This document shows positions 1-48,017 of a stretch of 48,017 nt of DNA, piece after piece. Source of the stretch: Octopus bimaculoides (Eukaryota); NCBI RefSeq assembly GCF_001194135.2, contig NC_068981.1, forward strand, positions 198,360,225-198,408,241, written 5' to 3'. Each line of letters opens with the position of its first letter. Position 1 is the first letter of the stretch. Under the pieces are notes generated by a model. That model was not told the DNA's origin. It worked only from the letters and a program-made list of their open reading frames with translations, and made no database searches. Both the position numbers and the translations under genes were made by a program.

Positions 1-82
1 TTTCTCCATTCTCCACTTAATTATAATTACAAACTGTGGTATATATATATATATATATATATACATAAATATATATATATAA

Positions 83-119
<37 letters not shown>

Positions 120-122
<3 letters not shown>

Positions 123-279
123 GATGGGCTTCTTTCAGTTTCCGTCTACCAAATCTACTCACAAGGCTTTGGTCGATCCAAGGCTATAGTAGAAGACACT
201 TGCCCAAGGTGCCACACAATGGGACTGAACCCAGAACCATGTGGTTGGTAAGCAAGCTACTTACCACACAGCCACTCCT
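120..279 (-). mobile_element. SINE family A, 5' part (tRNA-like head), abutting (TA)n 39-121
   Basis: Reverse complement of the head seen at 12875, 33378 and 34599. Confidence 0.85.
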
Positions 280-1289
280 ACTCCAATTCTTTACTGATCA
301 CAAAGAATTGATTTCATTGAATGAAAACCTACGACAGATTCGTGTGACTGACAGCAGCTACTAAACAACTAATGTGAAGATGTCCCTAGCGAAAGCAGAT
401 TCAGTTCATAAGAAATCCTATAATTGTCGAAGAATAAAACAAAGAATTTCCTGTACAACTGAAGCAGGTTTTTTTCATCTAAAGCTCAAGATTGCTGCAT
501 GATGTTGCAAGATGCTGCATGTTCCAAAATGTTGTCAGGTTTGAAGCCACCACGAAGTGGTTGATTAAATAGTTTTGTTATTACAAGTAGCAATTATGTC
601 ATAGAAGAGTCACTCTGCTTGTTTATTATCTCAGAAAGCTGTTAAACAGACTTTCAAATTTATTTCTTGAATGACAAATCATGAAATAAACTTCAAGTGA
701 ACTGAACTGTTTTTGTGTTGTTTAATGAAGAGAAGGACACAATACTGGCAAAGATTCAATCGTGGGCCTCAGAACAAGTCATTTGTGAGACAAATACAAC
801 TCCACTGTCACAAGAAGTTCACGTCAAAGGGAGATAAGTTTTCAAAAGAACAACAACACTGCAGTGTAAATCAATAATAATTACTTGAATCTCAACAATG
901 GAGAAACATGTAACCTGTTCTAGTTGCCGGTATAAGAAATCTCTGACATCACATAAATGAGAGAAAAAAATCATATTCGTTGCAGACTTGTCTAATGTAA
1001 TTAATTATATTAAATGAAACGGCAGAGTATAAGCAGACACTTACAAGATTTAGGCAAGAAAGAAAGAGTCAACGTTTTGAGTAAATTACTGTTAAGAATG
1101 GCTGTTGTTGTCTTCACTTGGTTTCAATGTTTGATCATTGTGGCATGTCTTATTTGTTGATGTCTCTATACTCACAGAGTATAAGACATGAGGCTGCCAA
1201 ATTTTGTTTATGTTCTTTTCAAGACCCGAGTTGTGTTGTGTCCAAATACCTTCAGAATTTGTGCTAAACTTCTTAACTAGAGGAAAAAG

Positions 1290-1600
1290 GATGCAAATCT
1301 TTGGGACACTCCATGGATGAGCGAATCTTCTCCAGCTTTGCGTGGCACCAATGGTTGCAGTCTTTTGGGAAGCTAAGGTCAGTTTTCCTCATTTCATCCC
1401 ATCTCTTTCTTAATCTTCCATGGATTTTATTAACCTAGAGTGTTTGCTCATCATCTCCACACATCACAGTGCAGTTTTCCCATATATACACTAATATTAC
1501 AACGTGCTACACAGTGTGTTCACATCTTCACTTCTTTCTAGACGTTGCAAATCTTCAGCAGTCAACACACACGTTTCACAACCATGTAGCAAAATCATAG
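1290..1600 (-). mobile_element. Old degenerate RTE-type LINE RT C-terminal fragment
   Basis: Minus-strand remnants GCETCVLTAEDLQRLERSE, CNISV and GRLRKRWDEMRKTDL parallel the RTE fragments elsewhere in the window. Confidence 0.6.
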
Positions 1601-1619
1601 CTTGTACATAATTTATATA

Positions 1620-2125
1620 TATGGAGGGGGGAGCACTGAGCAGTAATCAGTGAAATTGCCATGTTATTATCAGCCTGAATATGTTTGGTGCATTTTCGAA
1701 CTGGGCAAACAAGCTACTGGTAGCGTTTTGTCACAGAGAATATACCTCGCATGTTGACAAATGGTATATATACACCTAGATCAGCTCACCTGAACTGTGA
1801 GATGCTAGCATTTCAGAGCAGTTATCTCCTCTTCAGTCACAGACACTCGGCAGATGGCACTGCAAGCTGAATTAAGAGATTACCCTCCTAATGCTTTTCC
1901 AGTCACCATACAGTGACTGGCAGCACTATACAGCGTCTCACAGTAAGTAAATTACAGAGGGGGAGTGTTAAGCAGTGATAAATGAAATTGCAATGTTATT
2001 ATCAGCCTGAATATGCTTGGTGCATGTTCAAACTGGGGAAACAAGCTATTCACAGAGAATATAGCTCGATTGTTGACAAATGGTGTATATCAAACATATT
2101 CAGACTGCTAATAACAGCAATGGTT
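1620..2125. repeat. Copy of the ~320-bp-unit foldback repeat family (tandem units plus short inverted end)
   Basis: Same units as 29130-29972; 1820-2086 is identical to 29303-29569; 2090-2125 is the reverse complement of ~1990-2020. Confidence 0.85.
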
Positions 2126-2299
2126 TATATAATCTGCCCTACACTCTCAGAGAGATGCCCTTTCTTACCAGCTCCCTGAATTTTCTCCAACCCATTCTTA
2201 CTCTGGTACTATGCTTTTGGAACACTCACCCCTACTACAAATTCGGTTGAGAGCTGCTTAAATACTTGACAATCTGTTATTTGTTTTTAGTGTTTACTG

Positions 2300-2520
2300 C
2301 ATCTGAACAAGATTACTTTTGCCTCTCAGCCTATCTATGACCCCACTGTCCTTCTTGTGAACCCAGACTCTGAATAGGGGACACACAACTCCTTTACCGC
2401 ATGTCAAGCAAGACCATTTCTCAGATGGCAGTAGCAAGGTCCTGTTTTCTTTCCTAGCTTCCAAGAGTTTAGGCTGTATGACTTTGGTCATAAATACAGT
2501 GGAATTCCTATGGGCAGCCA
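2300..2520 (-). mobile_element. Degenerate RTE LINE fragment (Cys-rich insertion region)
   Basis: ORF 2294-2674 contains 'SEKWSCLTCGKGV...WVHKKDSGVIDRL', homologous to 'SGRWPCLICRKGVG...KLWICKRCS' at ~20850. Confidence 0.65.
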
Positions 2521-2849
2521 GCCTCAAATGGCCTGGAGGGCTACGAGAGACAAGAAGGGAAGCAAACCCTGATGAGCTGCTACCTCTATGCTGTACACAT
2601 CGCTGACTCTCACCTTTCGACACAACTTGCATGGCCATTGCAAGCTGTTCCTCACCTTGTAACTTTGTTAGCAATCACTAGAGTGTGCAACCCTGCCAAA
2701 CACTTTGTAATCCTTACAAGGAAAATTCTGAAAAGACAAATTTTTTTTTTCCAGTTGTAATTATATATTGCTTAAAGCAGGAATTATGAGAATAAAATTT
2801 TAAAAAAAAGATCCCATCACATTTCCTGGCTCTCAGCATAATAAACACA

Positions 2850-4263
2850 CAGCATACGATTGTAGTAAAGCATTTATTGAACTTTACCGATTCCAATCTT
2901 GCAAAGACAAAGACCAGCATTGATTACATTTTATTATAACAAACATGTCACAGGACATAAAAAACAATTTCCATTGTTGTACACTTCATACACAGAAAAA
3001 AAGAAATTATTTTCCAGACAACCTAAAATATGATAAATAACAGCAGATTTGAAACAAAGAATATAAAACATAATAAATAAAAATAAAATAAAAATTTCAA
3101 CAAATTATTGTATTTTTTCAAATTTTTGTTCAATATGTTATATTTCTTTATTTCTAATTTCATCTATCTCTACAATGGCAGTAAAAGTGATTTCATATAT
3201 TCTTTATACATTATTTGTAAATATTTCCACTTGTCAAGAATTATTCCAGTATATTAGAGAGTTCAAGAAATCTAAAAGATGAAGGACAAAAACAAAAATA
3301 ACTAAATCTACAAATAAAAAAAAAACCCAAAAAGAGTCATAAAATCCATGAAAATACAGTTAAAAAGAAAACAAAATCAAAAAAAATAACAACATGAGTA
3401 TCAATCTGTAGTTATTTCAAGAAATAATAATAATAATAATAATAATAATCCCCCCCACACACACTTTTTTTTTTTTTTGTAATGAAAATAAGATAAATTA
3501 AGAGTCAGAATGGCAGAGTTGTAAGTCTTTAGTGAGAAGTGTGACAGTCTGGAATCTCTTCAGAGGCAGGAAGAAANNNNNNNNNNATTATTATTCAAGT
3601 AATGGCAAGCTCTGCTTACCTTTCTGGTTCAGATGTTCTTTTATTTTTTTTTATTTTTTTTTTTATTTTTGTCCTTTTCAAAAACAAAACAATTCGGCCA
3701 AGTAATTTTAAACTTTTTTTTTTTTTTGTTATTTTATTTAAAATAACAATTTCCTTTGCCCATAGCTGTTATATTTGGTTAAAGAGTGACAGTTAGGACC
3801 AATCAAGGAGAATATTAATAAAGCGTACATCAATCTTCTTCAATTCCCAAACAATTCTCTTTTTCTTCTTTTCCTTTCTTGGAAAACAAAAAAGAGGAAA
3901 CCCTGGCACTTAATTCTTGACTTTGACTATTTTCGTTTCCAAGTGATGGTTCTTCTCTCTGCTCTGGCCTCACTGCTGACCAACATAACTCAAATACGCA
4001 CAACAAACATTACAATCGTTCATATTTATTATTTGAATGAGACTTCTAAACAACAGATCCCATTCTATTTGACAGTCTATGTTTTGTTTTTTTTCGTTTT
4101 TCCTTTTTTTCTTTTTCTTTCATATTGAAATCTATGCTGCAATGGAGCCAGAAGAAAAGATAATCTGGCTGAAAGAAATGTTCATTAAGCTAACAAAAAG
4201 AACAATGGAAGAAACAAAGGGGAAAAGGTCTGGAAGCCTGGAGGAGGAGGAGGAGGAGGAGGA
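2850..4263 (-). other. Probable ZER1 3' UTR (U/A-rich on coding strand); candidate AATAAA at 2873-2878
   Basis: Nearly repeat-free AT-rich tract downstream of the last exon. AATAAA on the minus strand is followed by a TG/T-rich stretch. Several other AATAAA hexamers exist, so the end is uncertain. Confidence 0.4.
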
Positions 4264-4497
4264 NNNNNNNNNNNNNNNNNNNNNNNNNNNNNNNNNNNNN
4301 NNNNNNNNNNNNNNNNNNNNNNNNNNNNNNNNNNNNNNNNNNNNNNNNNNNNNNNNNNNNNNNNNNNNNNNNNNNNNNNNNNNNNNNNNNNNNNNNNNNN
4401 NNNNNNNNNNNNNNNNNNNNNNNNNNNNNNNNNNNNNNNNNNNNNNNNNNNNNNNNNNNNNNNNNNNNNNNNNNNNNNNNNNNNNNNNNNNNNNNNN

Positions 4498-4642
4498 CTA
4501 GGCTTGTTCTTGTTTTCTGTGATTTGACTTACAACCTTTGAGGCAAGTTCTTTAATGCGAGAATATGGTCGTGGATCAGCCTTAAGCGCCAGAAGAATTT
4601 CTACTCCAGATTCTTTCTCAAGAAGAGAACAATAACGCTCAG
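4498..4642 (-). CDS. ZER1: ZER1 probable terminal coding exon (partial): (P)ERYCSLLEKESGVEILLALKADPRPYSRIKELASKVVSQITENKNKP...
   Basis: tttatttttcag| acceptor, phase 1; matches 'PDKYCPLLIKEGG...KEMARKVIEH'; frame runs into N-gap at 4497. Confidence 0.9.
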
Positions 4643-4703
4643 CTGAAAAATAAAAACAGAAATTAATAGTAGTAATGACAAAAAATAAACAGTGCAAAAT
4701 TAT

Positions 4704-5700
4704 CATCATCATCATCTATCATCGTTTAATGTCCGTTTTCCGTGTTGGCATGGGTTGGATGGTTTGACTGAGGTCTGGAGAGCCAACGGCTGCACCAGGC
4801 TCCAATCTGATCTGGCAATATTTCTCCAGCTGGATACCCTTCCTAATACCAACCACTCTGAGAGAGTGTAGTGGGTGCTTTTTACATGCCACTGGGACAG
4901 GAGCCAGTCAGGCGGTACTGGCATCAATCATGTTTGGATAGTGCTTTTTATGTGCCATGGGCCAGTCGGGGTACAGGCTATAGCTGTGACTTTGGTTTCA
5001 CTTGACTCAACAGGTCTTCTCAAGCATATCATATCACCCGACGCATCAAGGGTCCTCTTAAATGGGCCGGACATGCTGGGTCTTCTCACCACCTCATCCC
5101 ATGTCTTCCTAGGTCTACTTCTTCCACAGGTTCCTTACAGTTAGGGAGGGAGTGGCACTTCCTCACACAGCTGTCCTCATCCATACGTAACACATGACCA
5201 TACCAGAGCAGTCGTCTCTCTTGCACACCATATCTGATGCTTCTTAGGTTCAACTTTTCTCTCAAGATACTTACACTCTGTCATGTATGCACACTGACAT
5301 TTCACATCCAGTGGAGCATACTAGCTTCATTTCTTTCAAGCCTACGCATGTCCTCAACACTCACGGCCCATGTTTCACTGCTATGAAGTATAGTAATTCG
5401 CATACATGCATCATACAGTCTACCTTTTACTCTGAGTGAGAGTCCCTTTGTCACCAGCAGAGGTAAGAGCTCTCTGAACTTAGCCCAGGCCATTCTTATT
5501 CTAGCAGCTACACTTTCAGTGCACCCACCCCCACTACTAACTTGGTCACCTAGGTAGCAGAAGCTAACAACTACTTCTAGATTTTCCCCCTGGCATGTGA
5601 TGGAATCTGTTTTCAGTACATGTTCAGTGTTTATTGTTCCTGTGCATCTGCCACATACAATAGCTTGATGGTAGAACAGGCATTTGTTCGGGTCACCTTT
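4704..5700 (-). mobile_element. RTE-clade LINE 3' fragment with (GAT)n tail
   Basis: Translates to TDSITCQGENLEVV.SF.YLGDQVS.GGGC.ESVAARIRMAWAKFRELLPLL...ETWAV...RRLERNEASML; (atc)n tail at 4704-4722. Confidence 0.9.
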
Positions 5701-7555
5701 TCTAGACCTTTCCCAGATTTCTGGATGAGCAGTACTATCCTAGAGAGGGCTGCTCAGATGCTCTCGACCTCACCGAAGCATGATGCTGTTCTTTCAACAA
5801 TGCAGCGATGTTAGATGGGCCCTGAGCTGCCCACGTGCAGATCCGTGACTATGCGCTCCCAGACCGTTAAGCCTGCACATGTCATCACTATTCCATCGCC
5901 GTGGGACTTGAAGAGATATCTCTACATTTAAATATCAATGCCACATGCTTGTACGACACGTACAGCACCCACTCCTCCCCCGAAATCTGATATCCAGTGA
6001 CAAACCAAGGCAAGATGACTGGGGGATTATGGAGGTCGGATGTTTTATTATCCAGGAGTTTAACCTCTCCAGTGGTTTTATATCAGAGTGTCCTTTTCCC
6101 AGTCTTTGCGCAACCAAAGGCTAACTGCAAGACAGCAGTGAAGGATTTGAATGCTGAGTAACCTTCTCCTAGATGGATTGCCTTCCCCATGGCTTTATTA
6201 AACCTAGGAGCTCCTTCTACCCCTTTAACTACATCCACAACAACTCACAAACCAAATGAAATAAAATAAGTAAAAATACAAATATATATAAATAAAATAT
6301 CCGTTCCCTCAAAGATGACCCCTCCCCCCCCCCAAAAAAAAACCCATGTACATGCAATATACACACATATATTCAAGAATTAAAAATGTAAATAAATACA
6401 CACACACATGCCCAACACTCACCCACAGTTCACCACACATAAAACACGCACCTGGCACACACCTTCACAATTCAGACTACAATATACATATAATAATTTA
6501 TATCAGGTCATCTATGCTACTGGTACCATATAACCCAGTACTACCCATCACATGGTCAGGTTGTTGGCAACTAAACCGGCTCCCCTACCAATTCCACTTG
6601 GTGAGGAAGGTCTGTATTGGACACCCTGCAGGACTTGTAAGAGGGCAGAAGAACTAAGAGTCAACGGCCATCCAATTATATATATATGTATACATATATA
6701 TATGTATGTATATTGTAATGAAAGAAATACAACAAAGTTAACAATCAAATATGTATTCTTTATTCCAACATAAGACCTTGGGAAAGGTTCTTCCTGAAGT
6801 AAATATTAACAAGACCATCATTGAAAAGAGAAGTCAGAAACTGCTGGTACTATCATGTCCAGCACACCCTACTAGATTATATTTGCCTACAGAGGCTTCC
6901 CTATAAAACAGGGTTGGAGGACACTCAGAAGAATCCTTTCACAGGTGAAATGTTTTGGTTACGTTTTACGTAGACCATTGGCTCTAATACTTCGGTTCCA
7001 ATTTGTGCATCTATATTTACAGTGCAAAGGGTTTCTTATCAGTTCACTGATAATTTTAGTTGAACCCAATGAGAGCTTGACTCAATGGGGCCTGGATCTT
7101 AGTGCTGCCCATCAAGGACTTTTTTTCATTCATGGAAAAATACTTAGGGGAAGTAAGAAAAGAGAAGAGGCCATTATTTCATGCATCAACCTCCGTCCCA
7201 GTGAGACAACCCTTCCCTTTAGTATGAGCAGATGACAGTTTCCTGTTATCCCAGCATTTGCAATGACAGTAAACACATCACAAAGGCCAGAGCTTCAATA
7301 ATGTTGCCATCATCCTACCATCACCAGTATTCAGCCATGGACGACTTTATGTTGCATTGAGTTGAAGTAGAAACAGGAATAATATTAAAATGTTGGTAAA
7401 GAACCATCCAAAACAAGGCAAACTCATTGGTGGAAGGCTTTTCATGAGAAATGCAATGTTGGAGCAATTGCTAAGATAAAGGTTGCAATCTGTTGATTCT
7501 ATTTTCCGTATCATTTTCATGCCTTCATTTCTGACACACAGCTACGCTAGTAAAG

Positions 7556-8013
7556 AGACTGAGACCTTTGGAAATATGCAGTAATTGAGAAGACCCGGCA
7601 AGTAAAGTGAAAGCGCAGCTGTGGCCGATACCGGTGTTGCACAACCAGACCATTTAAAAGTAGCCTTGAATCGCCAGGTGACACGCTGAGCTTGAGAAGA
7701 CCTATTGAGTCAAGTGAAATCGTAGTCATGGCCGATGCCAGTGCTGCCTGAGTAGCACCCATGCTGGTGGCACTTAATAAGCACCATTCAAGCATGGGTC
7801 GGTGCCAGTGCCACCTGACTGGCTCCCGTGCCAGTGGCACATAAAATGCACCCACTACAAGCTCAGAGTGGTTGGTCTTAGGAAGGGCATCCAGCTGTAG
7901 AAACCTTGCCAAATCAGATTGAAGCCTGGTGCGGCCTCCTGGCTTGCCAGTCCTCAGTCAAACCATCCAACCCATGCCAGCATGGAAAGTGGACGTTAGA
8001 TGATGATGGTGAT
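7556..8013 (+). mobile_element. RTE-derived 3' end / SINE-like element ending in (GAT)n
   Basis: Shared 3' block ggaagggcatccagctgtagaaa...cccatgccagcatggaaa..gacgttaaatgatgat. Confidence 0.85.
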
Positions 8014-8019
8014 AATGGT

Positions 8020-8215
8020 TTCTGACTGAGGCACAAGGCCAAGAATTTTGAAGGGAGGGGCTTGTTGAAACTATTGACCCCAAACACTGGACTGGTATTT
8101 CATTTTAAAGATTTCAAAGAGAGGGATAAAAGAACGGAATGACCATGACAGGATTTTCACTCACAACAAATCTCATTAATGCTCTAACGATTCTGCCAAA
8201 TCATTTCACAGCCAA
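8020..8215 (-). mobile_element. SINE family B, degenerate
   Basis: Similar to 28394-28622 (ggcacaaggcc...attgacccc...actggta...ttttat). Confidence 0.55.
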
Positions 8216-8670
8216 GGATTTCCATTTTTGTCAGAGACACAACAGTGAAAAGGAATTTAGGTGGGAGCTTTAGTGTAGTGAACCCAAATGAGTTACAGTA
8301 AGGGCTTGGAATTCTGGAGGAATCGAAGATAAAGTCAATCCCTGAATTGAATCAATCACTTCTGATTAGACAGGTGATTCAATACCTCGTCTACCTCAAC
8401 AGGTGACCTAGTATTTTATTTACTCATTAAAGTAGATCAGATATTAGGTTATCTGTCAAGATAGATAGGAGAGGAGAGAGACAAGGTATTTTCTAACATT
8501 AGTATAAGGTCACAGATTTTAGGAGAGAGAATGGTCTTCAGGACATGACTGGTATTTGTTTTAAGATCTGCAGAAAGAAAAAAAAAATAGTTCCCCTTTG
8601 TCATATTTACTCTTCACCATTTAGCTTTTGTTCCCTTTCAATCCTAAATCCCAACAATCATGGCACAAAA

Positions 8671-9360
8671 ATCATCATCATCCTCATCATCGTTTAACGT
8701 CCACTTTCCATGCTAGCATGGGTTGGACGACTTGACTGAGGACTGGTGAAACCGGATGGCAACACCAGGCTCCAGTCTGATTTGGCAGAGTTTCTACAGC
8801 TGGATGCCCTTCCTTACGCCAACCACTCAGAGAGTGTAGTGGGTGCTTTTACGTGTCACCCGCACGAAAACGGCCACGCTCGAAATGGTGTCTTTTATGT
8901 GCCACCCGCACAAGCCAGTCCAGGGGCACTGGCAACGATCTTACTTGGCTTGCCGGGTCTTCTCACGCACAGCACATTTCCAAAGGTCTCGGTCAGNNNN
9001 NNNNNNNNNNNNNNNNNNNNNNNNNNNNNNNNNNNNNNNNNNNNNNNNNNNNNNNNNNNNNNNNNNNNNNNNNNNNNNNNNNNNNNNNNNNNNNNNNNNN
9101 NNNNNNNNNNNNNNNNNNNNNNNNNNNNNNNTCTCACCACATGTCCATACCAGCGCAATCGTCTCTCTTGCACGCCACAACTGATGCTTCTAATGTTCAG
9201 TTTTTCTCTCAAGATACTTACACTCTGACGGGTATTCACATTGACATTACACATCCAACGGAGCATACTGGCTTCATTCCTTGCGAGCTTACGCATGTCC
9301 TCAGCAGTCACAGCCCATGTTTCACTGCCATGTAGCATGGCTGTTCGTACACAAAATGAG
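8671..9360 (-). mobile_element. Young RTE LINE 3' fragment (spans gap 8997-9131)
   Basis: ORF 8895-9407 gives CVRTAMLHGSETWAVTAEDMRKLARNEASMLRWMC...RRLRWYGHVVR; (atc)n tail at 8671. Confidence 0.9.
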
Positions 9361-9394
9361 GAACCAAAACATGAGTATTGTTTCTGATTTGTGT

Positions 9395-9646
9395 CAGTGG
9401 CACACAAAAAGCACCATTCAAACGTTGGGCCTCATGGATGCAGTGATAGGTGACCAAGACCTTTGGCGATATACCTGTCAAGCCAAATGAGACCCTAGTT
9501 GTGGCTGATGCCAGTGTCAGGTCAATGGCACACGTGCCGGTGGCATGTAAAAAGCACCCACTACACTTTCTGAGTGGTTGGTGTTTTTCAGTCAAACCGT
9601 CCAACCCATACCAGCATGGAAAACAGATGTTAAACGATGATGATGA
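9395..9646 (+). mobile_element. RTE-derived 3' end, opposite orientation to adjacent copy
   Basis: gttgggcctcatgga...gacctttggcgata...gttaaacgatgatgatgat. Confidence 0.8.
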
Positions 9647-9858
9647 TCCTAGGAATCAAGAAAACATTGCATAAATGTTGGGCTTCAAACTGTTGCCATA
9701 GTAACTTCACTCCAAAATATCTCCTACTTTCTCTGCAAGCTGTTTGGCAATGTTAAGCAATAATGTAGACAATAAATTTTTTTTTTTAAAAACACGTTTC
9801 TTTTAAAACATCAACATAAACCAAAACCTTTGAAATCAGAAGAGGATGATATACTTAC

Positions 9859-9956
9859 GATAAACACGCGTTAAATTGCACAAAGCCCAAACAGCCCAGT
9901 GCTGCGCCTCGGGGGTATCGTATGCTTGTACAAGACGTAAGATTGGCTCAAAAGAC
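9859..9956 (-). CDS. ZER1: ZER1 exon: (R)SFEPILRLVQAYDTPEAQHWAVWALCNLTRVY(P)
   Basis: tattgcag| acceptor and C|gtaagt donor; 98 nt, phase 2-1; matches 'RSFEPILRLL...QHWATWALYNL'. Confidence 0.95.
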
Positions 9957-10595
9957 CTGCAATAATAAACAGCAAAAGAAGGAAATGATTGAATAAAAGT
10001 CTTCAGCGGATGAGTGAAGGCAGTAAGTATGGACTTGAAGGATTTTTTTAGACTATAGAGTTGTTAATATTGAATTGGAACTGTGGTAGGTGAGTGTTGG
10101 AAGGAGAATAGAGAAGAGGAGAAACTTGTAGAAGAATATCTTGTATGAGATAAAGTTTTAGTTTAAGGGTTTTGGGTGAGAAGCAGGAGGGAGATGGAGG
10201 AGAGGAAGAAGAGGATTTAGGCAGAAAGAGCAGAGGTTGAAGACATAGCTATGTAAATATCAATAAGGCATGAGCCAATGGCCCTCATGAAAACTTGTTT
10301 TGCTCATCTCCTGGTATAAAACTGCTTCTCTTGGGGTTTATAGTTGCATCAGTAAGGCCATCTAGCCATTGGAACGCAATGCACGCCTTGGACCCAGTAG
10401 ATTCTATCAAACCATCCGTGGATCACGGATGTTAAATGATGATGATGATCAATTCAATAGCTGACATTTGTTAATAGCTCAAATATACAATAAAACTCTA
10501 TTCTTAATAAAGCAATACACCATTACAAGATGGTGATGGTAATGAAGAAGCCTGACTTAATAACAGACTAATGAGAAATTAAGGAACAACAGGTA

Positions 10596-10710
10596 GAAGC
10601 ATGGCTGTGTGGTAAGAGGCTTGCTTCCTAACCACATGGTTCCAGGTTCAGTGACACTGCACGGCACTTTGGCAAAGTGTCTTCTACTATAGCATTGAGC
10701 TGAAACAAGT
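10596..10710 (+). mobile_element. SINE family A head, truncated
   Basis: gcatggctgtgtggtaag..cttgcttcctaaccacatggttccaggttcagt...gtgtcttctactatagc. Confidence 0.75.
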
Positions 10711-10749
10711 AAAAGCTAAAAGATTATTTTCAAAACCTTCATTACTCAC

Positions 10750-10938
10750 CGGTAATTGATATTACGTTTGGCTGATATATCCCAACTTTCTATGACACCG
10801 ACCATTGTTTTGAGAACGTCTGTTCGTCTTGGGCTATCAATAATCCAAGCTTCAGCACCATCACAAGCTATGTGAGACAAAACTCCAGCTGCATTGTAGC
10901 TGACTTCAATTCCATCACTTGTAGAATTCAGCAATTCA
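10750..10938 (-). CDS. ZER1: ZER1 exon: (S)ELLNSTSDGIEVSYNAAGVLSHIACDGAEAWIIDSPRRTDVLKTMVGVIESWDISAKRNINY(R)
   Basis: ttttgaacag| acceptor and CG|gtgagt donor; 189 nt, phase 2-2; highly diagnostic ZER1 motifs. Confidence 0.96.
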
Positions 10939-11949
10939 CTGTTCAAAACACACACAAACACAAAAATGAAAATTTTAAAATGAAAATTAAAAAAAAAAAA
11001 ATTAGTGACATTTCTAGAGTATAATTAACACATAGAGTTTTTCCTACCCTCCTGGGCCAGAGTAACAGGTTAATAAAGTTATTTTAATAAATCCTTTCAA
11101 TTTTTTAACTACTTTCAAAATCAAGTGAAGCGTACACCTAATGAGTTAGTGTCACCTGAAGACTAAAAGCTTACATTAACACGTTGGCTCCCTCACGTCC
11201 TGCTGGTAGGTCATGATGGTATGTTAGTGAGTCCTGCCTGACCCACCAACAGGTCGTTTTTTTCAAATNNNNNNNNNNTGTTAGTGAGTCCTGCCTGACC
11301 CACCAACAGGTCGTTTTTTTCAAATTTCTTTCCCATGAGTTTTCTGAGAGCTGGAATGCTCCGATTACTTTGCTTTGTGATTTTGCTACACTAAGAGAAC
11401 AATTCTTTATAGATTTTCGATATTATTTTTTTTTTAACGATTTTCTTCTGATTTCACCCTGTAATGAGGTAAAATAAAAGAGTGAATTTTATTTGCCATT
11501 GAAGCAAAAATAGTTCTTTCTGGAAAAAATTGGTACATTTTCCAATAGAAACAGAAGGGAATGAAAAATATTTAACTTGCCATGGAAAGAAAAATAATTC
11601 TTTTTGAAAAGATTTCAAGATCTTCCAATAAAAAATACCCCAAATTTTTTAATTGATCACGGGTAGGTTGTGTGGTATCTAGGATGATTTGAACCTCACA
11701 ACCCTCTGGTGGGATGTGGGTATCCAGCACTACCTATGTGATCCTTGCCTCACATATGGTATAGTGTAAAAATATTACACCACTCATTAATCAAGACATC
11801 ATATTGGGACCCGGGGATAAAATGTAAAAAGTGGCTCAGGAGCCAATGTGTTAAAACCATTTTGATAACTCAATTGAGACTGGTTCTGCTTCTATGAGAC
11901 TGTTGTAAAGTGATCTCAATTGGAACTTTCTCAAAATGTTTTATCTTGA

Positions 11950-12184
11950 CACCATTTCGATCGTGGCCGTTGCCAGTATCGCCTGACTGGCCTTCGTGCA
12001 GGTGACACGTAAAAGCACCTACTACACTCTCGGAGTGGTTGGCGTTAGGAAGGGCATCCAGCTGTAGAAACTCTGCCAAATCAGATTGGAGCCTGGTGTT
12101 GCCATCCGGTTTCACCAGTCCTCAGTCAAGTCGTCCAACCCATGCCAGCATGGAAAGCGGACGTTAAACGATGATGATGATGAT
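11950..12184 (+). mobile_element. Young RTE-derived 3' end / SINE with (GAT)n tail
   Basis: ~96% identical in reverse complement to 8686-8868. Confidence 0.9.
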
Positions 12185-12874
12185 TTATGTTCCAGATAAC
12201 ATCAAGTTATTTTATTAAATTCTTCATTATTGTCAAAAGTATTTTAAATAAAGGCAAAGTGTTTCTGCAGAAATATGGCAACAAAAGGATTAGAACTTAA
12301 AACCTGACAAGTTAATGAACCCTTCTTAATTGTAAAGCAACCAGTCTACTCCAAATAGAGCTGATGGTGGTGGTGGTCATGGCTGTGGTGAACAGCTATT
12401 CAAGGGAAACAGGCTTCAGGGACAATGCTGTTTCTAAGCACTGCAAGAACTTTCGTCAGGTGAAAATGCTTTTGTATTTTATTTTTAGATTGAATTTAGT
12501 TGGGGGTGGGGGTGGGGACAAATCACTAAAGCAAAGGGCAAAACATCTTGCAGTATTTGAGCCCCTTTTTAACATTCCGAGTTCAAATCTCACCAGGGTT
12601 TAACTTCATTTTTCATCAATGAAATAAAATACTATTCTCGCTCAACCTTGACGTGTGCTGCTGCTGCTGCTATGCTTCGTAGCTGCTATCTTTGTCACAT
12701 CAAGCTATGGTTGAATGATCCCAGAGGATCTGAGTTCCTATCGGAGTTACAGCCTCTCCAAAAAGGGTCAGAAAACCATGTCTTCTTGAGACATCCGAGT
12801 TTGAATGGGGTTTCAATGCTCTTGCTAAGCCTCACCACTTTACAGAGGATGTCTCTGTTAAATGTATTCAATTA

Positions 12875-13227
12875 GGCGCAGGAGTGGCTGTGTGGTAAGT
12901 AGCTTGCTTACGAACCACATGGTTCTGGGTTCAGTCCCACTGTGTGGCACTTTGGGCAAGTGTCTTCTACTATAGCCTCGGGCCGACCAAAGCCTTGTGA
13001 GTGGATTTGGTAGACGGAAACTGAAAGAAGCCCATCGTATATATGTATATACATGTCTGTGTGTGTGTATATGTTTGTATGTCTGTGCTTGTTCCCCCAA
13101 CATCGCTTAACAACCGATAGAATAAGTACTAGGCTTCCAAAGAATAAGTCCTGGGGTCGATTTCTTCGACTAAAGGCGGTGCTCCAGCATGGCCACAGTC
13201 AAATGACTGAAACAAGTAAAAGAGTAA
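12875..13227 (+). mobile_element. SINE family A, near full length with internal deletion
   Basis: Head ggcgcaggagtggctgtgtggtaag...gggttcagtccc (A/B-box-like), internal TA/TG microsatellite, tail ...gactgaaacaagtaaaagag. Confidence 0.9.
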
Positions 13228-13285
13228 TTTTAAAGTCAGAGAAATAGAAACACAAAAAAAGATTTTAGTTGCAATGAGGCATTAC

Positions 13286-13353
13286 CTGAATTTACTAATA
13301 TATTTCTGATTCATCAGTCTTGGTCTCAAATATTTCACTTCTGATATGTTTCC
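13286..13353 (-). CDS. ZER1: ZER1 exon: GNISEVKYLRPRLMNQKYISKF(S)
   Basis: ctgtttcag| acceptor and AG|gtaatg donor; 68 nt, phase 0-2; matches 'GNVAEVKELRPQLM'. Confidence 0.93.
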
Positions 13354-13559
13354 CTGAAACAGAAGAAATACTTGAAAAGATATTTCAAGGACATCCACTG
13401 GACACACATCACTGAACACTGTCTACTTAACACTTAGCAATCATATTCTTCCAAATTCAATTCCCTTGTAGAGCACCTTGGGGCAAGTGTCTTCTACTCT
13501 AACCATTAGCTTTCAACACATTCACCCCCATTGCAAATTAAACCCTCCAGCTAGCAGAA

Positions 13560-13974
13560 GTTACCATTTATTTCTAGGGAACCTTCTGGCTATTTGATGA
13601 AATCTATTTCCTGTGTGGCCCCAATGTTTATTGATCCTATCCCCCTGTCATCCATGAAGTCTACTTCTTCTTCTAGGCTGCCTGAAATTCCACGACACCT
13701 TTTCTGCTTACTAAACACGGTCATTTCCCAGATGGCAGCAAAGACCCTATACTCCCTCTCAATTCTAAGAGTTGCTCCCATATTTGGGAGTTTTTCTCTC
13801 TCGAATCACCACTGATTCCACTCTAAGAGCTGGGTCATCAGCAAATAGGGATCCCCATGGAGGGCTATAACAAACTGGACAGACCAGTGGATAGATCCTT
13901 GATGAATTCCTACTTGAATGCCAAATTCTTAGCTGAAATCATTGCCAACTTCTGCTTTTCTAACAGTCTCTTGG
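13560..13974 (-). mobile_element. Old RTE LINE RT-core fragment, interrupted at 13975 by the TIR element
   Basis: Minus-strand EFGIQVGIHQGSI..LQFVIAL and LFADD(P)ALRVES, i.e. degenerate GVHQGSVLSP and YADD motifs. Confidence 0.65.
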
Positions 13975-13978
13975 TATA

Positions 13979-14701
13979 GGGCTTTCCTATAAGTAGGTTA
14001 TCTCCCTTGGCTAGGCGGCGCTCCATGTAGATAATTAAACTTCCGGAGGCTAACCCACGCCATTGTTATTGTTTTACGTCTTATCATGGATATAAAGCAG
14101 CTTGATGATTCAGCTATCGAAGTACTTACTGTGCCTGAGTTAAAGAAATATTTAAGATTATATGGACAGTATGTTACTGGAAGAAAGGCGGACTTGATTG
14201 AAAGGTTGAAAGGTATAAAAATTCTGTCGATATGTCAACAAAGTAAATTCATCGGACGATAAGTCTGAAGTATCGGACGATACTTNNNNNNNNNNNNNNN
14301 NNNNNNNNNNNNNNNNNNNNNNNNNNNNNNNNNNNNNNNNNNNNNNNNNNNNNNNNNNNNNNNNNNNNNNNNNNNNNNNNNNNNNNNNNNNNNNNACGGA
14401 TGAAAGCAAAGCAACAGTTAAGGAGTGGCATATTTTACCACGACAGACACGTACACAGCATCGAATACCACGATGTGAGTGAAAGCTGCTCTCACTGTAT
14501 TGTCCGGTGTCTGGTAATCCCTTCGATACCGACATCAAACCAAAAAAAGAATCCTGACCACAGAGTGTGGGTAATTATGTCAAATGTCACTGGCAATGTG
14601 TATTCAGCTGATTGCAACTGTTAAAGCAAGTCACTGAGCATGCGTACATGTCATACGGGAGAGTTCCAATCAGGGGTGGATAACACCTTATAGGAAAGCC
14701 C
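13979..14701 (+). mobile_element. Non-autonomous TIR DNA transposon (15-bp TIR GGGCTTTCCTATAAG, TATA duplication) carrying a SAP/SWIM-like ORF remnant
   Basis: Perfect inverted termini at 13979-13993 and 14687-14701, with TATA at 13975-78 and 14702-05; internal ORF remnants; gap 14286-14395. Confidence 0.85.
14086..14624 (+). pseudogene. Disrupted SAP-domain plus SWIM-like Zn-finger ORF inside the TIR element
   Basis: 14086-14262: MDIKQLDDSAIEVLTVPELKKYLRLYGQYVTGRKADLIERLKG (SAP consensus L.V.ELK..L...G...G.KADLI.RL), then a frameshift. 14400-14624 ends VWVIMSNVTGNVYSADCNC*. Confidence 0.75.
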
Positions 14702-14985
14702 TATATAACTTGTCTGGTCCTCCCCATCCATTCATTATGTCCTAGTCTTCTCAGTGACTACCAAATCAGGAGCTGGGAACTCTTTCAAAGCTTTACAAAT
14801 GTCAGCTATAGTGATTTATTCCTGACTAAGTATTTCTCCTGTAGTTGCTAAGAAAACAGAATCAGTTGGACTACACCCAGGCGCAGAGTCAAACTCCATT
14901 TAATCCTGATTGATTTTCATCCAAATCTTTTCACTTACAACCCATTCTGCATTCTGATCCAACAGTTTGTTATCCCAGTAATTAT

Positions 14986-15027
<42 letters not shown>

Positions 15028-15895
15028 ATGGATCTCCATTGCCTTTGAAGAGGATGCTGCTAATTCTAAATACATTAGAACTGGTTTGGTTTTAGACCAG
15101 CATCGATGACGCTTCACTGCACCCATTCTAGACAGCATCCAAAAGCAAGACCATCTGACTGATTGATATCAAGTCAGCCAGTTGCCACACATCTCTGGGG
15201 CGCATAGATAGGCTGTCTCTGCTGTATCCCCTACTGGTCTTGTACCTGTAGGGGACACAGGAACCTCTGACTCATTCATTTCTCTTCTCCCTAATTGTGC
15301 TCTTTCCTCATCTACTGGGCCCTGCACCAACCAATAAACTCAGGCGCTTGCTCTCACTATCAACTCTCTGGGATTACTATGTTGTGCACGTTTTCCTGAC
15401 AACCGTCAACATAACCATGAAGGCTGGTGAGGGTTAGAGCTACCCCCGCCCCACCCCGCTGTTCTGCACCAAACTAATCCAATCAAAGATGCAAGATATG
15501 CATGTGCAGCAGATGTTTGGCTTCATTGAGGGTTCACAGCTCCAGGACAACAGACGTGATTAGAGAGTCTCTGAAAAGGACCGCAAGATGAGCCGACTGG
15601 ACGGAGGCCTAGGGGTAGACCAATAACGAAAGGGTCGAATAATATCCATAGCCTCAGTTGATCACACTTTGGAAATCCAGAAAAAACTTAATGATATTTG
15701 CTTCTGATGGGACCCTATGAAGGAGGTGCCTAAGGACTCTACCCCAATGACCCTTCCAGTAACGGTCAGCAGAGAAGACAGATGACTGGAAACAATAAGA
15801 GATTTGACAAAGTACACAAGCCCATGCTGTTGGCAAGATTTCAACATAAAAGTCTTCAGACAAGTTTCTCAAGTAATCATGTAGGAGTTCTTTAA

Positions 15896-16116
15896 CCCTT
15901 TAGTGTTCGCATTATTCTGCCAAAATTGATGCTTTTTTATCCACATTGTTTTGAACTAATCATGCATTATCTTGTAGCTATGAAATTTTGATGAGGTAGC
16001 TGCTACTTTTTAAAACAATATTGTAGGGTTGGTGTGAGAGACCAGACCTGGCCAGTTCTAACATAAAACAGGCAGAATACTTTTGGCCGGATATGGCCGG
16101 TTTAAATGTTAAAGGG
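15896..16116. mobile_element. piggyBac-like MITE (TTAA|CCCTTT...AAAGGG|TTAA)
   Basis: TTAA at 15892-95 and 16117-20 with inverted termini; related copies at 30252-30457 and 41553-41740. Confidence 0.8.
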
Positions 16117-16168
16117 TTAAAACAAAAAATAAAACATTGTAAAAAAAAAAAAAAGACTGTTATTTTAC

Positions 16169-16216
16169 CATAAGTCCCATCATGTTTCTGAGTAACTCTG
16201 GTTTCTCAGGAAATTC
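16169..16216 (-). CDS. ZER1: ZER1 exon: EFPEKPELLRNMMGLM
   Basis: ttttttgtag| acceptor and |gtaaaa donor; 48 nt, phase 0-0; matches 'EFPEKQELHRNMLGLL'. Confidence 0.93.
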
Positions 16217-16499
16217 CTACAAAAAAATATTTTCAATATTAACACATGTAGAAAGCATTAGTAGTTTTCAAACTCAGATAATTTCACAAATAATTTTGAT
16301 AATTAGTTCATATATAAATTAATTAATCACTACGCATATAAACTAAAATCTTCACTATTTGAAAATTTGACATGTGTTAATGAACATTAAACCAATTTTC
16401 AATGGTAAAAAGTCATGAAAATAAATTTAAAGCTTATCAAATAAAAATATGGAACAGTTCTTTTGAGAGATTTAAAGGAGTTGTTGAAGTGGAACCTAC

Positions 16500-16570
16500 C
16501 TTGAGACACTGAATAAATAATTCCATGCCGTCTCCATCCATGAATTTTTCACAGTTTGAAGGAGTCTCAT
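16500..16570 (-). CDS. ZER1: ZER1 exon: (D)ETPSNCEKFMDGDGMELFIQCLK
   Basis: ttctttctgtgcag| acceptor and AAG|gtaggt donor; 71 nt, phase 1-0. Confidence 0.94.
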
Positions 16571-16649
16571 CTGCACAGAAAGAAATATATTTAATTGACT
16601 TCATTGAACAGTCTCAGAGCAACGCCCACTGTTATCATCACAAATGTTC

Positions 16650-17109
16650 ATCATATGGAACTCGTCAAGCCGAGTGAGACCATAGTCGTGGCTGATGCTG
16701 GTATCACATAACTGGCACCCGTGCCAGTGGCACGTAAAAAGCACCTTTCGGGCATTGGGCCTCACGGAGGCAAAGTGGCTGAGTTCCTTTCAAGGGTTGG
16801 GCCTCATGGAGGCAATGACCGAGACCTTTGGCATTATGTCGTGCTTGAGAAGAAGACCCATGAAGCTGAGCACAATCGCAGTCAAGGCAGATATCAGTGT
16901 CACACAAATGGCACACGTGCCAGCAGCACGTAGAAACATCCATTACACTCTCGGAGTGGTTGGCATTAGGAAGGGCTTCCAGCATATAGAAAACCATACC
17001 GAAGTCAGACTGGAGTCTGGTGCAGCCTTCCAGCATGCCAGCCCTGGTCAAACTGTCCGACCCATGCCAGCATGGACAATGGACGTTAAATGATGATGAT
17101 GATGATGAT
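16650..17109 (+). mobile_element. RTE-derived 3' element with (GAT)n tail
   Basis: Contains LGLTEAMT..DLWHYVVLEKKT remnant and the shared 3' block. Confidence 0.85.
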
Positions 17110-17169
17110 ATGCATCATACACCCCTCAATACGACTCCCCTCTCCCAGTTGAAGGGGGTTTGTCTTGCA

Positions 17170-17390
17170 AGGTACTTAGTGACACTGGCAGTACTGGTAT
17201 CATGTACAAAATGCCAGTGCTGGTGCCAGTGCAATTTGTCAAGTGGTTGGCATTAGGAAGGGCATCCAGCTGCAGAAACCATGTCAAAACAGATAATGGA
17301 ACTAGGTGCAGCTCTCCAGCCATGCCAGTTTCCATCAAACCGTCCAACCCATATCAGCAGGGAAAATAAATGTTAAATGATGATGATGAT
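17170..17390 (+). mobile_element. Second tandem RTE-derived 3' end
   Basis: gtggttggcattaggaagggcatccagctg...aatgttaaatgatgatgatgat. Confidence 0.75.
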
Positions 17391-17689
17391 ATTTCATTGT
17401 ACATATTGCTATCACAGTGTTATGTTAATTACGTGAGATACTTTCAAAGTAACTGTAATTAACTTCATTCATCTTGTAAATCTATCAGACATACAGGTAG
17501 TTCACCTGTAATCTATGCCAAGACTCATTAGTGTCACAGAAATCCACATTTACGACAGCACAATACCAATGACCCCTTATTACAGACCATTTCTGACAAA
17601 GAACAGGAAACTTCTTTAGAATAACATGTCCTGTCAATTCCTAACATATCAGACAGAACACATTAACAGTTAGTTAGAACATAAATGGT

Positions 17690-17872
17690 TTCAAATATTG
17701 GCACAAGGCCAGCAATTTCGGTAGAGAGAGTAAGTCGATTACATTGACCCGAGTATGCGACTGGTATTTATTTTATCAAATCTGAAAGGTTGAAAGAGAA
17801 GAACATAAAGATGGATGCAATACTGCTAAGCATTTCACCCGGTGCAGCAACAATTCTGTCAGTTTGCTGTCT
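17690..17872 (-). mobile_element. SINE family B, degenerate
   Basis: ggcacaaggccagcaattt...gtcgattacattgacccgagta..actggtatttattttatc. Confidence 0.7.
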
Positions 17873-18634
17873 TATGTTAGTTAGAACATATCAACAGGTT
17901 ACACACAGATGCTGATTAGATGTGGTTTGAGGGGAAGGGTAGTTCTTGTCACTCTTTTCCGCTACGTAATCACCGTCATGGGTGTGTGCCTCTTGACCCT
18001 CCACGGCCACTGCTGCTCCTAACACCTCAAGCCATCCGCTCGTGAGTGCCCTCACCTCTGCTGTCGTAGTCATCCACTGCCTCACGTCCCAACAGCAACC
18101 GTGCTCACTACTGGCCATCGTACACAGCGCTGGCAGCAGGAAAATATGAAATTGGTGATGAGGAGGAGGAGGAACCACCGCCACATTTCCACTTTCTCCA
18201 CTGATGTGTTGGGTGGGTTGTCATGGTCTTGATCAATTGCCAGTGGAAGATATTGATCTGAAAGGACCAACGGTTTCTACACATTGAGTTGGATTCTGTT
18301 AGTGGATGTCCTTCCTAACGTCAACCAGTCTACAGAGTGGACTGGGTGCTTTTTCTCTCATGACACCAACACAGGAGACGTTTAGGATGAAGGGTCTTCA
18401 TTGATGCAAGACTAAACGGACCTCAGCCCTACACTTCTTTCTTCGTTTCGCCAACCAACTTTAGAAGAGTGAACAATAGATGGGGGTGATGGGGCCTTGT
18501 AGACAGTAAATGGAGATTTACAGAGAGTAGCAATGATACCATGGCCAGACGTGTTTCTCGTTGAAGACTGGAAACAAACAACCTCTCCTGTAAGCTGGTG
18601 ATGCTCGTTTACAACCACCAGATAATGTTAAGAC

Positions 18635-18825
18635 AAAGTTACACACACGCAATACATAGATGGTGGACTTGTATCAGTTTCTGTCTACCAACTCAAGTGA
18701 CAAGCTTTGGTTGGCCCAGGGTTATAATAGAAAACACTTGTCCAAAGTGTCACAGGCTAGGACTGAACCTGACTACACATGGTTGAGAAGCATGCTTCAA
18801 AACCACACAGCCATGTCTGCACCTG
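18635..18825 (-). mobile_element. SINE family A head, degenerate
   Basis: Reverse complement of the head (accacacagccatg...gacacttgtccaaagtg). Confidence 0.65.
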
Positions 18826-19439
18826 AATAACTATTGACAGACCAAATGTATGTGTGTGTGTGTAAAATCTATATTTAGGGAGTGGAACAGGTAAAAATCC
18901 AGGCTGCATGTACCCTAGCTAGCTGATCCTTTGATGTAATAATTATTGAATGAGGTGTACTCAGTCAGCAGCTACCAGGCTAAGGAGACCTTAATTATGT
19001 GGTTACATTGTCATTTGGGAATTCCAAGTTAATACCCCATGGATGTAATTTGAAATTCTTCCAGATGAAGGAATCCTTGGCTTGTTGAGTATCCAGCAGA
19101 AGGCTCATTGTTAATTAATTACTACATCAGAGGATCAGCAAGCTAGGAATCATATGTGGCCTCGATTTTACCCATTCCACTCCCGAAATTCACATTCATA
19201 GCAACTCTAGTTGCTAAAAGTGAGTTATACAGAAATTTCCAGCTTATTGAATTTCTTTGTAACTTCAATATGGGGAAGAGTAACCAGCGATGCCAATAAA
19301 TTGTTATTGTTTCTGAAGGTACATGATCCACTTTTTGTTTTCTCTACCTGCCATGGACTGCTTGAAGCTTACAAACTTCCTACACTTGGATCCTTGTACC
19401 TTACCCTTGTATAACGATGAAACATGACAAAGTAGTGAA

Positions 19440-19952
19440 GTAATATTTTTCGGAGGATGAGGTGGTGAAGCATGATTTTTGGAGATGCTGAGTTTCACAA
19501 AGGTGATGACAAGTGACTGAGATCTTTGGCGATGTGCTCTGCTTAAAAGGACCCAACAAGCCAAGTGCACCCATGCGGGTGGCACATAAGAAAATCAACC
19601 TTGAATGTTGGGCCTCATGGAGGCAGGGTGGCTGAGTTCCTTTTGAGCGTTGGGCCTGAGGGAGGCAATGACCAAGACCTTTGGCATTATGTTATGTTTC
19701 AGAAGACCCATCACACTGAGCAAAATCACAGTCATGGCAGATACCAGTGTCACACAAATGGCACCCATGCTAGTGGCATGTAAAAGCACCCATTACACTC
19801 TTGGAGTGGTTGGTGTTAGGAAGGGCATCCAACTGTAGAAAACATGCCAAATCAGACTGGGGGCTGGTGAAGGCCTTCAAGCTTACCAGTCCTGGTCAAA
19901 CTGTCTAACCCATGCCAGCATGGACAATGGACGTTAAATGATGATGATGATG
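19440..19952 (+). mobile_element. RTE-derived 3' element with (GAT)n tail
   Basis: DEVVKHD..., gttgggcctcatggaggca, shared 3' block. Confidence 0.85.
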
Positions 19953-20819
19953 TTTGTGTGTGTGTATACAGGGACCAAATAATAATTGGCAGACCTGTTA
20001 TAAATATAGGAGACAATATTTGATAGAAATGATGTAAATCAAGGGCCACAAGTGTGGTAGACAAAACAATTGATGAGATGAAGATGGGGAAAGCAAGTGG
20101 TTTATCAGGGACAGTGAGATGCACGAAATGACTGATGAGGCAGGTTACGTGAACACCATCTGAACAGTTAATCAAGTAATAATTAATGGAAGGTGTTAGA
20201 TCTATTAATTGGTGGAGTAGTTTTATGGGAAACTGCTACAGAGGCAAAGGTGATGCAGTAGAAAAAGAGAATTAGGAAGGTATGAAACTACTGGACAGGG
20301 TGTGAAGGTCATGGAAAGAGCCATAACATAGGGATAGAGTTAACTTTGATGAAATGATGATGATGGCGGGGATATCAGACAGTAATAATGGTAGCAGAGA
20401 AATTCTTTATAGAATTATTTTGTATTTTCATGAATTGGCTTAAAAAAAAAAATCTTTTCATTTCTTAACTCATTATAGTTCAGTTAAATAAAAGTTCACT
20501 TTATAACTGAGGAATTTAAGACTGGCTGCCCCTGGGAGCCCCTCCATGCTGATCACCTTGTACTGGCTGAATCACTACCAAAACTCATCATTGTTAAACG
20601 TCTGCACCCTCATGCTGGCATGGTGGGGGTTGACAAAAACCGGCCAGGCAGAAGCCTACACCAGACTTCTGTGACTGTTTTGGCACCAACCACTCAGTAC
20701 AGTGGACTTAGTAGTTTTTACGTGGCACAAGCACAGAACTAGGGAAGAAATTTCTGTTGTAGAAGCAAGGCCTGGAATCAAATGGCCTTATAGTTAATTT
20801 AGCAAAGACCAAAGTATTG

Positions 20820-21600
20820 ATAAGTAGGAAAGCAGACACAGATCCCTTCAGGGAGATGGCCCTGCTTGATATGTAGAAAAGGTGTCGGGAGAAACTTCAT
20901 GCAAGTTATGGATATGTAAGAGGTGCAGCAGTATCACTGAGTGACTAACAGAGACAGCAGTCTTTACATGTGGCAGATGTGCAGCTACATTAAACATCAG
21001 GAATTTTTTAAAAAATAGCCTCCCTCAAATGTCAGGGGAGATCCTTAGAAGTAGTAGAGAGTTTCTGTTACTTAGGTGACCAAGTTAGCAGAGGTGGAGG
21101 TTGTTCTGAAAGCATAACTGCTGGAATAAGAACAGGCTGGGCAGAGCTCAGAGAGTTACTACCTCTGTTGTTAAAGAAGAGCCTTTCCCTCAGAGTGAAA
21201 GGCAGATTGTATGATGCCAGTGTATGAACAGCTATGCTACATGGCAATGAGACATGGGCTGTGACTACTGAGGACATGTGAAGGTTTGAAAGAAATGAAG
21301 CCAGTGTGCTCTGCTGGATGGGTAATGTCAGTGTGTATATACAAGAGTATATATGTACGTATACATGGCAGATTTGAGAGAAGAACTCGGTATATGAGAC
21401 ATCAAATGTAGTGTGCAAGAGAGGAGACTGCACTGGTATGGTCATGTGATGCGTATAAATGAAGACAGCTGGATCAAGAGGTGCCAATTGTAGAGGGAGC
21501 ATGTGGAAGGGGTAGATCCAGGAAGACGTGAGACAAAGTGGCAAGAAAGGATCATCAGATGTTGGGCCTCACAGAGGGGATAACAGGGAACCAAGACTGA
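20820..21600 (+). mobile_element. RTE LINE RT C-terminal fragment including Cys-rich (PHD-like) insertion
   Basis: PSGRWPCLICRKGVGRN, KLWICKRCS, FTCGRC, SFCYLGDQVS.GGGCSES, LHGNETWAV; several stops and frameshifts. Confidence 0.85.
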
Positions 21601-22019
21601 AAGAAGCTCGTTTTGTGTGTGAATGTCTGTCTGTTCCCGAATACCACTTGGTGTGCTTACGTTCCCATAACTTAGCAGTTCGGCAAAAGAGATCAACAGG
21701 ATAAGTACCAGGCTTCAAATAATAAGTACTCATTCATTCAACCAAAAATTCTTCAAGGCAGCATGGCCACAGTCTAATGACAGAAACAAGTAAAAGGTAG
21801 AAAGAAAAGACTGGAATGTATAATATTTGAAAAGTTCTCAGTTGTCAAGGAATTAAGGAATGGAAGAGAAATGGTAAATAAGGAATTTGGAAGATACCTA
21901 AACGAACCTCAGCACTATTCTTTACTTCTTTGAGTCATTGGGGACTGTGGCTATGCTGGAGCATTGCTTTGAGGGGCCTTTTTTTTTGTTTTAAAGTCTA
22001 ACACTGATTCTATCTAATT

Positions 22020-22327
22020 TTGTTGGGACTCACAGAGGGGATGACAGGGGACCGAGACCCCTGTCGGTTTGCAGGGCCTGAAAAGACACATCACACTAAG
22101 TAAAAGTGTGGTTGCCCCTGCATCCCTCTCCAGCAGAGCATCCCTAATCTTGTGGGCTTGTAAGCGCTATAAAGTGGTTGGTGTTAGGAAGCGCATCCAA
22201 CCGTAGAAACCATGACAAAACAGACATGGAGCCTGAACAGCCCTTCAGCTGGTCAGCTCCCGTTCAACTGTCCCATCCATGCCAGCATGGAAAACGGATG
22301 TTGGATGATGATGATGATGATGATGAT
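22020..22327 (+). mobile_element. RTE-derived 3' end; its (GAT)n tail ends ~30 nt from the exon 22358 donor
   Basis: gttgggactcacagagggg...ccatgccagcatggaaaacggatgttggatgatgat. Confidence 0.75.
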
Positions 22328-22357
22328 GTTAAAAGAAGCCATCCGCAGTCCACCTAC

Positions 22358-22448
22358 CAGTCACATTCCACATGGTACTCCAGGAAACCTCCAAAGTCTC
22401 ATCACAAACTTTACTCTCAAGTTTCCGCCGAACAATGGAGAGCATGGT
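22358..22448 (-). CDS. ZER1: ZER1 exon: TMLSIVRRKLESKVCDETLEVSWSTMWNVT(D)
   Basis: ttgttttcag| acceptor and G|gtaggt donor; 91 nt, phase 0-1; ARM-repeat WS..WN.TD motif. Confidence 0.94.
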
Positions 22449-23073
22449 CTGAAAACAAGAAAGAAACTCGTTAGAATTGATGAAGAAATTAGCCAGATTC
22501 TGAGGGGAGCACTGGTGCTTAATTTTGGTAATTAGGGTTCGTTTTAGATAAAATCTAGTCTATGTAAATAGTAAACGAATTACTTTTGTAATTAAGTAGG
22601 AGAGGAAGCTGGTATGTCTAATGACTGTCGTAGTTGTGTGTCAAGTGTGCAGCGCTGGATAAAGATGAGGTAGTGGAAAGGGAACCAATTAGGGAGACGT
22701 CGCAATAACAGGGATTGACCCCTTGTCGAGAGGGATTGAGAAAATCTTAGTAAAGTTAATTTAGGATAAGATAAGGCATTAGGCTATATTTTGGGATCAG
22801 AACAGTTTGTGCAACACACACACACACACACACACACACAAATAGTCAAAAGGTTTGATGAAAAGAAGTCTTTCCAAGTGGCGAATTATAGTGAAAAATA
22901 TAAAAAAGAGAAATTTTATGTTGGGCAAAATATATATTTTTTTTTATGAAATGTAATATTTACAATAGTTGATTGGTTTCACTGGAGCTAATCAAGAAGT
23001 TATTGATAGTGATACAATTTCAGGCTATCATAAGCAATTTTCATCCCATGTCAGTAGGAGGAAGGATATTTTT

Positions 23074-23119
<46 letters not shown>

Positions 23120-23400
23120 CACCATAATTCTGGTGGAGCAACTGCAAGGGAAATTCTTAGCCAAGAGTACAGCATTCTTGGTATTTGTTGATATGAAGAA
23201 AGTCATTGACAAAGTCTCTAAGCTCTGTAACTTGGTAAGTGTTAAGAAACTGGATCTAGATGAATGGCTTGGAAGGACTGGTCAAACCATAAGCAACAGT
23301 GCAGATAATAAACAGGTAAAGATTGGCATTGAGTTTGCTGAAGAATTGTTTTATGTAGAGACCCAGTCGTACACAAAAGCTCTATTCTCAGTTTCCTTCT
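23120..23400 (+). mobile_element. Degenerate RTE RT-core fragment
   Basis: EQLQGKFLAK...FVDMKKVIDKV...KKLDLDEWL resembles RQLQEKY....FVDLEKAFDRV...RKLG.DEW. Confidence 0.7.
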
Positions 23401-23656
23401 TTTTAATATGGTTTTTAAATAATCAGAACTGGTTTAGTTTGGAAATTTTTATCTGCTGATGTTCAGGTTTGATAATTAGCATAATTAGTTGAAGAGCTTC
23501 AGAAAAAAAGTTCCTTACCTGAAAAGAATTGAATTGAGGTCAACATAAGAGAGCACAAGATTTGAAGGAGATAGGAACTCAACACTGGGCACTTCCAGGG
23601 AGCAGCAAGTGCAAAAGGAAGTGTAGTTAGCATTGCTAATATGGAAGGGAGGGATG

Positions 23657-24320
23657 ATAATAATAATAATAATAATAATAATCATCATAATAATAATGAA
23701 ATTATTGTGTATAGTGCTCAGGTGCACCACAACTCATCAAAGGTGCAATGTACAGTAGATAGAATTATGTCCAAAAGTCAGGAAAGTGAACAGTGTATGA
23801 GTCATGATATACAGGTGTGCATGCGTATGGAGGGGGTGGGGATATCAGGTGTAGTGTTGGCAAATTTCAGGAAGCATGGAGGCTTTAAAGGATGCAATGT
23901 CTCGGCAACTGACAACCGATGCAGGTAGTTTGTTCCATGCTTCAGCAACTCTGAGTGTGAAAAAGTGTTTCCTAAAGTCATGGGGGTTGTGCTGTTTATT
24001 GACTTTGTAGGCATTCCCACATGTTAGAAACACATGGAGCTCAAAAAGGTGCTCAAGGTGGTTGTTGGTGCAATGGTTGATAATTTTGTGGGTGTTTGCC
24101 AAATCAGTTGCCAGACGTTGGAGCTTCAATGTATCTACGTCCAGGAAGCAAGGCATTCAGAGTGTGGTAGATGTTTGATGGAGGGGGTTTGCTTGGTTGC
24201 ACGTCTCTGAACAGTTTCCAGGAATTCAATGTTTTGAACAAGATAGGGGTTCCAGACTGGTGGTGCAAATTCTAAGTTCCAAATGGAAGTAGTTGAGAGA
24301 CTTATTGTTACGATTAGCAA
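23657..24320 (-). mobile_element. CR1/Jockey-group LINE 3' fragment with (TTA)n-like tail
   Basis: LEFAPPVWNPYLVQNIEFLETVQRRATK...RKHFFTLRVAEAWNKLP: classic CR1 RT C-terminus, one frameshift. Confidence 0.85.
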
Positions 24321-24623
24321 GAAAGGGTTTTACTATTTATACAAAAGAAAGATTGTATGAAGAATGTGGCTGTGTAGTGTCGGAAGAGTTATGGCAGCTG
24401 TAGAGACACAAAAAGGTGGGCATTATATACTTTGTTGTTGGTCAATTTATATGGAAGTGGTGGTATGAGGGAGTGTGGTGTGCTAATGAGAGGAGTCTTT
24501 AAGGACCATGGTCCTTACAAGGGAAAAAGACACAGTATTTCCATAATGTGTTTCGTAACAGACCCAACTATTTTATCAAAGAAAACAGACAACAACAACA
24601 AATAAGGACAATGAGGAACCTAC

Positions 24624-24785
24624 ACAAATGACCCCTAACTCTCCGACCATTCTCTTCTCAGTGCCATCAACTTGGCAAGCCAGACAATTCAGCAGAGATA
24701 TACCAATACGTTGCACTAAATGGTCTTGGTTTTCTGGAGTTACAGCACCAAGGAGAATTTTGACAAGACGTTTGTAACAGTAAAG
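24624..24785 (-). CDS. ZER1: ZER1 exon: LYCYKRLVKILLGAVTPENQDHLVQRIGISLLNCLACQVDGTEKRMVGELGVIC
   Basis: ttttttttccag| acceptor and |gtaggt donor; 162 nt, phase 0-0; QRI...LACQVD motif. Confidence 0.94.
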
Positions 24786-25174
24786 CTGGAAAAAAAAAAT
24801 TACTTGTGGTTAATTTGATAATTTAATAAGTTATAGCTGCAGAAAAAATATTTTTTCACTAAAAAAAAAATACCCTTAGTTAACAAATAATATATTTAAA
24901 AGTTTAATTGAAATATATAATTTAAACTGTATAAGCTTAGAAAACCTAGAGTTGTTATATATAAAGTCCCAATTATATTAAATAGAAAAACTACCTTTAT
25001 TAACAAAGTGTTAATTAGTAGTAATATTTTACAAGATTATTGGAGTGGAAACATGTTGAAATACATTATTGTATTTTGGGACAGTCATTTACCAAGAAGA
25101 AACACATACACCAGTTCTATTTCACTTCTTCTTATTATTATTATTAGGTAATTATGTAACTAATTAGTCGCCTG

Positions 25175-25310
25175 TTTGTGCATATGTGTGTGTGTGTGTG
25201 CATGCAAACCTGTGTACATGTGTGTGCCTGTATATATGTGTGCACCCATGTGTGTGTGTGTGTGCATGCAAACCTGTGTACATGTGTGTGCCTGTATATA
25301 TGTGTGCACC

Positions 25311-25345
<35 letters not shown>
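25175..25345. repeat. (GT)n tract with an exact ~62-bp tandem duplication
   Basis: gtgcatgcaaacctgtgtacatgtgtgtgcctgtatatatgtgtgcacccatgtgtgtgtgt occurs twice. Confidence 0.9.
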
Positions 25346-25352
25346 ACATATG

Positions 25353-26540
25353 TAAGAGGTGGTATCAAAAAGTTCCTGGACTAATTCTGTAGCGTACCAA
25401 CAGATGGCAGCACATGGTTGCATGTGCAGTGAGAGCCAGCAGTGACCTTCATGAAGCAGTGCACCAGGTGAAATTGCTGTGTTTACTTCACAAGTTGTGA
25501 AATTTGTGTTTTTGTGATCACATGTGAATTGTAGTTTGCTATTTTGTCATGGACAGGAGCAAAGGGCCAAAGTGAGATTTTGTGTTAAACTGTGGAAGTC
25601 TGCTTCGGCATGCTTACGGCAATGAGACAGTGAGCGCTTAAAAAGTGGAAGAATGTCCCAGGAAGACATGTCACGAGCATCACCCCCAGAAATGCAGAAA
25701 AAATTCCTCAGCTTGCGCATGAGGATCGTCGGAAGACAATCACTGACATTGCTGATGCTGTTGGTCTGTTGTGTGGGTCCATACAGGTAATCCTGACATC
25801 TGACTTCAACATGCAGCATGTCTCTGTCAAGTTTGTCCCCGCTGCTAACCACTGAGCAGAAAGAACATTGCTTTGAAGTTCATCAAGTTCTCCATCAGCA
25901 TGCTGCTGTTAACTTATCCTTTCTGTCAAGGACCATCACTGGTGAGGAGAGATGGCTTTAAGGGTACGACCCTGAGACAAAGCAGCAGTTGTCACAATGG
26001 AAGAGCCTTTCATCTCCATGACCAAAGAAGGCACAACAATGCCGCAGCTCAATCAAGAGCACGCTCATCGTTTCTTTCGACATGTTTTGTGCATCGAGAA
26101 TTCGTTTTTCAGAGCCAGACCATCGAGAGTCCTACTGTGACACTTTGAGGCATTCAAAGGAGGTTATTCGGTGAAAGCGACCGGATCAGTGGAGCACAAA
26201 CTGACTGGATTCTTCACAATGACAATGCACCCAGTCTCTCCTTATTCATGAGTATCTCATGACACCACTTCCACACCCACCCTAGTCACCAGATTTAGCA
26301 CCTGTGGACATCCATCCCTTCCTCAAGATCAAAGGTCACCAATTTAATACCGTTGTCGCGATCCAGAGTGAATCGCAGAAGGTCCTCGATTCGCTTACGT
26401 AAAACGACTTCCAGGCCGGATTCCAAAAGTGGCAGGAATGCTGGGACTGGTGTGTTGCTGTGCAAGGTGACTATTTTGAAGGAGATGATGTTAAAAGTTA
26501 GGTAAATAAGTTATTTTCTATCAAACATAACTAGTCATAC
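25353..26540 (+). mobile_element. Decayed mariner transposon (irritans-like), internally deleted
   Basis: TA then gaggtggtatcaaaaagttcctggacta 5' end; remnants TGEERWL*GYDPETKQQLSQWK, HNDNAP and HPP*SPDLAP. Confidence 0.85.
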
Positions 26541-26553
26541 GTGTGTCCACCTA

Positions 26554-26596
<43 letters not shown>

Positions 26597-26863
26597 ACGC
26601 GCATGTACCAACATGTATAAGCCTTCATGTCACTCTTTTTTCTTTCTTCTTGGCAAACCATATTTTTACTTAACGATTCAACTTTCCTTCTGTAGTTACT
26701 ACTACTACTACTACTGCTACTGCTGCTGCTGCTGCTGCTACTACTTTATAGTCAATTTCTGATACAGCAGAATTCTCTCAGAATTTCTTTCACTAAAATA
26801 ATCTAATGTCTTGATACATTTAATAAATTTAGATTTGAAAGGTTTTAAAACCCTCTACAAATC

Positions 26864-27260
26864 CTCATCATCGTCATTTAACGTCCGCTTTCCATGCTGG
26901 CATGGGTTGGACAGTTTGACTGAGAGCTGGAAAGCCAGGAGGCTACACCAGACCCCAATCTGATCTGGCAATGTTACTACAGCTGGATGCCCTTCCTAAC
27001 ACTTACCACACTGAGAGTGTAGTGGGTGCTTTTAATGTGCCACCAGCACGAGAGCCAGTCAAGCGGCACTGGCATCAACCATGCTTGAATGGTGCTTTTT
27101 GCATGCCACCAGCACAGGAGCCAGCCAGGCAGCACTGGCAATGGCCACGCTCGAGTGGTGTTTTTTACGTGCCACCGGCACAGGAGCCAGTCGGGCAACA
27201 CTGGCAATGATCATGCTCAAATGGCGCTTTTTACATGCCACTGGCACGGGAGGCAGTCAG
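26864..27260 (-). mobile_element. RTE-derived element with internally tandemised ~55-60-bp subunits
   Basis: (atc)n tail at ~26865; gccaccagcac..gagccagtc..g..gcactggca..ggtg(c/t)tttt repeated ~4 times. Confidence 0.8.
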
Positions 27261-27482
27261 GCAGTCAATCACAATTCAGATTGCCAGACAGAATAATAAC
27301 CACCACACAGACAATTACAGTGGAATGTTTAAAAAAAAATTGTTAGGAATTGAAGCTCAGTGCAAAGTGTTGCAGCTTGTTGGATCCTGTCAAACTGTCC
27401 GACCGATGCCACCACAGCAAGCAGACATTAAATGACGACGATTATAGCGAAAATTAAAATAGAGAAAGGCGTTAGAACTTAC

Positions 27483-27536
27483 CACTTCGTGAGGAATATC
27501 AAAGTGGCAGAGGGTAAGAAAACCATTCCTCAGCAT
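27483..27536 (-). CDS. ZER1: ZER1 exon: MLRNGFLTLCHFDIPHEV
   Basis: ttttatttctttag| acceptor and |gtaagt donor; 54 nt, phase 0-0; aligns to 'VQRNCCLTLCNFSIPEEL'. Confidence 0.92.
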
Positions 27537-27737
27537 CTAAAGAAATAAAAAAAACAGATTCCAAATAAAACAGGGACACATTTCTGAAAGGGAACTTCAT
27601 TTCTGTTGGGTAGATTCCAGATAATAAAATATTTGGAGTGAAATGATTGATACGAAAGCTAATCAGCTGAAATAATGAGTTGGCGGAGGGGGGGGGGGAA
27701 TAGATTGAAATAAAAAATTCTAGAGAAAGTAGGCACA

Positions 27738-27830
27738 GGTGTGGTAAGAGTTTTTCTTGCCAGTCACATGGTTCCAGGTTCAGTCCCACTGTGTGGTACC
27801 TTGGGCAAGTGTCTTCTACTATAGCCCAGG
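27738..27830 (+). mobile_element. SINE family A head, truncated
   Basis: gtgtggtaag...ggttccaggttcagtcccactgtgtgg..ccttgggcaagtgtcttctactatagcc. Confidence 0.75.
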
Positions 27831-28393
27831 GATACAGGAGGAATTCAAGGGAGATTACTCAAGTGAATCAATGGCATGGATTTAAATAATTCAGATGTGT
27901 GGTGATGTACTGATTGGCGGAGGTAAATAATTCTTAAGGAATTAAAATCTGCCTTTTAGTTAGAAAAATTAAGCAAAACTCTCGTGTTGTCTGTTGATGA
28001 CTTTCATAGACAAAGAGGTGGGGAATAATTTCAAGAAATTAAAAACTAGTTTCAAAGATGACTGAATTTTCATGCTTAAAATTCTTCATGATTCCTTCTA
28101 TTTGTAGAAATCTAGATCAACTGATCAATGCACAAAAAGCTGTGCTGAATAGCTATGATGCATTGATGAAGTGTAATAAAACAGAAACCTGTCTCTAATT
28201 GACCGCCCTTAACAAAGATCAAATTTTGTCCCTTAACATGAAATTTCAATATCAACAAAATCAACTCCTAATTTCTGGAAGTTATCTCCAATTTTCTTTA
28301 GAGACCCACTAACGTAATAATTACCACAAGGTTTTGTTTCCCTTTACCAACTAAGAGGTAAACTTCAATTCCTCCACAATTCTCCACAAATAC

Positions 28394-28622
28394 CATTCTT
28401 TTCTACTCTAGGCATAAGACCCGAAATTTGGGGGGAGTGGGGGGGGGGGGGGGGGCAGTCAATTAGATTGACCCCAGTATGCAACTGGTACTTAATTTAT
28501 TGACCATAGAAGGATGAAAGGCAAAGCTGACCTCCGCAGAATTTGAACTCAGAACATAAAGACAGACGAAATACAGCTCAGCATTTCGCCTGGTGTGCTA
28601 ACGTCTCTGCCAGCTCACCACC
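28394..28622 (-). mobile_element. SINE family B, near full length
   Basis: Minus strand: ggtggtgagctggcag...ttctgagttcaaattctgcggaggtcagctttgcctttcatcctt...aagtaccagttgc..ggggtcaatcta...gcctagagtagaaaagaat. Confidence 0.85.
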
Positions 28623-28839
28623 TTTCTACAAATATCATTGAAACCATCGCCATCTTGTTGGATTAAATAAACCCGTCGTCATTAGAAGTTTATTAACAGA
28701 GTCATTAAATCAATTTATTTCCAATGGCTACTATCACACTTTTACATACTTGATACCATGTTTCATACTCGTTTCAATACTAACAAATGCAATGCAACGT
28801 TCTTCAGTTCCAGCTAGCATCAAATTTAAACTATTGATA

Positions 28840-29118
28840 CAGTTCATTATGTACATTTGACGGATATTTGTCCTCATCTTGTTTGTTGTTAACCCAATGT
28901 TTTGGCTGATATACCTTCCATTCTTCATCAAGTGTCTCGGGGAAATTTCGAACCTGGGTTAGGAATGCAAACCCAGGCTTGAAATTTCCCCAGGACACTT
29001 GAAGAAGGCTGAAGAGTACATCAGCCAAAACGTTGTGTTAACAACAAACAAGATGAGGACAAATATCCATCAAATCTAAATAATGTACATAATTCCTCAT
29101 CGCTTAAATATAGAACTG
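28840..29118. mobile_element. Palindromic Penelope-LTR-like / MITE-like element
   Basis: Arms 28846-28960 and 28969-29092 are ~85% reverse complements; cagttc...gaactg termini; TGANGA-stem-AAAC motif in each arm. Confidence 0.75.
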
Positions 29119-29129
29119 GATTGATACAG

Positions 29130-29972
29130 TTGCGATGTGATTATTATCCTGAATATGCTTGATACATTTTCGAACTGGGCAAACAAGCTACTCGTGTTTT
29201 GTCACAGAGAATATATCTCGCATGTTGACAAATGGTGTATATACACTTAGATCAGCTCACAGTGCCACCTACCTAGACTGTGAGATGCTAGCATTTCAGA
29301 GTAGTTATCTCCTCTTCAGTCACAGACACTCGGCAGATGGCACTGCAAGCTGAATTAAGAGATTACCCTCCTAATGCTTTTCCAGTCACCATACAGTGAC
29401 TGGCAGCACTATACAGCGTCTCACAGTAAGTAAATTACAGAGGGGGAGTGTTAAGCAGTGATAAATGAAATTGCAATGTTATTATCAGCCTGAATATGCT
29501 TGGTGCATGTTCAAACTGGGGAAACAAGCTATTCACAGAGAATATAGCTCGATTGTTGACAAATGGTGTGTATACATCTAGATCAGTTCACAGTGAGATG
29601 CTAGCATTTTGGAGTAGTTATCTCCTCTTGGCTCACAGACACCAGGCAGACGATGCTATGAGCTGATTGAAGAAATTGACTCTTTTATGCTGCTCCAGTC
29701 ACCATACAGTGACTCAGCTTGTAGCGTCGACTGCCTTGTGTCTTTGACTGAAGACGAGATAACTACTTCAAAATGCTAGTATCTCACAATCTAGGTAGGT
29801 GGCGCTGTGAACTGATCTAGATGTATACACACCATTTCAACAAGTGAGACATATTCTCTGTGACAGAACGCAGTGAGTAGCTTGTTTCCCCAGTTCGAAT
29901 GTGCCTCAAGCATATTCAGACTAATAAAAACATTTCAATTTCACTGATCCCTGCTCAGCGTTCCCCCTCCAT
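29130..29972. repeat. Foldback repeat: two tandem ~320-bp units followed by an inverted unit
   Basis: Unit starts gagggggag..(g)tgaaattgcaatgttattatcagcctgaatatg; 29715-29972 is the reverse complement of the unit; hairpin agtcac-catac-agtgact at the symmetry centre. Confidence 0.85.
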
Positions 29973-30172
29973 TATTTGTACAGTGTCTACACTTACCAGC
30001 AAGTTCTAACGTATCCTTTCCCATATAAAATATGGTATCAGGTGTATCCATCACAAATTCAACCTTTACTTTATATGCAGTCATCAAAACTTACTTTAAG
30101 CATAAACACATGCAAAGACAGCTGAGGTCACTAGATTACAATCAGCAACATTTACAAAAACAATATACTCAC

Positions 30173-30227
30173 AGTTTGTTCGTCATCTCTGTTTTCCATG
30201 GCATCAAGTAAGATATCAATTGCTTTC
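30173..30227 (-). CDS. ZER1: ZER1 exon: (K)KAIDILLDAMENRDDEQT
   Basis: tctttag| acceptor and |gtgagt donor; 55 nt, phase 2-0; aligns to 'RQVIQVVLNGMESYQEVT'. Confidence 0.88.
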
Positions 30228-30251
30228 CTAAAGATACAAACAAAACATTAA

Positions 30252-30457
30252 CCGTTCAGCATCCAGATTGTCCTGGGAAACGTGATGCTTGTTTATTCAC
30301 ATTGTTTTCAATTAATCATGCAGTGTCTCATAGCTTTGAGATTTCAATGATGTGATTGTTTATTTTTAGAATGACATTATAGGATAGGTGTAAGAGACCA
30401 GATCTGAACACAAAACAGGTAGATGTGGAGGCGGGGGCTAGTTTAAATGCAAAAGAG
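30252..30457. mobile_element. piggyBac-like MITE, degenerate, ~25 nt from the exon 30227 acceptor
   Basis: ttaa|ccgttcagc...aaaagag|ttaa; internal similarity to 15896-16116. Confidence 0.65.
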
Positions 30458-30499
30458 TTAAGCATGTTAGTCATGAAAATAAATATGGCAGCTTATTTA

Positions 30500-30955
30500 T
30501 AATGCTGATGTTGTGGCCAATGCTGGCGTCGCGTAACTAGCACCTGTGCCAGTGACACATAAAAAGCACCTCTTGAGCATTGGGCCTCACGGAGGCAATG
30601 TGGTGAATGCCGGTGTCATGTAACTAGCACCTGCGCAGGTGGAATGTAAAAAGAACCTTTCAAGTGTTGGGCCTCATGAAGGCAATGACAAATGACTGAG
30701 ACCCTTGGCAATATATCATGCTGGAGTAGAAGAGCCATCAAGCTAAGTGGATTCGTAGTCGTGGTAGATACTGGTGTCACACAACTGGCACATAAAAGCA
30801 CCCATTGGAGTGGTTGGCATCAGGAAGGGCATCCAGCTGTAGAAACAATGCCAAATCAGACTTGTTTCTGTGCAACTCCTCAGCTTGCCAGCCCTGGTCA
30901 AACTGTCCAACCCATGCCAGCGCAGACAACAGATGCTAAATGATGATCATGATGA
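30500..30955 (+). mobile_element. RTE-derived 3' element
   Basis: ttgggcctcacggaggcaatg...ggaagggcatccagctgtagaaac...gctaaatgatgat. Confidence 0.8.
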
Positions 30956-31216
30956 TGTACACAGAGTGTGACGGGTGGTAGAATCAAGATGCTGTAAGTT
31001 TTGGGTTCAAACCCTACCTTGCTTGACTTTCATTTGTTTAGTCTTTTTTTTACATACTAACATGGCTGGAAGAGGAATTGATTCAGAGCCAGGATTTTAC
31101 AGGGGGACGTACATTCCATAAGTCTTTGAAACTGCTCAGTGACCATTTTTAAAGTCAATAATCAGCAATGCTTTGCTCACATGAGGATTGGCAAAATATC
31201 GACCTTAACACATACA

Positions 31217-31335
<119 letters not shown>

Positions 31336-32833
31336 GAGCGAGAGAGAGAGAGGGAGTGTGCACTTGGTTGTTAAATCAAGAAGTTCACTGCCCAATCATG
31401 TGGTTTCGGGTTTGGTCCTGCCTCACAGCAGTTTTGGGCAAATGCTGTTTTCTATAGTTCCAAGTCAACCAAAGCCTTATATGATGGAAACTGAAAGAAG
31501 CCCATTGTACATGCGTATGCATCTCCACATTGCACAATGAGTGCCACTGTCATACCAGCGATGTCCTTCTTTCCCAATCTTCCATGAAAACATGTCTGGC
31601 CACGAGGAAATGTTATCTTACTTGGAAACAGGTGAAGGTTAACAACAGGAAAGGCATCCAGCTATAGAAAATTTGCCTCAACAATTTTTAATTTTTGGGA
31701 ACCATCAAGCTACATACAACAAAAAATTCAGTGAGTATGTATGGATCTACCGGAGCATGGTTCTCAGTGCCTCTTTCTATCCATCACAGTCCTCCAGGTT
31801 ATAACAGCAAACCAGTTGATTGTGTCTTTATCTCCTCTGCCGTAACTCCCTTATTCTTATAAGCGAATCTGTGAAACAGCTGGTGAAACATTTCACGGCC
31901 CCTTTCTGCTCTACCAATTTGCTTTCTTTCTAGGAACACCCCTTTTTCACATCTTATCCTTCATTCTTAACTTTATTCCCTCCGCTCATATTTTCCATCG
32001 CCCACCATTTCTGTGCTGTCAGCCATCCCCTGCCAACCCCATTTCTGCCACTTCCTAGTGACACCCATTCCTTATTCTTAACACCATCTACCATCAACCA
32101 GCCCAGCCCATCTTTGTTTGCCACCCATTCACCACTATCTTCCTCTCAGCTCTTGTCTCCCATTTACTCTGTTATTTTCTGGTGTTCTTCAATGTTTCTC
32201 TTCTGCCCATCATCACTTCCTCTCCCCTCAGCCACTTCTGGTGTCATCCATCCCTCATTCACCTCATACCCTATCTCTTACCATCTCTCACTACTCCCTG
32301 CCACACTTTGCAACCTCCACCCACCTTAATATTTATTTCGTGTCACCACACCCTCTTCTAATCTCCTCATTGTACCCTGAGGGTATGCTCTAACACTTTT
32401 ATCTCTCCAGTTCTACCACAAATATTCTCACCTCCCCTTATATAATGTGGGGTAACCAGGTACCTCCTTGATTAACACATATTTGTTTCTGTCCTTTCTA
32501 TCACACATAAAGCCACAGCCCCATCTCTATTATAATCCCAGTACGTCAAGGGGCCTCCTCAGTCCTGTATATTAAATGGTGACTTCACTAGTGCTGGGGG
32601 CCACAAAAAAATAGCACCCAGTCCACACTCTGTAAAGCGGTTGGCATTAGGAAGGGCATCCAGCTGCAGATGCCAAGTTAAAACTAAGAAACTGGCTTAA
32701 GACATGATCTTTCAGCTTATCAGATCCTGTCATACAATCCAGTTGTTGCCAGCATGGAAAGAGGATGTGAAACGATGATGATGATGATGATAAGGAGGAG
32801 GAGGATAATGGTAGCTGTGATGGCAATGTTGGT

Positions 32834-32869
<36 letters not shown>

Positions 32870-32934
32870 CAAAAACAAAAAAAAAAACCAACAAAAGACA
32901 GGATCGTTGCAATTGTAGTAATGACAAAACTTAC

Positions 32935-32997
32935 TTCCTTAATTTCCTTGGAGCATGAGCCATTTGTTCTCCTTTCACAATATAAAACAAAGAGGCA
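32935..32997 (-). CDS. ZER1: ZER1 exon: (S)ASLFYIVKGEQMAHAPRKLR(K)
   Basis: cattccag| acceptor and |gtaagt donor; 63 nt, phase 2-2; continues GSASLFY. Confidence 0.92.
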
Positions 32998-33377
32998 CTG
33001 GAATGGTAAAAGGAACTTCGCTCTAGAAATATGTTTAGAATTTACATGTTTCGTAAAACCAAAGCTAAAGATTAATTATAACATTTAATAGTTAAACCAT
33101 GTTTTTAATACTAGCATTGTTTTGGTCTGGAAGGTTGTTATTGGAGACGCTACTCTATTCTTATTATCGACATATTATACAATTACTATGTACTACACTA
33201 TTACTATAGTATCAATGAACACATACTATTATTATATTATTACTAAAAACTATAGGCATACTATGCTATTACTTCACTATTACAACAGACGTACTATACT
33301 ATTACTAATAATATACTATGGTACAACAATACTACTAATAAAGACATCTTATGTTATTAAGATACTATTACTATATA

Positions 33378-33795
33378 GGCGCAGGAGTGGCTGTGTGGTA
33401 AGTAGCTTGCTTCCCAACCACATGGTTCCGGGTTCATTCCCACTGCATGGCACCTTGGGCAAATATCTACTATAGCCTCAGGCTGACCAAAGCCTTGTGA
33501 GTGGATTTGGTAGATGGAAACTGAAAGAAGCCCATCGTATATATATATATACATGTGTGTGTGTGTGCGTGTGTGTGTGTATGACTGTGTGTCTGCCACC
33601 CCATCCACCCCAACAATGCTTGACCACCAATGCTGGTGTGTTTACGTCCCTGTAAGTTAGTGGTTCGGCAAAAGAGACCAATAGAATAAGTACTAGGCTT
33701 CCAAAGAATAAGTCCTGGGGTCGATTTGCTCGACTAAAGGCGGTGCTCCAGCATGGCCACAGTCAAATGACTGAAACAAGTAAAAGAGTAAAAGA
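33378..33795 (+). mobile_element. SINE family A, full length
   Basis: Complete head, internal (TA)n(TG)n, 3' part and gagtaaaaga tail. Confidence 0.92.
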
Positions 33796-34001
33796 ACAGT
33801 CAAGCTATACTATTTCCATAAAGACACTGTATTCCTATCAAAAACAGACTGTTTCTACAAATAATTATTCTTCACTCGAAATAGTTTTTCCAGGTTTTTC
33901 TTTTCTTTCCTTTTCTTTTTTTTTTTTCAAGTTTTTAAACAAACAAACAAAACACGAAGGAATGTAAAAAATGGAAAACATAGAAATTGTAATGTTTTTA
34001 C

Positions 34002-34060
34002 CTCCCTGAAATCTGAACATGCCAATCTTTTGGGTGTTGCTTCATGCACGACAGTATAGC
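34002..34060 (-). CDS. ZER1: ZER1 exon: AILSCMKQHPKDWHVQISG(S)
   Basis: ttttctag| acceptor and AG|gtaaaa donor; 59 nt, phase 0-2; matches 'ALKCHKYDRNIQVTGS'. Confidence 0.9.
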
Positions 34061-34598
34061 CTAGAAAACAAAGAAACAACGTTGAGAATGAGCAACATGA
34101 AAATATTACACAGAATATCATCATCATCATCAACATCACCACCATCACCGTCATCACTGTCGTCATCATCATCAAACATATCTTTTCCTGCTTAATCTTT
34201 GGAACTTGTAACCAAAAGAGCTGTTATCTTTGCACCAACTTACTTTTCAATCAATATCACATGTTCTTATAACCAGAATCTTCTCCTTTGCATGTGATAT
34301 CTATTCCTATTCATACGCAGAGGAGTCGCACCCCCACCCCCTCCATGCGTCTATATCCATTCAACACACAGAGTACATCCAAGAAATCAAAAGCATCTGA
34401 TTTCTGCAGAGATTCCAGGTGTTGTTGGTTTTGTTGATGAACCTATTTGGTGTGCAGTAATCCCTCCACAATCATGGCTGTTATGTTTCAAAACCTCCCA
34501 CAGAAATAAATAAAATCTTAAAAAAATATAAATACTTATTGGCTGCAGAAACCCAGATAAGCTGAGGAGTTTGTGATATAAATTTCCATATAAGGATA

Positions 34599-34770
34599 GG
34601 CGCAGGAGTGGCTGTGTGGTAAGTAGCGTGTTTACCAACCACATGGTTCTGGGTTCAGTCCCACTGCGTGGCATCTTGGGCAAGTGTCTTCTACTATAGC
34701 CTCGGGCCGACCAAAGCCTTGTGAGTGGATTTGGTAGGCGGAAACTGAAAAGAAGCCCATCATATATATG

Positions 34771-34803
<33 letters not shown>

Positions 34804-34998
34804 TTGTCCCCCAACATCGCTTGACAACCGATGGTTGTGTGTTTACGTCCCCGTAACTTAGCGGTTCAGCAAAAGAGACTGATAGAATAAGTACTAGGCT
34901 TCCAAAGAATAAGTCCTGGGGTCGATTTGCTCGACTAAAGATGGTGCTCCAGCATGGCCACAGTCAAAAGACTGAAACAAGTAAAAGAGTAAAAGAGA
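34599..34998 (+). mobile_element. SINE family A, full length
   Basis: As 33378-33795, with high similarity. Confidence 0.92.
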
Positions 34999-35365
34999 GA
35001 TATATTAGCCAGAAAAAATCTGTGATGTACTAAATGCATGAGAGGTGAACCATGATATGGTTCACCTCTCACGCCATACTTTGGCTCACAGTCATTCCAA
35101 CCATCTTCAATGAAGACTCAGAAGAGCACCAAGAAAAGTGCCGAGTCAGATTTAGATCCATTTACAAACTAAGTTCAAATTATCCAGGAGTTTTGTATCA
35201 CTTCAAGGTTTCTAGAAAACATAGAATTAAATAATTAAACAGTTTAATTGAATACAACAAGATTGATAATATATCCTGCTATCATGAGCTCCTTCATTAC
35301 CAATGTTCTTGTTAATCAAGATAATATTATTTACTTTAATCAAAAAGTCCTGTAAATTATAAAGT

Positions 35366-35535
35366 GCAGGTGTGGTTGTGTGGTATGAAGCTTGCTTCCC
35401 AACTACATGGTTCCAGGTTCAGTCCCACTGCCTAGCACCTTTAGCAAGTGTCTTCTACTATAGCCTCTGGCCAAGGAAAACCTTGTGAGTGGATTTAGTA
35501 GGCAGAAACTGAAAGAAGCCCATCATATATATATA
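35366..35535 (+). mobile_element. SINE family A 5' half
   Basis: Head through gaaactgaaagaagcccatcatatatat. Confidence 0.8.
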
Positions 35536-35662
35536 TATGGAGTTTCTGCCTCACTAACAGGAATTACACCACAGTTATTTTGTGATCTTTGCTACCTTGG
35601 TTTCTATTAACCCATTTATTCTATCCGAATTATTATTTGTTAGGATAAAATAAATATATAAT

Positions 35663-35665
<3 letters not shown>

Positions 35666-35728
<63 letters not shown>
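35666..35728. repeat. (TA)n microsatellite
   Basis: Direct inspection. Confidence 0.95.
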
Positions 35729-35731
<3 letters not shown>

Positions 35732-37354
35732 GAAAATATAAATATTATTAACATAACAATATTATTATCCAGCAGAAATAGAGAACCATATAGGTAGAAT
35801 AATAAATATATAAAGCAGTCGTACATGAAGTATGATCACTGCCCGTAAATATTCAGTGGAACTACATATCATTAAAAGCTTACCTGCTGCTATTTCTAGC
35901 AATGACCATACTTCTTCTACCACAGCTTTATATATTTATAAACACACACACATGTGTGTGTCTTTGTGTCAGTGTTTGTTGCCCATTACCATTTGACAAC
36001 CGGTGTTGGTATGTTTATGTCCTCACAGCTTAGCAATTACACAAAGGACAGAATAAGTAGCAGACTTTAAAAAAATAAATCCTTGGGTTGATTTGGTTGA
36101 CTCAAAATCATTCGCAGTAATGCCCCAGCATGGCCATAATCCAGATTCGGTTTCACTTCTTGCATGTGGCCTGCTTCTTTTAGGGGCTGATTTCTGCTGA
36201 TCTTTCATAAATATTTTAATACAAAGCAGGTTACTTACAATTTGACCACTAATCCTCATTTCTTCTCTAAATCTATTGCTAATCCTTAATCCTTATTTCA
36301 AGAAGGATAGTACAAGGTTAGATCAAGCTACAGGCTACAAATAATCTCCACTTATATTGAGTTTCGTGAGTCAATTTATGAGTATGGATATACAGAAGTC
36401 AAGATTCTCTTTCATCGTCTTCGAGTCAATAGATTAAGGGACAGACATGCAGTGAAGGCAGCGAAGAGAGTTTCAAATTATTAGAATAAGGGCAACATGG
36501 CCCTTATCCTCCTCATTGTCTAATGTCTGCCTTCCAAGCTAGCATGGATGGGACGATTTCATGGGAACTGGTTAGGCTGAAACCTGCACCAGACTTCTGT
36601 GATTGTTTTGTCAGGATTTTCACAGATGGATGTCCTTTCCTAACACCAACCACCCAGCAGAGTGGACTTAGTGCTTTTTACATGGCACAAGCACAGGCAA
36701 GGTCAGTTCTGGCAAGTTTTTTTACAGCTGGATGCCCTTCCAAACACCAACCACTTTGCAGTGTGGACTGGGTGCGTTTAAGTGGCACCTGCACTGACAG
36801 GATCACTTTTGTGCTCTGCATCCATATTTAGATTTTAATTATTCACATCATTTGGTAGAATTGGTAGAACACTGGTATAAAATAACATGGTTACCTCCCT
36901 TTATGATCTGGACAAACTGACATGATTACCTCCCTTCCTCTTAGGTAAAACTGGTACAAGATTAGTGAAAAGCACAAAGTTGGCTGCTACTACACTAAAC
37001 TGACTTTACCCATTGCCTTCCCATAAAAATCTCAATAAAAATCTGTTGTAGTTGATACAATACTGAAGGTCACATAATTGACTAAACACTTCAGGTGGTA
37101 TTCTAGCAGGGTTACAGTCCAAAGAATAAAACTGCTCAAAGATTTCCCAGTAAATAAAATGTAATCTTGTGCAGAATCTTCTCTTTTTGTGGTAAAACTG
37201 TTAATGGTAAAAAGGAAATCTTTTACTCATCTCCTTTCGTTATTCATTCCACATTTTAATCGTCCCATCATTGCTAGGGTGAATATCTAATGCTTTACAA
37301 GGTATTAGTGTATCTCAGGTAACATAGTTGTGGTCTTGTCTCGATAGATAACAG

Positions 37355-38730
37355 AGCAATGCCATTAGTAGGATGGTGAGATGGGGTTCTATGCGAAGAG
37401 AAGTAAAGGTAAGTTAGGAGGAATGCACAGGGAGAAGGAAGTAATACTTGAGAAGTTAGCAATTAGTGATGGGGAAAACAAGAGGTGAGAATGAAAGATA
37501 ACAGAATTATGGAAAATGTAGAAAAAATTATGGAAAATGTAGAAAAATGACAGAATGAAAAATTAAAAATCTAAAGATGATGAGAAGTTGAGGTAATGAG
37601 AAAGGTTTTCATAGATTACATGAACAGTGAAGAGGCCATTGGAAAGCCTCGTTTGAAAATCCCAGAAAGTCTTGTGTTTTCAAATTGTTCAAAAGTTTGA
37701 AAGGTCTAACGATTTTTTGAGCGATAGATAGATAGAAGTCACACCCTCAGATACTACCTCACCCACAACAACGTACAGAACACATGTTGTCTGAACCAAT
37801 GCCCCATCAAAGCCAAACAGCTAACGTGATAATATGAAATGACTAGTACTCGTGGGGGAAAATATAATGGATTGACTAAACAACAACTTCACGTCAGAGC
37901 GAAAGAACATCTTCACAAGGCCACAATCCCCAACTCCTTATTCCAACACTGCGATGGGCAGTTCTCCACCCGGATACTGGCCGGGAGAGCGAATGTAGTC
38001 AACCTACAAATAAAGGAGGCACAATTCATCAGGAACAGGGTACCCAGCCTCAACTGCCAGAATGAACTTGGTGGCTGGAATTTCATTTACTGCCTTCAGA
38101 ACCTCTAACCAATGCCAGCAGTAATAGCAATCATGGAATGTCTGATGAAGGGTTATAGATCCAAAAGTGCTCACTTAACCCATTAACCCAAGAACTAGCA
38201 ACAAGGATATACACAGACCACACACCACCATTAGGTTCCGTCTATGTATTTGTCTCTCTACCTATCTATCCATCTGTCTCTCTGTCTGCTTGTCTATCCA
38301 TCCATCCATCTATCCTTCTATTTGTCAATCTCTCAAAAAAACTGTTAAACCTTTTGAACTTTTGAACAACTGAAAAATTGAAAAAAGAAAAAAAGAGACG
38401 TTCTGGGATTTTCAAATGAGGATTTCCAAGGGCCTCCTCACTGTTCACTGTTTGTGTAATCTATTAAAATCTATTAAAAACCTTTCACAGTACCTCAGCT
38501 GATCATCTTTTCATTTTCTCATTTAAAAAATTTTTTCATCAGCTCATTTTTCTTCATTTTTCAATTCTGTCATCTTTTATTCTTAATTCTCAGTCCCCCC
38601 CCCCCCCTCGCTAATTGCTAACTCCTCAAGTAACACCTCCTTCTACCTGTTCATTCCTCATAACTTAGCTCAACTTCTCTTAGCACAGCATCCCCCACCA
38701 CCACCACCATCCTAGTAACTGCATTACCTG
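37355..38730. repeat. ~400-bp diverged inverted arms (37355-37740 / 38320-38730) flanking the Penelope-like remnant
   Basis: Shared blocks, e.g. acttgag.agttagcaattag, aacagtga.gaggcc.ttggaaa.cctc.tttgaaaatcccagaa, ttgttcaaaagtt; roughly 70-75% identity by eye. Confidence 0.75.
37760..38200 (+). mobile_element. Penelope-like element remnant (GIY-YIG endonuclease C-terminus plus pLTR-like motif)
   Basis: NVI/YEMTSTRGGKYNGLTKQQLHVRAKEH...F.TRILA...NLQIKEAQFIRNRVPSLN fits VVY..C...YIG.T...L..R.KEH...EAL.I....P.LN; CTGATGA at 38142. Confidence 0.75.
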
Positions 38731-39130
38731 TAAGTGTAAGATCTTTAGAATTGAATAAGCTGACTAGCGTTGGCTCCAGCCAATCAGACACAAATGTTGA
38801 TAGAGTTCCAGCCAATCAGACACTAACATTGGCTCCATTACAGCCAATCAGACACAGACAAAATATTGCTTAGATATTTTAGTAAAAGAAACTTATTTAG
38901 TTGTTGAGTGAGTGTTGTGGGGTGGGGTTTAGTTGTTCTTCGCTTTTAGACATCAACACAATATCTGACACCACTGTTTTAAAAGAAGGCAGAGACCATT
39001 GTTTTAACTGCAATATTTTAGATAACTGCAATACAAAAGAATTTTTATTAATATTTTAGGGTCTGCTTTTTTTTATTGTATTATTAACAAGGATGTCCAG
39101 AGTAGGATGCTTCTACACAGAGTAGACCAT

Positions 39131-39690
39131 CATCAACATCATCATCATCATTTAGCATCCGTTTTCCATTCTGGCATGGTTTGACATGAACTGGTAAGCT
39201 GGAGAGATGCACCAGGCTCCAGTCTGTTTTGGTTTAGTTTCTACAGTTGGGTCCCCTTCCTAATGTCAACCACTCTACAGAGTGTACTGGGTGCCTTTTG
39301 CATGTTACCAGCACAGGTGCCCTTTTCGTGTCACTGGCACAGGTGCCTTTTACATGTCACTAGCACAGTGCAGGTGACCCGCCTTTTACGGGTCACCTGC
39401 ACTGGGTCTACCTCTACCACAAGTTTCCTCCACAGTTAGAGATTGGCACTTCTTTACACTGGTGTCCTCATCTCTATGCTTCATATGACCATACCAATGC
39501 ATTCGTCTCTCTTACCCACCATATCTGATGCCTCTTGTGTCCAACTTCTCTCTCGGGATGCTTACACTCAGTCATAAATGCACACTGACATTGCACATCA
39601 AGCAAAGTATACTAGCTTCATTTCTTTCAAGCCTCAGTATGTTCTCTGCATACACAGCCTATATTTCACTGCTACGTAGTACAGTTGTTT
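39131..39690 (-). mobile_element. RTE LINE 3' fragment
   Basis: (atc)n tail at 39131; remnants LERNEASIL, IRWVRERRMHWYGHM. Confidence 0.8.
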
Positions 39691-39739
39691 GCAAACAAAC
39701 AGACATATGTGGAGATATATATACATATGTGTGTGTGTG

Positions 39740-40138
39740 ACTAGTGATCAAGACTTTTGGTGATATGCTGTGCTTGAGAAGTCCCGTCAAGCCAAGTGAA
39801 ATTATAGTCGTGGCTGATGCTGGTGTCACGTAACTGGCACCCATATCGGTGGCACGTGAAGAGTACCTTTCAAGCTATGGGCCTCACGGAGGCAAAGTGG
39901 CTGAGCTCTTTTCGAGTGTTGGGTCTCACAGAGGCAAGGACTGAGACCTTTGGCATTATGTCATGCTTGAGAAGAAGACCCATCGAATCAAGCAAAATCA
40001 CAGTCATGAGACATACCCTAGGAAGGGCATCCATCCATAGAAACCTTGCCAGATCAGACTTGAGTCTGGTGCAGCCTTCCAGCTTGGCAGCCCTGGTCAA
40101 ACCATCCCACCCATGCCAGCATGGACAGTGGACGTTAA

Positions 40139-40179
<41 letters not shown>
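39740..40179 (+). mobile_element. RTE-derived 3' element with long (GAT)n tail
   Basis: ttgggtctcacagaggcaagg...gacgttaaat(gat)13. Confidence 0.85.
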
Positions 40180-40180
<1 letters not shown>

Positions 40181-40591
40181 GTTTCTCACTAATAATCTCT
40201 CATTTGTCAAGTGGTGGTGATATTTAATGTAGACTAGTCAGACTGAAATTATATGCCCCAGCAACAGAAAGCTAGATTATAGATGCAACAAGATTGAACT
40301 TACAAACAATACTGCCAGTAGCCCAGCACTGAAATGAGTTCAAATTCTAATTTTATCTCAAACAGTCAATTTAGAATAAAATATATGACAAAGAATGTAT
40401 TACAACGCAAGAGATTCAGCAACAGTACTTTGTAATAAAGACAAATTGCCAACACAACATAAATTACAGCAACATTCGTCCTAAACCAGGACTGCCATGT
40501 TATGTTGGCAAAGAATCTTTACTACAAAGAATGTGTAATTTAAAACCCAAAACAAAAAAAAACATGAGAACAAAAGGAACTGTTTACTTAC

Positions 40592-40735
40592 GTCAAGTGC
40601 ATCGGCTTGATTACGCACAACAGATCTCCGAAATAGATTATAAAGACTGTTTAAAGCCACAATAATATGAGAGCTTCTGTCTTGATAGGTTTGCAGAGAG
40701 AGTAAGATCTGCTCTTCATTGGCATCACCTGTGAT
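40592..40735 (-). CDS. ZER1: ZER1 exon: ITGDANEEQILLSLQTYQDRSSHIIVALNSLYNLFRRSVVRNQADALD
   Basis: tttag| acceptor and |gtaagt donor; 144 nt, phase 0-0; matches the 'VSGDKNEEQVL' segment. Confidence 0.93.
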
Positions 40736-41047
40736 CTAAAGGAAATAACAGCAATATAGCATTTGAAATGAGAAAAAAAAAAAAAAAGAAAAAAAAGAAT
40801 CCCAGATAAACAGGGTTTCAATAAGTAAACCACAAACATGGGTTTCAGGTTCAGTCTGAGATCAACCAAAAGCTTGTGAGTGGATTTGGTAGACGGCAAG
40901 CAAAAGAAGTCTGGTTTGGCACTGAGGGACAGTTGTAAAGGAGTACCACTGTTATACAAGCAGTGTCCCTTTGTTTCCAATCTCCCTTGAACACATGCCT
41001 GGCAATGAGGGAAACATAACCTTGTGAGGGAATAGGTGTGGGTTGGA

Positions 41048-41141
41048 AGGAGGAGGAGGAGGGGGGAGGAGGAGGAAGAAGAAGAAGAAGAAGAAGAAGA
41101 AGAAGAAGAAGAAGAAGAAGAAGAAGAAGAAGAAGAAGAAG

Positions 41142-41170
<29 letters not shown>
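41048..41170. repeat. (GGA)n(GAA)n microsatellite
   Basis: Direct inspection. Confidence 0.95.
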
Positions 41171-41172
<2 letters not shown>

Positions 41173-41552
41173 GGGGGCAGGAGGTGGCAGTAGTAAGTGG
41201 ACAGTATCTACTGAGGGTAGACAGCAGAAAATACAGTGCTATCGTTAATCAGAAAACAATTTGAGAAAATAATTAAAATTTAGAGTTTAAAATGTGATTT
41301 ATTTCAAATCAATTTAAATTAAAACAAGACAAAAAAAAAACATAACAAGCATAAAGATTACGACCGAGCTGAGCTTCAATGCATGGCACACAAGCGGTAG
41401 AGTTTGTCTGTCAACCTTGGGGGAGGGGGATTTTAGGGGACCCCACTCAATGACAAACATTCAGGTCTCCAGTTTGATAACTTCCTCTTTTCCTCCTTAA
41501 ATTGTGGTGAGCATTGCTTTTAGAGAAAAAACCCCCCACATCAGATATATAA

Positions 41553-41740
41553 CCCTTTAGCATTTAAAGCAACCATGTCTGGTCCAAACATTCCATCCTA
41601 CTTTATGGCCAGATCTGGCATCTCACATCTACCCTACAAGTTTAGTTACCTCATCAGAATCTGAAAGCTACAAGCATGATTAATACAAAACAAAGGGAAT
41701 GAATAAGCATCAGTTTTGCCAGAATGTGAATGCTAAAGGG
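41553..41740. mobile_element. piggyBac-like MITE (opposite orientation to 15896 copy)
   Basis: aa|ccctttagcatttaaa...gctaaaggg|ttaa. Confidence 0.7.
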
Positions 41741-41825
41741 TTAAGCGTGTCTTGGTTACTGATTGTTAAATGAAACTCTTTGAGAACAAAGTTGGATATT
41801 TCACCTTTTAGAGGAGAGCATTGAG

Positions 41826-42215
41826 TGTTGATGGTGGTGTTGCTGTTGATGTTGCTGTTGATGTTGATGTTGATGGTGGTGTTGATGTTGATGTTGATGG
41901 TTGATGGTGTTGTTGGTGGTTGATGGTGTTGTTGGTGGTGTTGATGGTGTTGATGTTGATGTTGATGGTGTTGTTGATGTTGATGTTGATGTTGCTGTTG
42001 ATGGTTGATGGTGTTGTTGGTGGTGTTGCTGTTGATGTTGATGTTGATGTTGATGTTGATGTTGATGTTGATGTTGATGGTTGATGGTGTTGTTGGTGGT
42101 GTTGCTGTTGCTGTTGATGTTGATGTTGATGGTGTTGATGGTGGTGTTGCTGTTGCTGTTGATGTTGATGTTGATGTTGATGTTGATGTTGATGTTGATG
42201 GTGGTGTTGCTGTTG
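41826..42215. repeat. Cryptic (GTTGAT/GGT/GCT)n simple-repeat tract
   Basis: ~390 bp of interleaved GAT, GTT and GGT triplets; explains the poly-LM/VD ORFs. Confidence 0.9.
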
Positions 42216-42414
42216 AGCCTTAGATATGATACAGCAGGTCTATGGTCAAAAGTGTTCCAGCATCCACCATCACATCGCTTACCAATGAAGGAAATTTGGC
42301 TGCTCTTTCTAGCAGGTCAAGAGACCAGTTTAGAACCTTCTTCATTGGTTCATCTCAATAAATATTGTTTGTAAATATGTTTAATAGAGACATTGTTTTC
42401 TCACGGAGACAAAA

Positions 42415-42865
42415 TATCAGGTCATTAAGAAGGAAATGTCTGGTTTTCTTATGCATCAAGTTTGACAGTCGTTAACTCTAATGTTTATCCTGACAATTCT
42501 TTGTTCTACAACATTGAAGAGTTACATCATCACTTTTTGAAATGCAGTTCATGGTGCCTGATTATATTGTGAGTTTTCTCTTGTAAATCAATTTGTGTGA
42601 ACCCATGGATAGATCAAAAATTCATGTTGTTTATGAATATGAGTTCTGTCATGGAACCAATTTATCCCAGACAGCTCGAAACATCAATGAGGTGTTTGGT
42701 GAAGAAGTGGCAAATGAGTGCACTGTATGTTGATGGTTTGAGGAGTTCCGGTCTGGTGACTTTACTCCTGAAAATCTTCCCCAAGGTAGAGCTGAGACCA
42801 AGGTGGATAATGAGCTTAGAAACTGTAGTGGAAGTGGATACATCTCAATGTAAAATGTGATCTCA
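42415..42865 (+). mobile_element. Mariner 5' fragment (HTH region), pseudogenised
   Basis: ATG 42605: MDRSKIHVVYEYEFCHGTNLSQTARNINEVFGEEVANECTVC*WFEEFRSGDF...GRAETKVDN. Confidence 0.8.
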
Positions 42866-43554
42866 ACATACATCATCAGTTGATGTCTACTTTCCAGGTT
42901 CCATTCGTCAGTTTTGGCATGGTTTCTACTGCTGGAATGCCCTTCCTAATGCCAACCACTTTACACAGTGTTCTGGCTGCTTTTTAAGTGGCACCAGCAG
43001 GGTTACCAAGTAGGTTGCAAGACAAAGACCCCTCAGCTAAGAGAGGGAGGGGAATCAAGAGAGGGGTTCGGGTAGAGGGACAGACACAGCATGGCCAGTA
43101 TACACTAATATAAATTGTGATAAATAGATATCACCCACAGCCAATATTGAAGAAAAGAAAATCTTGCAAGTCTGACCTGGCAGCTTATAGCTTGCTTTTG
43201 CTAATTGTTTGTAGGTGTCAATATAGTTGTAAGCAGACGTATCCCCTTTCATTGCCGTCCCACTCTTAAGCCGGTGGAGCATCAGGGATGTGACAGCTGG
43301 ACAGAGGGAGAGCTACACCAGAAGTTGGCTGGTAGACATGTTCAACTGAAGAGACTAGAGCGTTGTGAAATGAAGTGCCTTGCTCAAGGAGAGACAAGAT
43401 GCTAGCTGGTTCATGATTTCATTCCACAAGGTTACACACAACAATCTATCATGGTGATAAATTGATATCACACAGCACATAGCCACAACACTATACACAC
43501 TGATATATACAACTAAAATATATTCCAATGCTGGCAGCGAACTAGACAGTCTTT

Positions 43555-43830
43555 GCCTGCTGAAATAGCAACCAACTCTACCTCAAATCACACCATATCG
43601 CTAGAAATAGCAACGAAATCTCCCACATATAATCCCTACTTTCAGATAAGAGCAGCTAGGTTTCCTTTCTATTATATACTACTGTATAGAAATAACAATA
43701 AATTTCTCCAACATCACACTTTTCTGTCTAAAAACAGTAGCTAAATTTCCCTCAAATCTAACTCTCTTACCTGCTTGAAATAACAACCAAATCTCTTCTG
43801 AATCATCTCCTGTTACCTAGAAAATGCAGA
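43555..43830 (+). repeat. Degenerate ~40-45-bp tandem repeat (gaaatagcaacc/gaaatctc..caaatca)
   Basis: Motif recurs ~5 times with variation. Confidence 0.5.
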
Positions 43831-44299
43831 GCAACTCTAACACCAAACACTCTTCTGGCTTAGAAAGGATGGACATATTGAATAATCTAGTGCTGAGCAC
43901 ACTGTTTATGGTTACCAATGGGGTGGTTATGGTGGGAATTTCATTTATCATAAATCTACTGGATCAGGATGGAGTAGGAGCTGAATAATAACAATTAACA
44001 AACTTATTAACCATAGATAAAATATTAGTAATTATTAGATTAAAAGTAGATGGCATCATTAAGTTATTTATTCTTTAAACAATTCTATCTTGTTTCATCA
44101 ACCATTGTATTATCTATTTTAGAGATTTATTCTGAACAATTTCATTAGATATGTTGAGGCTGTGATTCACTGATGAGGTCTTAATAATATTAAAACATGC
44201 CCATAATTGTCTTCCTTATTTGCAGAAAACAAAAATGCAAACATTATTAGTCATCAATTAACACTTTATTTCTGGTGAATATTTTGATATTCCATCTCA

Positions 44300-44520
44300 G
44301 GTGGCAGGCTGGCAGAATCATTAGCAGACCAGGTAATTAATGCTTAATGACATTTCATTAATTTTTACATTCTGAGTTCAAATTCCATTGAGTCTGAATT
44401 TGCCTTTCATCCTTTCAGGATTGATAAAATAAATACCAGCTGTGCACTGGGGTTAGTCTAATCAACTTATCCCCTCTTCCCAAAGTTGCTGGCATTGTGC
44501 CAAAATTTGAAACCAATATC
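44300..44520 (+). mobile_element. SINE family B
   Basis: gtggcaggctggcagaatcattagc...ttctgagttcaaattcc...ttgcctttcatcctttcagg.ttgataaaataaataccag. Confidence 0.8.
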
Positions 44521-44714
44521 TGAATATTCCACACATAAAATATGTCGACGCTAACTTTACTTTTTTTTATTTTGATAAGGATAGTTCCTCTGAATTATTG
44601 ATTCTCTTATAAATCAAGCATTTTACAATTGTCTACAATGTTATAATTTCAACAATAAATGCCATGCAAACATTTACAAAAATGATAAATGATAAATACA
44701 GTGAATTGACTTAC

Positions 44715-44808
44715 TAGTTTTGCAGGTATGCTTTCTCGTTCACAAGCATCGTTAGCACAGTTTAAAAGTCCAAGAAAATCAAGAGTTTTCCCATGTAAAC
44801 CAGGAATG
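44715..44808 (-). CDS. ZER1: ZER1 exon: (S)IPGLHGKTLDFLGLLNCANDACERESIPAKL
   Basis: ttttctttgtag| acceptor and |gtaagt donor; 94 nt, phase 2-0; resembles the 'LQFLGL...IPAYK' segment. Absent from ORF track. Confidence 0.92.
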
Positions 44809-44845
44809 CTACAAAGAAAACCAAGAAAGCACTATAATTAATAAC

Positions 44846-44874
<29 letters not shown>

Positions 44875-44878
<4 letters not shown>

Positions 44879-45080
44879 CTGGTGCCAGGTAAAAATCACT
44901 GGTGATGGCGCCCCATAAAAAGCACCCAGTACATTCTGCAAAGAGGTTTGCATTGGGAAGGGCATCCAACCATAGGCACCATGTCAAAACAGATGACTGG
45001 AGCCTGACGCAGCAGCTCTCCAGCTTTGCCATCACCTGTCAAACCGTTCAACCCATGCCAGCATAGAAAATAGACGTTAA
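44875..45080 (+). mobile_element. RTE-derived 3' end, degenerate
   Basis: ggaagggcatccaac...cccatgccagcatagaaaatagacgttaa. Confidence 0.7.
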
Positions 45081-45479
45081 GTGAAATAAGAAATGGCACA
45101 AACGCATCCATTTGCTACAAATCAATGTTTGTGTTGAGGCCACAGGTTGAAGAAATTCCAGGCAGGGAAACAAAACCCAGAATTGAGATGCTTCAAAGTA
45201 AAGTTACCAAAGATTAAAGTTTTTAAGGAAAGCAGAATGTTGCCATCATCAGAGAAGTGAGTGTGCCATATGGGGGAGGGAGTAGCTAGAAATTGCATGT
45301 GGTGTATCCAGTGTTAACTGTAGTTGTAGAAGGAATGCGATGAGATTGCAAACTGGCAAACAGAGGTGGGAAGGGTAGAGGTTGAGCACAAGAGTAAGCA
45401 TCTGTAAGATTACTCAGGCGATAGTCTTTCAAATGCCAAGAAAGTTTCCTTAAAGTTGTTGCTGCTGCCGAGGCACCCT

Positions 45480-45700
45480 TACCACCCGGTTGTGCTTGTT
45501 GCTTGAGTTGCCCTGACTCGTTCTCTCCAGTCTGTTTCATCTGCCACTGCATGTAAGAGGTCATCTCGGCTGCACTCGGAGTCCTCACGCAATTGCTTCA
45601 TGTAGGTTTGATGTGGTCTACCTGCATTTGAGTACCCATGCTTCGGTTCCTAGAGAGGAGTGTCACTGATGATCTTGTTACATAGGTAGTTAGTCGTGGA
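45480..45700 (-). mobile_element. RTE-X-like LINE 3' coding end (different family from the other RTE copies)
   Basis: Minus strand EPKHGYSNAGRPHQTYMKQLREDSECSRDDLLHAVADETDWRERV. Confidence 0.65.
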
Positions 45701-46212
45701 GGTGAGTGTACCTCCATAAATGCATTGTAACCATTAACAATGGCACAGATATACAGTCTTGCTTGAGGACACTACATGCGGCTGAGTATTGACCTCACAA
45801 CCTCACAATTGTGAGTCCAGTATGCTAACCACTATACCATGCTTGATTTCACATTGCTCCACTCCACTCAGCTGGTAAAAATGAGTTGTACTCATATTTC
45901 AAACAGACAGCCACATCACATTCTACATCACACTGAATCTCCTTAAGATCTACATTAACAGTACACGTGTCTGTGAAATACTCAGCCACTTGCATGTTAA
46001 TTTCACAAACAGCTTGTTCTGTTGTTCCCATCACCTAGATCATATGGTCATCATGACCAATGAAGTGCAAGCCTTTAAAATATTAGTGTTATCATCTGAA
46101 ATGCAATTATCTCCATCTCGTTACTTCTTATATAATACCTGCATGTCATTATTTGTTATATAATACAACAGCAGCACAAAAATAAATTAAGGGTTTTGTT
46201 TGTTTTGTTTAA

Positions 46213-46431
46213 CCCTTTTGTTACCAAAATTTCTTTTGAGATGCTCTTTGTTTCTTTCAATTAATTTTAACAAAGAATTTAGTAAAATAACTTAGTTTTA
46301 TCGTTAAGCTAGTGTTAGGAACACAAATTGTAACTAAGGTTTGGTGGAAGATTTTAGTTCAGAACTTTTGAAAACAAGACGTTTGTACTACAGAGCCAGA
46401 GGTGGTTTCAGCCAGGTTGGTATCAAAAGGG
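46213..46431. mobile_element. Second piggyBac-like MITE family (TTAA|CCCTTTTG...CAAAAGGG|TTAA), with truncated copy at ~46460
   Basis: Inverted termini and TTAA on both sides. Confidence 0.75.
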
Positions 46432-46499
46432 TTAAGAATTGTTTCTCTATTATATATTTTAACCCTTTTGTTACTATATTTCTGTTGAGATGCTCACAA

Positions 46500-46760
46500 T
46501 CATAAGGTGGTGAGTTCAATTCCTGGCAGACACTTTATTTCTTGTCACTCCAGTCCACTCACCTGGCAAAAATGAGTTGCACCTGTATTTCAAAGGGCCA
46601 GCCTTGTCACACTCTGTGTCACACTGAATCTCCCTGAGAACTATATCAAGAGTACTTGTGTCTGTGGAGTGCTCAGCCACTTCTGTATTATTTCCACGAG
46701 CAGGCTGTTCCGTTGATCGGATCAACTGGAACCCTTGTCGTCGTAACCAATAGAATGCCA
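46500..46760 (+). mobile_element. SINE family C (related copy ~45845-46030; inverted degenerate copy ~43230-43420)
   Basis: B-box-like gtgagttcaattcctgg; gacactttatttc...ctccagtccactca.ctgg.aaaaatgagttg shared between copies. Confidence 0.65.
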
Positions 46761-46986
46761 TTTTTTTCCTTTCTTGTTTATAGCTGGTCTCTATTTTGTG
46801 GTCAGATAATGGAAAAGATAAGAGTAGGATGTGTCAGTTATTGTCCAAGTTGATGGAACCTGTAGAAGAGGGAGACTAAGGAAAGTCAAGGAAGAACTGG
46901 AAAAAGATGGATGTGAAGGGATTCAACATCATTGAAATAAAAAAAGATCACAACAAATTCCAAAACGCTGCTGCTATCTCTCTCTC

Positions 46987-47021
<35 letters not shown>

Positions 47022-47079
47022 TTCTTTTTCTCTCTCTCTCTCTCTCACACACACACAGATATATTATTCAGGTACTTAC

Positions 47080-47304
47080 CTGCAGTTTGTTTCTTCTGAT
47101 TCTTCTTCTTTTAATTTCGTATTTGGTCTTCTGACCCCGAGTCGGTGTGATTCTGGTGTCACTGCTTTCTCTCCAGCAAGGTTTGTACCAGAAATATCCA
47201 AGGACACAAGATCAGGAAGACCGAGAATTATCCTGCTGAGAATTTTTTCAGGGTCTTGGTAATTTGTCTTTGATCTTTGGTCTAACATACCTAAATCAAG
47301 ATGC
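47080..47304 (-). CDS. ZER1: ZER1 exon (first in window), LRR region: (R)HLDLGMLDQRSKTNYQDPEKILSRIILGLPDLVSLDISGTNLAGEK...EETNC
   Basis: Acceptor tgcag|G at 47304 and donor AG|gtaagt at 47080; 225 nt, phase 2-2; LxxLDISG LRR motif. Confidence 0.92.
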
Positions 47305-47620
47305 CTGCAGCACAAAAAACAAAATAAGATATTGTAAATATTTCATTTAACAGCTATATTGTCTTGTTATATTTTTAATTAAAAACTATAATATCTAATT
47401 AGGAAGTTAATAATATGGAGTTAACCTTCATATTTCATCAATAAAATTTTTTTAAAAAGCCAACAAAAAGATCAAGAAAATATTTTAACTTTCAACAAAA
47501 AATTGTTTTATGAGAGAAATGAAGGCAGTATACTCTGCTGGGTGTGCGGCATCAGTGTGCTTGTATAGCAAAGTGCAAATGTGTTGAGAGAAAGGTTGGG
47601 TATAAGAGGAATCGAATGTA

Positions 47621-48017
47621 TTGGGTTGTCCGGAAAGTTCATGCCGATCTTTAAAGGAAAGAAAAAGGTCAAACCAAATATGAACCATTTTGTTGCACAA
47701 TGTGTCTCCATCTTTCCTGTAACATGAAAATACCCTCTTCCCAGAATTGAGGTGGTTTCATGGCAAAGAATTCATCAAGGTATCTTTTTACGTCATCCAA
47801 GGAATTGAAATTTTTACCATTAAGACTATTCTGCAGAAACTTGAATAAGTGGAAATCCGAAGGAGCAATATCTGGTGAATATGGAGGGTGGGGTAACACA
47901 TCCCAGCCGAGCTGCAGCAATTTTTGTCTGGTTCCCAAAGAAACGTGTGGACTTGCATTATCATGTTGGAAAACAACACCCTTCCTGTTGGCAAGTTCTG
48001 GACATTTCTCTTGAATT
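47621..48017 (-). mobile_element. Mariner (DD34D) transposon 3' end with right TIR; continues beyond window
   Basis: Open frame 48016-47669: ...GVVFQHDNASPH...WDVLPHPPYSPDIAPSDFHLF...NGSYLV*; TIR ttgggttgtccggaaagttc at 47621 after TA. Confidence 0.92.

Follow-up and report, generated by a model that had tools for sequence, protein, structure and literature searches.

The interval at positions 13975-14705 of a 48,017-nucleotide stretch of Octopus bimaculoides DNA (contig NC_068981.1; the whole stretch is referred to here as the window) raises a question of classification: which superfamily of DNA transposons does this small element belong to, and what is the gene remnant inside it? The original prediction described a non-autonomous transposon with terminal inverted repeats (TIRs), a Kolobok-like or unclassified origin, and a SAP-SWIM accessory gene. 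Kolobok elements encode their own DDE transposase with a THAP domain and target TTAA, and accessory ORFs occur among them. ISL2EU elements pair one ORF that combines DDE, HTH and THAP domains with a second ORF for a YqaJ exonuclease; they duplicate a 2-bp AT target, their TIRs usually start with GG, and autonomous copies average ~4.8 kb (PMC4482050, PMC4122938, PMC9179366). The evidence below makes it very probable that the feature is a ~720-base non-autonomous, MITE-like internal-deletion derivative of ISL2EU (PIF/Harbinger or PHIS superfamily).

Termini and subterminal regions

The ends of the element are well defined. An inverted-repeat search identifies a 19-nt repeat, TATAGGGCTTTCCTATAAG, with arms at 13975-13993 and 14687-14705 that are 100% complementary. 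Each arm is composed of the 15-nt GGGCTTTCCTATAAG and a palindromic TATA, which bears out the predicted perfect 15-bp TIRs with TATA on both sides. The left TIR occupies 13979-13993 on the plus strand and is homologous to the termini of the Logan contig L001, Sinanodonta, Mya and others (alignment A1); the right TIR, its reverse complement, lies at 14687-14701 on the minus strand. Both start with GG, as short ISL2EU TIRs usually do. The exact 15-mer has two sites in the whole 48 kb window, and both are element termini. A scan of metagenomes with the 15-nt TIR returned 120 loci, none of them similar beyond the 15-mer, and these are accordingly regarded as chance matches.

Subterminal sequence is conserved as well. 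The left subterminal region and ORF2 5' leader (13994-14085, plus strand), supported by A1 and by blastn to L001, includes a conserved GTTATCTCCC (13997-14006), a conserved TAGGCGGCGCT (14012-14022) and an invariant ACTTCCGG box (14039-14046), all on the plus strand. The right, transposase-side subterminal region (14625-14686, minus strand) carries GTTATCCACCCC, GGAACTCTCC and a GCATGC box (alignment A2). The likeness of GTTATCTCCC to GTTATCCACCCC, first noted by eye, is real and is kept across species in both alignments.

The observed/expected CpG ratio is 0.83 inside the element, 0.26 and 0.31 in its flanks, and 0.33 in the window. This CpG retention points to a young insertion, as had been suggested. 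No DDE or THAP remnant is found by tblastn anywhere in the 48 kb window, in agreement with the earlier remark that no DDE transposase is visible. The prediction of a young, non-autonomous TIR transposon whose autonomous partner lies elsewhere stands.

The internal gene remnant

The interior of the element holds two pieces of a coding exon, here called ORF2 exon 1, separated by an assembly gap. The first piece (14086-14285, plus strand) begins with an ATG and runs through a SAP motif at ~14122-14211 to a frameshift at 14230-14233. Its ORF (14086-14262, 58 aa) matches the Pfam SAP profile PF02037 with 33.7 bits over residues 13-42, against a cutoff of 23.9, and the SAP motif recognised by eye is confirmed. 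Amino-acid identity of this piece to O. bimaculoides family members is 93-97%. The frameshift also proves genuine: it is a 5-nt deletion that leaves 4 nt (atat) at 14230-14233, where family members have 9 nt (MKN) and relatives read ILS-MKN-VNKVNSS across the site.

The second piece (14396-14624, plus strand; …LRMKAKQQ…SADCNC*) comprises a conserved pre-SWIM region and the CxC half of a SWIM finger, and its ORF (14400-14624) terminates with ...SADCNC*. The terminal CxC cysteine pair is invariant among 14 homologues in the alignment, of which 12 are full length, and a C-x-H that follows 7-8 residues later is nearly invariant in the same set. Because the cysteines are invariant and C-x-H comes next, the end of the window ORF is read as the first half of a CxCx(7-8)CxH SWIM-type finger, much as the original prediction had it. 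A full SWIM (CxCxnCxH) has four ligands; the window copy ends after CxC.

The missing part of the gene is visible in a more diverged match, P0007, which is encoded on L001 (1,990 bp). This contig opens with a homologous terminus, AGCACTTTCCGATAAGGTAGTTATCCCCC. Past CNC its ORF continues as …CNCTAG, is interrupted by a GT…AG intron, and resumes with GQGEACNHIGALL… in a long second exon that supplies GEACNH, the CxH of the SWIM finger, and then a YqaJ domain. Against Pfam, the spliced protein scores 71.7 bits for YqaJ, 62.1 for Viral_alk_exo and 24.1 for SAP. The Pfam SWIM profile PF04434 has no match to the L001 protein at E ≤ 0.1; the SWIM call is based on conservation of CxC…CxH and on the 'SWIM-type' names in UniProt. 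In the window, homology with the first exon of the full-length gene stops at an internal deletion breakpoint (14620-14621), ~10 nt before the L001 splice donor, and the stop codon at 14622-14624 (plus strand) is made by the deletion junction.

A search with the L001 protein recovers SAP–SWIM–YqaJ homologues of 565-614 aa across molluscs: Sinanodonta, Pecten, Pinctada, Mercenaria, Mya, Haliotis, Gigantopelta, Patella, Solemya, Littorina and Lottia. Several matches carry the UniProt name 'SWIM-type domain-containing protein', and a YqaJ fragment from O. bimaculoides itself (P0028) is among them. When 15 sequences are aligned, the nuclease motif …SPDG…EIKC… proves to be conserved. At a cutoff of E ≤ 1e-3 this very large family has 11,666 cluster representatives; the stricter E ≤ 1e-10 leaves 4,937. 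Judged by this homology, the internal sequence of the window element is exon 1 of a conserved SAP–SWIM–YqaJ exonuclease gene, the ORF2 of ISL2EU, and it is this exon that splices to YqaJ in L001. The predicted SAP-SWIM accessory protein is thereby recast: the SAP and half-SWIM remnant is there, and in place of an accessory gene it represents the standard YqaJ ORF2 of ISL2EU in truncated form.

The assembly gap and a host-gene alternative

The gap (14286-14395, 110 N) hides ~100 nt of ORF2 exon 1 (…SDRNKQKLISPLGEVLPDL…), judging by relatives. In blastn comparisons, window positions 13982-14232 match L001 5-257 at 75% identity and 14396-14620 match L001 440-664 at 85%; both sides of the gap are thus collinear, and on the same strand, with a single relative. 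The 53 nt to the left of the gap plus the gap itself correspond to 182 nt of L001, and the octopus short family, according to its proteins, is without ~30 nt of L001 in this region. Since the family proteins imply ~100 nt missing, the 110 N size is plausible, and the comparison with L001 gives no sign of a misjoin at 14286-14395. Taken at its nominal length, the gap puts its two sides in different frames, but the 5-nt deletion breaks the ORF whatever that length is, and several family members (P0016-P0018) stop inside the segment that the gap hides, at …ISQIMT*.

A gap inside the feature invites the reading that this is a fragment or retro-copy of a host SAP gene, caught within a chance inverted repeat or produced by a gap assembly artefact, and in UniProt the relatives do appear as gene models for a 'SAP domain-containing protein'. 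That reading is extremely improbable. A perfect 19-nt inverted repeat is expected by chance at an estimated ~1e-5 in 1.7 kb, transposon copies in other molluscs preserve the termini and the subterminal motifs, many near-identical copies exist, and both gap sides are collinear with L001. The element is better read as a transposon whose own coding capacity is dead, given the 5-nt frameshift, the truncated zinc finger, and the loss of nuclease and transposase. The SAP/half-SWIM ORF in the window is a relic.

Two-gene relatives in bivalves and gastropods

Full-length relatives reveal the second gene. Mya arenaria has six loci (L002-L007) with ~6.48 kb copies that are 99.95% identical, and at all six the SAP–YqaJ gene is convergent with a gene for a 462-521-aa protein that matches HTH_Tnp_4 and DDE_Tnp_4; a THAP match accompanies it at 4/6. 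Both genes are called at every one of these loci, the transposase model being full length (521 aa) at three, and L003 holds a head-to-tail pair of copies with one AT between them. The Mya family is probably still active today. In Sinanodonta woodiana a 4,562-bp element shows the same convergent two-gene layout, and its exons score 149 bits for DDE_Tnp_4, 53 for HTH_Tnp_4 and 34.8 for THAP in Pfam; the Mya exons score much alike. In Haliotis cracherodii, frameshifted THAP and DDE remnants adjoin a copy of the SAP–SWIM–YqaJ gene.

The termini that enclose the two genes in Mya and Sinanodonta are homologous to the ends of the window element. Alignment A1, which covers the left ends of the window copy, L001, Sinanodonta, Mya and three Logan/ENA contigs, has CTTTCCnATAA, GTTATCnCCC and the invariant ACTTCCGG in common. 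Alignment A2, which sets the reverse complement of the window right end against the transposase-side ends of Sinanodonta, Haliotis and Mya, shares GTTATCC, GGAACTCTyC and the GCATGC box. Because the gene and both ends are homologous, the window element resolves into 640 bp from the left of an ISL2EU element and 81 bp from its right.

The ACTTCCGG box, which is ETS/GABP-like, sits 60-90 bp inside the left end of every aligned ISL2EU relative. It also occurs inside the transposase-side end of full-length copies; L008, L004 and L009 have it at both ends. A GCGCATGCGC-like box is present at the right ends of Sinanodonta and Mya and is degenerate in the window at ~14636-14645. The ACTTCCGG and GCGCATGCGC-like boxes resemble compact promoters that would serve the two convergent genes. 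The short octopus elements would carry the left putative promoter box around the genome.

The combination of DDE_Tnp_4, HTH and THAP that marks an ISL2EU transposase is present in the relatives and absent from the window copy, as a non-autonomous element would lead one to expect. The entire transposase gene is missing from this copy, and so are the YqaJ domain and the remainder of the SWIM finger. The tie to a DDE transposase runs through the bivalve and gastropod relatives and the octopus YqaJ fragment P0028. The window copy does have homologous ends, no transposase, a short length and multiple copies, the marks of a MITE-like deletion derivative. A TA-type element of the Tc1/mariner kind was considered and is ruled out, the relatives carrying a Harbinger-type transposase.

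The host flank

The element lies in a CpG-poor host flank (14706-15130, minus strand, running on into 13700-13974) that resembles degenerate reverse transcriptase (RT) sequence. The original prediction called this an older RTE fragment, an assignment that the searches did not confirm. RT-like motifs are seen by eye on the minus strand, and a paralogous stretch matches weakly; Pfam searches with single-frame or stitched translations under three junction models gave no RT or RTE match, and phmmer gave no RT match in PDB. The paralogous stretch is a second degenerate RT-like sequence at 23124-23345 (plus strand), with 33% identity over 75 aa (E ~1e-6) to the flank of the element.

Other features of the window include a perfect (CT)19 microsatellite inside the RT-like flank (14989-15026), a dispersed repeat of ~230-290 bp with copies at 72-76% identity (13001-13227, 33501-33791, 34725-34992), and four more assembly gaps (3577-3586, 4264-4497, 8997-9131, 11269-11278). 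A tRNA scan found no tRNA-like gene in the window.

Target-site duplication

Three models of the target-site duplication are compatible with the letters at the junctions: (a) a 4-bp TATA duplication around an element that reads GGG…CCC; (b) a 2-bp AT duplication around AGGG…CCCT in a T|AT|A target; and (c) a 2-bp TA duplication abutting GGG. Because TATA is palindromic, the window locus by itself cannot separate them: AT stands on both sides if A…T are the outermost bases of the element, and a 4-bp TATA is equally compatible. The predicted empty site is GGTATATAAC under models (a) and (b), and GGTATATATAAC under model (c).

Relatives are more informative. TATA flanks both ends of the Sinanodonta copy and the left ends of L010 and L011 (different insertions of one other family) and of L014. 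The ends of the Mya copies read wATT|GTCC…GGAC|AATw, and their flanking 4-mers are unequal (e.g., AATT vs AATA). A 4-bp duplication is therefore excluded in Mya, where only AT plus one terminal base fits the copies. The published empty site of ISL2EU-2_Pxyl is A|AT|T with AT duplicated, and all published ISL2EU families are given with an AT duplication (PMC4482050).

The RT-like flank provides a further, weak test of the junction. Its best frame, …LRRLGHNEWMGRTRQVI|YQETVRKAEVGNDFS…, remains open through the junction only if the empty site is GGTATATAAC, and only with that site does the alignment to 23124-23345 run 17 residues past the junction (33.5 bits vs 32.0 and 31.6, a weak difference). 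Another RT reading, 'GGPDKLY|QETV', which would imply a TATA empty site, was dropped in favour of the better frame …LRRLGHNEWMGRTRQVI|YQETV….

By analogy with the relatives, model (b), which duplicates AT within a T|AT|A target, is favoured. The left flanking TATA (13975-13978) would then consist of a flanking T, the duplicated AT (13976-13977) and an A (13978) that is the outermost base of the element, comparable to the Mya ends (wAT|T-GTCC…GGAC-A|ATw) and to ISL2EU-2_Pxyl; the alternative for the same four bases is a 4-bp TATA duplication. In the right flanking TATA (14702-14705), T would be the last base of the element, AT (14703-14704) the duplication and A the flank. The atypical TATA duplication of the original prediction is thus not established: the same letters fit a 2-bp AT, and of the two readings it is AT that suits the Mya copies and accords with published ISL2EU elements.

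Two alternatives turn on these observations. The first keeps ISL2EU as the superfamily and proposes a subgroup with a true 4-bp TATA duplication, or a 2-bp TA next to GGG, in place of AT. TATA precedes the first G at 7/7 examined ends in four TATA-type families, and the length and composition of duplications vary within the PHIS superfamily (PMC4482050), yet this proposal is distinctly unlikely when the Mya relatives fit only AT with one terminal base and AT is listed for all published ISL2EU families. Model (c) in particular is unlikely: TA abutting GGG would call for an empty site with an 8-nt TA run, which breaks the weak RT frame.

The second alternative is that of a Kolobok-like or undescribed superfamily that duplicates a 4-bp TATA and has a SAP–SWIM gene as an accessory. 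It could draw on the TATA at both ends in the window and in Sinanodonta and at the left ends of L010, L011 and L014, on the one-TATA join of the flanks, which is the only in-frame extension of the weak RT alignment (and equals the join under the AT model), and on the THAP domain, which Kolobok transposases have too. It is nonetheless very improbable, being opposed by a second ORF that is the hallmark YqaJ protein of ISL2EU and by the unequal Mya 4-mers, which exclude a 4-bp duplication in a homologous family. Kolobok as such is ruled out by the transposase type of the relatives, THAP with HTH_Tnp_4 and DDE_Tnp_4 as in ISL2EU, and by the missing TTAA target, the flanks being TATA. An ISL2EU derivative with an AT duplication remains the preferred reading.

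A short family in the octopus genome

The window copy is one of many. A protein search with the two window ORF pieces returned 18 matches, of which 17 are O. bimaculoides gene models, 93-278 aa long and labelled 'SAP domain-containing protein' or 'uncharacterized', with identity up to 97%. Across two protein searches, at least 25 O. bimaculoides gene models (~94-182 aa) derive from the short unit seen in the window. The window unit is a repeat family with multiple copies in the octopus proteome. Exact-protein look-ups of the 74-aa window ORF and of P0012 in the contig index gave no further octopus copies with flanks.

Two O. bimaculoides models, P0014 and P0015, join element exons (SAP, pre-SWIM) to unrelated sequence, which in P0015 includes a Kazal-domain region. 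These models are either cases of transposon exonisation or annotation artefacts.

For annotation, the consequence is that dozens of O. bimaculoides 'SAP domain-containing protein' models are pieces of a transposon and not host genes. The octopus family can be filed under ISL2EU (PIF/Harbinger) instead of 'unknown DNA'. No report of ISL2EU in octopus or other cephalopods was found in the searchable literature, and the octopus family is apparently a new ISL2EU member, undescribed for cephalopods in that literature.

Proposed origin and mobilisation

The parent of the window copy would be a full-length ISL2EU with short TIRs, ORF2 reading in from the left end, and a convergent THAP–HTH–DDE gene reading in from the right. 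Its ORF2 would encode a SAP–SWIM–YqaJ, lambda-exonuclease-like protein. An internal deletion of such an element, for example through abortive gap repair, may have produced the short unit. The window copy keeps the left TIR, the subterminal/promoter region and almost all of ORF2 exon 1, followed directly by the last 81 bp of the right end. It could move only if mobilised in trans by the THAP–HTH–DDE transposase of a full-length ISL2EU elsewhere, which would recognise the conserved TIR and subterminal motifs and excise the element. Integration at T|AT|A with a 2-bp staggered cut would duplicate AT.

A broader proposal is that the mollusc elements form a distinct ISL2EU subgroup, defined by a SAP–SWIM–YqaJ ORF2, ACTTCCGG/GCGCATGCGC-like promoter boxes and a target that is strictly TATA, perhaps duplicated as a genuine 4-bp unit; as a whole it is an unlikely one. 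If it held, the short octopus elements would spread a working promoter and a SAP-peptide ORF, and that ORF could be exonised (cf. P0014, P0015) or interfere with the full-length ORF2 protein. For the role of ORF2, the near-identical and apparently active Mya copies would be a better system than the dead copy in the window.

Comparison with known systems

The closest known system is ISL2EU as described from Crassostrea gigas (ISL2EU-2_CGig/ISL2EU-10_CGi) and as ISL2EU-1_ADi (Han et al. 2015, PMC4482050). As in ISL2EU, the relatives of the window element encode a THAP+HTH+DDE_Tnp_4 transposase in one ORF and a YqaJ protein of ~500-650 aa in a second; the TIRs are short and start with GG, the target is AT-rich with AT by the ends, full-length relatives measure 4.5-6.5 kb, and non-autonomous copies occur. 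Unlike ISL2EU, the window copy has neither gene in working form. AT abuts GG in the published ISL2EU logo, whereas in the window element one more base separates AT from GGG, and its outermost target bases are T…A (TATA) where the published ones are A…T (AATT). The extra terminal base and the outer T/A are a minor variation. The SAP and SWIM modules of ORF2 go unmentioned in the cited ISL2EU descriptions; comparison across species presents ISL2EU ORF2 as a three-module SAP–SWIM–YqaJ protein, accompanied by strongly conserved terminal and promoter-like motifs.

The window element also resembles MITEs such as mPing, the short partner of Ping in PIF/Harbinger. Like them it is short and multicopy, shares its TIRs and subterminal sequence with an autonomous element, and lacks a transposase, and it would likewise be mobilised in trans. 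Classical MITEs mostly have an anonymous interior, whereas the family in the window keeps a recognisable coding exon and promoter region.
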